Below, in pieces: positions 1 through 64,000 of a stretch of DNA of 64,000 nucleotides (position 1 is the stretch's first letter; each line of letters begins with the position of its first letter). Origin of the DNA: an uncultured bacterium. Lineage in GTDB: Bacteria > DRYD01. The notes below the pieces were generated by a model. It did no database searches, was not told where the DNA came from, and saw only the letters and a list, made by a program, of their open reading frames with translations. The position numbers and the translations under genes were made by a program. Location of the stretch: the NCBI GenBank assembly GCA_937139605.1, contig CAKZQG010000043.1, positions 6,692 to 70,691 on the forward strand. The letters are read 5' to 3'.

Positions 1-359
1 ACGCCTTCTTCTACATATTCTATTAATTTCTTATTGTTAATACTCTTTTGCAAATCTTCTTTTTTATCAATAATTTCTATTTTTTTATCTATTATTTCTT
101 CATTTTTTAAATCTTTTTGTTGTAATACTTCTTTTTGTAAGATTTCTTGATTTTCTTTAATTTTATTTTCATTTTTTTGTAAATCTTTTAAATTATTTTT
201 TAAAGTAGTTAAATTATTTATATTTTTTTCTATTAAAGAGATTTGTTCATCAGACAATTTTTGATTAGGAGAGTTTACAGAAATTGATAAATTACCAGCT
301 ATTTCCTTTAGCTCTTTAAATGTTATTCCCAATACCTTAGATACTTCATGAGCTTTCAT
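1..359 (-). CDS. infB: Probable translation initiation factor IF-2, N-terminal part (runs off the window start)
   Basis: Manual translation from ATG at 359 (SD-like GGAAGAAGGA upstream): MKAHEVSKVLGITFKELKEIAGNLSISVNSPNQKLSDEQISLI..., resembling the IF2_N domain, then a charged linker ending KKLIEYVEEG. Open to the window edge; the GTPase domain is not visible. Confidence 0.6.
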   Translation of the reverse strand, partial: MKAHEVSKVLGITFKELKEIAGNLSISVNSPNQKLSDEQISLIEKNINNLTTLKNNLKDLQKNENKIKENQEILQKEVLQQKDLKNEEIIDKKIEIIDKKEDLQKSINNKKLIEYVEEG

Positions 360-384
360 AGGTAATTCCTTCTTCCTTAATTTA

Positions 385-1770
385 TTATTTAATGTTATTT
401 CCAATAGAATAATATTCAAAGCCAATTTCTTTTATTTCTAAGGGGTTAAGTATATTTCTACCATCAATTATGATAGGAGTTTCCATAAGTTCATAAATAT
501 TATAATAATTAGCTTTTTTATATTCATCCCAATCATTAGTTATTAAGATTGCACTTGAATTAACAGTACTTTCATATATATTTTCTATTAATTTTATATT
601 ATTAGAAAAATGGGGATAATTTTTTTGGATATAATTTTGGAAATTATGTAATCCTTTGGGATCATAAACATTAATAATAGCTCCTTCTTGAGAAAGCCTA
701 GGGATTATCTTTAAAGCTGGAGATTCTCTAATATCATCAGTATTAGCTTTAAAAGATACCCCCCAAACTGTTAGAATCTTATTCTTTATATTCCATAAAG
801 CATTTTTAACTTTATTTATAAAAATTTCTATCCTTTCTTCATTGATAATTTTTACAGCTTCAAATAAAATAGGATTTATCTGGTAGTTATTAAAGACAGA
901 GATAAGAGCAGTTAAGTCCTTAGGCAAACAAGATCCTCCAAATCCTATACCTGCTTTTAAGAAGTCCATCCCAATCCTTGGATCAAGGCCTATACCTAAT
1001 CTAATATTTTCAATATTAGCTTCAAAAGCTTCAGACAAATTAGCAATACTATTAATAAAAGAAATCTTAGTAGCTAAAAACGCATTAGAAGCTAATTTTA
1101 TTATTTCAGCTTCTTCTAAACTAACTATTAAAATAGGAGAATTAAAATCACTATATAATTCACTTACTTCCTTAGCTATATCATAATTATCAGAGCCTAT
1201 AATTATTCTACTGGGATTAAAAAAATCATAAATAGCATTACCCTCTCTTAAAAACTCTGGCATAGAAACTACTTCAAAATTAGCCTTTAATCCCCTTCGA
1301 TATCTTATTATAGCTTTTTTAAACCATCTACCAGTGCCTGGAGGCACCGTACTCCTTATTGTAATAACTTTAAAATCATTTTTTAAACTATTTGCTATCT
1401 CTTTCGCTACTATATCTAAATAATACATATCATAAGTTCCATCATCTTTAATTGGAGTCCCAACACATACAAATATATACCTACACTCATTAACTAAATC
1501 AAAAATATTCTCTCTAAAGGATAACCTATTTAATTCAATAGAATCTAAAAGGTATTTTTGCAAATCAGGTTCATAAAATGGACAAATTCCTTGCTTTATT
1601 TTTTTTAATTTCTCTTTGTCTTTTTCTACAATCAATACATTATAACCTTTATAAGCTAACCCTGCAGCAGTAACTAATCCTACATAACCCGCACCTATTA
1701 TCCCTATCTTTACATCCTTTTTTATATCATCTATATCTATTTTTTCTAATTTTTCTTTCAATAAAACCAT
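385..1770 (-). CDS. ugd: UDP-glucose/GDP-mannose dehydrogenase family protein (UDP-glucose 6-dehydrogenase)
   Basis: GIIGAGYVGL Rossmann motif, CVGTP, RSTVPPGT, PEFLREG, KLASNAFLATKISFIN, GFGGSCLPKD catalytic Cys motif, FKANTDDIRESP. Confidence 0.95.
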   Translation of the reverse strand: MVLLKEKLEKIDIDDIKKDVKIGIIGAGYVGLVTAAGLAYKGYNVLIVEKDKEKLKKIKQGICPFYEPDLQKYLLDSIELNRLSFRENIFDLVNECRYIFVCVGTPIKDDGTYDMYYLDIVAKEIANSLKNDFKVITIRSTVPPGTGRWFKKAIIRYRRGLKANFEVVSMPEFLREGNAIYDFFNPSRIIIGSDNYDIAKEVSELYSDFNSPILIVSLEEAEIIKLASNAFLATKISFINSIANLSEAFEANIENIRLGIGLDPRIGMDFLKAGIGFGGSCLPKDLTALISVFNNYQINPILFEAVKIINEERIEIFINKVKNALWNIKNKILTVWGVSFKANTDDIRESPALKIIPRLSQEGAIINVYDPKGLHNFQNYIQKNYPHFSNNIKLIENIYESTVNSSAILITNDWDEYKKANYYNIYELMETPIIIDGRNILNPLEIKEIGFEYYSIGNNIK

Positions 1771-1921
1771 AGCTATATATAATATTTTATACTCTTTAAA
1801 CTTTACCTTTTATTTTTTATTTCATAAATAAATGTAATCATAATAAAAAGGATAAAAATATATTTAAGTAAAATTTAAAAATATAGCAAAATAAAAAATC
1901 AATAAAAGGGGGAGTAAAATA

Positions 1922-3205
1922 ATGCATGACGTAAATCTAATAAGTAAAGATCCAGCTAAATATAAGTATTATTTAAAAATAAGAAATGAAAACGAGAACA
2001 TAATAGATAATGTTTTAAATATAAATAGAGAAAGAAAAGAACTTATATCTAAAATAAATGACCTAAGATCTGCTAAAAATAATATCTCCAGATTAATAGG
2101 ACATAAGAAATATACAACCGAAGAAGAAAAACAAAAACTAATATCAGAATCTCTTAAAATAGATCAAGAACTCCAAACCCTAGAGCCTATATTAAACGAA
2201 TTAGAAAATAATTTAAAACATTTACTTATGATGATCCCAAACGTTGTAGATGAAGACGTACCAATTGGTAAAGACAATACTGATAATATTATAATCTATC
2301 AAGAAGGAGAAATCCAAGATATTGAAGCACTTCCACATTGGGAAATAGGGGAAAAACTCAATATAATAGATTTTGAAAGAGGAGTAAAGCTATCAGGGTC
2401 TAGATTTTATATCCTAAAAGGATACGCTGCTAAACTCCAACGAGCTCTTATTAATTTCTTCTTAGATTTTCACACTACTCATCATAACTATAAAGAAGTA
2501 TATCTCCCATTTGTTGTAAAAAAACATTGCTTAGAAGGAGCAGGACAATTACCTAAATTTGAAGATAACCTCTACCATGACTGGGAAGATGATATCTGGC
2601 TAGTACCTACCGCTGAAGTACCCTTAACTAACATATACAAAGACGAAATATTACCTATTGATGTATTACCATTATATTATGTAGCATATACTCCTTGTTT
2701 TAGAAAAGAGAAAATAGCAGCAGGTAAGGATGTAAGAGGAATAAAAAGAGGACACCAATTCGATAAAGTTGAACTATATAAATTTACTACTCCAGAAAAT
2801 AGTGATTACGAGTTAGAAAAATTAGTCCAAGACGCAGCAGATATACTAAGAGCACTAGGCTTACCCTTTAGGATAGTTAAATTATGTAGTGGGGACTTAG
2901 GTTTTGCTGCATCTAAAACTTACGATATAGAAGTATGGGCTGCAGGTTCTAAAGAATGGTTAGAAGTTAGCTCATGTAGTAATACTAGAGATTTCCAAGC
3001 AAGACGCGCTAATATCCGTTTCAAAAGAACACCTAACTCCAAACCTGAATATGTACATACCTTAAATGGTTCAGGTTTAGCACTCCCTAGAGTAGTTATC
3101 GCTATCTTAGAAAATTATCAACAAAAAGACGGAACCATTTTAATCCCTAAGGTTCTTCAAAAATATACCGGATTTGATAAAATTGACATAAACTGGAAAT
3201 ACTAA
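1922..3205 (+). CDS. serS: Serine--tRNA ligase
   Basis: N-terminal coiled coil, LVPTAEVPL, TPCFRKE..AG...RGIKRGHQFDKVE, TYDIEVW, EVSSCSN...FQARR, HTLNGSGLALPR. Confidence 0.98.
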   Translation: MHDVNLISKDPAKYKYYLKIRNENENIIDNVLNINRERKELISKINDLRSAKNNISRLIGHKKYTTEEEKQKLISESLKIDQELQTLEPILNELENNLKHLLMMIPNVVDEDVPIGKDNTDNIIIYQEGEIQDIEALPHWEIGEKLNIIDFERGVKLSGSRFYILKGYAAKLQRALINFFLDFHTTHHNYKEVYLPFVVKKHCLEGAGQLPKFEDNLYHDWEDDIWLVPTAEVPLTNIYKDEILPIDVLPLYYVAYTPCFRKEKIAAGKDVRGIKRGHQFDKVELYKFTTPENSDYELEKLVQDAADILRALGLPFRIVKLCSGDLGFAASKTYDIEVWAAGSKEWLEVSSCSNTRDFQARRANIRFKRTPNSKPEYVHTLNGSGLALPRVVIAILENYQQKDGTILIPKVLQKYTGFDKIDINWKY

Positions 3206-3490
3206 TTTATTAGTAAAATAACTTGCTTTATTAATAAATATAAAAAACTAAAAAGGGGTGAGAATTTCTTCCCCTCCTTAAAAGAGAATTACCCCCTTAT
3301 TAAGTGTAGCTTCAGCACTGCCTTCCTTACATAACAGACCGAAGTTCGTTTTAGTAAAATTTTCACCTTTATATGAGTTCTAAATTTTCCTATTCTTAAT
3401 GCTCATAGATTCAGCACATCCTTTTCGGTAGCAAAATCTCCATCTAATATATATTCTGCTGTTTGTAAAAAAAATAGTTATTATAATTTA

Positions 3491-4002
3491 TTAAGTTCTA
3501 ATAGCATCTTTAACTACATTATAAACACCGCCTATAACAAGAGCTAACAATACTCCAAAAGGCCCCATAACAGCTACAGCACCTGCTGTTAATCAACCTA
3601 TTACCATACTATCTAATACTCCATGTAATGTTCCTTTTACTACACCTAAAAGTGCCCCTTTTAAACTAGTTTTTGTAACAGTCCATTCATTCTTTTCTTG
3701 CATATCTTTTGTTGCAGCATTATTTATATCAGTATAAAATGAATAAGCTTTTAAAGCGCCTGTTAACAAAGGATATGCACCACCTGTTACTACTACACCT
3801 GCACCTTTTAGCAATCCTTCTACAAATGAATAACTAGGAGTATTTTCTACTTTATCACCTTCTATTCTTACAAACTCCTTCTTATCACCTTCTTTAATAG
3901 AACACCATCCCAATACATTTTTGTTTGTAATTTATCATTTATTTCCATGTTTTAAACAGCCCATACTTTTTGTTCTTTCTTTGTAAAAATTTTATCTTTC
4001 AT
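3491..4002 (-). pseudogene. Decayed gene for an unknown Gly-rich membrane protein (copy 1)
   Basis: ATG at 4002, in-frame TAA at 3954-3952, a -1 frameshift near 3893 (DGVLL/KEGDKK), in-frame TGA at 3595-3593, then the frame continues LTAGAVAVMGPFGVLLALVIGGVYNVVKDAIRT to TAA at 3491. Homologous to the remnant at 28436-28760. Confidence 0.65.
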
Positions 4003-4073
4003 TTCTTATATTAATATTTTTATTAATTTTTATATTATTTAAATATAAAAAAATGTTAATTTTTTGTTTTATA

Positions 4074-5648
4074 TTAAAATCTTAATACTTTTCCGTTTTT
4101 AGATATTATTTCTTTATCCTTCAATACTAATTTACCATTAACAAATACGTAATTAATTCCATCAGGATATTGATGTGGATTTAAATAAGTTGAATTATCT
4201 CTTAAATTGTTTAAATCAAAAATAACAATATCAGCAAAATATCCTTTTTCAATTATTCCTCTTTTATAGATATTAAATTTCTTAGCTGGGAACTCAGATA
4301 ATTTATATACTGCTTCCTTTAAAGTTAATAATTTTTTTTGTTTTACATATTTATTAATAAATTTAATAAAAGTGCCGTAAGTTCTTGGATGTGGATGAGA
4401 TTTAGATAATATTCCATATGGGCATCTTATAGCACTATCACTTGCAACCATAACGTATTCTTTTGTAGCTATATAATCCACTTCTTCTTCATCCATTAGA
4501 AAATAGATTGCTCCTAAATCATAGCCTTCTGTTTTTAATAAGTATATAACAGTTTTAGCAGGAGATATTTTTAAATCTTTTGAAATATCTTGAATAGTTA
4601 ATCCAATATATTTTGATAACTTAGGATTATAAGCTTCAGATATTATTATTTTATCCCAAGGAGTATGAGGAGTATTTTCTATATCTTTTTCTACTTGTTC
4701 CTCATTTAAAGATATTTTAGATATAATATCTTCAATAGAGCCTTCTAAGTATTTATCAGGTAGCACTTGAGATAAGCCGGTATTAGAAGCTTCATAAGGG
4801 TATTGATCAGCATCTATATTAATATTATTTTTTTTAGCTTGTTCAATTAGAAGACAAGCTTCTTTAGCTTTGCCCTTAGCAACACCTGCTGCTTTTAAAT
4901 GAGAAATCTCGAAATTAACCCCACTTTCCTTAGATATTTCTATACTTTCATTTATTGCTTCAAGTAATTTAGAGCTTTCTGATCTCATATGATTCGTTAA
5001 AATTTTATTTTTAGATTTAACTACCTTAGCTAATTCTATTAATTCTTTGGAATCTGAAAATTTACCAGGTATATAAATAAGTCCTAAGGATAACCCAATT
5101 GCTCCTTCATCTAACACTTTTGATAATTCATTTTTAAAGACATTGATATCATTATCATTAAGTTTAATATTATTATATCCGAATAATCCTGCACGGATTT
5201 GCCCATGCCCCGCAAGATAGGCATAATTAATAGAAATATTAAGTGATTCAATATAATCTAAGTATTCCTTTAAAGAGCTCCAATTTAGTTTATGTATATT
5301 ATAGCTTTGAGCTTCTGTTTTAATAGAATTAAAAGTATTAGGATAAAGAGGACTAACAGCGAATCCACAATTCCCAGAAACAATAGTAGTAACCCCTTGA
5401 TAAAGAGCGCTACAAGCTTCAGGATTAGCTATTATCGTTAAATCACTATGACTATGAACATCAATAAACCCAGAAGAAACACATAACTCCTCAGCATCAA
5501 TTACTTCATAACCATTTGATTTTAAATTATTTATATCATCTTCATTAAGTAAGTCATAATTTATTTCTTCTATTATTTCGTTATTTATAAATACGTTTCC
5601 TTTTTTTTCTTTTTGGATTATAAATCCATTAATAATAGCTGTTTTCAT
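4074..5648 (-). CDS. N-acyl-D-amino-acid deacylase (D-aminoacylase) family amidohydrolase
   Basis: GFIDVHSHSD, QGVTTIVSGNCGF, GLIYIPG, HMRSES, ISHLK, ADQYPY, SDS, HPRTYGTF, GYFADIVIFD. Confidence 0.85.
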   Translation of the reverse strand: MKTAIINGFIIQKEKKGNVFINNEIIEEINYDLLNEDDINNLKSNGYEVIDAEELCVSSGFIDVHSHSDLTIIANPEACSALYQGVTTIVSGNCGFAVSPLYPNTFNSIKTEAQSYNIHKLNWSSLKEYLDYIESLNISINYAYLAGHGQIRAGLFGYNNIKLNDNDINVFKNELSKVLDEGAIGLSLGLIYIPGKFSDSKELIELAKVVKSKNKILTNHMRSESSKLLEAINESIEISKESGVNFEISHLKAAGVAKGKAKEACLLIEQAKKNNINIDADQYPYEASNTGLSQVLPDKYLEGSIEDIISKISLNEEQVEKDIENTPHTPWDKIIISEAYNPKLSKYIGLTIQDISKDLKISPAKTVIYLLKTEGYDLGAIYFLMDEEEVDYIATKEYVMVASDSAIRCPYGILSKSHPHPRTYGTFIKFINKYVKQKKLLTLKEAVYKLSEFPAKKFNIYKRGIIEKGYFADIVIFDLNNLRDNSTYLNPHQYPDGINYVFVNGKLVLKDKEIISKNGKVLRF

Positions 5649-5972
5649 TTATTTTCTCCTTTCCATTAATTTTTTAATTAAATTTTCTATTTCTTGCCTA
5701 GCTTTATATCTTCTTAAATAAAATATAATAGAGTGATTAGAATAATTGGATAGATTAAGTAAATACTTTTTGTTATTATATTTTTTACTATTATTATTTA
5801 CAAATACCAAAGAAGGTTTTCCTTCAAAATTAGTAAAAAATAATTCAAATTCATTTTTACCATTATTTTTAGTATTTTTAATAATAGGTTTTAAATTTTG
5901 AATTTTTAACACTTTTATTAAGTAATAAAAAAATCTTTCATTACAATATTTTAACATACTAATTTTAAACAA
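5649..5972 (-). CDS. Hypothetical protein
   Basis: 107-aa ORF abutting the start of the deacylase gene; no recognised motif. Confidence 0.45.
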   Translation of the reverse strand: MFKISMLKYCNERFFYYLIKVLKIQNLKPIIKNTKNNGKNEFELFFTNFEGKPSLVFVNNNSKKYNNKKYLLNLSNYSNHSIIFYLRRYKARQEIENLIKKLMERRK

Positions 5973-6191
5973 TCCCTTCCATTTAAAATTAAAATTAAAA
6001 AACTTTTAGTTTATCTATTTATTTTATTATTTTTTTTATCTATAAATTCCTCTAATTCATTATAATTTTATAGGTTTATTTATTTAATTTTTTAGAGGTA
6101 GGAGTTTTTGTTATGTAGAATAATTATATTAACTAAAGATATTTGTATTAAAGATATTATGTGATAAAAAAATAAAGGGGTGTTAGTAAAA

Positions 6192-6554
6192 ATGATAAAA
6201 AAAATAAGCCGAAATGAATTAAGAAAAATTAGACATAAAAGGATAAGAAAAAAAATAAAAGGTACTTCTTTAAGGCCAAGATGTAGTATTTTTAAAAGTA
6301 ATAAACACATATATTTACAAGTAATAGACGACACTAAAGGAATAACTTTAACTTATGCTAATTCATTAGAAAAAGATTTAAGAGAGAAAAGATTAAAATT
6401 TAAAGAAATAGTGGAAGAAGTAGCAAATAAGTTAGCTTCAAGATGTAAAGAAAAAAATATAAATAAATTAGTTTTTGATAGAGGCGGGTATAAATATCAT
6501 GGTAATGTTAAAAAAGTAGCAGATATTTTAAGACAACATGGAATAGAATTATAA
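6192..6554 (+). CDS. rplR: 50S ribosomal protein L18
   Basis: RHKRIRKKIKGTSLRPR..FKSNKHIYLQVIDD, VFDRGGYKYHG.V. ATG at 6192 chosen because SD GGGGTG lies 9 nt upstream. Confidence 0.97.
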   Translation: MIKKISRNELRKIRHKRIRKKIKGTSLRPRCSIFKSNKHIYLQVIDDTKGITLTYANSLEKDLREKRLKFKEIVEEVANKLASRCKEKNINKLVFDRGGYKYHGNVKKVADILRQHGIEL

Positions 6555-6598
6555 AATAATTATAAAATAATAAATAATAAAAGGGGGTAAAATTTAAG

Positions 6599-7333
6599 AT
6601 GACTTTAGTAGAAAAAGGAGAATATGATAGCATATTAGTTTCATTAAGAAGAGTTACGCGGGTAATGAAAGGTGGAAAAAGGTTTAGATTTAGTGCATTA
6701 GTAGTAGTAGGAGATGGGAATGGGAAAGTAGGTGCAGCATTAGCTAAAGCTCCAGAAGCTATGTTAGCCATAAGAAAAGCTGAAGAAAAAGCTAAAAAAA
6801 GTATGTTTAATGTCCCAATTGTTAATGAAACTATCCCACATGAAATATTAGGAATAAACACAACCTCAAAAGTACTTTTAAAACCAGCAGGTAAAGGAAC
6901 AGGAATAATCGCATCTATGCCAGTTAGAAGTGTTTTAGAAAAAGCTGGATATAAAAATATTTTAACCAAATCCTTAGGGAGTAATAATCATATAAATTTA
7001 GTATGGGCTACCATAGACGCACTTAAAAAACTTAAAACTAAAGAAGAACAATTAGAAATATTACAATCTACTGAATCTAAAGACCAATTCGAAAAATATT
7101 TAAAACCAACTGATAACTATACAACTTCTCAAGAAAAATTAAAGCAAACATCAAAACCAACAACAGAAGAACAATCTAAAATAGAAAACCAATCAAAACC
7201 TACTGAACAATATAGATCTAATCCTAAACAAAAAGATAACTTTAGAAATAAATTTAATAAACCCAATTACAAAAAATTTAATAAACAAACTAATGAATCT
7301 TTAAAAGATAACAATGAAAATAATAACGAATAA
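6599..7333 (+). CDS. rpsE: 30S ribosomal protein S5 with a long hydrophilic C-terminal extension
   Basis: RRVTRVMKGGKRFRFSALVVVGDGNGKVG, LLKPAGKGTGIIA, KSLGSNN; ~75 extra K/Q/N/T-rich residues at the C-terminus. Confidence 0.97.
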   Translation: MTLVEKGEYDSILVSLRRVTRVMKGGKRFRFSALVVVGDGNGKVGAALAKAPEAMLAIRKAEEKAKKSMFNVPIVNETIPHEILGINTTSKVLLKPAGKGTGIIASMPVRSVLEKAGYKNILTKSLGSNNHINLVWATIDALKKLKTKEEQLEILQSTESKDQFEKYLKPTDNYTTSQEKLKQTSKPTTEEQSKIENQSKPTEQYRSNPKQKDNFRNKFNKPNYKKFNKQTNESLKDNNENNNE

Positions 7334-7354
7334 AAAACAAGAGGGGTGTAATTT

Positions 7355-7858
7355 ATGTATTTACAAGAATTAAAACCGTATAAAGGGAGTAAGAAAAAAA
7401 GAAAAAGAATAGGAAGAGGTTTAGGTAGTGGTCATGGAGTAACAGCTACAAGAGGAACAAAGGGGCAAAAAGCAAGAAGTGGAGGAGCTAAACCCCCATT
7501 TTTTGAAGGTGGTCAAAATCCTTTATACTTAAGGGTTCCTTCTAAGGGATTTACTAACATCTTTAAAAAAGAATATCATATCTTAAAAATCTCAGATTTA
7601 AATATCTTTGATGATAATACAGTAGTTACTCCCGATTTACTTAACAAAGTAGGATTAATAAAATATAAAGATAAATTAGATAAAGAAATAAAAATCTTAG
7701 GAAATGGGGAGTTAAATAAAACTTTAGAAATCCATGCTCATAAAATAACAAAAAAGGCTCTACAAAAATTAGAAAAAACTAATTCAAAATTTGTAAAATT
7801 ACCCCCATTAAAAACTAAATTTAAAAAAACCATCAGGAGAAAATCCCATCCTCTATAA
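7355..7858 (+). CDS. rplO: 50S ribosomal protein L15
   Basis: RIGRGLGSGHGVTATRGTKGQKARSG, FEGGQNPLYLRVP, KILGNGEL. Confidence 0.97.
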   Translation: MYLQELKPYKGSKKKRKRIGRGLGSGHGVTATRGTKGQKARSGGAKPPFFEGGQNPLYLRVPSKGFTNIFKKEYHILKISDLNIFDDNTVVTPDLLNKVGLIKYKDKLDKEIKILGNGELNKTLEIHAHKITKKALQKLEKTNSKFVKLPPLKTKFKKTIRRKSHPL

Positions 7859-8012
7859 TAAGATAAAGATAAATCGATCTTTATAAAATATTAGCAAGAA
7901 GTATATATTATATAAAAATATTAATAAGGCTTACTAAATTAAGAAGCATTAATGGATAGTTTAAAAAAACCAAGAAAACAAAAAAAATAAATAATTATAA
8001 TTAGCTACTTTA

Positions 8013-8951
8013 GTGTTAAAAATAGATAATGATTATATTTTAAAATTCAAAAAAGATATAAATTTATCGAATTTAACAACTTATAAAATTGGTGGCAAAA
8101 GTTTAGGAGTATTTGTCTTTAATAATTCTTTTGATTTAATAAAATCGTTATTATATTTTTCAGATAAAGGGATTCCTTATAAAATAATAGGGAAAGGGAG
8201 TAATTTACTAATAACAGACGAGTACTTAATAGAGCAAGTTTTCATAATAAACAAAGAAAGGTTTTTCTTAAATTACGGTAATAAGGTTTTAGTAAATGCA
8301 GGCTTGGAATTACAATATTTTATTAAAAAATTAATAGATTTAAATTTTGATTCTTATCAAGAGTTAGCAGGGATTCCCGCAAGTGTAGGGGGCTGCGTAT
8401 TTAATAATGCTGGCATCCCCTCAATTGAAATAGCTCAGTATATTAAAACAATATACTATTTTAACCGAAAAAAAAGAAAAATAGAAAATATAAAAATCAC
8501 AGACAAAAACAGATCTAATTTCTTTTCCTATAGAGATTCCTTTTTTAAAGAAGAAGCTAAAAATAATAATTTCTACGATATACTATATATAGAATTTGAA
8601 CTTAAAAATAAGAAAAATAAAACTGAGTTATTAGAAATATATAATAAAACTTGGGAAAAGAGGATACTAACTCAACCGTTAAATTCTCCATCATGCGGTA
8701 GTGTTTTTAAAAATATTCATTTAAATTTAAAAAACGAAAAAAAATTTATAAGAGCTTGGGAAATTATTGATAGATTAGGTTTTAGGGGATATATATTTAA
8801 CGGTGCTAAAGTTTCTGAAAAACATCCTAACTTTATCCTTAATTTTAATAATGCTAAATTTAGAGATGTTTATAATTTAATTCAATTAATTCTTTCAAAA
8901 GCTAAAGAGCAAAATTATCACTTAGATCTAGAAGTAGAAATAATTAAATAA
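8013..8951 (+). CDS. murB: UDP-N-acetylenolpyruvoylglucosamine reductase
   Basis: TTYKIGG, IGKGSNLL, GIPASVGG..FNNAG, FSYRDS, QPLNSPSCGSVFKN, VSEKHPNFILN. Confidence 0.93.
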   Translation: MLKIDNDYILKFKKDINLSNLTTYKIGGKSLGVFVFNNSFDLIKSLLYFSDKGIPYKIIGKGSNLLITDEYLIEQVFIINKERFFLNYGNKVLVNAGLELQYFIKKLIDLNFDSYQELAGIPASVGGCVFNNAGIPSIEIAQYIKTIYYFNRKKRKIENIKITDKNRSNFFSYRDSFFKEEAKNNNFYDILYIEFELKNKKNKTELLEIYNKTWEKRILTQPLNSPSCGSVFKNIHLNLKNEKKFIRAWEIIDRLGFRGYIFNGAKVSEKHPNFILNFNNAKFRDVYNLIQLILSKAKEQNYHLDLEVEIIK

Positions 8952-9099
8952 ACAAATAAATAAAAAAATTAATGAGGATAAAAACAATTTAAAAACTATT
9001 AAAAAGCGTATATTTAAAAATATATTAACAAACTAAAAACCCTAAAATGGAAGCAAACTATTTAAAGGAAAAATAGTATTTAAGATACTTTTTAAAGAG

Positions 9100-9129
9100 T
9101 TGCCAAGTAATTTTTGCTATTGATATAAT
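9100..9129 (+). promoter_or_regulatory. Sigma70-type promoter candidate
   Basis: TTGCCA (9100-9105), 18-nt spacer, TATAAT (9124-9129), directly upstream of the GC-rich element. Confidence 0.5.
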
Positions 9130-9131
9130 TA

Positions 9132-9214
9132 GCCTAATCCCGCCTGCAGACCATAGGGATAACGTGGCGGAATATAAATAGGTCTGCCAAGAGTGTATAT
9201 TATTATACACTTTT
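9132..9214 (+). ncRNA. Candidate structured non-coding RNA (unidentified sRNA or riboswitch)
   Basis: GC-rich island in an AT-rich intergenic region with complementary pairs CCGCC(9140-44)/GGCGG(9166-70) and GCAGACC(9146-52)/GGTCTGC(9181-87), lying between a promoter and a hairpin. Confidence 0.5.
9189..9214 (+). terminator. Hairpin, probable intrinsic terminator
   Basis: AAGAGTGTATA-TTAT-TATACACTTTT, 11-bp stem with one G-U pair; short U tract. Confidence 0.5.
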
Positions 9215-9233
9215 GTTAATCAGAATAAAATTA

Positions 9234-10469
9234 ATGAGTAATTTATTAGAAAATACTGATTTAAAACTTCACTTTTATTCTATGGATGATTTAGTATATG
9301 TTATACCTGATAACACTATACCTATTACTTATTTAAGTATTTATTTTTTAAGTGGTAGTTATTTAGAAAATATTAGTAAATTGGGATTAAATTATATAAC
9401 TTTTAAAACTTTAGTAAGATCAACTAAAAAATTTAAATATGAAGATCTAAATTATTATCTAGACAAATATTCAATAAGTTTAGGTAGTTTTGCTGGATAT
9501 TTTAATAGTGGAATCTCAATATCTTTTCCTTTCTATAATTACAAAGAAGCTTTATACGTTTTAAACTCTATATTATATGATTATATTTTTAAATCAATTG
9601 ACTTAGAGGAAGTAAAAAGGGATTCAATCAATAGTATAAAAATCTTAAGAGACGATGTATTTGCATATTTAAGTGCATACGCAGATAAAGCATTTTACAA
9701 CTCATTTCTAGCTAATGATATTAAAGGAAGTATTAAAAATATAAAAAAATTCGATAGAAAGTCCTTAATTAATTGGTATGAGTATATAATTAATTCAAAA
9801 GATATAAAAAAGATAGCAATAATTTCAGGCTATACTAATAATAAATTTGAACAACAAGTATTTAAAAACCTAAAAAAAATATTAAATAAAACTAATAATT
9901 ACCTACAAAAGATGATGGATTTTGAAATAATTCCCAAAAGAATAACTCATAAATTAAAGAAAGTAGAAACAGGGATATCTATAATTTATCCTGCTCCAAG
10001 TTATTCTTTAGATTTCTTTGATTATAAAGTCATTTCTTCTATTTTAGGTTCAATGTCAGGCAGATTATTTACAAATATAAGAGAAAAACAAGAATTAGCA
10101 TATGCTATTACTTCTTATTATGAACCACTCCCTATAAAATCTGGAAATATTAAATTCCTTATGCTTACTTCTAAAGAAAATAAAAACAAAGCATTAAATG
10201 CTTTATTTAATGAAGTTAATAATATAATAGCTAATGGATTTAATGAAGAAGAAATAAATACTGCCAAAAATTACATCATAGGAAACTATATTGATTCATT
10301 TATAAGACGTTCTTTTAAAGCTTCTTCTTTAGCTAAACATGTTTTATTCGATATTCCCTTAGAATTTATTAACAATTATATAGATTACATTAATTCAGTT
10401 ACCCAAGAAAGTATAAACCAAAAAATATACTACTTTAAAAACAAACCTGGCATATTTATAGTAGATTAA
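9234..10469 (+). CDS. M16 (insulinase/pitrilysin) family peptidase, non-catalytic subunit
   Basis: M16 two-domain layout, SILG.MSGRLF.NIREKQELAY motif, no HxxEH zinc motif. ATG at 9234 preferred over TTG at 9213, which overlaps the hairpin. Confidence 0.75.
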   Translation: MSNLLENTDLKLHFYSMDDLVYVIPDNTIPITYLSIYFLSGSYLENISKLGLNYITFKTLVRSTKKFKYEDLNYYLDKYSISLGSFAGYFNSGISISFPFYNYKEALYVLNSILYDYIFKSIDLEEVKRDSINSIKILRDDVFAYLSAYADKAFYNSFLANDIKGSIKNIKKFDRKSLINWYEYIINSKDIKKIAIISGYTNNKFEQQVFKNLKKILNKTNNYLQKMMDFEIIPKRITHKLKKVETGISIIYPAPSYSLDFFDYKVISSILGSMSGRLFTNIREKQELAYAITSYYEPLPIKSGNIKFLMLTSKENKNKALNALFNEVNNIIANGFNEEEINTAKNYIIGNYIDSFIRRSFKASSLAKHVLFDIPLEFINNYIDYINSVTQESINQKIYYFKNKPGIFIVD

Positions 10470-10528
10470 CATTTATTTTATAGCAGATTACATTATTTAT
10501 AATAGATTAATAAGCTAAAATCAAAATA

Positions 10529-11302
10529 ATGATTTTATATTTTAATTTTAAAATCTATTCTAGTAATATTCAAGATCTAGATCAAAAAAGAATAATAAAC
10601 AGAATTAAATTAATAAAAAATAAAATTAATAAACTAAATGTAATTTTACCTATCCAAAAGCATACTAACAAAATTTTAAATTTATCCGAATTATTTTATA
10701 AGGATTTGAATTATTTAGACAAGTTAAAGATTTTAGAAACAGGATTTGATGGAATATATTTTGATAAAAATGATCTTTATTTATTAGAGTATTTTGGTTT
10801 AGGAGTATTAACAGCAGATTGCTTACCTATTATAATTTTTATTTTTCAAGATAATCTAAATAATGAAATTTATATAAATAACAATTGGTTATCCAATTTT
10901 ATTATGGGTGGTATATTACATGCAGGTTGGAAAGGGATTTTCTATGGAATTATCTATAATTTTTTTAAAATATTAAATAACTATATTAAAAATTCACATG
11001 TTTTAAGGATATTCGTATATATAGGTCCAAGCATAAGGAGTTGTTGCTATGAAGTAAAACCAGATTTTATCAATCAAAACAATATCTCTAAAGAATTCTA
11101 TTACCTTAAAAATAACAAAATATATTTAAATCTAATTGATATAGCTAAAAAACAAATAGATAATTCTATAAAAAATATAAAAGCTAATATACAAAAAACA
11201 GAATTAATAGATAAAAATGAATGTACTTATTGTAGTAATAAATATTTTTCTTATAGAAAAGGGCATAAAACTGAAAGAAATATAACTGTTTTATATCTAT
11301 AA
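10529..11302 (+). CDS. pgeF: Purine nucleoside phosphorylase-like YfiH/PgeF (laccase-domain) protein
   Basis: QKHTN, GVLTADCLPI, HAGWKG, IGPSIRSCCYEV, CTYCSNKYFSYR. Confidence 0.9.
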   Translation: MILYFNFKIYSSNIQDLDQKRIINRIKLIKNKINKLNVILPIQKHTNKILNLSELFYKDLNYLDKLKILETGFDGIYFDKNDLYLLEYFGLGVLTADCLPIIIFIFQDNLNNEIYINNNWLSNFIMGGILHAGWKGIFYGIIYNFFKILNNYIKNSHVLRIFVYIGPSIRSCCYEVKPDFINQNNISKEFYYLKNNKIYLNLIDIAKKQIDNSIKNIKANIQKTELIDKNECTYCSNKYFSYRKGHKTERNITVLYL

Positions 11303-13153
11303 TTGCTTTTATCTAAAGGTAGGAAACTAAAATTATTTAATAAATATAATATGTACATATCAGTAAGTTCAGGTGGAAATATTTTAAGTTCTATAGATAC
11401 TAAAAACTGGAGTTTTCAAAACTTAAAACTACCTATAAATGATATCTTTTTTAAAAATGATACTTTAGTAGCTGTAAGTCAAAACGGGAAAATACTAATA
11501 TCTAATGACTCTATAAATTGGGAATTAATAGATCCGGGGATAAACTGCTGGTTAAAGTCAATAGTATATGGTAATGGCTTATGGGTAGCAGTTGGATGGG
11601 ATGGAGTAATTTTAACCTCAAAAGATCTAATAAACTGGCAAAAACAGAAATCCAATACTTCTATTCTTTTAACTTCTATAACTTTTGGGAATGATTTATT
11701 TATAGCTACTGGATATAACGGAAAAATTTTAATATCCAATGATGGGATAAACTGGAATATATTAAACTTATCCTCAGATTTATCATTTGAAGGGATAGTT
11801 TATATTAATAATAAGTTTGTAGCGTTAGGTAAAAATGGCAAGATTTTAGTTTCAGAAAACGGGATAAATTGGTTCCCTAAAAACAGTAATACTACTTATT
11901 CTTTAAATTCTTGTGCTTTTGGAAAAGATCAAAATAATAAAGATATTTATATTATAGTTGGAAAAAATGGGAAAATTTTATTATCTTATGATCTAGACAC
12001 TTTTGAAAACATAGATTTAAATTTTAAACACGATATATTTAAAGTTATATATGAGAATAATTTATTTTTAGCAAGTAGCAGTAAAGGGAATATATTAATT
12101 TCTAAAGATGGTAGAAAATGGGAAATAATACAAACCAATATTAATGACGATTTAGTATCAATAGTTTTTGCAAAATTTGAAAAAAATCCATTCTTAAAAA
12201 AAGACTCAGAAACAAAAGTAGATTTAAGTAATACTTTTGTAGGAGTTAAAGTAGAAAAAAAGAAAAAATTTAATTTAGATAAATGGGTTTTATCAAAGAC
12301 TCCTACTAAAAATGATCTTTTTGATATAGTTTTTTACAAAGAGATTTTTATAATAGCAGGTAAAAATGGAGATATTATTTTATCTTATCCCTTAACTAAC
12401 TTGGAAAATGAAAATATAACAAAATTAATATCTTGGGAACTAATAAATCTAAATATTAACAATCATTTAAGAAGTATAGCATTTAACGAAAATAACATAG
12501 TTATTGTAGGAGACAATGGAGTAATCCTAAAAAATAATATTTCCGATACTCCTAATTTATTTGATCCTTTAAAGTGGGAAAAATATTCTATTAATAATTT
12601 ATTTTTAAATTCAATAACTTTTGGTAATGATTTATGGATAGCAGTTGGAATGAATGGGAAAATTTTAATCTCAGAAGATTTAAACAATTGGGAAACAATA
12701 ACGCATGATTTTATTGCTCACTTTACAAGTGTTATTCCATTTCAAGATTATTTTATAATTTCTGGTTTAATGGGGGTTATTCTCATATTAGAAAAAGATA
12801 TAGGATTACATAAATCCTATACAAACATAGATAATCATATATATAGTTTAGCTTATAATAATGACTTAATGGTAGCAGTAGGTTCTAATGGGCTTATTTT
12901 AAGAAGTTATGACTTAAAAAAGTGGTATAAAGCTAATTCCCCTACTAATGAAGATTTATTAAAAGTAATTTATTCTAATAATGTTTTCATAGCAGTAGGT
13001 GAAAAGGGTAGCTTGTTAATTTCTGAAGACGGTAATAACTGGTATAAAAAAAGTACTCCTATTGAGAAAACGTTATACTCTGTCGCTTACGGTATTAACG
13101 ATTTAGTTATAGCAGTATCAGAAAAAGGTAATATTATTCATAACGAAATATAA
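11303..13153 (+). CDS. BNR/YCF48-like repeat beta-propeller protein (two repeat blocks)
   Basis: Many repeats of the form (S/D)I.(F/Y)GN..(W/F)(V/I)AVG..G.IL.S.DG.NW; lysine-rich linker between the two blocks. Confidence 0.75.
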   Translation: MLLSKGRKLKLFNKYNMYISVSSGGNILSSIDTKNWSFQNLKLPINDIFFKNDTLVAVSQNGKILISNDSINWELIDPGINCWLKSIVYGNGLWVAVGWDGVILTSKDLINWQKQKSNTSILLTSITFGNDLFIATGYNGKILISNDGINWNILNLSSDLSFEGIVYINNKFVALGKNGKILVSENGINWFPKNSNTTYSLNSCAFGKDQNNKDIYIIVGKNGKILLSYDLDTFENIDLNFKHDIFKVIYENNLFLASSSKGNILISKDGRKWEIIQTNINDDLVSIVFAKFEKNPFLKKDSETKVDLSNTFVGVKVEKKKKFNLDKWVLSKTPTKNDLFDIVFYKEIFIIAGKNGDIILSYPLTNLENENITKLISWELINLNINNHLRSIAFNENNIVIVGDNGVILKNNISDTPNLFDPLKWEKYSINNLFLNSITFGNDLWIAVGMNGKILISEDLNNWETITHDFIAHFTSVIPFQDYFIISGLMGVILILEKDIGLHKSYTNIDNHIYSLAYNNDLMVAVGSNGLILRSYDLKKWYKANSPTNEDLLKVIYSNNVFIAVGEKGSLLISEDGNNWYKKSTPIEKTLYSVAYGINDLVIAVSEKGNIIHNEI

Positions 13154-13172
13154 TCTAAATTTTTTATTATCT

Positions 13173-15482
13173 TTACTTTTTATTAGGATATTGTGTATAG
13201 TAGTTATAGAATATGCTAAGCAAACTTAAACTCCAAAGTTGAATAATATTAGATTCTGTTTTAGAATAAGCGCTTCCAAAATCTTTACAAACCATTTTAT
13301 TATTTTTTATTTCATATGAAAACAGTTCCTTAAGATAAAAATCGGAGTTGCTAATAATTATATTAGTTAAATTATTGTATAGATTAAAACAGTATTTATT
13401 ATTTATATAATTTTGAAGTCCCAAAGTAATCATATAATTTTGGAATGCCCAGATGTTAGTTCCATGATAAGAATCCTTAGTTAAAACAGGATATAAGTCT
13501 TCAACTAAAACGGGGTTAGCCGTTAATATCCCTATATCAGTTTTCAAGCCTATAGGATACGGTAAATCCAAGATTTTTAAATTACCCGATAAATCATTAT
13601 TATCTATTGTTTTAAAAAATAGCATAAAACCAATATCACTATTTATAACTTCAATAGGTTTCATATCTTTATCTAAGGATAAAGCATAAAAATCTAATTC
13701 AATATCTGTTTTACCTTTTATAAAATCTCTAATAGTAAAATTAGGATTTATTTTTTGGTTTAAATAAAATTCCCTTTCATTTTCATTAAAAACAGATAAA
13801 TACTTTAATAATTTCTTTCTCAATTCCTCAGAAGAAATATGAACTTTAAATTTAGGATATATTTGAATTTTCCATTTTAATATTAAATCATCTATTAACT
13901 CAGGGTTATCTATATATTTCATTATATTATACTTTTTATCTTTTATATATTCATAAAAATTAGGATAAATTGATTTAAAGGTATATATATTTTGTTTAAT
14001 AGAATACAAAGAAGCAACAACTAAACCTAAATTGATGCTATTGGGGTAAATTCCATAACCTAGCCCTTCAGGAGAATCTCGCCAATCTCCTACTAAGTGG
14101 TTTTCATCTACTTTTATAGGTTCATCCTTATATAAGCATTCTTGAACTTTATTTAATACATATTCCATATTAGCTACAGTTTTACTAAGAAACATATTGT
14201 TACCTAAAAACTCCTTTATTTCTTTTTCTTTTTTTTCTTCTTTTAGTTTTAGGAAATACTTATTAAGGAGGATAGAGAACATAAAATCGTCATCTTTCAT
14301 TTTATAATCATAAACAGGGGTATTTAAGGTATTTATATTTTCTATTTTATTTGGAGTTCCTAAAATTTTAATAAGGTGATCATATTGAGCTTGAAATCCT
14401 AAATCCTCTTCATGTGCCACATCCCCGTTATTATCCATTCTATTTAACACACTATCAACTGCTATTTTATATAAATAACTATTTGATATATCATTTAATA
14501 AAACAGTGGTTATAATAGTATCCCTACCGAAGTAAGTTAGATATCTCCAAGAGCCAGCTAACATTTTTTCATTAGTTATTAAAAAATCCATTGCATACAA
14601 ACTTTTTCTAATTAATATTTGGTTAGGATTATCCTTATCTTTTAGTATCTTATCAAAAAATGATTTAGCATTAATATTCAAAAATTTTTCATATCCTTTT
14701 ATATAATTACTAGAAATATTCTTATTTAAAGGGATTTTAAATTTTATTTTTATTATTTTATTTGATGGTTTTACAGAATAAATAATATAAGCTTTAGATA
14801 GTTTTAATTTGACAGGGTATATAGAAAATTCAAATTCGTTTCCCATTATATCTTTTCTATTAATAATTAAGGTTTTAGAACTACTATTAAATAAATGATT
14901 ATAAAATAATTGATTATCAAAATTAGAGTATATATCAAAAATTTTAAAGAACTCTAATTGTCTTTTAAAATAGGTATAAACAGGTAGGATATTAGCTAAA
15001 TGAGCTCCTCTAAAATCTCTTATTGCTCTTATTGAATCAAGTATAACTATAAAATTAAATTCTTTATCATTAGAGTTATTATTTTTTAATTCTAATGTTA
15101 ATAAATAATGATTATTTTCTTTAAGAACAGATAAATTTGATATTTCTAATTTTTTTATATGGTCTGATTGAAAATATATGCCACTATTTTGGAAATCACT
15201 TGCTAAAATTATAAATGGGATTTCCCCCTTATTTATCTCTAAATGTAATCTATTACTATTATCTAATATAAAATAATTTAAAGAATAAGAGTTAGATATA
15301 CTAAAATAGTAAATATTAATTTGTGAATTAAGGTTATTTTGTAAATTTTTCATTGGGTTTATTGAAAATTTATTAGAATAAAAATTATTACCAAATGATG
15401 GATTATAAGAAACAATTATAAAACTAAGAATAAACAAAAAAATTTTAATAGGATATTTAAAGTTATTTATATTTTTATTCAT
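13173..15482 (-). CDS. Secreted six-hairpin glycosidase-like protein (glycogen-debranching-enzyme-like)
   Basis: N-terminal hydrophobic signal; LAGSWRYLTYFGRDT, VAHEEDLG, YKMKDDDF, VGDWRDS, YHGTNIWAFQ, typical of (alpha/alpha)6 glycosidase-like proteins. Confidence 0.6.
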   Translation of the reverse strand: MNKNINNFKYPIKIFLFILSFIIVSYNPSFGNNFYSNKFSINPMKNLQNNLNSQINIYYFSISNSYSLNYFILDNSNRLHLEINKGEIPFIILASDFQNSGIYFQSDHIKKLEISNLSVLKENNHYLLTLELKNNNSNDKEFNFIVILDSIRAIRDFRGAHLANILPVYTYFKRQLEFFKIFDIYSNFDNQLFYNHLFNSSSKTLIINRKDIMGNEFEFSIYPVKLKLSKAYIIYSVKPSNKIIKIKFKIPLNKNISSNYIKGYEKFLNINAKSFFDKILKDKDNPNQILIRKSLYAMDFLITNEKMLAGSWRYLTYFGRDTIITTVLLNDISNSYLYKIAVDSVLNRMDNNGDVAHEEDLGFQAQYDHLIKILGTPNKIENINTLNTPVYDYKMKDDDFMFSILLNKYFLKLKEEKKEKEIKEFLGNNMFLSKTVANMEYVLNKVQECLYKDEPIKVDENHLVGDWRDSPEGLGYGIYPNSINLGLVVASLYSIKQNIYTFKSIYPNFYEYIKDKKYNIMKYIDNPELIDDLILKWKIQIYPKFKVHISSEELRKKLLKYLSVFNENEREFYLNQKINPNFTIRDFIKGKTDIELDFYALSLDKDMKPIEVINSDIGFMLFFKTIDNNDLSGNLKILDLPYPIGLKTDIGILTANPVLVEDLYPVLTKDSYHGTNIWAFQNYMITLGLQNYINNKYCFNLYNNLTNIIISNSDFYLKELFSYEIKNNKMVCKDFGSAYSKTESNIIQLWSLSLLSIFYNYYTQYPNKK

Positions 15483-15644
15483 TTCAATACCTCCCTCATT
15501 TTAAAATAAACATTAATTAAATTTAAATATAAAAAAATATAAAAAAAAAATATTTTGAATCTATTCAACTAACTAATTATCAATTACTTAATTATATTAA
15601 AAAGGTAAAATTCCTTTTATTAAAATAAGAGAATAAGAAAAAAA

Positions 15645-16601
15645 TTAATAAAAAATTCTCCTAATTTTTGAGAAATCTATTACATCCACTTTTTTATTAT
15701 TTATATCATTTTTTATAACTTTAAAAATTAAAAAATTATAATCAGGGATTATTTTATAAAAAATTTCCTCAACCTCTTTATTAACATTATTTTGAGTCTC
15801 TATATATTTTACTTTAATATTTTTTAAATAAGGAGTATAGTCAAAATCAACTAAATCATTTAACAAACTCTTTATAATTTCTTCGCTAAAATTGATAAGG
15901 TAAAAAACCAAAAAATTATAAATAAAACTACCTAAAATACTTATTACTTTTTCTAAATTTTTCAAACTAAAAAAATCTATTATATCTTTAATATCTTCAT
16001 TATATTTTATATCATTAAATTTTTTTAAAATAAATGTCTTTAAAGAAATAGGATAATGATCAAAAATATTTTTATTTTGTTCAAAATAATCTTCTATTTC
16101 ATTAAGTAAATTAATTCCTATGCCTATAATTAGGTTATCTTTAAAAGTTTCTATTAAAATCCCCCCTAACTTATAAATATTATCATTTTCAACTAAAACT
16201 ATATCGTTAGGAAAAATAACCCTTAAATAATTTTTTAAATCATCTTGTAAATTTAAAATTTCATTAAAATTAAAAATAGAACTTAAGTACTTAGAAAAAG
16301 ATAAAATAGACTTTAAAACAATAGTACCGATAAATACAGATATTAAATTAAAATACTTTTTAGGAATTTTTTCAGAAAGGATAGATAAAGGGAAATTAAC
16401 TGATAAATACAATCCTCCTCTAAGGGATACCCAACTTCTATTATTGCTTCCCTTACCTTTATATTGGATAAAAGCATTTACCACGATTATTTTTAATTGA
16501 TTTTGATTTAAATAATTAATTTGTATTTCTTTTTTTAAGTATTCTTGTGTAGAATCTACTGAATTTAGGATTATTTTTGATATTTTAATTGGTTTTACCA
16601 T
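15645..16601 (-). CDS. birA: Biotin--protein ligase (no HTH, monofunctional type)
   Basis: SVDSTQ, QYKGKG..NRSWVS..GGLYLSV, FPNDI, KLGGILIE, IGIGINL. Confidence 0.85.
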   Translation of the reverse strand: MVKPIKISKIILNSVDSTQEYLKKEIQINYLNQNQLKIIVVNAFIQYKGKGSNNRSWVSLRGGLYLSVNFPLSILSEKIPKKYFNLISVFIGTIVLKSILSFSKYLSSIFNFNEILNLQDDLKNYLRVIFPNDIVLVENDNIYKLGGILIETFKDNLIIGIGINLLNEIEDYFEQNKNIFDHYPISLKTFILKKFNDIKYNEDIKDIIDFFSLKNLEKVISILGSFIYNFLVFYLINFSEEIIKSLLNDLVDFDYTPYLKNIKVKYIETQNNVNKEVEEIFYKIIPDYNFLIFKVIKNDINNKKVDVIDFSKIRRIFY

Positions 16602-17515
16602 TAAGAGATTAAAGCATTTTCAAATTTAGAAGATATAATATTTTGAAGATTAAGTTTAATACTAACTGCTCTATGATCACTAGCAACAGTAGCTAACGGA
16701 TTATCATATTTACCTGTTATATCAAAACTACCTTGAACAACATTTAATTTTTCTTTTGCTTTATCATTAAGAAAGATATAATCTAATATATGAGCTCCAT
16801 ATTTAGGGTTATTGCTGTAATGGGTTGGTAAATTAGTTTCCTTAGATAAATTATCTAAATTCCTAGTATCAGTAAAATTAGCATTTTTAATAGTAGAAAT
16901 GGTAGCAGAATCAGGGGAATCATTGAAATCACCCATTAAAATAGCAGGCATATTACCTTTTTTAGCATACTCTATGAGTTTAGCTGCTTCTTTTTGACGT
17001 TGAATATCAGACTCTGGGCCACCCCTCTTAGATTTAAGATGTACTGAAAATATTTTAACATTAAAACCTGGAGCTAATTCTACTATAGCTTCAACAGGCG
17101 GTCTTTTAAAGGTTGTATCATTTTCATGGATATTTACTTTCTTTATAGGAAATTTTTTACTTATCAGCAAAGCTGCAGCTATACCCCTATTATCACTTTT
17201 ACCTACAATAATATTATATTTATCTTTTAAACCTGCTATTCCTAATAACTCTTGTAGTGCTTCTTTATTTTCTACCTCTTGTAAAGCAACTATATCACTA
17301 TTATTTTGTTTTAATATTTCTGCTAACGCTTTTAACTCTTTCTCACGTTTCGGAGGGCCATCATCCTTATTAGGATCATCTACTTTATCAAACAAATTCT
17401 CAACATTATACGTTGTTAATTTTACCTCATTATTTAAGCTATTATTTAAATTATTATTAGTTTTCTTAGAATTCAGCAAATTTATAACATTAGAATTATA
17501 ATTATTAATAATCAT
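16601..17515 (-). CDS. Endonuclease/exonuclease/phosphatase (EEP) family protein with Asn-rich N-terminal leader
   Basis: TYNVENLF, DIVALQEVE, VHLKSK, MGDFND, LDYIF, SDH motifs. ATG at 17515 follows SD GTGAGGT. Confidence 0.85.
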   Translation of the reverse strand: MIINNYNSNVINLLNSKKTNNNLNNSLNNEVKLTTYNVENLFDKVDDPNKDDGPPKREKELKALAEILKQNNSDIVALQEVENKEALQELLGIAGLKDKYNIIVGKSDNRGIAAALLISKKFPIKKVNIHENDTTFKRPPVEAIVELAPGFNVKIFSVHLKSKRGGPESDIQRQKEAAKLIEYAKKGNMPAILMGDFNDSPDSATISTIKNANFTDTRNLDNLSKETNLPTHYSNNPKYGAHILDYIFLNDKAKEKLNVVQGSFDITGKYDNPLATVASDHRAVSIKLNLQNIISSKFENALIS

Positions 17516-17532
17516 AAAAATATACCTCACTA

Positions 17533-17617
17533 AAATTATTTTTCTTAATATTAATATAATCATTTTTAAAAAAAAATCAAATAAAAAATCATAAAAATTA
17601 ACATTTTTTTTACATAT
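17533..17617. repeat. Direct repeat copy 1 flanking hicBA (85 bp)
   Basis: Matches 18156-18238 except two substitutions and an A-tract of 9 vs 7; contains TTAACA-N5-TTTACA at 17598-17614. Confidence 0.9.
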
Positions 17618-17635
17618 TTTTAGCTAATTTTATCA

Positions 17636-17869
17636 CTATTTTAGGGATATCCATTCTTTCAAAGTTATTTCTCGTCCTAAAATTTTTGATACTTCACGCA
17701 ACATAATACGTAATTGAGGAACAGAATACTCTTCATTAGAAGGAATAGCTAAACGATATTCATTATAAACCATATATTGGTGCCTTGTACCAGAAAAAGG
17801 TCCATCAAAACCTAATTGCCGTAGTTTTTTAATAAAATCTCTACGCTTACAAGGAGTCCAACGATTCAT
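17636..17869 (-). CDS. hicA: Type II toxin-antitoxin HicA family toxin
   Basis: IKKLRQLGF.GP.SGTRHQYM (G-x-H catalytic His), 77 aa, basic. Confidence 0.85.
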   Translation of the reverse strand: MNRWTPCKRRDFIKKLRQLGFDGPFSGTRHQYMVYNEYRLAIPSNEEYSVPQLRIMLREVSKILGREITLKEWISLK

Positions 17870-18119
17870 AAACTGGCTCCTTGTTTAAATCAATCCCATC
17901 AATTACTGGCAATTTGTGTTTCATTTTTAATCCTAACCATATCCATTCTTCTAAAGTAGATCTTAAATTGTTTTCACACTCCATTAACGTAGAACCAAAA
18001 GCTACAACACCTGTACAAATAGGAATATACCCTACAAATGTCCCATCTTCCAATTTATCATAAACAGCTTTTTCCATCGCTTGTCTAACATAATCACTAA
18101 ATAAAAATTGAAAACTCAT
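17847..18119 (-). CDS. hicB: Type II toxin-antitoxin HicB family antitoxin (short, no DNA-binding domain)
   Basis: EDGTFVGYIP..GVVAFGSTL.E..NL...LEEW...LP; overlaps hicA and lies upstream of it. Confidence 0.85.
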   Translation of the reverse strand: MSFQFLFSDYVRQAMEKAVYDKLEDGTFVGYIPICTGVVAFGSTLMECENNLRSTLEEWIWLGLKMKHKLPVIDGIDLNKEPVYESLDSL

Positions 18120-18155
18120 TCACTATAACACCTCAATTTAATTACCAATACTTAT

Positions 18156-18238
18156 AAATTATTCTTCTTAATATTAATATAATCATTTTTAAAAAAATCA
18201 AACAAAAAATCATAAAAATTAACATTTTTTTTACATAT
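18156..18238. repeat. Direct repeat copy 2 flanking hicBA (83 bp)
   Basis: Matches 17533-17617; contains TTAACA-N5-TTTACA at 18219-18235. Confidence 0.9.
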
Positions 18239-18348
18239 AAAAAAATAAAAACAAGCTAAAAACTATAGAATTTAAATAATTAAAAAGGAGAATGTCTAAA
18301 AATTTTTGAAATAAAAAATAGAGTGGTAGAAAAAGGGGGTAGATAAAT

Positions 18349-19458
18349 ATGTCAATAAATCCAATTGAATCAAACAACATAAAACCAATATCAGATACCA
18401 AAATACCAGATACCAAAATAAATACTGCAAATAATAATCCTACAACTACTAATAGTGCTATTTCTCCAACAGATACTATAAATACAAATCAAAGTTCTCC
18501 ACAAAATTTATCAGAAAATGTTCAAAATGAAAATACCCAAACTACACAAGAGCCACCTTTAGAAATGAAGCTCCAACAAGCTTTAACAGACAATAACTTA
18601 CCCCTTGAAGAAAAAATAAAACTAATAGATCAATTAATATCCCAAAAAAAACAAGAACTACAAAATATAGATAATGAAATAAATAATTTAAGAAATAATC
18701 CAATGAATACCCCAAATGATCCTGTTGCTCAAAATATTTTAAATATATCAAATCAAAATAAAATATTATCTTTAGAAAATCAAAGAAGTGCAATAAATAA
18801 TCAGATATCAATGTTAGAAGCTACCAAAAATAATCTAATAAATCTAAACAACCAAACCAGAAATTTAGCTTCCCAATTGGATAGTATTAATTCTGCTTAT
18901 GATACAAGCCTTAATCATCTTAAAATACTAAAAGAACAATTACAACAATATCATCAATCAATGGCAGCCAATTACACTAAACAAATAGAGATACTAAATA
19001 ACCAAATTAATCAAATAGAAAAGGAGATCCAAGATCTACTAAATACTCAGCCATCTAACCCTGATGAAGCAAATCAGATAGCACAGCAAATAGCTCAGAA
19101 AAGATCATTACAAGATGTTCTAAAAAACCAACTAGAAGGTACAAAACAACAATTATTTTCATTAAATCAAAATGTTCAACAACAGATAAAAGACTTAGAT
19201 GATCAAATAGCTAATACAATAAAAGAAAAACAATTAAATTATTATCAAAAATGGGCTTTAGATCAATCAATAAGAAGAGAAATAGAAAACATAGTATGGG
19301 GAGAAATGTTAGCTGAAAAAAACCATGTACTTCAGATGTGGAAAATGTATTATGATTATACTCAAAAAGTAAGACAAATGTGGCAAGATATATACACAAA
19401 ACAATTAGCAAATGAAACCTCATTTGTTCAAGCCTGGTCAGCAGTACTAGGAAAATAA
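18349..19458 (+). CDS. Hypothetical Q/N-rich coiled-coil protein with low-complexity N-terminus and Trp/Met-rich C-terminal segment
   Basis: 369-aa ORF with SD GGGGGT; S/T/N/P-rich N-terminus, long heptad-like Q/N/L region, C-terminus QMWKMYYDYTQKVRQMWQDIY...QAWSAVLGK. Confidence 0.8.
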   Translation: MSINPIESNNIKPISDTKIPDTKINTANNNPTTTNSAISPTDTINTNQSSPQNLSENVQNENTQTTQEPPLEMKLQQALTDNNLPLEEKIKLIDQLISQKKQELQNIDNEINNLRNNPMNTPNDPVAQNILNISNQNKILSLENQRSAINNQISMLEATKNNLINLNNQTRNLASQLDSINSAYDTSLNHLKILKEQLQQYHQSMAANYTKQIEILNNQINQIEKEIQDLLNTQPSNPDEANQIAQQIAQKRSLQDVLKNQLEGTKQQLFSLNQNVQQQIKDLDDQIANTIKEKQLNYYQKWALDQSIRREIENIVWGEMLAEKNHVLQMWKMYYDYTQKVRQMWQDIYTKQLANETSFVQAWSAVLGK

Positions 19459-19548
19459 TAAATATATAAAAAACTAAAAATTAAAAAAATTTCTTTAAAA
19501 TGCTTATTATATTATTTACTAAATAAAAATCTTAGCTTATAAAAAAAT

Positions 19549-20001
19549 ATGAAAACTTCTAAACTATTTTTTACATCCTTAATTATTATTCTATTATTAC
19601 TTACTAAATATACAAAAATAAACTATTACTTAGATTTTCTAAATATAGACACCATTACAATAAATAAAATTAATGTCATAGATATTGAATCAGATTTAAT
19701 TTGTAAATGTAGTAGCTGTATAAACCTAAATAAGCTTATTAATAATAATTGTTGTAAATCTTGTAAATGCTCAATAAAAAATATATTAAGACATAACTTA
19801 TATTACATTTCTCCTAATCAAATTAAACAAAATTTATTTTCTTATATTAATAAAATTCTTTATTCTTTTTTTCACTATATTATCAATATTTACTTTTTCA
19901 GGTTCTTTTTAGAAGCTTTTATAATATTTTTATATGATACATTCATATTAATATTAAATAAATATTCTTTATTTTTGTTTTCCATTAAACTTACGTGCTA
20001 G
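19549..20001 (+). CDS. Hypothetical Cys-rich membrane-anchored protein
   Basis: N-terminal hydrophobic stretch, CKCSSC and CCKSCKC clusters, hydrophobic C-terminus; upstream of the metal efflux genes. Confidence 0.5.
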   Translation: MKTSKLFFTSLIIILLLLTKYTKINYYLDFLNIDTITINKINVIDIESDLICKCSSCINLNKLINNNCCKSCKCSIKNILRHNLYYISPNQIKQNLFSYINKILYSFFHYIINIYFFRFFLEAFIIFLYDTFILILNKYSLFLFSIKLTC

Positions 20002-20095
20002 TTCTTTATTTTTAATTCTATTTCTTATTCCTTAATTTTAAGATTATTCTTTAGTTATTTTTTACATTTGTTTTAAAAGGCAGGTGTTTAAATAA

Positions 20096-21385
20096 ATGAA
20101 AAGAAAATTAAGCATATTTTTAATTATCCTTTTAATTATAATTACAAAATCATTTAGCAATAATAATTTAGATACTAATAATTTAAAAGGAAACATTAAC
20201 TATTTTATTAATCTTTTTTATCTGTATAATCCATATATTAGTAAATATGATTATTTAATTAAAGCAAATACTTACAATGCTAATAGCTTTTTATATTCCA
20301 ATTCCTTTGAATACGGTTTTTCTTTATCTAATATACCTTATAAATACATATTACCTAATAAAGCTGAACCTATGACATCATATACCTTGATGTATTCTAT
20401 TACAAATACCAACAAAAATAAAATAAATTCTAATATTAATTATATTTTAAAACAGAACGATATTATCCAATATGATAAATCAATATACATACTTGAATCT
20501 ACTTATCAAATAAAAAAGAACTTAATAAACATATATTTCCTAAATAATAAAAAAGAAATACTAAATAATATTTTAGATGAATTCTTAAAAATAAAAGAAC
20601 TAACTTCCTTAGATTATACTTATAATAAATCAAAGTTATCGGATATATTAATAATCGATAAAGAAATAACATCCTTAAATACTGAAATAAATTCAATAAA
20701 CTTAGAACTAAATAATAATATTCAAACAATATATTCTTTTATACCTTTAAACGATTTAGAAAACAAAATAAACAAAATCCTAAATAAATTTTATAATAAC
20801 ATAGATTTAAATTTAATAGATAATATCATTAATAACTACAATCCAAATAATTTAGATGAAATATATAATAATCCCTATCTAATTAAATTCCAAAAAGAAA
20901 AAGAGTTAATTTATTATGAAATATATAAAGAATCAAGCGCTAAATTACCGGATAATAAATTCTCTATAGAGTACTCTATAAGACCTCACTTAGATCATAT
21001 GTTTATGCTAAAATATTCAATAATGTTTGAAAATAAAAACATCTCTATAAATAAAATTAGAGCTCTTTATGAAAAAATAAATTCAATAAACTCAGAATAC
21101 ACAAACCAATCCCTTAAATTCAAAATATACTATAACTACATTATACTACAATTAAAAGATTCTAAAATATTATTATCAAATTTAACAAATGAAGAAAAAA
21201 AACAAGAAAAATATATTGAATCTCTAAAACTTGAATATATTTACAATAAATCAAAAATATTAGAAATTTATTTAGCTTATAAAGAATTACTTAATATTAA
21301 ATTAAAAAGAAACGAATTAGAAAATAAGATCTTTGATTTCTTAGTAGATTTACAGTACCTAAAAGGAGTGATAAATTATGAATAA
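20096..21385 (+). CDS. Putative TolC/CusC-like outer membrane efflux protein
   Basis: Signal peptide, two helical repeats each ending in Y..NKSK(L/I)..(I/L)L, first gene before a membrane fusion protein and an RND pump; highly divergent. Confidence 0.6.
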   Translation: MKRKLSIFLIILLIIITKSFSNNNLDTNNLKGNINYFINLFYLYNPYISKYDYLIKANTYNANSFLYSNSFEYGFSLSNIPYKYILPNKAEPMTSYTLMYSITNTNKNKINSNINYILKQNDIIQYDKSIYILESTYQIKKNLINIYFLNNKKEILNNILDEFLKIKELTSLDYTYNKSKLSDILIIDKEITSLNTEINSINLELNNNIQTIYSFIPLNDLENKINKILNKFYNNIDLNLIDNIINNYNPNNLDEIYNNPYLIKFQKEKELIYYEIYKESSAKLPDNKFSIEYSIRPHLDHMFMLKYSIMFENKNISINKIRALYEKINSINSEYTNQSLKFKIYYNYIILQLKDSKILLSNLTNEEKKQEKYIESLKLEYIYNKSKILEIYLAYKELLNIKLKRNELENKIFDFLVDLQYLKGVINYE

Positions 21386-22802
21386 TAATAAAAACCAAAA
21401 ATTATTTCCTTTAATAATAATCATTTTAACAATAATAATTGTTTTTATAATATTTTTTTCAAGCTGTAAAGCAGATAAAAACAATTTAAAAGAAAATCCA
21501 AAAAAAGAAAATTCCATTAAAAATGTAATATACACTTGTCCTATGCATCCTGATATTAAACAAGATAAACCAGGTGATTGCCCCATATGTGGTATGAAAT
21601 TAGTTCCTATCAATCAATCTGATAAAAACACTTATAAACATAAAGATAATACTACCAGCATAATATATACCTGTCCTATGCATCCTGATATTAAACAAGA
21701 TAAACCAGGTGATTGCCCCATATGTGGTATGAAATTAGTTCCTATTAGCAACAAAACTACTACTACTTTAGCAACTTCAAATAATTTAACTGATTCAAAC
21801 AATTTAACAACTTCAACTAATTTAACTTCTCCCACTCATACTGGACATTCTAATTTAACTGATACTAAATTTAATAATAAACTATCTTTTGATAATACAA
21901 TAAAAATTAATTATGATATCAAGCTATACAAGGCAAAATATTTAACATTAAAAAATGAAATAAAATTTAATGGATACACCGCAATAAATGAGTCTAATAA
22001 GAAGTCATTATCATTAAATACAGATGTATGGATAAAAGACACATATAATTTATTTAAAGGCAAATATATAAGAAAAGGTGAGCCTATTTTAAAAATTTAT
22101 AGCCTAGAAATAGAACAAACTAAAAAAGAATTAGAATTAGTAAAAGATAATCCTAAATTAAAAGAAATTGTTTTAAAAAAATTAAATTATTTAAGAATAA
22201 GTTCTTACGGGGATATAGATTCTGATAATATAATAAGATCCCCTTATGATTGTATATTAATAGAAAAACAAGCAAATGAAGGAGATTTAATTAAAGCTAA
22301 TCAAAGTATTTATACTTTTATAATAAACCCTGAAACTTGGATAATAGCAGAGATACCAGTAAGTTATCTAAAAGATATTTACATAGGCAAAAGAGTTTTA
22401 GTAAAAACATACAATGGGGATTCTTTTTATTCTAAAATAGATTACATCTTTCCCAATTCGGATTTTGAGAGTAAAACTATAAAAGTAAGAATAAAATATT
22501 CGTTAAAAGATAGCCAAATAATATTACCCTGGAACTTACCATTAGAAATATCAATACTAAAAACAAAAACAGCTATCTTTGTTCCAATAGATAGCATAAT
22601 AAACAAGGGAGATAAAAAAATAGTGTTTAAGAAAATTGATAATAACGTTTTCAAGCCTGTATATATAAAAGTTAATGAATATTTTGTTTATAATGATGAG
22701 GGATATTATGAAGTAGTAGAGGGATTAAAAGAAGGTGATGAAATAGCATATAGTGGCGTATTCTTATTAGATAGTGAAGCAAGAATAAAAGGAATCTACT
22801 AA
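21378..22802 (+). CDS. cusB: CusB-like RND periplasmic adaptor with two heavy-metal-binding domains
   Basis: Two copies of YTCPMHPDIKQDKPGDCPICGMKLVP; MFP core (W.IAEIP, IDYIFP, TIKVRI, YEVVEGLKEGDEIAYSG.FLLDSE). Confidence 0.88.
   Translation: MNNNKNQKLFPLIIIILTIIIVFIIFFSSCKADKNNLKENPKKENSIKNVIYTCPMHPDIKQDKPGDCPICGMKLVPINQSDKNTYKHKDNTTSIIYTCPMHPDIKQDKPGDCPICGMKLVPISNKTTTTLATSNNLTDSNNLTTSTNLTSPTHTGHSNLTDTKFNNKLSFDNTIKINYDIKLYKAKYLTLKNEIKFNGYTAINESNKKSLSLNTDVWIKDTYNLFKGKYIRKGEPILKIYSLEIEQTKKELELVKDNPKLKEIVLKKLNYLRISSYGDIDSDNIIRSPYDCILIEKQANEGDLIKANQSIYTFIINPETWIIAEIPVSYLKDIYIGKRVLVKTYNGDSFYSKIDYIFPNSDFESKTIKVRIKYSLKDSQIILPWNLPLEISILKTKTAIFVPIDSIINKGDKKIVFKKIDNNVFKPVYIKVNEYFVYNDEGYYEVVEGLKEGDEIAYSGVFLLDSEARIKGIY
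21526..21745 (+). repeat. Intragenic duplication of the metal-binding domain (85 bp x2, period 135)
   Basis: 21526-21610 and 21661-21745 differ at only two synonymous positions. Confidence 0.9.
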
Positions 22803-22852
22803 ATTTATTAAATTTCACTAAATAATTTACCCAAATAAAGTGAGGTGTGTTT

Positions 22853-25800
22853 ATGATAAAATTCTTAGTTAATAATTCCTTCGTTTTTGTATTTATATCC
22901 ATCATTCTGTTTTTTTATTCCATTATTGATTTATTTATCTTAAAGAATTTAAGAATAGATGTTATCCCTGATTTAAGTGATAAGCAAGTTATAATATATA
23001 CAGAATATATGGGGCAAACTCCACAAATAGTACATGATCAAGTTAGCTATGTAATAGCATCAAATATGATGGGCTTACCTGGAGTGAAATCCGTTAGAAG
23101 CTATAGCATGCCTAATTTCTCATTAGTTTATGTTATATTTAATGATAATATAGATATTTATTACGCAAGGAATAGAGTTTTAGAGAGACTAAATACTTTG
23201 AACTTACCTAACGGAGTTACCCCACTCTTAGGGCCTGACGCTACGGGAGTAGGCTGGGCTTATCAATATGTTATTATATCCAATACTAAAAATCTTTCAG
23301 AATTATGGGATTTCCAAAATTTTTATCTAAAATACATCCTATTATCTTTACCAAATGTTTCAGAAGTAGCTTCTGTAGGAGGATATCAAAAAGAATTTAG
23401 AATATTTATAGATCCATATAAATTATATCAATATAAAATAAGCTTAAAAGATATAGTTAATTCAATTGAAAGTAATAATATAAGTGGTAGCGGAAAATAC
23501 TTAGAAATATCAGAAAAACAAGTCCTAATAAACACAAACGGATATATTAAATCAATAAACGATATTATGAAAATTAAGGTTAATAATTTTTTAAAATTAA
23601 GGGATATAGCATATATTTCAGAAGTTCCTGCATTAAGGATGGGAGTAGCTGATTACAATGGAGATGGCCAAGTAGTGGGTGGAATAGTTGTAATAAGATA
23701 TTCCGCAGATACATATAAAACCCTTGAATTAATTAAACAAAAAATTAATGAAATTTCACAAAAATTAAAAGATATCCAGATTATCCCAGTATATGATAGA
23801 AGCATATTAATAGAAGAAACTATAAAAGGATTATTTAAAGATATCATTAAAGAAATGATAATAACTATAATTGTAGTTTCTATATTTTTATATAGTTTAA
23901 GAGGGTCTTTGATTATCTTGTATTTTATGTTATTTAGTACAGTAATTGGGTTATATATTTTTAATTTTAGTGGGATAAATTCTAATATAATGAGTTTAGG
24001 TGGAGTTATGTTAGCTATAGGTACAATGATAGACGCCGGAATCGTTATAACAGAAAACTACTACAGAAATAAAAATAATTATTTACTTATAAATACGTAT
24101 TTAACAAAAATTTACCCCCAATTTATATATAACATCTTTTTAAAAACGGATTACAAAAAAATAAATAGTAGCTTAAATTTATTAGCTCTAGATGTTTCTT
24201 TTAAAGAAGTAGGGATCCCCATTTTTAATGCTTTATTAATTGTAGCCTTATCATTTCTACCGTTTATGTTTTTACATGGACAAACAGGTAAATTATTCTC
24301 CCCATTAGTAATAACTAAAACTTTATTAATGCTTATAGGAGCATTATTCTCCATTTTCTTAGTTATTCCATTAATAAAGATCATTTCACCTATCACTAAT
24401 AAATTTATTCTAAAAATAAAAGAAGAATTAATAAATATAATATTTGAGAAAATATACGAAATAATTTTTAAGATAGTAATGAAATTATGGGTAGTTTTTG
24501 CTGTTATACCTATTTTAGCATGGTTTTTATTTTTTAATTATATAAGTAGTTTAAAAACAGAGTTTATGCCGTATTTAAGAGAATATACTTTAATGTATAT
24601 GCCAACAACTATACCAAGTATATCAATTGATACCGCTTATAAAATACTACAATATCAAGACAAAATAATAAAAAGCGTATATGAAGTTGATAAGGTTTTT
24701 GGGAAAGCAGGTAGAGCTAATTCTGCAACTGATCCTGCTCCATTATCCATGATTGAAACTATTATAACATTAAAACCTAAAGACCAATGGCGAAAAAATT
24801 TAACCTATGAAGATATTATAAATGAACTAGATTCTAAATTACAGATCCCTGGAGTAGTAAATGGTTGGACCCAACCAATAAAAGGTAGAATAGATATGGT
24901 AACAACAGGCATAAGAACACCCTTAGGAATAAAAATTTATTCAGATAACTTAGATAACTTATTTAATATGTCAATTAAAATAGAAAATAATCTAAAAAAA
25001 TTAGATGAATTTATAACGGTATATGCTGAAAAAAGCGCTATTCATCCATACTTAGTAATAAATTACAACCGAGATAAATTATTCCAATACAATCTTAATA
25101 TTAATGATATCCAAGAATATTTTGATTATTTATTTTTAAATAAACCAGTTAGTACAGTAATAGATGGTATAAAAAGATATAATATCTCCTTAAGTGTAGA
25201 TGAAAATTATAAAAATAATCTCCTTAATTTTCCATTATATATTAATAATGAAATTATAAGATTAAGTGACGTATGTGATATAAAATTCCAAGAGAGTTTT
25301 TCAGAGATAAAATTTGAAAACGGTTTTTTTGTTAATTATATCTATTTGGTTCCTAAAAAAGGGGTTGATTTAAATTTACTAATAAAAAAGATAGATAAAG
25401 TTTTAAATGATTTATTAACAAAAGAAAATGGCACATATTTTTATGAATATAGTGGGGATTTTAAGTACTGGTTGGATACTATAAACAGTCTAAAATTAGT
25501 ACTACCCTTAGTTTTTATAATTATAGTTTTATTGGTTTATATAACATTTAATGATATAAAGGATGTTTTATTAGTATTTTACTTATTACCTTGTTCATTA
25601 ATAGGAAGTGTAATTATAATGAAATTATTAAATTATAATTTATCAGTAGCAAGTATAGCAGGGATAGTAGCAACCTTAGGAATTTCTGTTGAAATGCTAA
25701 TCATAATGATATTATATATAAAAAACAGTTTAAAATATGCAAAAGATATAAAGCAAGGGATATTTGAGGGAGCAGTAAAAAGAGTAAGACCTAAATTAAT

Positions 25801-26011
25801 GACTGCTATTGTAATAATAGCTTCACTAACTCCGATTTTATACAGTCAAGAAATGGGTAGCGAAGTATTATCTAAGATAGTAGCCCCGATGATAGGAGGA
25901 ACTATCTCCTCTTTTATAACCGCCTTAATTTTCATACCACCTATCTATTTATTATTAAACATTAAAAAAACATTAAAAATATCTCAAAAGAAATTGTTAA
26001 AAATTAGTTAA
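22853..26011 (+). CDS. cusA: CusA/CzcA family heavy-metal RND efflux permease, probably Cu(I)/Ag(I)
   Basis: DVIPDLSDKQVIIYT, LGPDATGVGW, GAVKRVRPKLMT; Met residues at the three CusA-type metal-site contexts (LMYMPT, PLSMIET, RIDMVTTG). ATG at 22853 follows SD GAGGTG. Confidence 0.92.
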   Translation: MIKFLVNNSFVFVFISIILFFYSIIDLFILKNLRIDVIPDLSDKQVIIYTEYMGQTPQIVHDQVSYVIASNMMGLPGVKSVRSYSMPNFSLVYVIFNDNIDIYYARNRVLERLNTLNLPNGVTPLLGPDATGVGWAYQYVIISNTKNLSELWDFQNFYLKYILLSLPNVSEVASVGGYQKEFRIFIDPYKLYQYKISLKDIVNSIESNNISGSGKYLEISEKQVLINTNGYIKSINDIMKIKVNNFLKLRDIAYISEVPALRMGVADYNGDGQVVGGIVVIRYSADTYKTLELIKQKINEISQKLKDIQIIPVYDRSILIEETIKGLFKDIIKEMIITIIVVSIFLYSLRGSLIILYFMLFSTVIGLYIFNFSGINSNIMSLGGVMLAIGTMIDAGIVITENYYRNKNNYLLINTYLTKIYPQFIYNIFLKTDYKKINSSLNLLALDVSFKEVGIPIFNALLIVALSFLPFMFLHGQTGKLFSPLVITKTLLMLIGALFSIFLVIPLIKIISPITNKFILKIKEELINIIFEKIYEIIFKIVMKLWVVFAVIPILAWFLFFNYISSLKTEFMPYLREYTLMYMPTTIPSISIDTAYKILQYQDKIIKSVYEVDKVFGKAGRANSATDPAPLSMIETIITLKPKDQWRKNLTYEDIINELDSKLQIPGVVNGWTQPIKGRIDMVTTGIRTPLGIKIYSDNLDNLFNMSIKIENNLKKLDEFITVYAEKSAIHPYLVINYNRDKLFQYNLNINDIQEYFDYLFLNKPVSTVIDGIKRYNISLSVDENYKNNLLNFPLYINNEIIRLSDVCDIKFQESFSEIKFENGFFVNYIYLVPKKGVDLNLLIKKIDKVLNDLLTKENGTYFYEYSGDFKYWLDTINSLKLVLPLVFIIIVLLVYITFNDIKDVLLVFYLLPCSLIGSVIIMKLLNYNLSVASIAGIVATLGISVEMLIIMILYIKNSLKYAKDIKQGIFEGAVKRVRPKLMTAIVIIASLTPILYSQEMGSEVLSKIVAPMIGGTISSFITALIFIPPIYLLLNIKKTLKISQKKLLKIS

Positions 26012-26075
26012 AAAATAGTTAATAAAATGTAAATAGAGCCTAAAAATCACTAATTTTAGTAACATTTTTTTAACA
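25995..26075. promoter_or_regulatory. Array of 11-bp-periodic hexamer boxes upstream of the 26129 gene
   Basis: TGTTAA-AGTTAA-AGTTAA-TGTAAA at 25995, 26006, 26017, 26028, plus GTAACA-N5-TTAACA at 26059-26075; TATAAT at 26095. Confidence 0.55.
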
Positions 26076-26128
26076 ATTTTTATTTAAAAATCGTTATAAT
26101 ATATAATGTAAAAAGGAGGTGAATATAT

Positions 26129-27151
26129 ATGAATAGGATAATCATTGCTCTTTTAATAGCATTTATAACGATAAGTATAGCTTTAGCAGGAATCAAAAAA
26201 GGAGATATCCAAAAAGATTTCCACTATGATCAAACTATAACTAAAAATATTAATATAAATAAGCTAATAGAAGAATATTATGGTCATTATAATGGGACAA
26301 ATACATGGAGCGAAGAATTTAAAAACGCAATGAAACAAAGAGCATTAGATTTACTAAATGACAATAATATTAATCAGATTGTATCAGCTGAAATATTTGC
26401 TGCATTAGGGGTTAATGGGTTTGTATTTAATATAAATCCTTCTCAGCCACAATTTGATCAATTCTATTTTCCTGGAAGAGAAACAGTTGGCTACGTATTA
26501 GCCTCAAGAGATACTAATGGTAGCTATTTTATGGACATAGCAGAAGGCGATGTAAGCATAAGAATAGAAGGAGCAATAAGTGGCGAAGTAAAAGCAAAAG
26601 TAACAGCTACTCATAACATCAGCCCATTAGTAATAGACTTAGATCAAAATAATATAATAGATACTTATAACAAAAGTAATTTCTCTAAACCAGTAGCATC
26701 TAAAGAGGATTTTCAAAAAAGGAACTGGATAAGTATGGATATCTTAGGTGATGGAGTTATAAGAGTAGTAGAAAAATTAGGACCAAATGATGGATTATTA
26801 TTTACCACTAATGATATAAACAAAATAATTAATAGAGGATATATAACAGGTAAAGAATTATTTGGACAATCTGATGGATTTAAAAATGGATTTGAAAAAA
26901 TGAAACTACTTGATAAAGATAATAATAATATAATAGAAGGCAAAGAACTAAATAATGTATATGTATGGCAAGATAAAAATCAAGATGGAAAAGTCCAAGA
27001 AAATGAAATTCTTAACTCCAAAGATATAAATTTAACAAGAATTAATCTTAACTATAATTCTAAAATGATGAGCACAGCTACTATGAATGGAAAAACTACG
27101 ATAGTATGGGACTGGTATCCTGCAACCTTAGATGTAAAATTCTCAAAATAA
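26129..27151 (+). CDS. Secreted protein with EF-hand-like calcium-binding (SPLVIDLD) domain
   Basis: Signal peptide; SPLVIDLDQNN, DGLL, GKELFG, NGFEKMKLLDKDNN..I, VYVWQDKNQDG...NEI, as in the calcium-binding modules of RTX-associated proteins. Confidence 0.65.
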   Translation: MNRIIIALLIAFITISIALAGIKKGDIQKDFHYDQTITKNININKLIEEYYGHYNGTNTWSEEFKNAMKQRALDLLNDNNINQIVSAEIFAALGVNGFVFNINPSQPQFDQFYFPGRETVGYVLASRDTNGSYFMDIAEGDVSIRIEGAISGEVKAKVTATHNISPLVIDLDQNNIIDTYNKSNFSKPVASKEDFQKRNWISMDILGDGVIRVVEKLGPNDGLLFTTNDINKIINRGYITGKELFGQSDGFKNGFEKMKLLDKDNNNIIEGKELNNVYVWQDKNQDGKVQENEILNSKDINLTRINLNYNSKMMSTATMNGKTTIVWDWYPATLDVKFSK

Positions 27152-27203
27152 AATATATTAGTAATTAAATAAATGAAAATTTAATAAAGTATAGAATAAT
27201 TAT

Positions 27204-27232
27204 AGGGAGGGAAAAAATTCCCTCCCTTTTTA
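27204..27232 (+). terminator. Rho-independent terminator
   Basis: AGGGAGGGAA-aaaa-TTCCCTCCCT followed by a T run, just downstream of the 26129 gene. Confidence 0.85.
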
Positions 27233-27301
27233 TTTTGTTCTCTATTAGTTTTTATAAAAATAATAAAAATACATATATTTATTAAAAAGGAGGTCAGAAT
27301 C

Positions 27302-28429
27302 ATGAGGAATTTTTCTAAAATAATTTCCTTCGTAATCTCACTTGCTTTCCTATTTTTAATTCTTTACTCTTCCATTTTAATTTTAGCTTTTGGAGATGAA
27401 AATAATAATATTAAAGAAATATTTAAAATTGATAAATATGAAATAATAGGTAATAATAATGAAATAGATGAGAAAAAATTTTATGTAGCTGGTTTTAATG
27501 ATATGTCCAATAAAATATTAGCAATAGCTCCTATAGTAGATATTAATTTAAAAAAACAAGATAAAAACTACAGGTTATATTTTATATCAATTACTGAAAA
27601 TCCTAAAATAGAAAAAATAGACATCCCACTTTTTAATATCCAACAGTATATATTTTACAATAATAAACTGTACTTAATAGGAAATAATCTAACAACACTT
27701 GCTGCTCTCGATTTAAATAAAAATTCTTTTGATATATTAACACAAGTTGAAATAGGGAAACCATCTTTTAGATATTTTGGATTAATATGGTTAGAAAATA
27801 ATTCATTATTTGTACCAGGTTATAAAATGGACGAAAAACAATTCTCTGAAGATACATTTATCTACAAATTAAATATTGAAAATAATAAAGTAAATTTTAT
27901 AAATACTAATTTCAATTTAACCAAAATAGAAAAAGAACAAAAACCTATAGAATTAGTTATTTTAAATTCAGAAAAGATAGCTTTATTAAAACAAGAAATA
28001 GATAAAAAAAATAACAAGATATCTTTAATAACAATTGATAAAAATTATAAAATTAAAGAAATAGAAACAGGGGATACCTTTGGTGGATTAGCTTTTTCTA
28101 ATAACTACCTATTATATTCATTTAAACAAAAAAATAGGATACTTTATTCTTTATATGATTTTAATAATGAGCAAACATTTATTAAAAATGAATTTAATGT
28201 TCCATTAATGTACCCATTTATCTCCAAAAATTCTAATATAATTATTTTTAGTAACTATAATCCTAAAACCAACAAAATGGACACTTACTTAGGGAAAAAA
28301 GATAATAATTATAAATTAAACAAAATTATAGAAAAAGCAGATTTAGGATATATAAAAGTTTCTAAAGATGGAGAATATTTCCTTATTTTTAACATCAAAG
28401 GATACTTAACTTTATTTAAAGTTAATTAA
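27302..28429 (+). CDS. Hypothetical exported protein, possibly beta-propeller
   Basis: SD AGGAGGT, N-terminal hydrophobic helix, beta-rich repeats ending SKDGEYFLIF. Confidence 0.65.
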   Translation: MRNFSKIISFVISLAFLFLILYSSILILAFGDENNNIKEIFKIDKYEIIGNNNEIDEKKFYVAGFNDMSNKILAIAPIVDINLKKQDKNYRLYFISITENPKIEKIDIPLFNIQQYIFYNNKLYLIGNNLTTLAALDLNKNSFDILTQVEIGKPSFRYFGLIWLENNSLFVPGYKMDEKQFSEDTFIYKLNIENNKVNFINTNFNLTKIEKEQKPIELVILNSEKIALLKQEIDKKNNKISLITIDKNYKIKEIETGDTFGGLAFSNNYLLYSFKQKNRILYSLYDFNNEQTFIKNEFNVPLMYPFISKNSNIIIFSNYNPKTNKMDTYLGKKDNNYKLNKIIEKADLGYIKVSKDGEYFLIFNIKGYLTLFKVN

Positions 28430-28435
28430 ACTATA

Positions 28436-28760
28436 TTATGAATAATTAATCCTAATAATATCTTTAACAAGGTTATAAACTCTACCTATTTATCCCACCT
28501 TATTAAAGTTATTTTTAAAGCGCTTTTTATAATATCCTTTTTACTAACTTCATGCATATACTTAATACAACAACATTATGGTAAGATTTCCTTGCCTTCA
28601 ATACTCTAGCTATCAAATGATAAGAACCACCAGTTAATAAAATCACAAATCCTTTGCTTATTCCCTCAATAATAGAATAAATTGCAGTGCATTTATATTT
28701 TATCTCCTTCTATTTCTAAAAATCTCTTCTTTGTCCTTCTTTTAATAAAACTCTATCTTA
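28436..28760 (-). pseudogene. Decayed gene for an unknown Gly-rich membrane protein (copy 2)
   Basis: Broken frames give DRVLLKEGQRRDFLEIEGDKI / KCTAIYSIIEGISKGFVILLTGGSYHLIARVLKARKSY / IGRVYNLVKDIIR, which align by eye with the 3491-4002 remnant. Confidence 0.6.
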
Positions 28761-28895
28761 TCTACTATTTATTTTTATAATCTTTAAAATCATTTTTTTA
28801 AATAAAATTTATTATTGATTTTAATTTTTCTTAACTTTGCTATTTTAGTTTATCCTTTTTAAAGGATTTTATTTTATTAAATTTAATAAAAAAAT

Positions 28896-30098
28896 ATGGA
28901 AAAAATAAACCTACTAACAGATATAAAAAAAGTAATAGAGAGTTTTGCTTCATTAAATATAATAATTATTTTAAGAAATTCAATGATAAATATTATCCCC
29001 ATTATTTTAAGTGGAAGTTTTTTCCTATTATTCTTTAGTTTATTTGATTTAAAAATATTTAAAGATTTTTATATCCTAACAATGGGAGTAATAAGCATAT
29101 TTTTAAGTGTTTCAATAGGTTATAATTTTGCTTTACTTTATAATAAAGATAAAATCATATACTCTTTAATTTCTTTAGCTTCTTTTTTTGTAATACTTAA
29201 CATAAACGAAATAGAAAAAAGTAGATTCATATTAATTAAAGATTTATCTGCAGATAATATGTTTTTAAGTATAATTGTTAGTTTATTTAGTTGCTATTTT
29301 TTTAGCTATATTTACAATATAACCGGAAACATATTTAAAACCAAAGAAATCCCAGAATATGTTAAAAACAGTTTAAATTCCATTATCCCATTTTTTTTAA
29401 CTTTAATAGTTACTATTTTAATTTTCAAACATTTTAATTTAAAAGACATTTTAATTAATATATTAAAGCCATTAGATAAATTTGGAGATAGTTTAATAAC
29501 TGTGATATTATCTAATTTATTTTTACATATAATGAATTTATTTGGGATTCATGGGATATCGATAATAAATAGTGTATTATTAGCGTTATGGCAAAAATAT
29601 TTAGCAATAAATGCGGAAAGCTTTGCTAATAAATCTGAATTAATCTATATAACAGCGTACCCATTTTTTCAATGGTTTATATGGATAGGAGGAGCAGGTT
29701 CTACTTTGGGATTAAATATCTTACTTTTATTTAATAAAAATGAATATTTAAGGAATATAGGAAAGACAGGGATATTACCATCTTTATTTAATATAAATGA
29801 GCCTCTGTTGTTTGGATTACCTATTGTATTTAATCCTTTTTTTTATATTCCGTTTATATTAGTTCCGATAATAAACGGAGTAATTTCATATTTTGCTTTT
29901 TATTTTAATTTAGTTAATAAGGTATATATAGAGGTTCCGTGGTTTTTCCCTTATTTTATTGGAGCTTATCTATCAACAAATGACTACAAAGCTATAATCC
30001 TTAGCACTATTAACTTAGTTATCTCCATAATAATATACTATCCCTTCCTAAAAGCTTATCAACAATACTTAGAAAACAATAAAAATAAAAAAATTTAG
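28896..30098 (+). CDS. PTS sugar transporter subunit IIC, lactose/cellobiose family
   Basis: Multi-TM; FGIHG, WFIWIGGAGSTLGL, PSLFNINEPLLFGLPIVFNP. Confidence 0.9.
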   Translation: MEKINLLTDIKKVIESFASLNIIIILRNSMINIIPIILSGSFFLLFFSLFDLKIFKDFYILTMGVISIFLSVSIGYNFALLYNKDKIIYSLISLASFFVILNINEIEKSRFILIKDLSADNMFLSIIVSLFSCYFFSYIYNITGNIFKTKEIPEYVKNSLNSIIPFFLTLIVTILIFKHFNLKDILINILKPLDKFGDSLITVILSNLFLHIMNLFGIHGISIINSVLLALWQKYLAINAESFANKSELIYITAYPFFQWFIWIGGAGSTLGLNILLLFNKNEYLRNIGKTGILPSLFNINEPLLFGLPIVFNPFFYIPFILVPIINGVISYFAFYFNLVNKVYIEVPWFFPYFIGAYLSTNDYKAIILSTINLVISIIIYYPFLKAYQQYLENNKNKKI

Positions 30099-30166
30099 AA
30101 TATTAATAAAATTTTAATGATAAAAAATTAAAAAATATTTAAGGAATATCTATTTATTTTGGGATT

Positions 30167-30691
30167 TTAAGATTCAATACTAAAAATAAAACTCTTAACT
30201 AGCCTATTTTTATAAAATATAAAAACTTTAACCCTCATAATGTTAGGATTATTATTAGGATCATATTTCCAAACGCAAACCCTATATGAAAAATTATTAT
30301 TAACAAAATTATTTGTTAAGCTATTTAAATTAGCGTTATTCCTAAGAATATCATTAAGATTATTAGGAATAGAAACTACTCCTAAATCGTAAGTAGTAGC
30401 AGGTAAAGTAGTAGGAAAATTAGCACTATTATCATTTGGTGGTTGAACACTAGAAAAATTTCCTATACCAACATTAGTAACAATTGTTAAGGCATGCCTA
30501 ACAGCAGAATTAGCAACAAACTCAGCCTCAGTTAAAACATAAGTATTCCTAGAGATAGCATTAGATACATTGACCCTATAAGTCAAAGCCCCAAATAAAA
30601 CAAACAAGATTAATATTATAAATAAAAAAATAATTAACGCTACCCCTTTTGTAGATCTTTGCTTTTTAATTTTCTTAAGCACTATATCCAT
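30167..30691 (-). CDS. PilX-like type IV minor pilin
   Basis: KG|VALIIFLF prepilin-like site without Glu5; AEFVANSA motif; last gene of the operon. Confidence 0.65.
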   Translation of the reverse strand: MDIVLKKIKKQRSTKGVALIIFLFIILILFVLFGALTYRVNVSNAISRNTYVLTEAEFVANSAVRHALTIVTNVGIGNFSSVQPPNDNSANFPTTLPATTYDLGVVSIPNNLNDILRNNANLNSLTNNFVNNNFSYRVCVWKYDPNNNPNIMRVKVFIFYKNRLVKSFIFSIES

Positions 30692-30748
30692 AAAAACTTT
30701 CCTCCCTTAAAAAATGCTATAAATTATTCATAATTATTCATATAGGAT

Positions 30749-31846
30749 TCATATAGAAGGATTAACTATATTTTTTAACGTTACAACTCTATATAACATA
30801 TATCTTTTAAATCCATCATTTCCAGCATTTGTTAAAGGATTTCTATCCAATCCTATTAGATTTCTTATATTAGATCTTAAAACTATTGTATATCTTATCA
30901 TAGCAACTTTATCTTCTAAACTATTAGGAATAGAATCTCTCCAAACAGGCTCTCCATTATCTAAATCCACTTGATTATCATTATTTTCATCTAATGCAAC
31001 TTGTATATTAAAACTCTCAACATTTGATAACAAAACAACTGAACTAATAGGATTATCTGTCCTAAAATTATAAACCTCCCTTATCAAGTTATTATTAGCA
31101 TCTATATAATAACTCATTTTATAAATTTCCTTAGGTTTCATAACTCTAATATTATTGGATGGCAAATAATTTATTATATCTTTATTTAGATTTCCACCAT
31201 AAAACGATAAAGGTCTATGTTGTAAATGATTAGCATTATATTGAACTTTAGTGATATAAAATAATACTCCCACCCAATTTCCATTAGCATCTGGAGCATA
31301 AGCTATAACATAATAAGGCTGAACTCCATTATTATTAGGATTATTTCCTTGCATATTAGGATCAGGCCACATAGCTTGAAAACTAGGATCACTCATATTA
31401 ACTACCGAAGGATCCACATCTATTTCTGCAGAATTACCGCCTCCTAAAGCAGTAGCAGAACCTATATATGCTAAATTATTTTCCTGAATATCGAAATAAT
31501 AAAAACTAATAGTATCCTTATCATTATTATTAGTTAACTTAATTTTTCTTACATCAGATGCAATATTATTATTAATAACTTGTCCATTTTGATCTACATA
31601 ATAAAAGCTACTTAAAACTACTCCATCTTGAAGTGCTGTATAACCAGCGTTTCCAAAATCGTAATCCATAACAGCTAGCGCTGAATTTATTTTCATCTGA
31701 AAAATAGAAATCTGATCAATAGTTTTCGATGATTTTTGGTAATATATTATAATCTGTATTAAAAATAAAACAATTAAAGATAACAAGGTAGAATATATTA
31801 AAATTTCTATTAAAGAGAACGCACTTTTTTTATATGTTTTTTTCAT
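30749..31846 (-). CDS. PilW-like type IV minor pilin
   Basis: KSA|FSLIEIL N-methylation motif; D..NAGY; LSNVESFNIQ near the C-terminus. Confidence 0.75.
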   Translation of the reverse strand: MKKTYKKSAFSLIEILIYSTLLSLIVLFLIQIIIYYQKSSKTIDQISIFQMKINSALAVMDYDFGNAGYTALQDGVVLSSFYYVDQNGQVINNNIASDVRKIKLTNNNDKDTISFYYFDIQENNLAYIGSATALGGGNSAEIDVDPSVVNMSDPSFQAMWPDPNMQGNNPNNNGVQPYYVIAYAPDANGNWVGVLFYITKVQYNANHLQHRPLSFYGGNLNKDIINYLPSNNIRVMKPKEIYKMSYYIDANNNLIREVYNFRTDNPISSVVLLSNVESFNIQVALDENNDNQVDLDNGEPVWRDSIPNSLEDKVAMIRYTIVLRSNIRNLIGLDRNPLTNAGNDGFKRYMLYRVVTLKNIVNPSI

Positions 31847-31893
31847 ACCATTCTATCCTCCTTTAATTTATTTAATTTATTTAATTTATTTAA

Positions 31894-32448
31894 TTAATTT
31901 CTAATTTTCCTTATATTAATATCCCCACCAGGATTTAAAGTTATAGAATATCTATAGCTAACTCTAGTATTAATTAGATTAATAGTTATTAAGTTAAACT
32001 GATTATTATTGGGAAGAATAACAAAACCTAAACTATTAAATTTAAAAATAATAACATTAGGATTAAAAGTATTAATAATCTGATTAATTGAAGGAAAAGA
32101 TATAATAATATTTTGAATAGAGCTATTTCTATTATTAAAATCATTGAATATATTTCTAGAGTCTATAACTACTGGATCATTATTATCAAAAGAATTACTT
32201 CTATTAGCATCGATAAATATTAAAAAATTTCTATTATCTAAAGCAATAAATCCTACTTCATAGAGATTAATTATAGCCGCTGTTTTAGCTCTATACAAAG
32301 CATTATAAAGCCCATTGCTCCAACTATCAAACTTAACATTCTCAGGAAAAAAAAGAGGAGTAGCTATAGTAACTAAAATAACAAACACACTAATTACTAT
32401 TACTAACTCCACTAAAGAAAATCCTTTCTTAGACTTTATAAGCTCCAT
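31894..32448 (-). CDS. FimT/GspH-like type IV minor pilin
   Basis: KKG|FSLVELVIVI; LYRAKTAAI; FIDANRSNSFD; FKFNSLG. Confidence 0.75.
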   Translation of the reverse strand: MELIKSKKGFSLVELVIVISVFVILVTIATPLFFPENVKFDSWSNGLYNALYRAKTAAIINLYEVGFIALDNRNFLIFIDANRSNSFDNNDPVVIDSRNIFNDFNNRNSSIQNIIISFPSINQIINTFNPNVIIFKFNSLGFVILPNNNQFNLITINLINTRVSYRYSITLNPGGDINIRKIRN

Positions 32449-32484
32449 ATTCCCTCCTTAATGATATTAATTTTAATTATAAAA

Positions 32485-32892
32485 TTATATAAAACTTTCT
32501 AACTTAACTTCTAAATTTCTATTACCTGTTCTAATTCTTGGGCTCTGAACCCTTATTGTTAATTTTCTTAAACCTAAATTAGTAGTATAATTTCCATTAT
32601 CTTGAATAGAAATATTAACTATATAAGAAAGATTCCCAACATTATGATTAAAATTTCTAGTTCCTGTGCTTTGCCCTCTTGGAAAATATGAATATATTTC
32701 CATATAACTTTTAGCAATACTTAAGCAGTTTAAGTATTCTGTTTGTCTATAAGTAGATACTACTAAATTAGTTAAGCCCTCTATAACTAAAAACAAAGTA
32801 CCTACTGATAAAGCCACAACAACCAATATCTCAATTAAAGTTATTCCCTTCCTATTTTTTGTTTTTATTTCATTTATTTTATTTAATATCAT
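32485..32892 (-). CDS. PilV-like type IV minor pilin
   Basis: RKG|ITLIEILVVVAL; short 135-aa protein. Confidence 0.75.
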   Translation of the reverse strand: MILNKINEIKTKNRKGITLIEILVVVALSVGTLFLVIEGLTNLVVSTYRQTEYLNCLSIAKSYMEIYSYFPRGQSTGTRNFNHNVGNLSYIVNISIQDNGNYTTNLGLRKLTIRVQSPRIRTGNRNLEVKLESFI

Positions 32893-32894
32893 TA

Positions 32895-35150
32895 TTACCT
32901 TACCTCTTTCCAGTTAGTTATTCTTATAGATCTTGGAGTAGAAATATAACTTAAATTTATTCCATTAATATTAATAGTATTAGTTAAAGCAGTAATTGAA
33001 TTACCAGTTAAATCATTAGTAGTAGTAGTTCTCATAGAAGCCGGAACTATTATTTCAATTTTATAAGCTAAGGAAGCTCCTTTCATTTTAGGAGTACCTG
33101 TATTTTGCCAAACACCATTATTAATTCTGTATTGAACAAAATTAGAATTAGAAGGCCAAAAATTAAATTCTACTATCAAAGAGCCAGGCATTGGATTAGT
33201 TAATTGATTAGTAGAAACCCAAACAGGATTTCCTCCATTAAAACTATTAGCCATATATATTTTTAAATCATAACCATTAGAGTTTCCATTAATTGTTAAA
33301 GTAGCTTGTTTAATATAAAATCTTCCTCTATTGTAATTATAAGCATCCTGATCACTACCAACTAATGATATAAAATCCTTAGATTCCAAAATAAATCTAT
33401 CAGCATTAATATAATTATTCCCTAATTGTTCAAAAGTAAATAAAGTTCGCGAATGATTACCATCAGTAGCAACTATATCAAAAGCACTAGGATTAGATAA
33501 ATTCATAATAGATAGCCCATCAAAATCTGCATTTAGATTATCATTAGTTAATGCATATTGTCCTAAGAAATAACCTTTAAATTTTACATTGGTATTGCTT
33601 CCTTGATTAACTGAAGAATTAATAAAAGTATAAATCCTACCCCCAGGTTTAGATAAAACAACATTATTCCTATCTTTAAACATAATAGAGTAATTACTCA
33701 TATTAGAAGGAGAATAATTCCAATTATCAGTAGTTATAGATATATCTAATCTTCCATCGCGATTAAAATCAACTAATGTTATATTATTAGCAGCACCAAC
33801 ATACTCCGGATTGGGTGGGTTATTTGGATTACTTGAATTTACTTGAGTATTAGGGCCCTTATAATCCATACTTTCTACTACATTAGTATTCCTACTTGGA
33901 TTATTCTGATTATTTTTTGTATATAATGATATAACATTTTGTCCATTACTTAAAAACGGAGAATTATTATTAGTATTGGGAGTAGAATTAGGATTAAAAT
34001 TAGGATTACCTTTAAATATTTTAATATCAGGACTATCAGTATTAGCTACAACTAAATCAATTGTTCCATCATTATCTATATCCCCTAAATCTATTACCAA
34101 ATTACCCTTTTTGCCATTATTAAAACCAGTTGATAAACCTGTTTGATTTGAAGTCATTATTTTTATAGGATTTCCAAAAGTTATAGTATTAGATCCTGGA
34201 GTAGTTGTATTAGGAACATACCATATATTCCCATCTGCTCCCGCTATTATAATATCTTCTCTATTATCATTATTAAAGTCAATAGGAACTCTTCTTACGT
34301 TTCCATCTTGAACAATAAGAGCACGTGATTTCACAGCATCCGAAGTCCATTGAACATAAACTCGATCCCAAGTAGTCCCAGTAGAACTACCAGGAGTTAT
34401 AGTATTAATTTGATTAAAACTAAGATTACCTATATTATCTATTCTCCCACTTATACTATAAGCTCCCTCTATTTTTGAATAAGTATTATCAGGTTCATTA
34501 GAACCTATAACAAAAATATCAGGAATATTATCATTATTAAAATCTCCAATAGTAGCTGCATTAAAATTATGATTTATCCCACTATTTGTATAATCTGCTA
34601 TCTGAATTACATTAATATTGCTCCCCTGCTTTACTATTTTATTTATTTTTCTATTAAAAGTAATCCCTATACCAAATGAAGGGGTTAAAGTTGAATCCCA
34701 TAACACTATAGCATTATAATTCCCTCCGGGATTAATTAAAGAAGGAGCACTAAAATTAAAGTCAGTTACCACTTGAGAAAATTGCAAAGAATACCAAGTT
34801 CCATTTGATCTTACAAACCAAACATTAGGAACTCTATTTGAATTCAATATAGCATATGCATCCCTTAGCAAACTATTATTAAATACATTATACGGGTAAA
34901 TAATGTTATTAGTTGCTCCACTTGGTAAATTTATATTAGCTCCAATAATATCATTAACTCCTAAAAAATTAGAGTAATTACTTAAATAATTAGTGGGTAT
35001 TGTATTAACGTAGCTAGAAAAATTAGAATTTAAGAAACCAGGGGCATCTTTTACAGCATCAACTCCTGCTAAGGAAAATCTAAAAAAAATCGCAATAACT
35101 AAAATCATAAATATAGATAGTATGTAGAACCTCAAGATAAAATTTTTCAT
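32895..35150 (-). CDS. Secreted FG-GAP/VCBS-repeat protein, putative PilY1-like pilus tip adhesin
   Basis: Signal peptide; GDFNNDNIPDI, DFNNDNREDII, GDIDNDGTIDLVV, DFNRDGRLDI repeats; C-terminal ITNWKEVR like the SWRE ending of PilY1; first gene of a minor-pilin operon. Confidence 0.65.
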   Translation of the reverse strand: MKNFILRFYILSIFMILVIAIFFRFSLAGVDAVKDAPGFLNSNFSSYVNTIPTNYLSNYSNFLGVNDIIGANINLPSGATNNIIYPYNVFNNSLLRDAYAILNSNRVPNVWFVRSNGTWYSLQFSQVVTDFNFSAPSLINPGGNYNAIVLWDSTLTPSFGIGITFNRKINKIVKQGSNINVIQIADYTNSGINHNFNAATIGDFNNDNIPDIFVIGSNEPDNTYSKIEGAYSISGRIDNIGNLSFNQINTITPGSSTGTTWDRVYVQWTSDAVKSRALIVQDGNVRRVPIDFNNDNREDIIIAGADGNIWYVPNTTTPGSNTITFGNPIKIMTSNQTGLSTGFNNGKKGNLVIDLGDIDNDGTIDLVVANTDSPDIKIFKGNPNFNPNSTPNTNNNSPFLSNGQNVISLYTKNNQNNPSRNTNVVESMDYKGPNTQVNSSNPNNPPNPEYVGAANNITLVDFNRDGRLDISITTDNWNYSPSNMSNYSIMFKDRNNVVLSKPGGRIYTFINSSVNQGSNTNVKFKGYFLGQYALTNDNLNADFDGLSIMNLSNPSAFDIVATDGNHSRTLFTFEQLGNNYINADRFILESKDFISLVGSDQDAYNYNRGRFYIKQATLTINGNSNGYDLKIYMANSFNGGNPVWVSTNQLTNPMPGSLIVEFNFWPSNSNFVQYRINNGVWQNTGTPKMKGASLAYKIEIIVPASMRTTTTNDLTGNSITALTNTININGINLSYISTPRSIRITNWKEVR

Positions 35151-35198
35151 AATATTTTTTCCCTCCTTAATTATTAATTATAAATATTCTCACTTATA

Positions 35199-35280
35199 AT
35201 TATAATAATTTTTTTTAAAAAGTCAAGTATTTAGTGGGGGGGGGGAATTGTAAAATGTTTGTTAAATTTATTAAATTATT
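35199..35280 (-). promoter_or_regulatory. Promoter of pilus operon 1 with C10 tract (copy A of duplicated promoter)
   Basis: On the minus strand: TTAACA-aacat-TTTACA (35265-35249), C10 (35245-35236), TTGACT (35226-35221), 16 nt, TATAAT (35204-35199). Near-identical to 60929-61009. Confidence 0.85.
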
Positions 35281-35323
35281 TTCAAAATTATTAATTAATT
35301 AAAATATTTTTGTAAAAAAATTG

Positions 35324-35722
35324 TTAAAAATAAATAATTAACAAAGAATTAGCAACTGTTAAATCCCTTTCATGTGAAATACTTACTTTAACTATAAAAT
35401 CTTTAACATCCTTACTAAAAAAATTTGATAATTTAACTAAAATATAATCTTTATTAACAAAATCTACAGAATTATTTAAAATCGAGATAGAATTAAAATT
35501 AATCTTAAAAGATAAGGCTTTAATGATAGCTTCTTTAGCAGCAAACCTACCCGCTAAAAACTCTACCCTTCTTTTATAATTAAATATCTTACTATATCTT
35601 TCAATTTCAAAAATACTTAAAACCCTTTTAATAAATCTAAAATTATAAATATTTTTTGATATTCTTTTATTATAAACAATATCTATCCCTGTATTAATAA
35701 AGAAGTGATCATTAAATAACAT
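35324..35722 (-). CDS. acpS: Holo-ACP synthase
   Basis: GIDIV, FLAGRFAAKEAIIKA, VSISHERD. Confidence 0.93.
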   Translation of the reverse strand: MLFNDHFFINTGIDIVYNKRISKNIYNFRFIKRVLSIFEIERYSKIFNYKRRVEFLAGRFAAKEAIIKALSFKINFNSISILNNSVDFVNKDYILVKLSNFFSKDVKDFIVKVSISHERDLTVANSLLIIYF

Positions 35723-35728
35723 TAATTA

Positions 35729-37354
35729 TTATTTATTTTCATCAACCCAAGTTTTTTTAAGGATTTCAGCGATTTCATTAGGATTAGATTTAGCAACCTG
35801 CTCTATTTCAGTAACTAATGTTTTAAATTCCACATTTTCTTGAGTAGCTTCAGATTTATTTCCCAACTTATCAGTAGTTAAATCCACAACAGTATTAGAA
35901 GTGACTTCTTCTTTTTGAGAGTAATTAGGAGCTATATTAATAGCCATTCTATCATAACTTAGTTTATTTTGCTTAAATAAGAAAACCCCCAATACTCCCA
36001 AAGCCCCTATAGCTGCTACAGATGCTAAAAATATAACTAAAGATTGTATAGGGAACGAATTAGATTTAACAGGAACAGCTGGAGGAGCTACTACTACAGG
36101 ATTAGAAACTTGATTAGTACTATTAGCAAAGAACGGTAAATTAACTACAGCTATACTGTCCCCTCTTTCCTCTTTTAATCCAATGGCATTTTTAATATAT
36201 TGTTGTACTTGAGCTTTAGTAGAATCAGATACATTATTTAAAGCCACTGCTACAGTTATTCTCTTTATAGAAGACCCGGGGTTTTTAACTACTTCAGTAA
36301 CTACTTGATCCACTTTTTGATTAACAATAGTTTGTTGTTGAATTTCACTAGCATTTTCTTTATTTTTATCTAAAGCTCCACCTTCATATTGTTTTGTTTT
36401 TTTAGTTTCTTGTTTAGATAAAACCTTAGAATTAGGATCATCAGGAAGCCCATATTGTTCTCGATATATCTTGATCCTATCCCAATCCAGTTCAACATCA
36501 ACATTAACAGTATAATTCCCTACCCCTAATATTTGATCTAATGATTGAGTTAATTTAGAAACATACATATTTTCTACTTTTTGCTTAATTCCAAAGGTAT
36601 CTTCCACAGGGTTAACTGCATTAGGGTTTAATATCCTTCCATTAACTACTAAAGATATATTATTAGAATCTAAACCTTCTACAGAATTAGCAACAGTTTG
36701 AATAATAGCACTCGCTTCTTCATTAGATAAGGATTTTGCGGGAAAAGTATTTAAAATAATAGACGCCTTAACAGGTTCCTTAGTTTCAGATAAGGGATCG
36801 TTCTTAGGAATAGCTAAGGAAACATTAACATTACTAATTTTATCTGGATAAAACTCCTTTATTTTAGTAGATAATGCATATTCTGTAGATTGTTTTATAT
36901 AGTTTTCCCAAGCTTCCTTAGTGGTACCTGGCGGAGGAGCTTTTAACTCAGGAGCAACATTAGGTTTTATAAACCCTTGCTTTACTACATCAGTATAAAC
37001 CCTATTATGATACTTAGGATGAATATAAACTTGCCCTAAAGCATCATCTATCCTATATTCTTTTATACCATTATTTTCTAAGTAATTTTTAACGTTAGCT
37101 AACTGAGCTTTATCCAATTTACCCCCAGGATAAAGCGGAATATACTCATTAGATTTAGAATACAAAAATATAGTAATACCAATAGCAATAATTAAGATAA
37201 TAACAACAGCAATAATAGCTTTTTGAGTATTATTGAGATTTTTTAAAGTTTCAAATAATTGATTAGGTGAAGCTGTAGGAGAAGCCGCTCCTGCTTGAGT
37301 TAATCTAGTATTAGTAGGTCGCGTTGGTCTAGTAGAACCAGGTCTAACTGTCAC
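35729..37354 (-). CDS. fliF: FliF-like (flagellar MS-ring / SctJ family) basal-body ring protein, orphan
   Basis: N-terminal TM then EYIPLY..LD...NV..YLE..GI; VNVSLAIP, SIILN, IIQTVANSVEGLDSNNISLV; LGVGNYTVNVDVELDWD; IKRITVAVALN; AIGLKEERGDSIAVVNLPF; C-terminal TM; ends NPNEIAEILKKTW. Confidence 0.8.
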   Translation of the reverse strand: MTVRPGSTRPTRPTNTRLTQAGAASPTASPNQLFETLKNLNNTQKAIIAVVIILIIAIGITIFLYSKSNEYIPLYPGGKLDKAQLANVKNYLENNGIKEYRIDDALGQVYIHPKYHNRVYTDVVKQGFIKPNVAPELKAPPPGTTKEAWENYIKQSTEYALSTKIKEFYPDKISNVNVSLAIPKNDPLSETKEPVKASIILNTFPAKSLSNEEASAIIQTVANSVEGLDSNNISLVVNGRILNPNAVNPVEDTFGIKQKVENMYVSKLTQSLDQILGVGNYTVNVDVELDWDRIKIYREQYGLPDDPNSKVLSKQETKKTKQYEGGALDKNKENASEIQQQTIVNQKVDQVVTEVVKNPGSSIKRITVAVALNNVSDSTKAQVQQYIKNAIGLKEERGDSIAVVNLPFFANSTNQVSNPVVVAPPAVPVKSNSFPIQSLVIFLASVAAIGALGVLGVFLFKQNKLSYDRMAINIAPNYSQKEEVTSNTVVDLTTDKLGNKSEATQENVEFKTLVTEIEQVAKSNPNEIAEILKKTWVDENK

Positions 37355-37435
37355 AAACTATCCCCCCTTTATATCTTTAATCCTATTATATATTTTAAAT
37401 AAAAATTAAAAAATCCCCTATAAAATATTAAAAAA

Positions 37436-37452
37436 TTAACATCTTTTTTACA
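37436..37452. promoter_or_regulatory. TTAACA-N5-TTTACA box upstream of the FliF-like gene
   Basis: Exact TTAACA-tcttt-TTTACA in the intergenic region. Confidence 0.6.
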
Positions 37453-37489
37453 AAAAATAATTTAAATTTTTAAATTATTAAATTTCAAA

Positions 37490-38686
37490 TTATTCTTGAA
37501 CAACAGCCAAATCAGTTCTTATTTTATTTTCATCAAAAACATCCGATAACCTAAAATTAAAATAATTAGAATATTTATCTAATTGATTTAGTATATATTC
37601 TTTAGCAAAAGAATCTATATTTTCTTTAATAACAACATCCAAATTATTAATTTCATTTATTAATACTGCTTTAATTCCTTTATTTTCAAAATAATCTTCT
37701 AAAACTTTTAAAGATTTATTAGTAGATACCAAAATAATAGCATAAGGCTTATAAGATGAATAATAAATATCTAAAAAGAAAACATTATGGATTTTAAAAT
37801 CTTCGTTAAGGAAAGATATAACAATCGGCTTTGATAATTCATTATATATTAAGTTTTTACAAACTTCGACTAAATCTAAATACAATTGCTCTCCCATAGT
37901 GTCTCTTAATTTTTTATAAACATATTCAGCAAAAACCATATTATCAGAAAGAATATAATTAGAAACTTCAGTTAAAGTTAAAATTTCTTCCATTCTTTCA
38001 TCTTTTATACTTTTTCCACAATGAAAACACTTAATCCCAACACTTTGATTTAAGATATCTAAATTAGCGGCTTGTATAATTTGCCTACCAGTTTCTTTAC
38101 ATATAAAAACATACTCGTTTGATAAAAAATTCTTACTTAATAGTTCATTTAAATCTTCTTGATTAACATTTAAAACTTTTATTAAATCGCTTCTAAATAA
38201 AGAAGTCCCAACTTCTTTTATCCTCTTTAAAAGCAAATAACTATTAGTATCTAAAATAGAAATATATTTAATTATATCATCATTTATGTTTAATTCAGTA
38301 ACTGGATTAAATAATTCAACTTCAGTTTTCAAAACATTAAATTCAAATTCAATGTTTTTATTAGTACAAAATTTTTCAAAAACCTTTTTATAAGCTTCAA
38401 AAATCTTTAATTCCTCAAAATCATTATATACAAATAGTAAATAAATTTTATTAGATTTAGAAAAATCTATTAAAAAAGCTGTTTTATCTTTAACAAAAAT
38501 TTCTACATCCTGTTCAAAAACTATAGTCTTTAAATCTTTAGGATCTTTTGAAAAAGAAAATAACTTATATAAATTAACTTTAGTAGAATTAATAACGGGA
38601 TTCCCTAACTTAGAGAAATAATTAATAATATCCGATTTATAATTAAATTCTTGATTTAAATTAAAAATTGCTTCTAGATATTTCAT
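37490..38686 (-). CDS. Hypothetical protein with possible zinc-ribbon segment
   Basis: 398-aa ORF abutting aspS; CKETG...CFHCG. Confidence 0.65.
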   Translation of the reverse strand: MKYLEAIFNLNQEFNYKSDIINYFSKLGNPVINSTKVNLYKLFSFSKDPKDLKTIVFEQDVEIFVKDKTAFLIDFSKSNKIYLLFVYNDFEELKIFEAYKKVFEKFCTNKNIEFEFNVLKTEVELFNPVTELNINDDIIKYISILDTNSYLLLKRIKEVGTSLFRSDLIKVLNVNQEDLNELLSKNFLSNEYVFICKETGRQIIQAANLDILNQSVGIKCFHCGKSIKDERMEEILTLTEVSNYILSDNMVFAEYVYKKLRDTMGEQLYLDLVEVCKNLIYNELSKPIVISFLNEDFKIHNVFFLDIYYSSYKPYAIILVSTNKSLKVLEDYFENKGIKAVLINEINNLDVVIKENIDSFAKEYILNQLDKYSNYFNFRLSDVFDENKIRTDLAVVQE

Positions 38687-40528
38687 TTAATTCACCTCCA
38701 TTAATTTTATTCCTAATTCTTTTAACTGGATTTCATCAACTTCAGAAGGAGCTTTAGTAAGCAAACATGTTCCACTTTGTGTTTTTGGAAACGCTATAAC
38801 CTCCCTTATACTACTATATCCTAATAATAAAGCAATAATTCTATCAATTCCTAAAGCTATTCCCCCATGGGGAGGTACCCCATATTTAAAAGCTTCTAAT
38901 AAAAATCCAAATTTTTTATTAGCTTCTTCCTCTGTTATCCCTATTATATTAAATATTATTTTTTGAAACTCAATATCAGTTATTCTTATACTTCCGCTAG
39001 CTACCTCAACCCCATTTAATACTAAATCGTAAGCTAAAGATCTAATAGATAAAACCTCTTTAACAAAATTATCATCATAAATAATTTTTGGATCTTTTTG
39101 TAATTCTTTATATATCATATAAACTTTAGGTTTATCTTCTTCTAAAACATTAGTAAAAGGATGATGTTCAGGAGAAATTTTTCTTATTATCTTATCCCCT
39201 ACCTTTTCTTCTTCTACTTTAAAAAGTGGGAAATTATCAACCCAAAGAAAATAAAAATCCTTAACAGGCCTTAATAATTTATTATCTATTAAATAATTCT
39301 TTATCAAAACTAATTCATTCAAATAATTCTTAGAAGAAATAATAAAAACAATATAATCTCCATTAGCAAAATCATTTTCTTTTCTTAAATAACTATCTAC
39401 TTCATTAACATCTACAAACTTAACTAAACTACCCTTAAATTCACCATTACTAGAAATAAAATATAAAAATTTTAAATTATTCTGTTTCAAAAATTCATTG
39501 AGTTTATCTAATTCTTTACGAGTTAATCCTAAATTTTTAAAGAATATGTAATAAGTTTGATTAATATTAAAATTCTCATCATTTAAATTTATTTTAATTG
39601 AATTATTCCATTTTTTAATAGGATAATTATACCTTAAATCAGGTTTATCAGAATTAAAATGTTCAATAGCATATTTATAATCAATAACTTCAAAAGGAGT
39701 ATTTATATCAATCCCTAAATTATTAAGAGCAAATTCTAGTAAATTTTCAACTAATAAAAAGATATCATTTTTAGAAATAAAAGACATTTCTATATCGACC
39801 TGAGTAAATTCTGGTTGTCTATCAGCCCGTAAATCTTCATCTCTTAAGCACTTAGCTATCTGGAAATACCTATCTATACCAGATACCATTAGAATTTGTT
39901 TAAAGAGTTGAGGAGATTGAGGAAGAGCATAAAATTTTCCCAGTTGAAGTCTTGAAGGTACTAAAAAATCCCGTGCTCCTTCAGGAGTAGGTTTAGCTAA
40001 CAAAGGTGTCTCTATTTCTAAGAAATCCTCATTATCCATAAAATCCCTTATATATTTTATAAGCTTATGCCTAAAGAACATATTCCTAAACATCTGTAAT
40101 CTTCTTAAATCTAAATACCTATATCTCAATCTAAGGGATTCATCTATTTTTAAATCCCTTATATCTTTATAGTCATCATTAATCATAAAAGGTAAAGGCT
40201 CACTTTTAGAAAGTATCTTAAATTCCTTAGCAATTACTTCAAAATTGCCTGTAGCTATATTAGGATTGACATTTTCAGCAGGCCGCTCTTTTACTATACC
40301 TATAACTTCTAAAACATCTTCTAAAGATAATTTTTCTATTTTTAGTTCCTTTGGTAAAACTACTTGAACAACACCTGTTCTATCCCTTAAATCAATAAAA
40401 GTAATTCCCCCCATATCTCTAAACCTATGAACCCAACCATATAATTTTACAACTTTATTAATATATTTCTCATTTATTTTACCACACCATACCCTGTCTT
40501 TATAGGTATAATCAATTTGCTTAAGCAT
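38687..40528 (-). CDS. aspS: Aspartate--tRNA ligase
   Basis: FIDLRDRTG OB fold, TPEGARDFLVPSR, ALPQSPQLFKQILM, DEDLRADRQPEFTQVD, HHPFT, PPHGGIALGIDR. Confidence 0.98.
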   Translation of the reverse strand: MLKQIDYTYKDRVWCGKINEKYINKVVKLYGWVHRFRDMGGITFIDLRDRTGVVQVVLPKELKIEKLSLEDVLEVIGIVKERPAENVNPNIATGNFEVIAKEFKILSKSEPLPFMINDDYKDIRDLKIDESLRLRYRYLDLRRLQMFRNMFFRHKLIKYIRDFMDNEDFLEIETPLLAKPTPEGARDFLVPSRLQLGKFYALPQSPQLFKQILMVSGIDRYFQIAKCLRDEDLRADRQPEFTQVDIEMSFISKNDIFLLVENLLEFALNNLGIDINTPFEVIDYKYAIEHFNSDKPDLRYNYPIKKWNNSIKINLNDENFNINQTYYIFFKNLGLTRKELDKLNEFLKQNNLKFLYFISSNGEFKGSLVKFVDVNEVDSYLRKENDFANGDYIVFIISSKNYLNELVLIKNYLIDNKLLRPVKDFYFLWVDNFPLFKVEEEKVGDKIIRKISPEHHPFTNVLEEDKPKVYMIYKELQKDPKIIYDDNFVKEVLSIRSLAYDLVLNGVEVASGSIRITDIEFQKIIFNIIGITEEEANKKFGFLLEAFKYGVPPHGGIALGIDRIIALLLGYSSIREVIAFPKTQSGTCLLTKAPSEVDEIQLKELGIKLMEVN

Positions 40529-40581
40529 ATTATCTACACTCCCCTTTTCTATTTCTTTATGTAAATACTATTTTTAATTTT

Positions 40582-41106
40582 TTAATCAAATAATTTTTTT
40601 AAATTTTGTAATAAAGTTAAGTAAGTTTGTTCTAGAGAAAAACTAATAACTCTAACATCAGAAATAGTAGTCATAAAATTATGATCCCCTATAAATCTGG
40701 GTAATATATGAAAATGAATATGTTGATCAACCCCAGCTCCCGCCGCTCTACCTACATTAGACCCTATATTATAACCATCCATATTATAGCTTATATTTAA
40801 TACTCTTTTTGATAATATTATCAAATCAAAAATTTCCCGTTTTTCTTCGTCAGTTAATAACTCAATATCACTAATATGTCTATAAGGTATAATCATTAAA
40901 TGTCCATTAATATAAGGATATTTATTTAACATAATAAAAGAATAAACAGCTTTATACAAAACCAAGTTTTCAACCGAAGGTTCTATATCTTTAATTTTTA
41001 TATCATTATAATAGCAAAATATACATTTATCAGAAGGATTATTTTTATTATAATTCATTAAATATTCTCCTCTCCAAGGAGCATATAATATTTTTAGTTC
41101 TTTCAT
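40582..41106 (-). CDS. HIT family hydrolase (Ap4A phosphorylase/Fhit-like)
   Basis: APWR, CIFC, LNKYPY..GHLMIIPYRH, NVGRAAGAG..HIHFHILPR. Confidence 0.9.
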   Translation of the reverse strand: MKELKILYAPWRGEYLMNYNKNNPSDKCIFCYYNDIKIKDIEPSVENLVLYKAVYSFIMLNKYPYINGHLMIIPYRHISDIELLTDEEKREIFDLIILSKRVLNISYNMDGYNIGSNVGRAAGAGVDQHIHFHILPRFIGDHNFMTTISDVRVISFSLEQTYLTLLQNLKKLFD

Positions 41107-41114
41107 TTTAATTT

Positions 41115-41993
41115 TTACTTATTTTGTTTATATTGAGGGGGTATAAAAATATCCTCAGGGGGTTTTTTTTCTCTTACAGAAGTATCAAATAAATCATCAG
41201 ATAATCCAACATTAACAGAAATATTTTCCAAATATAAAACCCATGCTAGCTTTTTATTATTAGGATTATCATAAGAGAAATTATAAATAAGAATTTTAGT
41301 AGGGAACGGTCTTCCATCATTTATATAACTTATACCCTTATACACTACCTCTATACCAGTTTGTTCCTTAGAAAAAGGATAGAAAATAAACTTAGCAGGC
41401 AGATAATTATTAGGATCTAAATACATTCTATATCTTTCATACATTTTAGAAGTATCAATGAAACTAATAACAACTAAATTTTTTCCTTTTTCTTGGCCTG
41501 TTCCAATTTGTTCATATCCTACAACTACAGGATATAAAATCTTTTCAACTTCAGGATACCTTAATAAGGGGAAAAATGGGAAATTAACAATTAAAGGATA
41601 TCTATTATCTTTAGATATATTAAGAGGATAAGGAGCATCATTTTTTAAAATAACAGTATATTCTCCATCTTTAATAGTAATTAGGATAACCCCTTCTAAA
41701 GATGAATGATAAACAAATTCAGTTTCTATGCGTAAATAATAAGGTTCCTTATAAAATATTTTTCCTTTACCAATTAAAGGGATATCTTCTTCTTTAGCTG
41801 CTATTTTTTTAGAATCCTTAGATACATCTTGAGCTCTAAATTCATAATCTATAACCATATCCTTTATTTTTGTATATTTTCCAATATAAACTTTTTTAAT
41901 ATAATCAAATGCAGCATTATAAGTAAAACTATTAATTTTTAATAAAAATATAAAAAAAATAAGGAAACTAAAAAGATATTTTTTATTTAACAT
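41115..41993 (-). CDS. Exported LolA-like (outer membrane lipoprotein-sorting fold) protein
   Basis: Signal peptide, GKIFYKEP..LRIET, RMYLDP.NYLP.K, ISVNVGLSDDLF. Confidence 0.55.
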   Translation of the reverse strand: MLNKKYLFSFLIFFIFLLKINSFTYNAAFDYIKKVYIGKYTKIKDMVIDYEFRAQDVSKDSKKIAAKEEDIPLIGKGKIFYKEPYYLRIETEFVYHSSLEGVILITIKDGEYTVILKNDAPYPLNISKDNRYPLIVNFPFFPLLRYPEVEKILYPVVVGYEQIGTGQEKGKNLVVISFIDTSKMYERYRMYLDPNNYLPAKFIFYPFSKEQTGIEVVYKGISYINDGRPFPTKILIYNFSYDNPNNKKLAWVLYLENISVNVGLSDDLFDTSVREKKPPEDIFIPPQYKQNK

Positions 41994-42051
41994 ATAGCCT
42001 TAAATTATAACCTCCATAATTATTTTAGTTAATATAAAAATTTCATAAAAA

Positions 42052-42759
42052 TCAAATTCTATTAATAATAAAAGAGGATACACTAAATATAGCTTGATCT
42101 ATTTCATACCAATCATATAAAGATAAGAATTCTTCATTATACTCAAAATAAGTATCTCTAGGGGTCCTAACAGCATTAGAACTCATTAAAAATTTTCCTT
42201 TAAAAAATAATTTTACTTTATAAATCCTATCAGCAACTCCTACAGGAATATACATATTCCCAACCAATTGAGAACTTTCCATTAACATATGAAGCAACTC
42301 ATTACCGTCTGTTAAATCAAAAACCTTTAAAACCAATTTATCAAAATCACTAATATTATTTACTTCCCAATAAGCAAATATCCAATAAGGATCAATAGGT
42401 AACAAATAAATATAATCTTTATTATATCTGCTAGGAAGATCTTGAATAAAATCACTTTTTAAGCTTTGCATATTAATTAGATTTGCTTGTTCAAAACTAC
42501 TTTTAAGAGTATCTTTAAAAGAATAAACAAAATCTAAATTAACTCTATTTTCATTAAACAAAATGTTATTAGTATCTAATTTTAAAAATTCTTCATTAAT
42601 ATTATTTATTTCCTGTTCTTCCATAACTTTAAACCATCTATAAATTGTACTCTTTGAGATTTTATATTCTTCAGATATTCTTTTTATACTCCAATTATCT
42701 ACTTTGAATCTATACCATAATATTTTAGCTAATTCTGGTAAATCTTTTTTCTTTCGCAT
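42052..42759 (-). CDS. DUF4912-domain protein with N-terminal HTH
   Basis: WSIKRISEEYKISKSTIYRW HTH; LPSRY...LLPIDPYWIFAYWEV; SSNAVRTPRD. Confidence 0.7.
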   Translation of the reverse strand: MRKKKDLPELAKILWYRFKVDNWSIKRISEEYKISKSTIYRWFKVMEEQEINNINEEFLKLDTNNILFNENRVNLDFVYSFKDTLKSSFEQANLINMQSLKSDFIQDLPSRYNKDYIYLLPIDPYWIFAYWEVNNISDFDKLVLKVFDLTDGNELLHMLMESSQLVGNMYIPVGVADRIYKVKLFFKGKFLMSSNAVRTPRDTYFEYNEEFLSLYDWYEIDQAIFSVSSFIINRI

Positions 42760-42786
42760 ACAAATACCCTCCCATAAATAACTATA

Positions 42787-45700
42787 TTAATTCAACATAT
42801 TATTAATAGAATTTAATTTAGCTTTAACAATCCCTATCATTAATCCTTCTTTTCCATAAATAACAATAATATTATTTTTAAAACTCCAACTAAAAATTAT
42901 TCCATTTTCTAACTCTTCATAATAATTATTTATGTCTTTTATAAATTCATATAATTCAGATAAATAACTTATATTTTTATCTTTAAAGACACTATCATTA
43001 CTAAAATAATCCCCAAAATTACTATCTTTAATAACAGCTACTCCATCAATCTTAGGATTATTAATAATATTAAAAATATCCATAGATACTTTATCTAATT
43101 CTTGATTTTTATTCAATTTAATTTCACTTTCTTTAATAGGACTTTCTTTAATAGGAATTAAATCAAGATTTAATTCCTGTTTTAAAAATTGATCTACTTC
43201 AGATTTTATTTCTTTACTTAATTCTAAATCATTTTGTTTAATATCTTCTTTTAACTCAACTCCTTCTTTAAATTCAACTGATTCAATATTTATGTCTTCC
43301 ATACTACTAATTTCTGTATTAGCAATTCCATCTAAATCATTGCTACCTATACTATCTAAATTAATATCATCTAAATTAATATTATCTAAATTAATATTAT
43401 CCAAATTAAGATCATCTAAATTAATATTATCTAAATCTAAAGAATCTATATCTAAATTGAGATTTATATCTACATCAACTTTTTGAGCTTCTTCAAAAAA
43501 TATCTCTTCATCTATATCTATTTTTAATATATCTTTATCTTTTTGTTCAAAAATTTTCTCATCATAAAAAATCTCTTTTTTAATTTCTTCTTTTGTATCT
43601 GGCAATCCTATTTTTCTTATTTCTTCTACTTTTCCAATTTCATTTAGTTCCTTATCTAGTATTTCTTTATTAAATATATCAACTCCATTCATTTTTTGTT
43701 CTTCTTTATTATCAGATAAAAATTGTTTTTGTGATTCTTCCTCGTTTAATATTAACTCTTTTTGTAAATTAATAGCAGCTGGATTAGCATCAGCTACTTG
43801 TGAAAAATCTATTGAATCTATTGAATCTATTGAATCTATTGAAATGCTTCCTAAATTTTCAATCTGTTCTATTTCCTGATTAATTGTTTTTTCAGCATTT
43901 ACTTGCTCAATTTCTTCGGTTATTTCATATTGCTTATTATCAATAATATTTTCTAAATCAAAAGTTGTTTCTATATTGCTAATATCAATATTAGCTAAAT
44001 CATTTCCAAGTAAATTAGATAATTCTAATTCATTTATTTTTTTCACTTCATCCTTATAAGTATTATCAAATTTTTTTATACTATCTTCTTCAAAAATATT
44101 AACTAAATTGCTATCCTTATTAAAACCACTTTTATCTAATTCTTTACTATATTCATTATCAACAAAAGAAATATTTTCCTCAATTATTTTTTGGCTATTA
44201 TCTTCATCCTTAAAAACAATTTCTTCTTTTATTATCTCATCTTTAATTATTTCTTTTTGACTAATATCGTTATAATTACTATCAAGTCCAATATCATTAG
44301 CTTGATCTTTAAAATCATATGTAGCTGTTTCCTCTTTAATAAATAATTCTTGTTTTATATCAAAATTTAAATTAATCTCTTCTATATTTAAGCTAATGTC
44401 TTTTAAATTAACGTTTTCTATTTTTTGTATTACATCTTCTTCCTTTTCCAATTCATTTATTATACTAAAATCTATATCTAAATTAAATTTATTTTTTTGA
44501 TTATTATCAATTATTTCTAGTTTTTGTTGTTCATTAATATCTTTAAATTCTTGGAATTTCTCAATTTGTTCTAATTTCTCAATCATTTCTACTTTCCCAA
44601 TTTGTTCAGACTCACCAACTTGTTCTAACTTCTTAGTATGCTCTGAATTCTCAATTTGCCCTAATATTTGGTTAATTTCTTCAATTTTCCTTAATTTTTC
44701 AGTTTGACTTAATTCCCCTACTTGCTCTAACTCTTCAATTTGCTTCACTTCTTGCTTTTCCTTCTCTATTTGTTCTATTTTATCTGTTTGATCTAAACTT
44801 TCAATCTGTTTTAAGTTTTCTATTTGTTCTATTTTCTCAGCTTGTTCTACTTTCTCTTCTTGTTCTAAACTTTCAATCTCTTTTAAGTTTTCTATTTGTT
44901 CTATTTTCTCTTCTTGTTCTATTTTCTCTTCTTGTTCTAAACTTTCAATCTCTTTTAAGTTTTCCATTTGTTCTATTTTCTCAGCTTGTTCTACTTTCTC
45001 TTTTTGTTCTAAACTTTCAATCTGTTTTAAGTTTTCCATTTGTTCTATTTTCTCAGCTTGTTCTACTTTCTCTTCTTGTTCTAAACTTTCAATCTCTTTT
45101 ATTTTCTCAACTTGTTCCATACCTTCAATTTGTTCTATTTTCTCTGTTTGTATTAAGCTTTCAATTTGCTCTAAAGGCTGTTCTATCTTTTTAATTTGTT
45201 CCAGCTTCTCAATTTGGTCTATCTTTTCAACTTTTTCTAAGTCTTGAATTTGTTTTAAATTTTCAGGTTGTTCTAATTTTTCATGCGATTCTTTTAGTTG
45301 ATCCTTTTCAGTTTCAATTACTTGAGATAATTCAGAAGCTTCCTGTTTTACTTCAATATGCAACTTAGTAAATTCATCTCTTAACTTTTGTAGAAAAACA
45401 TTAAAATTAAGCAATTCATCATAAATAAAATTAATAACAATATAATTATTAAGTATGCCTAAATTATTATCATTAAAAATTATTTGCTTAAAATAAGGGT
45501 CTAAGGAAGCAAAAATCTTTTCATATATCCTTTTTACTTTATTAATTTTCTTAGGCTCTTCAGAATAATATTTTTTTTCTTTAAAAGAATTAATTATATC
45601 CATTGGATTATCAATAACTAATTCAATTTCATTTCTTTTCTTTTCGTCTTCAAAAGGAATTATTTCATTAATATTAGATATTAACTTTGCTTTTAGTTCA

Positions 45701-46062
45701 GTTTTTATTTTAACTAATTGCTCCAAATTTTGATTTACATTTTCAATAATAATATTAATCTCATTTAAATTTAAAGTTTGTAATAAAGCAATATCTTGAG
45801 ATTCTAGATTATCAAAAAACGAATCTTTTTTAGCAGCATATTTTTTATAAAACTCCAAAATATTTAAAAACTTTGTTAAATTATTATTAAATAACTCCAA
45901 TTGAGTTTGATTAAATATACTATAAGAAATTTCTTTAATAAAATTAACAAATTCAGAATCTATAAAATAATTAAATAAAATATTAACTGAAAAAAGTTTA
46001 GGTAATTCTAGGATTTCTTGATTATAAAAAATATCATTATTAAAATTAAGGATATTAATCAC
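42787..46062 (-). CDS. Large, highly acidic, repeat-containing hypothetical protein
   Basis: 1091 aa, E/D/I/Q-rich; 24-aa tandem repeats, (LDNIN)n repeats, small globular C-terminal domain. Confidence 0.8.
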   Translation of the reverse strand: MINILNFNNDIFYNQEILELPKLFSVNILFNYFIDSEFVNFIKEISYSIFNQTQLELFNNNLTKFLNILEFYKKYAAKKDSFFDNLESQDIALLQTLNLNEINIIIENVNQNLEQLVKIKTELKAKLISNINEIIPFEDEKKRNEIELVIDNPMDIINSFKEKKYYSEEPKKINKVKRIYEKIFASLDPYFKQIIFNDNNLGILNNYIVINFIYDELLNFNVFLQKLRDEFTKLHIEVKQEASELSQVIETEKDQLKESHEKLEQPENLKQIQDLEKVEKIDQIEKLEQIKKIEQPLEQIESLIQTEKIEQIEGMEQVEKIKEIESLEQEEKVEQAEKIEQMENLKQIESLEQKEKVEQAEKIEQMENLKEIESLEQEEKIEQEEKIEQIENLKEIESLEQEEKVEQAEKIEQIENLKQIESLDQTDKIEQIEKEKQEVKQIEELEQVGELSQTEKLRKIEEINQILGQIENSEHTKKLEQVGESEQIGKVEMIEKLEQIEKFQEFKDINEQQKLEIIDNNQKNKFNLDIDFSIINELEKEEDVIQKIENVNLKDISLNIEEINLNFDIKQELFIKEETATYDFKDQANDIGLDSNYNDISQKEIIKDEIIKEEIVFKDEDNSQKIIEENISFVDNEYSKELDKSGFNKDSNLVNIFEEDSIKKFDNTYKDEVKKINELELSNLLGNDLANIDISNIETTFDLENIIDNKQYEITEEIEQVNAEKTINQEIEQIENLGSISIDSIDSIDSIDFSQVADANPAAINLQKELILNEEESQKQFLSDNKEEQKMNGVDIFNKEILDKELNEIGKVEEIRKIGLPDTKEEIKKEIFYDEKIFEQKDKDILKIDIDEEIFFEEAQKVDVDINLNLDIDSLDLDNINLDDLNLDNINLDNINLDDINLDSIGSNDLDGIANTEISSMEDINIESVEFKEGVELKEDIKQNDLELSKEIKSEVDQFLKQELNLDLIPIKESPIKESEIKLNKNQELDKVSMDIFNIINNPKIDGVAVIKDSNFGDYFSNDSVFKDKNISYLSELYEFIKDINNYYEELENGIIFSWSFKNNIIVIYGKEGLMIGIVKAKLNSINNMLN
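43354..43435 (-). repeat. 15-nt tandem repeats encoding LD(N/D)(I/L)N pentapeptides
   Basis: Repeated atctaaattaatatt-like units on the plus strand. Confidence 0.75.
44770..45110 (-). repeat. 72-nt intragenic tandem repeat, about 5 units
   Basis: Anchor (t/a)tctaaactttcaatct recurs at 44791, 44863, 44935, 45007, 45079; unit KEIESLEQEEKVEQAEKIEQMENL. Confidence 0.88.
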
Positions 46063-46143
46063 AACTATCCCCTTTTATAATTTTATAAAGTTTTTTAGTT
46101 TATCCTTCTTATTTTAATTAGATTTTCTTTATTAAATAAAAAA

Positions 46144-47622
46144 TTATTGAATAATAGACATTAACTGATTATATAGTTCAAAATATTTTTTACTACTAGT
46201 ATTCCAACTAAAATCAAGTTTCATTAATTTTTTCCTAAACTCAAATATAAAATCTTTATTTTTATATAAACTATGAGCTTTTTTAAGTGCTTCAAATAAT
46301 AAATCAGAATTAGCTTTTTCTATGAGTATCCCTGTTCCATTAGCTCTATCTTCAAATATATCAATTACAGAATCTTTTAATCCCCCTGTTTTAGTAGCAA
46401 TAGGAATAGTACCATACTTATAAGAAATCATCTGAGACAACCCACAAGGCTCAAATCTAGAAGGTATTAAAAAGAAATCAGAAGCAGCATAAATTTTCCT
46501 AGCTAAATCCTCTGAAAATTTTATATTAACACTAACAAATTTAGGGTACTCCACAGCTAACTTTTCTATCTGCTTTTGAATATCTATATTCCCTGTACCT
46601 AAAACAACTAAATAAGCATCTATAGAACTATCCATTAATTTCTTAAAACTATCATAAAGTATATCAAACCCCTTTTGATAATCTAATCTAGCCACTACCC
46701 CAAATAAAGGAATATCTAAATCATAATTATCTAAATTATCCAATAATTTTAAATCCATTAAAAGCCTTAATTTATTTTCTTTTTTACCTTCATTTACATT
46801 ATTAATATCATAATTTTTATATAAGCTATTATCAGTTAGTGGATTCCATAATTCATAATCAATCCCATTAAGAATTCCAACTAATTTATGAGAATTTAAT
46901 TTAAGGATATTTTCTAACCCCATACCAAATTCCGAATAATTTTGAATTTCATTAGCATAATTAGGACTAACAGTAGAAATTATATTACTTAACTCAATAG
47001 CACCTTTCATTAAATTTATCTTAGAATAATACTCACATTTATCTAAAATAAACCTTTTAAAATCAGTATCTATATTTATATTATCTAATATTTCTTTTGA
47101 AAAAATCCCTTGATAAGCTATATTATGAATAGTAAAAATAGTCTTATTAGTTAAATTTAAATACTTAAGATAAAGAATAGTAAAAGAAGTGTGCCAATCA
47201 TGACAATGTATAATATCATAATCACTTTGCTTAATAAAATCAACTACAGCTAAATTAAATACTAAATATCTAAAAAACTCATCTTCAAAGGGTTTCCCAG
47301 TTTTATCTAAATAAATTCCTTCCCTTTCAAATAACTTCTCACTTTTAAATAAATATACTTTAAAATTATTATTACCAAAATTTTCTACTTGATAAATTCC
47401 ATAACTATTATTTAATAGTTTATTTTCTAAAATTTTAACTAATTTTAAATCTTGATTATAAAATTTTTTATAAAGGCTATCAGTTAAACTTCCATAATAA
47501 GGTAAAATAACATCTACTTTAGAATATTTAGATAATTCCTTAGGTAAAGAACCAATAACATCAGCTAAACCACCAACCTTAGCAAACGGAACCATTTCCA
47601 TACTTACCATTAAAATCTTCAT
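46144..47622 (-). CDS. glgA: Glycogen synthase
   Basis: EMVPFAKVGGLADV, IHCHDWHT, FTIHNIAYQG, GILNGID, PSRFEPCGLSQM, TGGLKDSV; ATG at 47622. Confidence 0.95.
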   Translation of the reverse strand: MKILMVSMEMVPFAKVGGLADVIGSLPKELSKYSKVDVILPYYGSLTDSLYKKFYNQDLKLVKILENKLLNNSYGIYQVENFGNNNFKVYLFKSEKLFEREGIYLDKTGKPFEDEFFRYLVFNLAVVDFIKQSDYDIIHCHDWHTSFTILYLKYLNLTNKTIFTIHNIAYQGIFSKEILDNINIDTDFKRFILDKCEYYSKINLMKGAIELSNIISTVSPNYANEIQNYSEFGMGLENILKLNSHKLVGILNGIDYELWNPLTDNSLYKNYDINNVNEGKKENKLRLLMDLKLLDNLDNYDLDIPLFGVVARLDYQKGFDILYDSFKKLMDSSIDAYLVVLGTGNIDIQKQIEKLAVEYPKFVSVNIKFSEDLARKIYAASDFFLIPSRFEPCGLSQMISYKYGTIPIATKTGGLKDSVIDIFEDRANGTGILIEKANSDLLFEALKKAHSLYKNKDFIFEFRKKLMKLDFSWNTSSKKYFELYNQLMSIIQ

Positions 47623-47864
47623 ACTCTTAACCCCCTTTAATTTCAATTAAACTTACTAAAATATTCCCTAATTTCATTTAAAATTTCTTTCAAAAAATAT
47701 TATATATATTATAATTTCACATTAAAAAAAAACTTACCTTCCTTAATTAAAAAATAATTTTTTAAATAATCTCATAATTTTTTAATAGCAGGAGAAAATT
47801 ATAATTTTATCAAAATAAAAATTAGCTACAATAAAAATATTACTATCGCAAATAGGGGGAAAAT

Positions 47865-49163
47865 ATGATAAATATAGAAAAAACAGAATTATTAAAAGAA
47901 ATCGAAAAAATAGAAGATAGTACTAATATTGAAGAAGTATCAGAAATATATTTTAATAATATAAATCCTACTTTAACTAAATTAATAAAATTAGCGGGAT
48001 ATGCAAAAATAGAAAAAAAAGCACAAAACTATAAAATAATAGCCTATGATTCTAAAGAACTAAAAGAATTCTATGATTTTTTAGGGATGTATGGAGTACT
48101 CAATTTAGGGCATTGTAATGAATATATAATAAAAAAAGTAAAAGAACAAATGGATAATTTATGTATGACTTCTAAAGTTTTTCTAAATAGTAAATACGCA
48201 GCACTAGCTAAATTATTAACAGAATTAACAGGTTTAAAATACTTATTTTTAGTTAATTCAGGAACAGAAGCAATAGAAGGAGCTCTAAAATTAGCTATGG
48301 CATCTACTAAAAGAAAAAAAATAATATCTACCTATAATTCTTACCATGGTAAAACCTTAGGAGCACTTAGTGTAAGCGGTAGAGAGATCTATAAAAAATA
48401 TCTTAACCTATTACCAGATATATACTTTGTTGAATATAATAACATAGAACAAATAGAGCAAATAGCAGATAATGAAACAGCAGCCATTATAGTTGAACCG
48501 ATCCAAGGAGAAGGAGGAATAATTATTCCTAACGATAATTATTTACCAAAGCTAAGAGAAATATGTGATAAAAATAACTGTCTATTGATAATAGATGAAG
48601 TTCAAACAGGTTTAGGAAGAACCGGTTACCTTTTTGAATACCAAAGATACAACATAAAACCAGATATATTAGTATTAGCAAAAGCGTTAAGTGGAGGAGT
48701 TATCCCAATAGGAGCTATCTTAGGTAATGAAAAAGCGTGGGAAATTTTTAATGAAAACCCACTCTTTCATACCTCAACATTTGGAGGTAATTCCTTATCA
48801 ATAACAGCAGCCTTAGAAACTATTAAATACACTATAAATAATGATTTACCAAAACAAGCCCAAGAAAAAGGAGAATACTTTTTAAAAAATCTAAAAGAAC
48901 TTCAAACTAAATATCAAGATATAATAAAAGATGTAAGAGGAAAAGGATTAATGATAGGGATAGAACTAATTAATGAAGAATATGCAGCTTCTATTTTCTC
49001 CTATTTAATCCAAAATGGAATCATAACTGCATACACTTTAAACCAACCTAAAGTAATTAGAATAGAACCACCACTTACTATTGAATATCCAATAATAGAC
49101 TTATTTCTAAAAGAATTCAAAAATTCATTAGATTACACAAAAGAATTATTTGAAATACAATAA
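47865..49163 (+). CDS. Class III PLP aminotransferase (putrescine/acetylornithine aminotransferase-like)
   Basis: NSGTEAIEGALK, YHGKTLGALS, VEPIQGEGG, DEVQTGLGRTG, LAKALSGG, HTSTFGGN. Confidence 0.9.
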   Translation: MINIEKTELLKEIEKIEDSTNIEEVSEIYFNNINPTLTKLIKLAGYAKIEKKAQNYKIIAYDSKELKEFYDFLGMYGVLNLGHCNEYIIKKVKEQMDNLCMTSKVFLNSKYAALAKLLTELTGLKYLFLVNSGTEAIEGALKLAMASTKRKKIISTYNSYHGKTLGALSVSGREIYKKYLNLLPDIYFVEYNNIEQIEQIADNETAAIIVEPIQGEGGIIIPNDNYLPKLREICDKNNCLLIIDEVQTGLGRTGYLFEYQRYNIKPDILVLAKALSGGVIPIGAILGNEKAWEIFNENPLFHTSTFGGNSLSITAALETIKYTINNDLPKQAQEKGEYFLKNLKELQTKYQDIIKDVRGKGLMIGIELINEEYAASIFSYLIQNGIITAYTLNQPKVIRIEPPLTIEYPIIDLFLKEFKNSLDYTKELFEIQ

Positions 49164-49326
49164 AATAAATTAAATTTAAGAAAATCAATAAATTAAGAAG
49201 GATATAGGCTAAAATTATATAAATATAATAATGATGCTATAAGCTATATAAAAAGTTATATTAAAAAATAAAATTAAATAAAAAGCAAAAACCAAGATAA
49301 AAAGCAAAGCAAAAGGAGGGATAAAA

Positions 49327-49593
49327 ATGGAAGTATTAAAAGTATCATCAAAATCAAAACCGCAAGCAGTAGCAGCTGCTTTAGCTGCAGTAATCAAACA
49401 AGGTAATAAAGTAGAAGTACAAGCAATAGGAGCAGGTGCTATTAATCAAGCAGTAAAAGCAATAGCAATAGCTAGAGGCTACGTAGCACCATTAGGATAC
49501 GAGCTAGTAGCTATCCCTGCTTTTACTGAAGTCCAAATAAACGGAGAAGTTAGAACAGCTATTAAGTTCATAATCAAATCAATAACCCCCTAA
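49327..49593 (+). CDS. spoVS: Stage V sporulation protein S family protein
   Basis: MEVLKVSSKS.P..VAAALA, QAIGAGAINQAVKAIAIARG, PAFTEV.I.GE.RTAIKF. Confidence 0.95.
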   Translation: MEVLKVSSKSKPQAVAAALAAVIKQGNKVEVQAIGAGAINQAVKAIAIARGYVAPLGYELVAIPAFTEVQINGEVRTAIKFIIKSITP

Positions 49594-49773
49594 GAAAATA
49601 TTAACAAAAATTTATATATACTTCTTTAAAAATATTAAATATATAACAATACAAACTTAAACATGTAAAGCTAATTATTCTGTAAAAAAAATTTTCTTAG
49701 GATAAACAGGAATAGTTTTATTTATAATAGAAGGTAATAAATTTTTAATATAATAATAATTTAGGGAAAGGAA

Positions 49774-49858
49774 GCGGGTGTGGCGGAACTGGCAGACGCG
49801 CTATCTTGAGGGGGTAGTGCCCTCTAAGGGCGTGTGGGTTCAAGTCCCACCACCCGCA
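49774..49858 (+). tRNA. tRNA-Leu (anticodon GAG)
   Basis: GCGGGTG/CACCCGC acceptor stem, CTATC-TTGAGGG-GGTAG anticodon arm, long variable arm, GTTCAAGTCC T-loop; CCA not encoded. Confidence 0.96.
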
Positions 49859-49869
49859 TTAACATCATT

Positions 49870-51153
49870 ATGACTCTAATTAGTAAAAACCAACAAATAT
49901 ACGATAAAGCCTCTAAAGTGTTAGTAGGAGGAGTTAATGCTCCCATACGAGCATTCTCTTTAATCGGAATAACTCCTATTTATATAAGTTCAGCTGTTGG
50001 CCCCTACTTAACTGATTTTGATAACAAAAACTATATTAGCTTTATATCAGGCTGGGGTTCCATTATTCTAGGAGATGCATACCCAGATGTTATTAATAAC
50101 TTAAAAAAACAATTAGAAAAAGGCATATATTATGGCTTATCTAATGAATATGAATATCTACTAGCAGAACTAATATTAGAAGCCTTTAATTTTCATGACA
50201 TGGTAAGATATACAAATAGCGGTACCGAAGCTAATATGTTAGCTATAAGATTAGCTAAAGCTATAACAGGTAGAAATAAAATAATAAAATTCGATGGAGG
50301 GTATCATGGTAGTATAGATTACCTACTAATAGAAAGTGGAAGTATGGAATTTGGAGAACAGATTCCATCATCTGCAGGAGTATCCAAAAGATTAATCAAA
50401 GATACAGTTAGTCTACCCTATAATGATATAGAGATTTTAACAGATTTTTTAAATAAATATGGTAATGATATAGCAGCCATAATAGTTGAACCTATTCAAA
50501 CATCAAATATGTTAATAAAAGCAACAAATGAATTTCTAATAAAACTAAGAGAATTATCTACTAAATACTCTATTATATTAATATTTGATGAAGTTTCAAC
50601 AGCTTTTAGAATCAGTTACGGAAGTTGTACAGATATAAAACCAGATATAACAGTTATTGGGAAAGTAATAGGTGGAGGCTTCCCAATTGCCGCTATTTTA
50701 TCTAAAAAAGAATTCATGGAAGTTATGGCACCTATTGGAAGTATGTATCATAGTGGTATTTTCACAGGTCATCCTATATCCACTTTCACAGGATATCAAG
50801 TATTAAATATAATAAAATCAATTGACAATTTTTATAAAAAACTAGAACAACAAACTTTACGCTTTACTAATATTATCAATCAGCTAAAAGATCATTTACC
50901 AACAATAAATATAAATCATGTTAATTCCATGTTTAGTTTATATTTTTCTAATAAAAAAGTAGAATCAATAGATGATATAAAAGAACTAGATATAATGACA
51001 TTTATAGATTTCTATAAATTAGCATTAAAAGAAGGTGTTTTATTTGCTCCACATCCAACAGAAACCAATTACCTAAACTTTGCACATGATGCTAAAATAC
51101 TAGATCTAGTAGCAGAAAAGCTAATGAAAATATCCAATAAATTAAATTATTAA
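49870..51153 (+). CDS. hemL: Glutamate-1-semialdehyde 2,1-aminomutase-like class III aminotransferase
   Basis: LVGGVNAPIRAF, NSGTEANM.AIRLA..ITGR.KIIKFDGGYHG, FDEV.TAFR, IGKVIGGGFPI. Start set at ATG 49870 because the ORF-track start (49834) lies inside the tRNA. Confidence 0.75.
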   Translation: MTLISKNQQIYDKASKVLVGGVNAPIRAFSLIGITPIYISSAVGPYLTDFDNKNYISFISGWGSIILGDAYPDVINNLKKQLEKGIYYGLSNEYEYLLAELILEAFNFHDMVRYTNSGTEANMLAIRLAKAITGRNKIIKFDGGYHGSIDYLLIESGSMEFGEQIPSSAGVSKRLIKDTVSLPYNDIEILTDFLNKYGNDIAAIIVEPIQTSNMLIKATNEFLIKLRELSTKYSIILIFDEVSTAFRISYGSCTDIKPDITVIGKVIGGGFPIAAILSKKEFMEVMAPIGSMYHSGIFTGHPISTFTGYQVLNIIKSIDNFYKKLEQQTLRFTNIINQLKDHLPTININHVNSMFSLYFSNKKVESIDDIKELDIMTFIDFYKLALKEGVLFAPHPTETNYLNFAHDAKILDLVAEKLMKISNKLNY

Positions 51154-51205
51154 CTCTAAACTAATAATGATAAATCATTATTAACATAACTCAATATTCT
51201 TATAA

Positions 51206-52390
51206 ATGATTAACAATCTTAGTAATTATATCTCAAATAATTATGAATTAATATCAAATGTTTTAAAAGAGAATAAAATAATAGGTTTCCTAGTTATTGA
51301 AATATCTAATTCTAATCAAATAAAAGAATTATACGGAAAAGAATTTTATAATAAACTCTTTAGTTTAATTATAAATTTTATTTACAATTTAAAAGGAAAA
51401 GTATATAGATCCGAAGATTTGGTTTTCATAAATGATTTAAAGGATAATCAAATAGTAATATTGTTAATTTCTAAACCAAGAAAAAAAGAAGAATTAGATA
51501 TGTATAATCTAAAAATAGCCGCAGTTAGAATAATTTCTGAAATAAAATATAATCTGTTTTCTATAAACGAATTCAAAGAAATTATTAAAAATATAATAGA
51601 TTCCTTAAGTTATGGATATTGTATTATAAAATACGATGATATGAAAGACATAAAAGACATAATATTCGATGCTTTTAGAGAATCATATATTAGACAAAAA
51701 TTTGACGAATTAAATGATAAAATTATATCTATGGTATCTCATGAATTAAGAACCCCATTAACATCTATTAAAGGTTTTGCAGAAACTATTATCCAAGAAG
51801 ACTTAGAAAAACCAGAAATACTAAAGTTCGTTAATATAATCTATAATGAAGCAGATAGACTAAACAGATTAGTTAATTCTTTATTAAATTTATCTCGATT
51901 AGAATCAGCTAAAGTAAATTTTAATATAAAGAAAATTGATATAAAAGAAATCATTGAAAATGTTATTGAATTAATGTATCCCAAAATGAAAAATAGCAAC
52001 ATAAAATTAAATAGAGATTATGATGATGATATAATTTATGAAGTTTTAGCAGATGAAGATAAAACTGAACAAATTATTATAAATTTAATTGATAATGCTA
52101 TAAAATACTCTCCTAAAGGTGGCACAATAACTATCGGCATAGAAAATAGAGAAACAGAAGTTTTAGTATATATAAAGGACACAGGGATTGGGATTCCGGA
52201 AAATGAAAAATCAAGAATTTTTGAAAAATTTTATAGAACAACAATCTCAAGCTCAATAACTCAAGGAACCGGCTTAGGATTAGTTATTACTAAATATTTA
52301 ACAGAAGGTCAAGGAGGGAAAATCTGGTTTGATAGTCAAGAAAACATAGGCACAACTTTTTACTTCACTTTACCAAAACCACTAAATTAA
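51206..52390 (+). CDS. Soluble sensor histidine kinase (HisKA + HATPase_c) with a degenerate GGDEF-like N-terminal domain
   Basis: SMVSHELRTPLTSIKGF, NLIDNAIKYS, DTGIGIP, IFEKFYR, GTGLGL; no TM segment. Confidence 0.88.
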   Translation: MINNLSNYISNNYELISNVLKENKIIGFLVIEISNSNQIKELYGKEFYNKLFSLIINFIYNLKGKVYRSEDLVFINDLKDNQIVILLISKPRKKEELDMYNLKIAAVRIISEIKYNLFSINEFKEIIKNIIDSLSYGYCIIKYDDMKDIKDIIFDAFRESYIRQKFDELNDKIISMVSHELRTPLTSIKGFAETIIQEDLEKPEILKFVNIIYNEADRLNRLVNSLLNLSRLESAKVNFNIKKIDIKEIIENVIELMYPKMKNSNIKLNRDYDDDIIYEVLADEDKTEQIIINLIDNAIKYSPKGGTITIGIENRETEVLVYIKDTGIGIPENEKSRIFEKFYRTTISSSITQGTGLGLVITKYLTEGQGGKIWFDSQENIGTTFYFTLPKPLN

Positions 52391-52450
52391 AATAAAAAAA
52401 CAAAAAAACTAATTAAAATAAAAAAATCAAAAAAATAAGGAGTGTTTATT

Positions 52451-54376
52451 ATGAAAATCACTAAAATTGACATAAATACTCTAAAAGAAATTTCCAATGT
52501 AATAAGAAGAGATATTTTAATTAGTACATATACAGCAGGTAGTGGACATCCTACTACTTGCCTGTCAGCAGTAGAATTATTAGTTAGTTTATTTTTTAAC
52601 TACTTAGTATTTGATAACGAGAATTTTGGGAGTATACATCAAGATGAGTTTATATTATCAAAAGGTCATGCTGCTCCTTTACTATATTCCATTTATAAAC
52701 ACACAAAAATAATAGATGAAGATTTAAATAATTTAAGGAAATATAAATCTTTATTAGAAGGTCATCCATCTGTTAGGTTAAAAGGAGTAAAGTATGCTAC
52801 AGGTTCTTTAGGACAAGGATTATCTATCGCTTTAGGTGCCGCTTGGAGCAGAAAATATAAAAATTTACCATCTAAAGTTTATGTATTAGTAGGTGATGGA
52901 GAATTAGCAGAAGGTAGTATATATGAATCTGCTAATTTAGCTAGCTTTTATAAATTATCTAATTTATGTGTTATAGCAGATATTAACAGGTTAGGGCAAA
53001 GCGGACCAACGATGTTTGAACATAATTTAATCGAATACCAAAAAAGATTTGAAGCTTTTGGATTTAACGTTATTCTAATTGAAAATGGACATGATTTTAA
53101 TTTAATTAATCAAGCATTCGAATTATTTATAAATGAATACTCTAAAACTAATAAACCTACTATCATTTTAGCCAAAACATATAAAGGCAAAGGTGTATCT
53201 TTTTTAGAAGATAAACTAGATTGGCATGGAAAACCTATTACCAAAAAAGAAGAATTAGAACTAGCTTTGAAAGAAATCCCTAACCCTAATATAAATCCTT
53301 CTGATTTTATCAATTATAAAAGCTATTCTGTTTTAAATGGAATAACTTCTATAGAATTAAAAATAAATGAAATAGAAAATAAATTAGAATCTTTTATAAA
53401 GGATTTTTATTTAAAAAATAAAGATAAAAACATAGCTACAAGAGAAGCATTTGGTAGAGGATTAGAATTTTTAGGTTCATTAATAAATAATCTAGTTGTA
53501 ATAGATGGAGATGTTAAAAATTCTACTTATACTTTATATTTCGAAAAAGAATTTAAAGATAGGTTCATACAAAGTTATATAGCAGAACAAAGTATGGTAG
53601 GTTTTATGTTGGGGTTATCAAAGAATGGTTTTATTCCAGTAGCTTCTACATTTGGAGCTTTTCTAACAAGAGCCTACGATTTCATAAGGATGATGAATTA
53701 TTCACAACCAGAGTTAGTTATATTATGTGGTACTCATGCTGGAGTTTCAATAGGAGAAGATGGTCCATCTCAAATGGCTTTAGAAGATATATCTATGTTT
53801 AAACCCTTATTTAATACAACCATAATTTATCCATCAGATGCTATCTCTACTTTAAAATTATTATTTAATGTATTTATAGATTACTTAAAAGGTAATTTAA
53901 GGGGAGTAGTTTATTTTAGAACATCTAGACCAGCTACCTCTATTATATATGATTATAATCATAACTTTAAAATAGGGGAAAACACAATTATAAAAGAAAC
54001 TAATAGTAATGTTAAAAAAATAGGGATAATTAGTGCAGGGGTTGTTCTTCATGAAGCTATTAAAGCTTGCGAAAAACTAGAAAAATCGGAAAATATATCA
54101 TTTAGATTAATTGATTTTCACACAATAAAACCAATTAAAAATATAGAAGAACTAATAAAAGATGTAGAAAATTTTATAGTTTTTGAGGAACATAGTAAAG
54201 ATGGAGGTATAGGAGAGTCAATTGCACCGCTTATAGTAAATAAAGTAAAATATTTTGAAATAATAGGAGTAGATAGCATCCCTGTTAGCGGTAGTCCTAA
54301 AGATTTACTTAATTATTTTAAACTAGATAGTGATTCTATTTATTTAAAAATTAAATCTTTAAAAAGTATAATATAA
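52451..54376 (+). CDS. tkt: Transketolase (single chain)
   Basis: AGSGHPT, LSKGHAAP, EGHP, TGSLGQGL, GDGELAEG, DINRLGQS, IAEQSM, GEDGPSQM. Confidence 0.92.
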   Translation: MKITKIDINTLKEISNVIRRDILISTYTAGSGHPTTCLSAVELLVSLFFNYLVFDNENFGSIHQDEFILSKGHAAPLLYSIYKHTKIIDEDLNNLRKYKSLLEGHPSVRLKGVKYATGSLGQGLSIALGAAWSRKYKNLPSKVYVLVGDGELAEGSIYESANLASFYKLSNLCVIADINRLGQSGPTMFEHNLIEYQKRFEAFGFNVILIENGHDFNLINQAFELFINEYSKTNKPTIILAKTYKGKGVSFLEDKLDWHGKPITKKEELELALKEIPNPNINPSDFINYKSYSVLNGITSIELKINEIENKLESFIKDFYLKNKDKNIATREAFGRGLEFLGSLINNLVVIDGDVKNSTYTLYFEKEFKDRFIQSYIAEQSMVGFMLGLSKNGFIPVASTFGAFLTRAYDFIRMMNYSQPELVILCGTHAGVSIGEDGPSQMALEDISMFKPLFNTTIIYPSDAISTLKLLFNVFIDYLKGNLRGVVYFRTSRPATSIIYDYNHNFKIGENTIIKETNSNVKKIGIISAGVVLHEAIKACEKLEKSENISFRLIDFHTIKPIKNIEELIKDVENFIVFEEHSKDGGIGESIAPLIVNKVKYFEIIGVDSIPVSGSPKDLLNYFKLDSDSIYLKIKSLKSII

Positions 54377-54401
54377 AACAAAATATCAAAAATCAAAAAT
54401 T

Positions 54402-55127
54402 ATGATAAATCAAAACCAAAACCAAGAACAAAACTTAAATCAAGAAATAAAAAAAACAGAAAAAATATTACTAAAAGGAGTAAGTAAATATTATAGAACA
54501 GAAGGAGAAAAAGTTTTAGCTTTAAATAATATTAATTTATGCATATATGAGGGTGATTTTATAGGTATAATGGGGCCAAGTGGTGCAGGGAAAAGTACTT
54601 TATTATTAATTATAGCTACTATAGAGCGTCCATCCTTTGGGGAATTATACATTGATTCAATTCCTACAAGTGATATGCTAGATAGTGATTTACAATTAAT
54701 AAGATTAAATAAAATAGGGATGGTATTTCAAGATTATTATCTTATTTCATCGCTTAGTGCTTTAGAAAATGTATTACTTCCTTTAGAAATAAGTAATAAA
54801 TTTAATAATCCAGTAAAAAGAGCAAAAGAATTATTAAAAATGGTAGGCATAAAAGAAAACAGATTTAATGATAATATTAATAAGTTTTCAGGGGGAGAAA
54901 AGCAAAGGATTTCAATAGCAAGAGCTCTAACAAATGATCCAGATATAATTATAGCAGATGAACCTACCGCAAATTTAGATACCAAAAACTCTAAAATAAT
55001 AATGGATATATTTACTAATATTAATCAACATCTAAAAAAAACTATAATAATAGCTACTCACGACCCTAAAGTTCTAGCTTTTACAGAAAAAATATATTTC
55101 ATTAATGATGGGAAAATATCTACTTAA
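54402..55127 (+). CDS. ABC transporter ATP-binding protein (LolD/MacB-type), no adjacent permease
   Basis: GPSGAGKS, IGMVFQ, SGGEKQRISIARAL, ADEPTANLD, ATHD. Confidence 0.92.
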   Translation: MINQNQNQEQNLNQEIKKTEKILLKGVSKYYRTEGEKVLALNNINLCIYEGDFIGIMGPSGAGKSTLLLIIATIERPSFGELYIDSIPTSDMLDSDLQLIRLNKIGMVFQDYYLISSLSALENVLLPLEISNKFNNPVKRAKELLKMVGIKENRFNDNINKFSGGEKQRISIARALTNDPDIIIADEPTANLDTKNSKIIMDIFTNINQHLKKTIIIATHDPKVLAFTEKIYFINDGKIST

Positions 55128-55154
55128 TCAAATATGATTAATAAATAATTACTA

Positions 55155-56674
55155 ATGAGTAAAATTTTAAAAGAATTTCAAATTGATAATGAAATTAAAG
55201 AAATAATATTTTCTACAATTAATGATTATTTTATGTTATCGTATAAAGATAAGGTATTATTAATGTGTTCTGGAGGTCCAGATAGTACTTTTTTATTGTT
55301 TTTTTTTACCTATTTTTAAAAAGTAAGTATGATTTAAAAATTGGGGTCTTTCACTTAGATCATTTAATCAGATCTGATTCATATAAAGAACTAGATTTAT
55401 TACTAAAATATACCAAAGAATTTAATATAGAATTTTTTTCTATAAAAGAAGACGTAATAAAATATTCAAAAGATAACAAATTAAATTTAGAAGAAGCAGG
55501 GAGAATATTAAGATACTCATCAGCTTTAAAAATAGCTAAAAAACATAACTATAACAAATTAGTTACTGCTCATAATCTTAATGATTTAATATCTTCTTTT
55601 TTTATTAATTTTATTAAATCTAATCATTATTTAAATTTATTTAATTTAAATCCAATTTTTGATTTAAATAATATAGTAATTATAAGGCCGTTATTATTTA
55701 TTCCAAAGCAAGAAATACAAAAAACTTTAGATATTAATAAAATAAACTATATTTTAGATAAAACCAATACAAACCCTAAATACCTTAGGAATTTCATAAA
55801 TATGAATTTTACTAATAACTTTATTAACGCAATGCTATCAAAAACAAGTATCTTAAAAAACTACTATTTTTTTAAAAATGTTTTTAATTTCATTAAAAAT
55901 TATAAAGATGCAATTATAAATATAGCTAAAACAAAGTACATTTTAGATATACTATTTATAAAACTAAACGATAAGTATGATAACTTCTTAATTACTGAAT
56001 CCATTTTTTTTAATTTAAAAAAATTCTTTAGTGAAGTTTATAGTAATTTCAAAACCATAAATATAAACTATGAAAATATAAAACTATTAGTAGAAAATAA
56101 AGTTTATAAAATAAATATTATAAAAGATTGGTTTTTATTAAATGATATACAAAATAAAAATACAAAATTTATATTATTTAAGGCAAAGTTTAAATTCTAT
56201 TTTAAAATAGATTTATCAGAAATTAATAAAACCAAAAAAGAAATTCAAATTGAAATAAGTAATTTAATAATAAAGATAAAATCAGTTGAAAAAATTTATA
56301 ATTTAGAAAGCTTTTTAAAAGAAAACATAGAAAACTTAAAAGAAAAATCTAAAGATATAAATTATGCTTTTGGATTTTGTTTTGATAAAATAATTATAAG
56401 GAACTGGAAGGAAGGAGATTATTTTAAGCCATATGGACTTAATGGGAAAAAACAAAAATTAAAAAAATTTTTTATAAATAATAAATTTAAGGAGTATGAA
56501 AAAAGTCGGACATTAATTTTCGAAGATCAAACCGGCATCTTTCTATTATTTAATTATATTAATAAAATAAAAAGAGGGAGAGAATTATTTAATAATTTAG
56601 AATTTTTAAAATTTTTTAAAGAAAATAATGGAGTTAATTTTATAGAAATCTGGGTATATGAAAAAGAACAATAA
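55155..56674 (+). CDS. tilS: tRNA(Ile)-lysidine synthetase, interrupted by a -1 frameshift in a T9 tract
   Basis: First frame from ATG 55155 carries SGGPDS then stops at TAA 55317. The second frame from 55307 gives HLDH, LEEAGRILRY, TAHNLND, IRPLL, DKTN..KYLRN and a TilS_C-like IRNWKEGD. One extra T in 55299-55307 joins the two frames. Confidence 0.88.
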
Positions 56675-57413
56675 AAAATTAAATATAAAAGAAATCATAA
56701 TAGACATAGGGTTAGATGAAGTAGGTAGAGGCTCATTATTTGGCCCCTTAGTTATAGCTTCATTTATGATAATTAAAATTGATAATAAAAATCCTTATCA
56801 AAAAATTGAACTAAAAGATAGTAAAAAACTAACTTATAATCAAAGATTAGATTTATTTAAAAAAATAATAAATATAATAAAAAATAATAAAGATATTTCT
56901 AAAATCTATTTTTGCTTCATTTCAAATGATATCATAGATAAAATCAATATACTAAATGCAAATTTACTAGGGTTTGAAAAATTAATTATTCAAAATTTAA
57001 AAAATATTTTAAATAATAAAGTAATTGTCAAAAATATAAATAAGGTAAAACATATTAATTTTTATATAGATGGAGATAAAAAACCTAAGGATATAGAAAA
57101 TAAAATTCAAGAATTTTTAAAAACTTATCATAGTTTTGAAATGCTAAAAAATAAAATAAATATATTAAATTATATTAAGGGAGATAGTAATATAAAGGTT
57201 ATCCAGGCAGCAGCGATTTTAGCCAAAGTAACAAGAGATAAATACATACAATATTTATCTAAAAAATATCCAATTTATGATTCCCGCTATAATTTATATA
57301 ATAACAAGGGCTACTATGAAGAAGCTCATATTAAAGGTATAAAAAATTATGGTTTAACAATTTACCACCGGAAATCCTTCTTAAAAAAATATCTTCAACA
57401 AACCCTTTTTTAA
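56658..57413 (+). CDS. rnhB: Ribonuclease HII
   Basis: GLDEVGRGSLFGPLV, KDSKKL, IDG, KGD...IQAAAILAKVTRD, NKGY, HRKSF. Confidence 0.93.
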   Translation: MKKNNKKLNIKEIIIDIGLDEVGRGSLFGPLVIASFMIIKIDNKNPYQKIELKDSKKLTYNQRLDLFKKIINIIKNNKDISKIYFCFISNDIIDKINILNANLLGFEKLIIQNLKNILNNKVIVKNINKVKHINFYIDGDKKPKDIENKIQEFLKTYHSFEMLKNKINILNYIKGDSNIKVIQAAAILAKVTRDKYIQYLSKKYPIYDSRYNLYNNKGYYEEAHIKGIKNYGLTIYHRKSFLKKYLQQTLF

Positions 57414-57463
57414 GTAATATGATTCTTCGGAATTATACAATGCTAGTTAAGTTAGCAGAAGTA

Positions 57464-58507
57464 TTAAGCAATAGTAGGATTTACAGAAGTTTTTTCAAAT
57501 AACTTCATAACAGGAATAATAGCTATATTAGCAAATAATTTAGTAAGTCCAATATCCTTTAATTTATTAGCAATAAAGTCCCAGGCTCCAATTAAGCCTA
57601 AGATTCCTCCTACTATAGTTCCGACAGCTGCACCTACTGGTCCCCCTATAGCTGTTCCAATAGCAGCTAAAGCAACAGTTCCACCTATATCTAACACTTT
57701 TCTTATAATCAAATCAGCCAAATCAACTCCTTTTTCTTGTATAGGTTTATTGCTTATCAATATGTCCACAACTTGCTTAATAGATAATATAGCATCTAGA
57801 GCTTTTCCAATAATACCTGCTACCTTAGCAAATGGTCTTAATTTAGTCATAATTTTTTTAGTCATATCTGAAAGCATCTGAGTTACTTTATTATTTAATA
57901 TCTTTTTTATTGCTGGGAATTTTTTAGCCAATTCTTTTGATAACTCTGCCATTTTGGTTCCTACTTTCCCAAGTTTTTTAATTTTTTTAAATACCCTACT
58001 CACTTGTTGACAACCATCTAAAAGTCCTCTTATAGAATTAGCTAAATCTGGAAACGCTTGTTTTAACGTAATTACTCCATTTACTACATCTTCCAAATCT
58101 GTTGTTTTTTGTAATAATTCCATTGTTTTGTTTAAAGTAGTAGCTTGCTCAATAGAAGATACTTTATTACTTGCTGCTTCTAATATCTGAATTATTTGGT
58201 TCTTAATCTCTTCTGCTTTAGATTTTAATTGATTTTCATCTACCTCATTTGCATTTTGGTTACTCTCTAGTCTATTTGCTAAATCCAAAATATCTTCTTT
58301 ATTTTCCAGTTTATTTGTTTCTATTGAAGATAATGCGCTTTCATAATTAGAAACTAAACTTCCTTGTTTTCTCAAGCCTTCTTTTAAATCCGCTCTATAA
58401 GAAACATTATCTTTTTTATTTGTTTTATTTTTATTCCTGTTTATATTTTGATTATTATCAATAATAGCATAATCAGAAATACTTGGTCTAAAATCTATAC
58501 TATCTAT
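57464..58507 (-). CDS. Hypothetical protein with amphipathic helices and a C-terminal Gly-rich hydrophobic hairpin (pore-former/translocator-like)
   Basis: Frame open from 58507 (ATA, just after SD GGGGGGAGG) through the ORF-track segment 57464-58375; GGTVALAAIGTAIGGPVGAAVGTIVGGILGLIG near the C-terminus. The start is uncertain. Confidence 0.7.
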   Translation of the reverse strand: MDSIDFRPSISDYAIIDNNQNINRNKNKTNKKDNVSYRADLKEGLRKQGSLVSNYESALSSIETNKLENKEDILDLANRLESNQNANEVDENQLKSKAEEIKNQIIQILEAASNKVSSIEQATTLNKTMELLQKTTDLEDVVNGVITLKQAFPDLANSIRGLLDGCQQVSRVFKKIKKLGKVGTKMAELSKELAKKFPAIKKILNNKVTQMLSDMTKKIMTKLRPFAKVAGIIGKALDAILSIKQVVDILISNKPIQEKGVDLADLIIRKVLDIGGTVALAAIGTAIGGPVGAAVGTIVGGILGLIGAWDFIANKLKDIGLTKLFANIAIIPVMKLFEKTSVNPTIA

Positions 58508-58581
58508 TCATCCTCCCCCCAACATTTTACTATTAATAATATATTTCATTTTTTATTTTTTAAACCTAAATTAAAAAAAAA

Positions 58582-58598
58582 TTAACAAAAATTTTACA
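58582..58598. promoter_or_regulatory. TTAACA-N5-TTTACA box upstream of the pore-former-like gene
   Basis: Exact TTAACA-aaaat-TTTACA, with a third in-phase TTAAAA at 58571. Confidence 0.6.
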
Positions 58599-58901
58599 AA
58601 ATTAAATAACTCTATAACATCTAAAGCAAATCCTTTTCTGAAGTAAAAAATATTATTTATTCAAAATAGAAATAAAAAATATTAGAAAAATCTGAATTAT
58701 TTTACTTATAGAATAGTCAGCTTAAGCATTGAAATTTGGAAGCTTGATATAGCAAACAACAGTTCGTTTTTACTACATCCACATCTTTAAAAGCTGCTTT
58801 AAAAGCTTGATTTCCTCCTGTTTTATTCTCTACTGATACCTAACAAGCCCTATTTCATAATATTCAATTTCCATTTCATATATACTTCTTGCTAGTGTTT
58901 G

Positions 58902-59507
58902 TTAAAAATCGCTTGATACTTTTAGAATAATAAAGCTTTTACCACCAGGTAGTGGAGTTCCACTATATCTCATCAAACTCAACTTATTATTCTCCATAAA
59001 ATATTCTAAAATATTATTTACTACAACTAATTTGACTTTTAATAAAGAAGCAATAACAAAACTATCTGTATTTCCTTCTTTTATTAACTTCTTTAAATTG
59101 TTTAAAAATTCCTCAAAATTTTCAATATAAACTTTATAATAATTAAACAATAATAAAGGTTTAACAATAATGGAAGAAAATATTTCTTCACTTAGCCATT
59201 TTATATCAATTAATTCTGCATTACTTTTAGATAAATCTTTTAAAATATTAACAATATTATCTTTATTAGGAATTATATTTTGATAATTATCTTTATTATT
59301 TTCATAAAAACTGATTAATTTTCTAACATTTAGGGTTCTATAGATATTATCATTAATATAAATGAATTCACAAAGTAGTTTTATAACAGCAGATTTTTCT
59401 TCATTAAAATCCATAATTTTATAAAATTCATTTAATTTGGGTTTAATAAGTATTTCTTTAACTTTTTGATGGAACATTCTATGTTTTTGTAAAGTAGAGT
59501 TTTCCAT
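58902..59507 (-). CDS. Hypothetical protein
   Basis: 201-aa ORF with SD-like AGGGGCGTAGG; no confident family. Confidence 0.6.
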   Translation of the reverse strand: MENSTLQKHRMFHQKVKEILIKPKLNEFYKIMDFNEEKSAVIKLLCEFIYINDNIYRTLNVRKLISFYENNKDNYQNIIPNKDNIVNILKDLSKSNAELIDIKWLSEEIFSSIIVKPLLLFNYYKVYIENFEEFLNNLKKLIKEGNTDSFVIASLLKVKLVVVNNILEYFMENNKLSLMRYSGTPLPGGKSFIILKVSSDF

Positions 59508-59587
59508 AATTCCTACGCCCCTTTTTATATGTACATTATGTATCTATAAATTACCCTTAATTATTAAGTATTATCTTCTTAATAATT

Positions 59588-60727
59588 TTAAGATTCTTCA
59601 ATAAGTTCGATATTAGCACGTGGATATATTATTTCTTCATTAGTATCTAATATTTTAATTTTAGCTATTCTTACTTTAGATTCTGTAGGTATTTTAGTAG
59701 GTTCTTCAGGGAGATCTATTATTTGAGCGATTTTTCCAAAATATGGTTCTCTTATAATTCTTACTAAAGCTCCTTTTTCCAAGACAGTAGAAAATTGCTT
59801 ATCTTCTATTTTTGTAAGATCTTCTATTTCATTAAGAAATGGGATAATGATTTCGGGTCTTATAACTCCAGCACGTATTTGAGTAGCTCCAGAGATAGAT
59901 GCTTTTTTATTATTTGATTCTTTAAGTAAATTAAAAGTTTTATATGCCATTGAGATCTTCCCAAATCCTTCAGTAACTATTAAAGTAAATGGGATATTTT
60001 CGGTACCAGTAACAGCAACCCCTATCTCATATCCTAAAATTTCTTTAATAGTTTCTGCATCTATACCACCTGTTATTATACCTAACACTCCTAATTCAAT
60101 CAATTTATCTATAATTTCTTTTGTAATATAGCTACCACCAACAACAATATCACCTTTTTCTACATTTTCCAAAAATTTTTCATTATTTATTTCATCTTGT
60201 GGGTTATTAGCAATAACTTTAATTTTTCCGATTTTTTCTTTACCTATTCCAAAAATCCCTTGAATATAAGTACCGTAGGTCTTAATGATAGCTCCGACTT
60301 TTGGGATAACCTCTTCAACTATTCCGTCTACAAAAGCAATTGTTTCTATTGGAGTTGGATCTTTTCTTATTATTATTTGCCCTGTAGAAGTAGAAATAGA
60401 TTCAATAGTACCTGTGATAGTTGATTTTATTTCTTGTTTAAATAATCCGAAAAAAGAGGAATATTTAACAATAGTTTCTCCTTCTAATACTCTATCTCCT
60501 TCTTTTTTTAATAAAAATAGTGGTAGTTCTTGGGGATCAATTGCTAACTTATTAGCTGCATTGATAATATCGACAGGTCCCGGTAAAAATGCCTTAGCAA
60601 TAGCATCTTCTGCATTAACTTTATCATTAACATTAACAATAACATTACCTTCAATAGGTAATTTTCGTTCTTTTTTAATAACTGTTCTTTTTAGGACTTT
60701 AAGGCCTGGTACGTATGCGTGAGCCAT
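59588..60727 (-). CDS. Conserved hypothetical protein with barrel-sandwich-hybrid-like segments and a C-terminal KOW-like motif
   Basis: MAHAYVPGLKV start, ERKLP..G.V.V, S.ITGTIE.I, IQGIFGIG, VTEGFG, GATQIRAGVIRPE, KGALVRIIREPYFG. Confidence 0.75.
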   Translation of the reverse strand: MAHAYVPGLKVLKRTVIKKERKLPIEGNVIVNVNDKVNAEDAIAKAFLPGPVDIINAANKLAIDPQELPLFLLKKEGDRVLEGETIVKYSSFFGLFKQEIKSTITGTIESISTSTGQIIIRKDPTPIETIAFVDGIVEEVIPKVGAIIKTYGTYIQGIFGIGKEKIGKIKVIANNPQDEINNEKFLENVEKGDIVVGGSYITKEIIDKLIELGVLGIITGGIDAETIKEILGYEIGVAVTGTENIPFTLIVTEGFGKISMAYKTFNLLKESNNKKASISGATQIRAGVIRPEIIIPFLNEIEDLTKIEDKQFSTVLEKGALVRIIREPYFGKIAQIIDLPEEPTKIPTESKVRIAKIKILDTNEEIIYPRANIELIEES

Positions 60728-60742
60728 AAAGAAGATAAGGGA

Positions 60743-60815
60743 TGACCCTGACGGGATTCGAACCCGTGTCTCCGGCTTGAAGGGCCGGTGTCCTAGTCCA
60801 CTAGACGACAGGGCC
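60743..60815 (-). tRNA. tRNA-Glu (anticodon TTC)
   Basis: GGCCCTG/CAGGGTC acceptor stem, CCGGC-CCTTCAA-GCCGG anticodon arm, GGTTCGAATCC T-loop; CCA not encoded. Confidence 0.96.
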
Positions 60816-60928
60816 TTTTATTTCCTTTATATTTATATTCTTCTACTTTTTTAAAAAAACTCCTCCTTTTTATCAACTAAACTAAAAAATACCATAACAA
60901 ATATCAAAAAACAATTAACAATATTAAT

Positions 60929-61009
60929 AATAATTTAATAAATTTAACAAACATTTTACAATTCCCCCCCCCACTAAACACTTGACTTTTTAAAAAAAAT
61001 TATTATAAT
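60929..61009 (+). promoter_or_regulatory. Promoter of pilus operon 2 with C9 tract (copy B of duplicated promoter)
   Basis: TTAACA-aacat-TTTACA (60944-60960), C9 (60964-60972), TTGACT (60982-60987), 16 nt, TATAAT (61004-61009). Confidence 0.85.
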
Positions 61010-61073
61010 ATATAATAGCAAAATCAAAAACTAATTTAAAATCTAAATCATGAAAATTAAGGAGAAAAATAAT

Positions 61074-61568
61074 ATGATAAAGATTATAAAATACAAAAAA
61101 GGATTATCAATAATGGAAATACTAGTAGCTTTTACAATATTTTTAATAGCATTACTAGCAGTTGTTCAACTATTTTACTACTCTTTATCAATAGAAACAA
61201 ATAGTAAAATGAAAGAAATTGCACTACAAAATCTAGGAATATTATCAAGCTACATAAAAACAGCAAACATAATAACTTTTAATGATACTTCTCCTTATTT
61301 AAGTGCTCCTAGTGGCTTACTAAACCCAAGTGGAACTTTTGTAAATCTCAATGCCGCTCCTTTGAATACAATCCAATTCGTAAAACCAAACCTATTTGAA
61401 AGAAGTATTCAAGCAAGAGTCGTATCAGATATAAACTCCTCTACATTTCCTACAACTCTTGGATATCATAGAGTCGCACTATTTAATGTAACAATAAGAT
61501 GGAGAGAAAAAGGGAAATTTCAAAGTATTAATTTTGAGTTTTCTGTTAGCAGAGATATAATAAAATAA
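61074..61568 (+). CDS. PilV-like type IV minor pilin
   Basis: KKG|LSIMEILVAF; ATG at 61074 follows SD AAGGAG (the ORF track uses in-frame 61050). Confidence 0.75.
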   Translation: MIKIIKYKKGLSIMEILVAFTIFLIALLAVVQLFYYSLSIETNSKMKEIALQNLGILSSYIKTANIITFNDTSPYLSAPSGLLNPSGTFVNLNAAPLNTIQFVKPNLFERSIQARVVSDINSSTFPTTLGYHRVALFNVTIRWREKGKFQSINFEFSVSRDIIK

Positions 61569-61600
61569 TTAAAAAAATAAAAACCAAGGAGGAAAATTTA

Positions 61601-62230
61601 ATGAAAATAAAAAAATTGAATTTAATCAATTATAAAAAAAAAGAGAAAGCATTTACTTTATCAGAAGTTTTAACTTATACTTTAATATTCTCGTTATTTA
61701 CAATTCTTACCATATACACTTTTCTAACAATAAATAAAACTTATAAATTTTTATTAGCCAAAAACGAGGAATTAATAAAACTACAAAAATCAACTACACT
61801 TTTGTCAATGAATTTAGTATCAAATCCTCCAAGAGATGGAATGACTCCAGCTTATACTCTTATAATGTCTTCACCTTGGAAAATAAATAATTTTGCAAGT
61901 AGAAGAGTAAAATTAGTAGAAATCAGTGATTTTACAAACGGTAATCCCACATATGTAGATAAATTTATCTATTTTGAAGGAACCCCATTAACTGCTCCCT
62001 TTAATGATGGAAAAATATGTTTGGAAATAAGACAAGGTTCTACAGTATTACAAAGAAGAATATTAATAAATAATATAGAAGATTGTAGGTTCCAAGTTAT
62101 GCAAAATGGAATAATACAAAGCTCAGCATCTTCTGACGTAACGGGAGATAATATATTAGCTATACTATACGTCCAACAAACAAAATACAATAGAAAGTTA
62201 GTTTCTTCATTTGTAGTTTCAGGCCAATAA
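61601..62230 (+). CDS. PilW-like type IV minor pilin
   Basis: EKA|FTLSEVLTY prepilin motif; RILINNIEDCRF. Confidence 0.7.
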   Translation: MKIKKLNLINYKKKEKAFTLSEVLTYTLIFSLFTILTIYTFLTINKTYKFLLAKNEELIKLQKSTTLLSMNLVSNPPRDGMTPAYTLIMSSPWKINNFASRRVKLVEISDFTNGNPTYVDKFIYFEGTPLTAPFNDGKICLEIRQGSTVLQRRILINNIEDCRFQVMQNGIIQSSASSDVTGDNILAILYVQQTKYNRKLVSSFVVSGQ

Positions 62231-62262
62231 AATAAATTAAATAAAATTAAGGAGGTGCTAAA

Positions 62263-64000
62263 ATGATAAAAATAAAATTTAAATATAAACAAGGAAACGC
62301 TATTATATATTCCTTACTAATTGTATTCCTTATATTTATGTTAGCATTATCAATAATAAATATAACAGAAGGGCAACTGAAATTAATATCTTCCAAAGTG
62401 AGATTTTATCAAAAAATAGAAGCTGCAGATGTTGGGATAAATATTGGTGTATCCTATTTACAACAACTTATAAATTCTACGCCATCAATAATACCTAACA
62501 CAAATAGAATAGATACCGACGGCTTCGGAGTAAGCACAACAAGAAGCATTAATATATCAAAATATAAAAATACTTCATTTAGTGTTAGAACCATAATATT
62601 TGACCAAGATGTTATAAATTATTACACCATAGGTGGAAGAAATTTAAACACCTTAGAAAGTGATCTACTTAATAATGGAATAAATACAGTAGCTTCTCAT
62701 GACGATACAAATAATCCCGAAGGTCCCCCTTATTTAATAATATCTGAAGTAAATTCCCCTATAGGCTCTAAAGTTTATAAAATTTCCATAGTTAATTTAG
62801 AAAACTTTAATAGATTCGCTTATTTTACTAATGTAGAGCTAACTCCAACTGGTAGTCCTATTTGGTTTTTAGTAGGAGAAGATCAACTAACAGGACCTGT
62901 AAGAACAAATTCTAACATAGTAAGATGGGCAATACCAACTGATTACTATACAAATAATACATATACAAAACCAACTTTTAAAGGAAGCTTTACTTTCACA
63001 GGAAACAGAAGTTATTATACTTCAACTCCTCCTGCATCAACAGGAGGGATCCAATTATATTACTCAGGAACAGCCCCAGATACAGAAGCTAAACTACAAC
63101 AAATAATAGAAGGCGGAAGCTCCAAATTCATAGGAAATAGTTCTAAAATAAATCTTACCTCAAGTATAACTTCAGAAGACGCTGTAAAAGCAAGAGTATG
63201 GCCAAGGTTGTCAACTAATCCACCACCAACTAGCACCACAGGGATATTCGTAGATGTTGATAGTAACGGTAAAATAATAAGTGGAATATACCTAAATAAT
63301 GCATCTAGTAATAATGTGTTTAGTATAGATCTAAGTGGAACTAATCAAGGAACAACTGTATATCCTACATATTCAATAAAATTTAACCAATCAGATAACC
63401 CAATAATACTTTACAAAAAAGATACTGATAATAGCAGAACCTTAAATATAACTAAAGGAAGCGCCTCAACAATGAAAGTAAAAGTATTAGACATCCCAAC
63501 AAATCAAATAGTTAATCTAAAAGATTTGCTAGATAATACTACAGGATATAGTAGCTTCCCAGGTGCAAATTATACAGTAAATGATCCTAAAGCAATAGTA
63601 TTAGAGCAAACTGTTGGAAGTGAAAAAAGAGTAGTAGTAGTTAAATTAGCAAATAGTGAATCATTCTTCCAAAATACTATCTGGATAAATGATAATATAG
63701 GGAACCCATTAAAAAGTACCACTAAAACCGGTGGATTAAGTGGGGAATATGTAGAGCCTTTAAGTATTATAGCAAAACCTGTTTCTTCCCCTTCAAGTAG
63801 CACTGGATTTTATGACATAAGAATAAAAGGAGACTTAAAACCTTACCAACTACCGATTGGCAATAGACCAGATCCCAATAGCGATAAAAGAGTATTAGGA
63901 TTATATGCAGATAGAATATTTATAAGCAGAAATGCAACTCTAAATACCACAGGAACAAATAGAGGAATTTATATATATGCTTCAATTATGGCTTTAAAAG
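62263..64000 (+). CDS. Large PilX-N-terminal pilin-like protein (DUF4900-like), truncated by the window end
   Basis: Manual translation from ATG 62263 (SD GGAGGT): KQG|NAIIYSLL..., EAADVG, FNRFAYFTN..IWFLVGEDQLTGPVRTNSN, ...IYIYASIMAL. The segments checked, including the window end, are in frame, and absence from the ORF track fits a frame with no stop. Confidence 0.7.
   Translation, partial: MIKIKFKYKQGNAIIYSLLIVFLIFMLALSIINITEGQLKLISSKVRFYQKIEAADVGINIGVSYLQQLINSTPSIIPNTNRIDTDGFGVSTTRSINISKYKNTSFSVRTIIFDQDVINYYTIGGRNLNTLESDLLNNGINTVASHDDTNNPEGPPYLIISEVNSPIGSKVYKISIVNLENFNRFAYFTNVELTPTGSPIWFLVGEDQLTGPVRTNSNIVRWAIPTDYYTNNTYTKPTFKGSFTFTGNRSYYTSTPPASTGGIQLYYSGTAPDTEAKLQQIIEGGSSKFIGNSSKINLTSSITSEDAVKARVWPRLSTNPPPTSTTGIFVDVDSNGKIISGIYLNNASSNNVFSIDLSGTNQGTTVYPTYSIKFNQSDNPIILYKKDTDNSRTLNITKGSASTMKVKVLDIPTNQIVNLKDLLDNTTGYSSFPGANYTVNDPKAIVLEQTVGSEKRVVVVKLANSESFFQNTIWINDNIGNPLKSTTKTGGLSGEYVEPLSIIAKPVSSPSSSTGFYDIRIKGDLKPYQLPIGNRPDPNSDKRVLGLYADRIFISRNATLNTTGTNRGIYIYASIMALK

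Follow-up and report, generated by a model that had tools for sequence, protein, structure and literature searches.

What does a flagellar ring protein build when no other flagellar gene lies near it? The stretch analysed here (64,000 nucleotides; hereafter the window) comes from a hot-spring bacterium with very AT-rich DNA (24% GC) that belongs to the candidate phylum Calescibacterota (Calescamantes/EM19). The first-pass annotation had described a full-length FliF-like protein with two transmembrane helices, set between a hypothetical gene and acpS, and had suggested a dispersed system other than an ordinary motor. We analyzed the gene, its surroundings and the flagellar gene content of the genome and the phylum.

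The open reading frame at 35729–37354 on the minus strand (fliF) starts with GTG and encodes 541 amino acids. A Shine-Dalgarno sequence, AAGGGGGGA, was read from the sequence 7 nt ahead of the GTG (37361–37369, minus strand), and the flhB leader has the same layout of aaggggggatagttt followed by the start codon. The protein matched Pfam PF01514 (YscJ_FliF) with 81.6 bits (E 8e-23; gathering score 24.4) and PF08345 (YscJ_FliF_C) with 90.7 bits (E 1.6e-25; gathering score 23.8). With NCBIfam TIGR00206 it scored 119.3 bits, under the equivalog cut-off of 129.75, and the alignment ran end to end (residues 32–540 against model positions 11–554 of 555). Identity to E. coli FliF was about 24%. A PDB sequence search returned FliF chains alone, and no SctJ-family chain matched at E up to 1. 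A SpoIIIAG/AH identity was also rejected, as a Pfam scan (E up to 0.01) gave PF01514 and PF08345 alone. The protein is a divergent member of the FliF family.

Hydropathy analysis placed two hydrophobic segments on either side of the periplasmic ring region. Transmembrane helix 1 (about residues 46–66; 37157–37219, minus strand) had a Kyte-Doolittle peak of 3.35 over residues 40–69, and transmembrane helix 2 (about residues 437–459; 35978–36046, minus strand) had a peak of 2.58 over residues 433–462. Between them are RBM1/RBM2, the YscJ_FliF domain matched by PF01514 (residues 67–236; 36647–37156, minus strand), and RBM3 with the collar, matched by PF08345 (residues 272–408; 36131–36541, minus strand). 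The collar is shorter than that of E. coli FliF, with deletions at alignment columns ~357–404 and 450–463. The predicted cytoplasmic C-terminal segment (...VAKSNPNEIAEILKKTWVDENK; 35732–35842, minus strand) aligned with the C-terminus of E. coli FliF and is expected to bind FliG. Its residues P525, A529 and W536 were invariant in 11 of 11 aligned FliF sequences. The two Pfam matches, the hydropathy peaks and the length of 541 aa bore out the description of a full-length, two-helix protein. The dN/dS of fliF against same-genus relatives was 0.07–0.09, and the gene is under strong purifying selection.

The order of parts is the same as in FliF of Salmonella and E. coli: an N-terminal cytoplasmic tail, TM1, RBM1-RBM2-RBM3, TM2 and a C-terminal FliG-binding helix with P...A...W. 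As in those bacteria, FliG and a flagellar-type export gate are encoded in the same genome. The differences are the shorter collar, a phylum-specific Pro/Thr/Arg-rich N-tail, a location outside any fliE-fliF-fliG operon, and membership of a system without filament or stator genes. The gene is a genuine flagellar fliF that encodes the MS-ring protein.

The N-terminal tail, MTVRPGSTRPTRPTNTRLTQ (residues 1–21; 37292–37354, minus strand), is predicted to be cytoplasmic and had been called unusual for its Pro, Thr and Arg content. The tail MTVRPGSTRPTRPTNTR is translated and conserved. Aligned FliF relatives with an overall identity of just 52% retained MTVRPGxTRPTRPTxxTRxTQ, and the codon differences between them in the tail were synonymous. 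The start codon occupied the same position in both genera, as GTG in one and as ATG in the other. No Rfam match was found for the tail region. A mis-called start and an RNA element were both rejected because of the conserved start, the synonymous codon changes and the lack of an Rfam match. The stretch 37355–37452, ahead of the start codon, is the non-coding fliF leader and promoter region.

When E. coli flagellar proteins were used as queries, fliF was the sole match on the window's contig, which agrees with the earlier statement that the 64 kb holds no flagellar neighbours. The immediate neighbours were also as described. Upstream is a conserved hypothetical gene of 398 aa (37490–38686, minus strand), identified as an ORF and by gene order; it abuts aspS, and the order aspS-398aa-fliF is kept in two genera. 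The 398-aa ORF had no Pfam or NCBIfam match. The AF2 model of its product had a pLDDT of 77.5, and the best PDB fold was 1xmx (VC1899; E 6e-3, TM 0.34). It was rejected as a flagellar partner, as it has no family match and its model resembles VC1899 weakly and no flagellar protein at all. Downstream, 6 nt from fliF, is acpS (holo-ACP synthase; 35324–35722, minus strand; PF01648, E 5e-11). No terminator-like site was found in the gap, and acpS is probably co-transcribed with fliF. Other members of the genus (loci L005, L006 and L029) share this adjacency; the sister genus does not. Further neighbours encode AspRS (the aspS product), a HIT protein, a LolA-like protein, a DUF4912 protein and glycogen synthase.

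A motif count located the box TTAACA-N5-TTTACA 82 bp upstream of fliF (37436–37452, plus strand). It had been taken for a regulatory box of fliF's own. The box itself is real, as the window has 7 copies where 0.05 would be expected, but it is not private to fliF. The genome contains 31 copies, of which 30 are intergenic; with respect to the gene that follows, both orientations occur. Copies also precede flhBA and the SLT-fliK-flgE-like operon. A fliF-specific or sigma-specific promoter was rejected because the 31 copies occur in both orientations and before many unrelated genes.

The partners of FliF were found elsewhere in the genome. The first-pass annotation had implied that FliG, FliH/FliI and the export gate might be lacking; all of them are encoded on other contigs and are of the flagellar type. 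Searches with E. coli phmmer queries, and with Pfam for FliE, FliO, FliJ, FliH, FliK, SLT and the FlgE-like protein, detected FliG, FliM, FliN, FliO, FliP, FliQ, FliR, FlhB, FlhA, FliH, FliI, FliJ, FliE, FlgB, FlgC, FlgF, FlgG and FliK on eight other contigs, together with a FlgE-like protein. FliG is on contig C28, FlhA and FlhB are on C8, and the rod proteins are on C11. The FlgE-like protein is the third FlgE/F/G-family protein and has 269 aa. A FlgJ-like rod-binding protein and a lytic transglycosylase (SLT) are encoded in the same genome. The export apparatus, the MS and C rings and the rod are all represented. Flagellar models scored higher than Sct models for FlhA (748 vs 553 bits), FliP (252 vs 195) and FlhB (354 vs 339), and FliI was above the cut-off of its clade 2 model. 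By these scores, the export gate and ATPase are of the flagellar, not the injectisome, type.

The scattering of flagellar genes, singly or in small groups, is general. Both fliF and fliG were solitary in three lineages, and two closed-looking 1.87-Mb contigs (L031 and L033) are among these cases.

To see what the machine lacks, the same families were searched in 11 Calescibacterota species genomes, all of them MAGs or SAGs with a completeness of 71–90%. FliF was found in 11 of 11. None of the 11, including the genome of the window, had a flagellin (PF00669) or MotA_ExbB (PF01618) match over the cut-off, and the same was true of FlgI and FlgD. Each of the 8 more complete genomes encoded four small Flg_bbr_C proteins (at most ~280 aa); none was FlgK-sized, and therefore no FlgK was recognised. 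Likewise, no FlgL was recognised, since no Flagellin_N protein was present. FliD_C matches across the phylum genomes (13–23 bits) were all in coiled-coil repeat proteins and were rejected as FliD. A weak flagellin match in genome G010 was rejected because it lies within an E/K-rich coiled-coil ORF. In the raw genome of the window, unfiltered phmmer and tblastn searches with E. coli MotA/B, FliC, FlgK/L, FliD, FliS, FlgD/H/I, CheW and Tar gave nothing at E < 0.1. E. coli CheA gave borderline local matches alone (phmmer E 0.004, tblastn E 0.02), and one matching ORF of 348 aa is likely a histidine kinase. NCBIfam models found no FliA-type sigma factor in this genome; a candidate on contig C7 was of the SigB/F/G type (183 bits, vs 99 bits for FliA). 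If gaps are assumed independent at a completeness of 71–90%, the chance that an absence arises purely from gaps is ~1e-9 per gene.

The retained C-ring proteins also lack motor features. Lloyd and Blair are said to have identified K264, R281, D288, D289 and R297 of E. coli FliG as stator contacts in 1997. In 10 of 10 orthologues examined, R281 was replaced by T, V or I, D288 by K, and R297 by T or S; K264 and D289 (as E or D) were kept. The charges were retained in one non-Calescibacterota FliG and in the T. maritima and A. aeolicus chains. All ten orthologues have thus lost three of the five stator-contacting charges. FliM of the window's genome aligned from model position 42 on, and its N-terminus had no LSQxEIDxLL-like motif; this FliM lacks the CheY-binding peptide.

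The genome was thus found to hold base, export and rod parts alone rather than a complete ordinary flagellar set. The earlier proposal of a dispersed system other than an ordinary motor agreed with the scattered parts and with the lack of recognised flagellin or stator genes. Of the parts it had named for a genome-wide check, FliG/M/N, FlhA/B, FliPQR and FliI were found; FliC, FlgK and MotAB were not. That interpretation is partly supported overall.

We propose that the fliF product most likely forms the inner-membrane MS ring of a conserved, non-rotating export machine derived from the flagellum, and give this function a probability of about 0.6. As no recognisable filament, hook-cap or stator genes were found in the 11 species, the probable role of the machine is protein export, not swimming. 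In the proposed mechanism, the FliF rings would house the FliPQR-FlhBA gate, and the FliF C-terminus would recruit FliG and the FliM/N ring. Together with FliHIJ, the FliM/N ring would act as a sorting platform, not as a rotor. FliE and the rod proteins would pass through the gate, as would a short FlgE-like segment at the distal end, whose length would be checked by FliK and FlhB with its NPVH site. There would be no rotation and no filament. After the substrate switch, other proteins would most likely be exported into or across the envelope.

A further reading is more tentative; we regard it as possible, not as the expected outcome. It holds that the system could be a stable flagellum-derived nanomachine of the Calescibacterota's own, older than the split of their families and with its own substrates, in which the FliF N-tail MTVRPGxTRPTRPT may serve as a lineage-specific adaptor. 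The make-up in this reading is a non-rotating basal body with an MS ring, a remodelled FliG/FliM/FliN ring, a flagellar gate, a rod and a short FliK-measured FlgE-like tip. A candidate family of substrates would be the NKRIDET-type coiled-coil repeat proteins, of which one is encoded between fliK and the flgE-like gene.

One alternative is an ordinary motile flagellum with scattered genes, whose filament, junction, cap, hook-cap and stator genes were missed in gaps or are too divergent; we consider it unlikely. FliK is still encoded, FlhB has kept its NPVH site and FliG a full FliG_C domain, and the genomes are incomplete (71–90%). FliF, FliG and FliM all score under their NCBIfam equivalog cut-offs, so peripheral parts could be too divergent to recognise. 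However, FlgG, FlhA, FliI and FliP matched E. coli at E 1e-44 to 1e-146, and therefore a flagellin or MotA that had diverged to a usual degree ought to be seen; the sensitivity of the searches sufficed to return chance matches of 13–20 bits. Six independent gene families are missing from 11 of 11 genomes, whereas nearly all of these have FliF and the four small axial proteins, and every FliG orthologue has lost stator-contact charges. Colman et al. 2016 (PMC4791363) inferred flagellar motility for Calescamantes, and their Supplementary Table 4 lists adjacent motA/motB gene IDs in one bin, Calescamantes-OS. These IDs are nearly the highest cited for that bin, so the two genes may be on short, less securely binned contigs. 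The same table marks fliC, fliD, flgK, flgL and flgE as absent.

The basal body could instead be a scaffold with a role other than general protein secretion: a cell-contact or nanotube-type conduit in streamer biofilms, in line with the cell-contact channel of the first-pass annotation, or an envelope anchor or signalling platform with the abundant type IV pilus machinery. The organisms inhabit dense filamentous mats, and a passage of the preprint by Kaplan et al. cites a link between the fT3SS core and nanotube formation. A type IV minor-pilin/FG-GAP operon adjoins fliF, and the box is common to fliF and pilin operons. In addition, fliH is beside a pilin-like gene, and fliG is near a PilB-like ATPase. 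Such proximity carries little weight, because housekeeping genes surround all of the dispersed flagellar genes here, and the box precedes many unrelated genes. Nothing sets this idea apart from plain export, and we think it improbable.

That the genes are the decaying, functionless remains of a lost flagellum is very unlikely. The absence of many late genes and the dispersal of the others would fit such a relic, but the low dN/dS of fliF argues against decay. The matched frames are open, with no stops, across the 11 genomes. The same component set occurs in two families whose FliF proteins share ~50% identity or less, and the N-tail and C-tail motifs of FliF are conserved.

A ring of an SctJ-type injectisome or of a SpoIIIAG/AH-like sporulation channel is almost certainly not the answer: the ring-building fold family PF01514 is shared and TIGR02544 (SctJ) gave a weak local match, but its 23.7 bits are far below the cut-off of 161.95, FliF aligns end to end with its own model, RBM3/PF08345, the second TM helix and the FliG-binding tail are present whereas SctJ is without all three, and the gate and ATPase score as flagellar in a genome that also encodes FliE, FlgB/C/F/G and FliG.

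The preferred reading, a non-rotating export machine, can be compared with known reduced systems. Buchnera basal bodies keep the export apparatus, rings and rod, are missing flagellin and motility genes, and are thought to be protein exporters (PMC8109811). The flagellar basal bodies of Buchnera aphidicola also appear in the part of PMC3459982 that cites Maezawa 2006. The gene pattern of Buchnera and of Lysobacter enzymogenes OH11 was found here as well: fT3SS, rings and rod are present, and flagellin and stator genes are absent. Buchnera is an obligate endosymbiont with an eroding 0.6-Mb genome and retains hook and L/P-ring genes, whereas Calescibacterota are free-living hot-spring heterotrophs in which the state is phylum-wide (11 of 11 genomes). 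They are also without FlgD and FlgI, FlgH was not found in the window's genome, and the stator contacts of their FliG are remodelled, not simply left unused.

Lysobacter enzymogenes OH11 is free-living and non-flagellated and has no functional fliC; it expresses the FT3SS genes that remain and needs them to secrete non-flagellar proteins (PMC7688988). By analogy, it offers a direct precedent for the proposed export function. The loss in Lysobacter took place recently, in a single genus, and FlgD secretion continues. The loss in Calescibacterota is ancient and wider (no FlgD, FlgK/L, FliD or MotA).

Injectisomes, including the Myxococcales intermediate form, are flagellum-derived T3SSs shorn of motility elements (PMC3459982, which also remarks on exapted flagellar T3SSs). 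The ring fold of SctJ is used in both systems. Calescibacterota differ in keeping FliG, FliE, FlgB/C/F/G and FliK and in a gate and ATPase that score as flagellar, and no SctJ-like lipoprotein was detected in their system. It looks like an independent reduction outside the injectisome lineage. The opposite view, that a pre-motility, secretion-only stage of flagellar evolution has survived here, is highly unlikely.

Flagellar genes of uncultured lineages are routinely taken to mean motile cells, and the sole paper found on the flagellar genes of this phylum reads motility from them (PMC4791363). Here, a whole deep-branching phylum of free-living thermophiles appears to keep, under strong selection, the base and the export engine of the flagellum, while filament, stator and chemotaxis parts are missing. 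Core flagellar markers, which are the genes required by TXSScan's flagellum model, should therefore be used with caution as signs of motility. If the export reading is true, the phylum has a flagellar T3SS that is ancient, naturally without a motor and not confined to symbionts, which bears on how injectisome-like secretion machines arise from flagella. It would also bear on the role of FliG and the C ring in a machine that does not turn, and on the exported cargo.

The fliF gene lies on the minus strand at window positions 35729-37354 (541 codons, GTG start), and a Shine-Dalgarno sequence, AAGGGGGGA, was read 7 nt before the GTG. Its product matched PF01514 (E = 8e-23) and PF08345 (E = 1.6e-25), both far over the cut-offs, and contains two hydrophobic helices (residues ~46-66 and ~437-459). 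The NCBIfam FliF model aligned end to end (residues 32-540 against model positions 11-554 of 555) with 119.3 bits, slightly below the equivalog cut-off of 129.75, whereas the SctJ injectisome model gave only a local alignment of 23.7 bits. These features bear out the first-pass annotation, which had described a full-length FliF-like ring protein with two transmembrane segments and proposed its comparison with FliF, SctJ and SpoIIIAG. A sequence search of all PDB chains gave informative matches to flagellar M-ring proteins only (best E = 1e-17) and none to the SctJ family; the sole other match (E = 0.74) was due to chance. The C-terminus (...NPNEIAEILKKTW...) aligned to the end at which E. coli FliF binds FliG, and P, A and W are invariant there. 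Comparisons inside the genus gave a dN/dS of 0.07-0.09 for fliF. The FliF-type alignments and the predicted FliG-binding C-terminus ruled out SctJ and SpoIIIAG; judged by its sequence, the protein is an ordinary though divergent FliF.

The P/T/R-rich N-terminal tail, noticed earlier as unusual, was found to be genuine coding sequence. The tail, MTVRPGxTRPTRPTxxTRxTQ, was retained between FliF proteins only 52% identical overall, and its codons varied synonymously between relatives. Translation begins at the identical position in both genera, from GTG in one and from ATG in the other. This pattern of conservation indicates that the tail is real protein.

The genome (1.88 Mb, 45 contigs, 88.5% complete, GC ~24%) belongs to the hot-spring candidate phylum Calescibacterota (Calescamantes, EM19). 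The closest FliF proteins outside the genus (51-54% identity) are labelled Candidatus Calescibacterium, and the next closest are ordinary FliF proteins of 23-27% identity.

As first described, fliF sits between a hypothetical gene and acpS, which starts 6 nt downstream, and E. coli flagellar queries found no second flagellar gene on its contig. Past acpS there is a type IV minor-pilin/FG-GAP operon. Upstream are a 398-aa ORF (37490-38686, minus strand) without a Pfam or NCBIfam family, then aspS and other housekeeping genes. The order aspS-398aa-fliF is common to two genera and is the only conserved piece of the fliF surroundings, reflecting a conserved housekeeping block. The 398-aa protein has an invariant CxxC (CFHCGK); its AlphaFold 2 model, of moderate confidence (pLDDT 77.5), weakly resembled V. 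cholerae VC1899 (PDB 1xmx; E = 6e-3, TM 0.34). No flagellar neighbour of fliF was found in the sister genus or the second family, and fliG is solitary in both genera, two 1.87-Mb contigs included. Scattering of flagellar genes is thus general across Calescibacterota.

The partners were located on other contigs of the same genome by six-frame searches with family models and by E. coli queries. FliG (C28), FliR (C12) and FliH (C37) are each solitary. FlhB-FlhA are on C8, FliM-FliN-FliO-FliP-FliQ on C4 and FliI-FliJ on C45. C11 carries FlgB-FliE-FlgC and, separately, FlgF-FlgG with a FlgJ-like rod-binding protein. C44 carries a lytic transglycosylase (SLT), FliK, a coiled-coil protein and a 269-aa FlgE/F/G-family protein. 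FliF is therefore not an orphan as regards fliE, fliG, fliH/I and the export gate. FlhA (748 bits vs 553 for SctV), FliP (252 vs 195 for SctR) and FlhB (354 vs 339 for SctU) all favored the flagellar models, and the FliI clade 2 model exceeded its cut-off, indicating an export gate and ATPase of flagellar type. FlhB retains the NPVH cleavage-type motif.

Family models were run on 11 species genomes of the phylum (three genera, two families, completeness 71-90%; all MAGs or SAGs). FliF was present in all 11. Flagellin_N over the cut-off, MotA_ExbB, FlgI and FlgD were each found in 0 of 11. The lone flagellin match (17 bits) fell in a coiled-coil ORF, and FliD_C matches reached only 13-23 bits, on repetitive coiled-coil proteins. 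In each of the eight more complete genomes, Flg_bbr_C detected four small proteins, namely FlgC, FlgF, FlgG and a ~270-aa FlgE-like protein; no FlgK or full-size hook protein was detected by this search. Unfiltered phmmer and tblastn of E. coli MotA/B, FliC, FlgK/L, FliD, FliS, FlgD/H/I, CheW and Tar against the raw genome of the window gave nothing at E < 0.1. CheA gave borderline local matches only (phmmer E = 0.004, tblastn E = 0.02); one of them, a 348-aa ORF, is likely a histidine kinase. The sole FliA-like sigma factor was typed as SigB/F/G. The family searches were adequately sensitive, because the control genomes (E. coli, B. subtilis, Caulobacter and Thermotoga) were detected where expected and chance matches down to 13 bits were reported. 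With gaps taken as independent, the chance of missing one given gene in all 11 genomes is ~1e-9. The incomplete set, with base, export and rod parts found and filament, stator and hook cap absent, is not accidental.

Colman et al. (2016; PMC4791363) considered Calescamantes probably motile by flagella. In their Supplementary Table 4, fliC, fliD, flgK, flgL and flgE are marked as absent, and the Calescamantes-OS bin has entries for motA and motB with adjacent gene IDs. We suspect that these two genes were mis-binned, because none of the seven sister-genus genomes had a MotA-family protein.

The switch proteins were also altered, in ways that point to a lost motor function. Lloyd and Blair reportedly found in 1997 that E. 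coli FliG meets the stator via K264, R281, D288, D289 and R297. In all 10 Calescibacterota FliG proteins examined, R281 was replaced by T, V or I, D288 by K, and R297 by T or S, and the Gly-Pro behind the helix was likewise gone. The charges were retained in a non-Calescibacterota FliG and in the T. maritima and A. aeolicus structures. The FliM alignment begins only at model position 42, and no CheY-binding N-peptide was found in FliM of the window's genome. All Calescibacterota FliG proteins, including that at C28:62660-63679, have an S/T/N/Q-rich, low-complexity insert of variable length between FliG_M and FliG_C, which E. coli FliG does not have.

Most likely, FliF forms the MS ring of a machine that derives from the flagellum, is conserved and does not rotate. 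Its gene content was observed directly; from it we infer assembly, absence of rotation and export. FliF rings would house the FliPQR-FlhBA gate, and the FliF C-terminus would recruit FliG-FliM-FliN, forming with FliHIJ a sorting platform. The rod, which would cross a peptidoglycan gap cut by the SLT enzyme, would be exported through this gate together with a short FlgE-like distal segment, length-checked by FliK and FlhB; other proteins would follow. The idea of a dispersed, non-ordinary system thus survives in the scattered, incomplete set, but a FliF without partners in the genome does not. The nearest precedents for this machine are found in Buchnera, whose basal bodies carry no filament (PMC8109811), and in Lysobacter enzymogenes, which has no flagella but uses its flagellar T3SS to secrete antifungal proteins (PMC7688988). 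Exaptations of this sort are mentioned by Abby and Rocha (PMC3459982). In contrast to both, the Calescibacterota state is phylum-wide, its carriers are free-living and thermophilic, and FliG has been remodelled instead of deleted. It is a new form of the already known reduced flagellar T3SS.

The regulatory box credited to fliF is present upstream (37436-37452) but is not private to it. This 17-bp box (TTAACA-N5-TTTACA) also occurs in the window at 17598, 18219, 35249, 35311, 58582 and 60944. The genome has 31 copies, 30 of them intergenic, where about 3 are expected from composition (~9-fold over-representation). They lie in both orientations, usually at a distance of 60-120 bp from a start codon. 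The box precedes fliF (copy at 37436), flhBA (C8:14587) and the SLT-fliK operon (C44:6247), and it also stands before the two pilin operons and a large number of unrelated genes. By a rough estimate, three of ~10 flagellar leaders against ~0.2 expected is above chance. This does not make the box a marker of flagellar genes; it looks like a transcription-factor site or shared promoter module. Poly-C tracts of ~9-10 bases stand immediately behind two box copies upstream of two pilin operons (35236-35245 and ~60960-60970; C43:41940 and C43:67635 contexts).

Further elements were also observed. A coiled-coil family has three members (C44:4054-4665, C28:21808-22635 and C39:10483-11376), which gave the spurious FliD_C matches. 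The N-terminus (...QLEGFKLA..S(I/L)N.RMNSI(E/D).R...) is conserved among all three, which also carry heptad repeats (NKRIDET...) in varying number. The C44 gene lies inside the flagellar operon, between fliK and the flgE-like gene, and the family may, speculatively, be an exported substrate. A predicted 484-aa lipoprotein (C28:61146-62600) adjoins fliG, a position conserved in this genus only; it has a long poly-Gly/Ser linker behind the signal anchor and a metalloprotease-like HEFVH (HExxH) motif. A GC-rich element of ~75 nt at window 9100-9214 (C43:15831) has its own TATAAT box, a terminal hairpin and three interleaved complementary pairs (AGCCT, CCGCC, GCAGACC ... AGGCT, GGCGG, GGTCTGC). 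The window copy and that at C11:53632 matched no Rfam family. Further copies are at C11:55527, C11:12144 and C44:7488, five in all, and two copies flank the flgJ-like gene.
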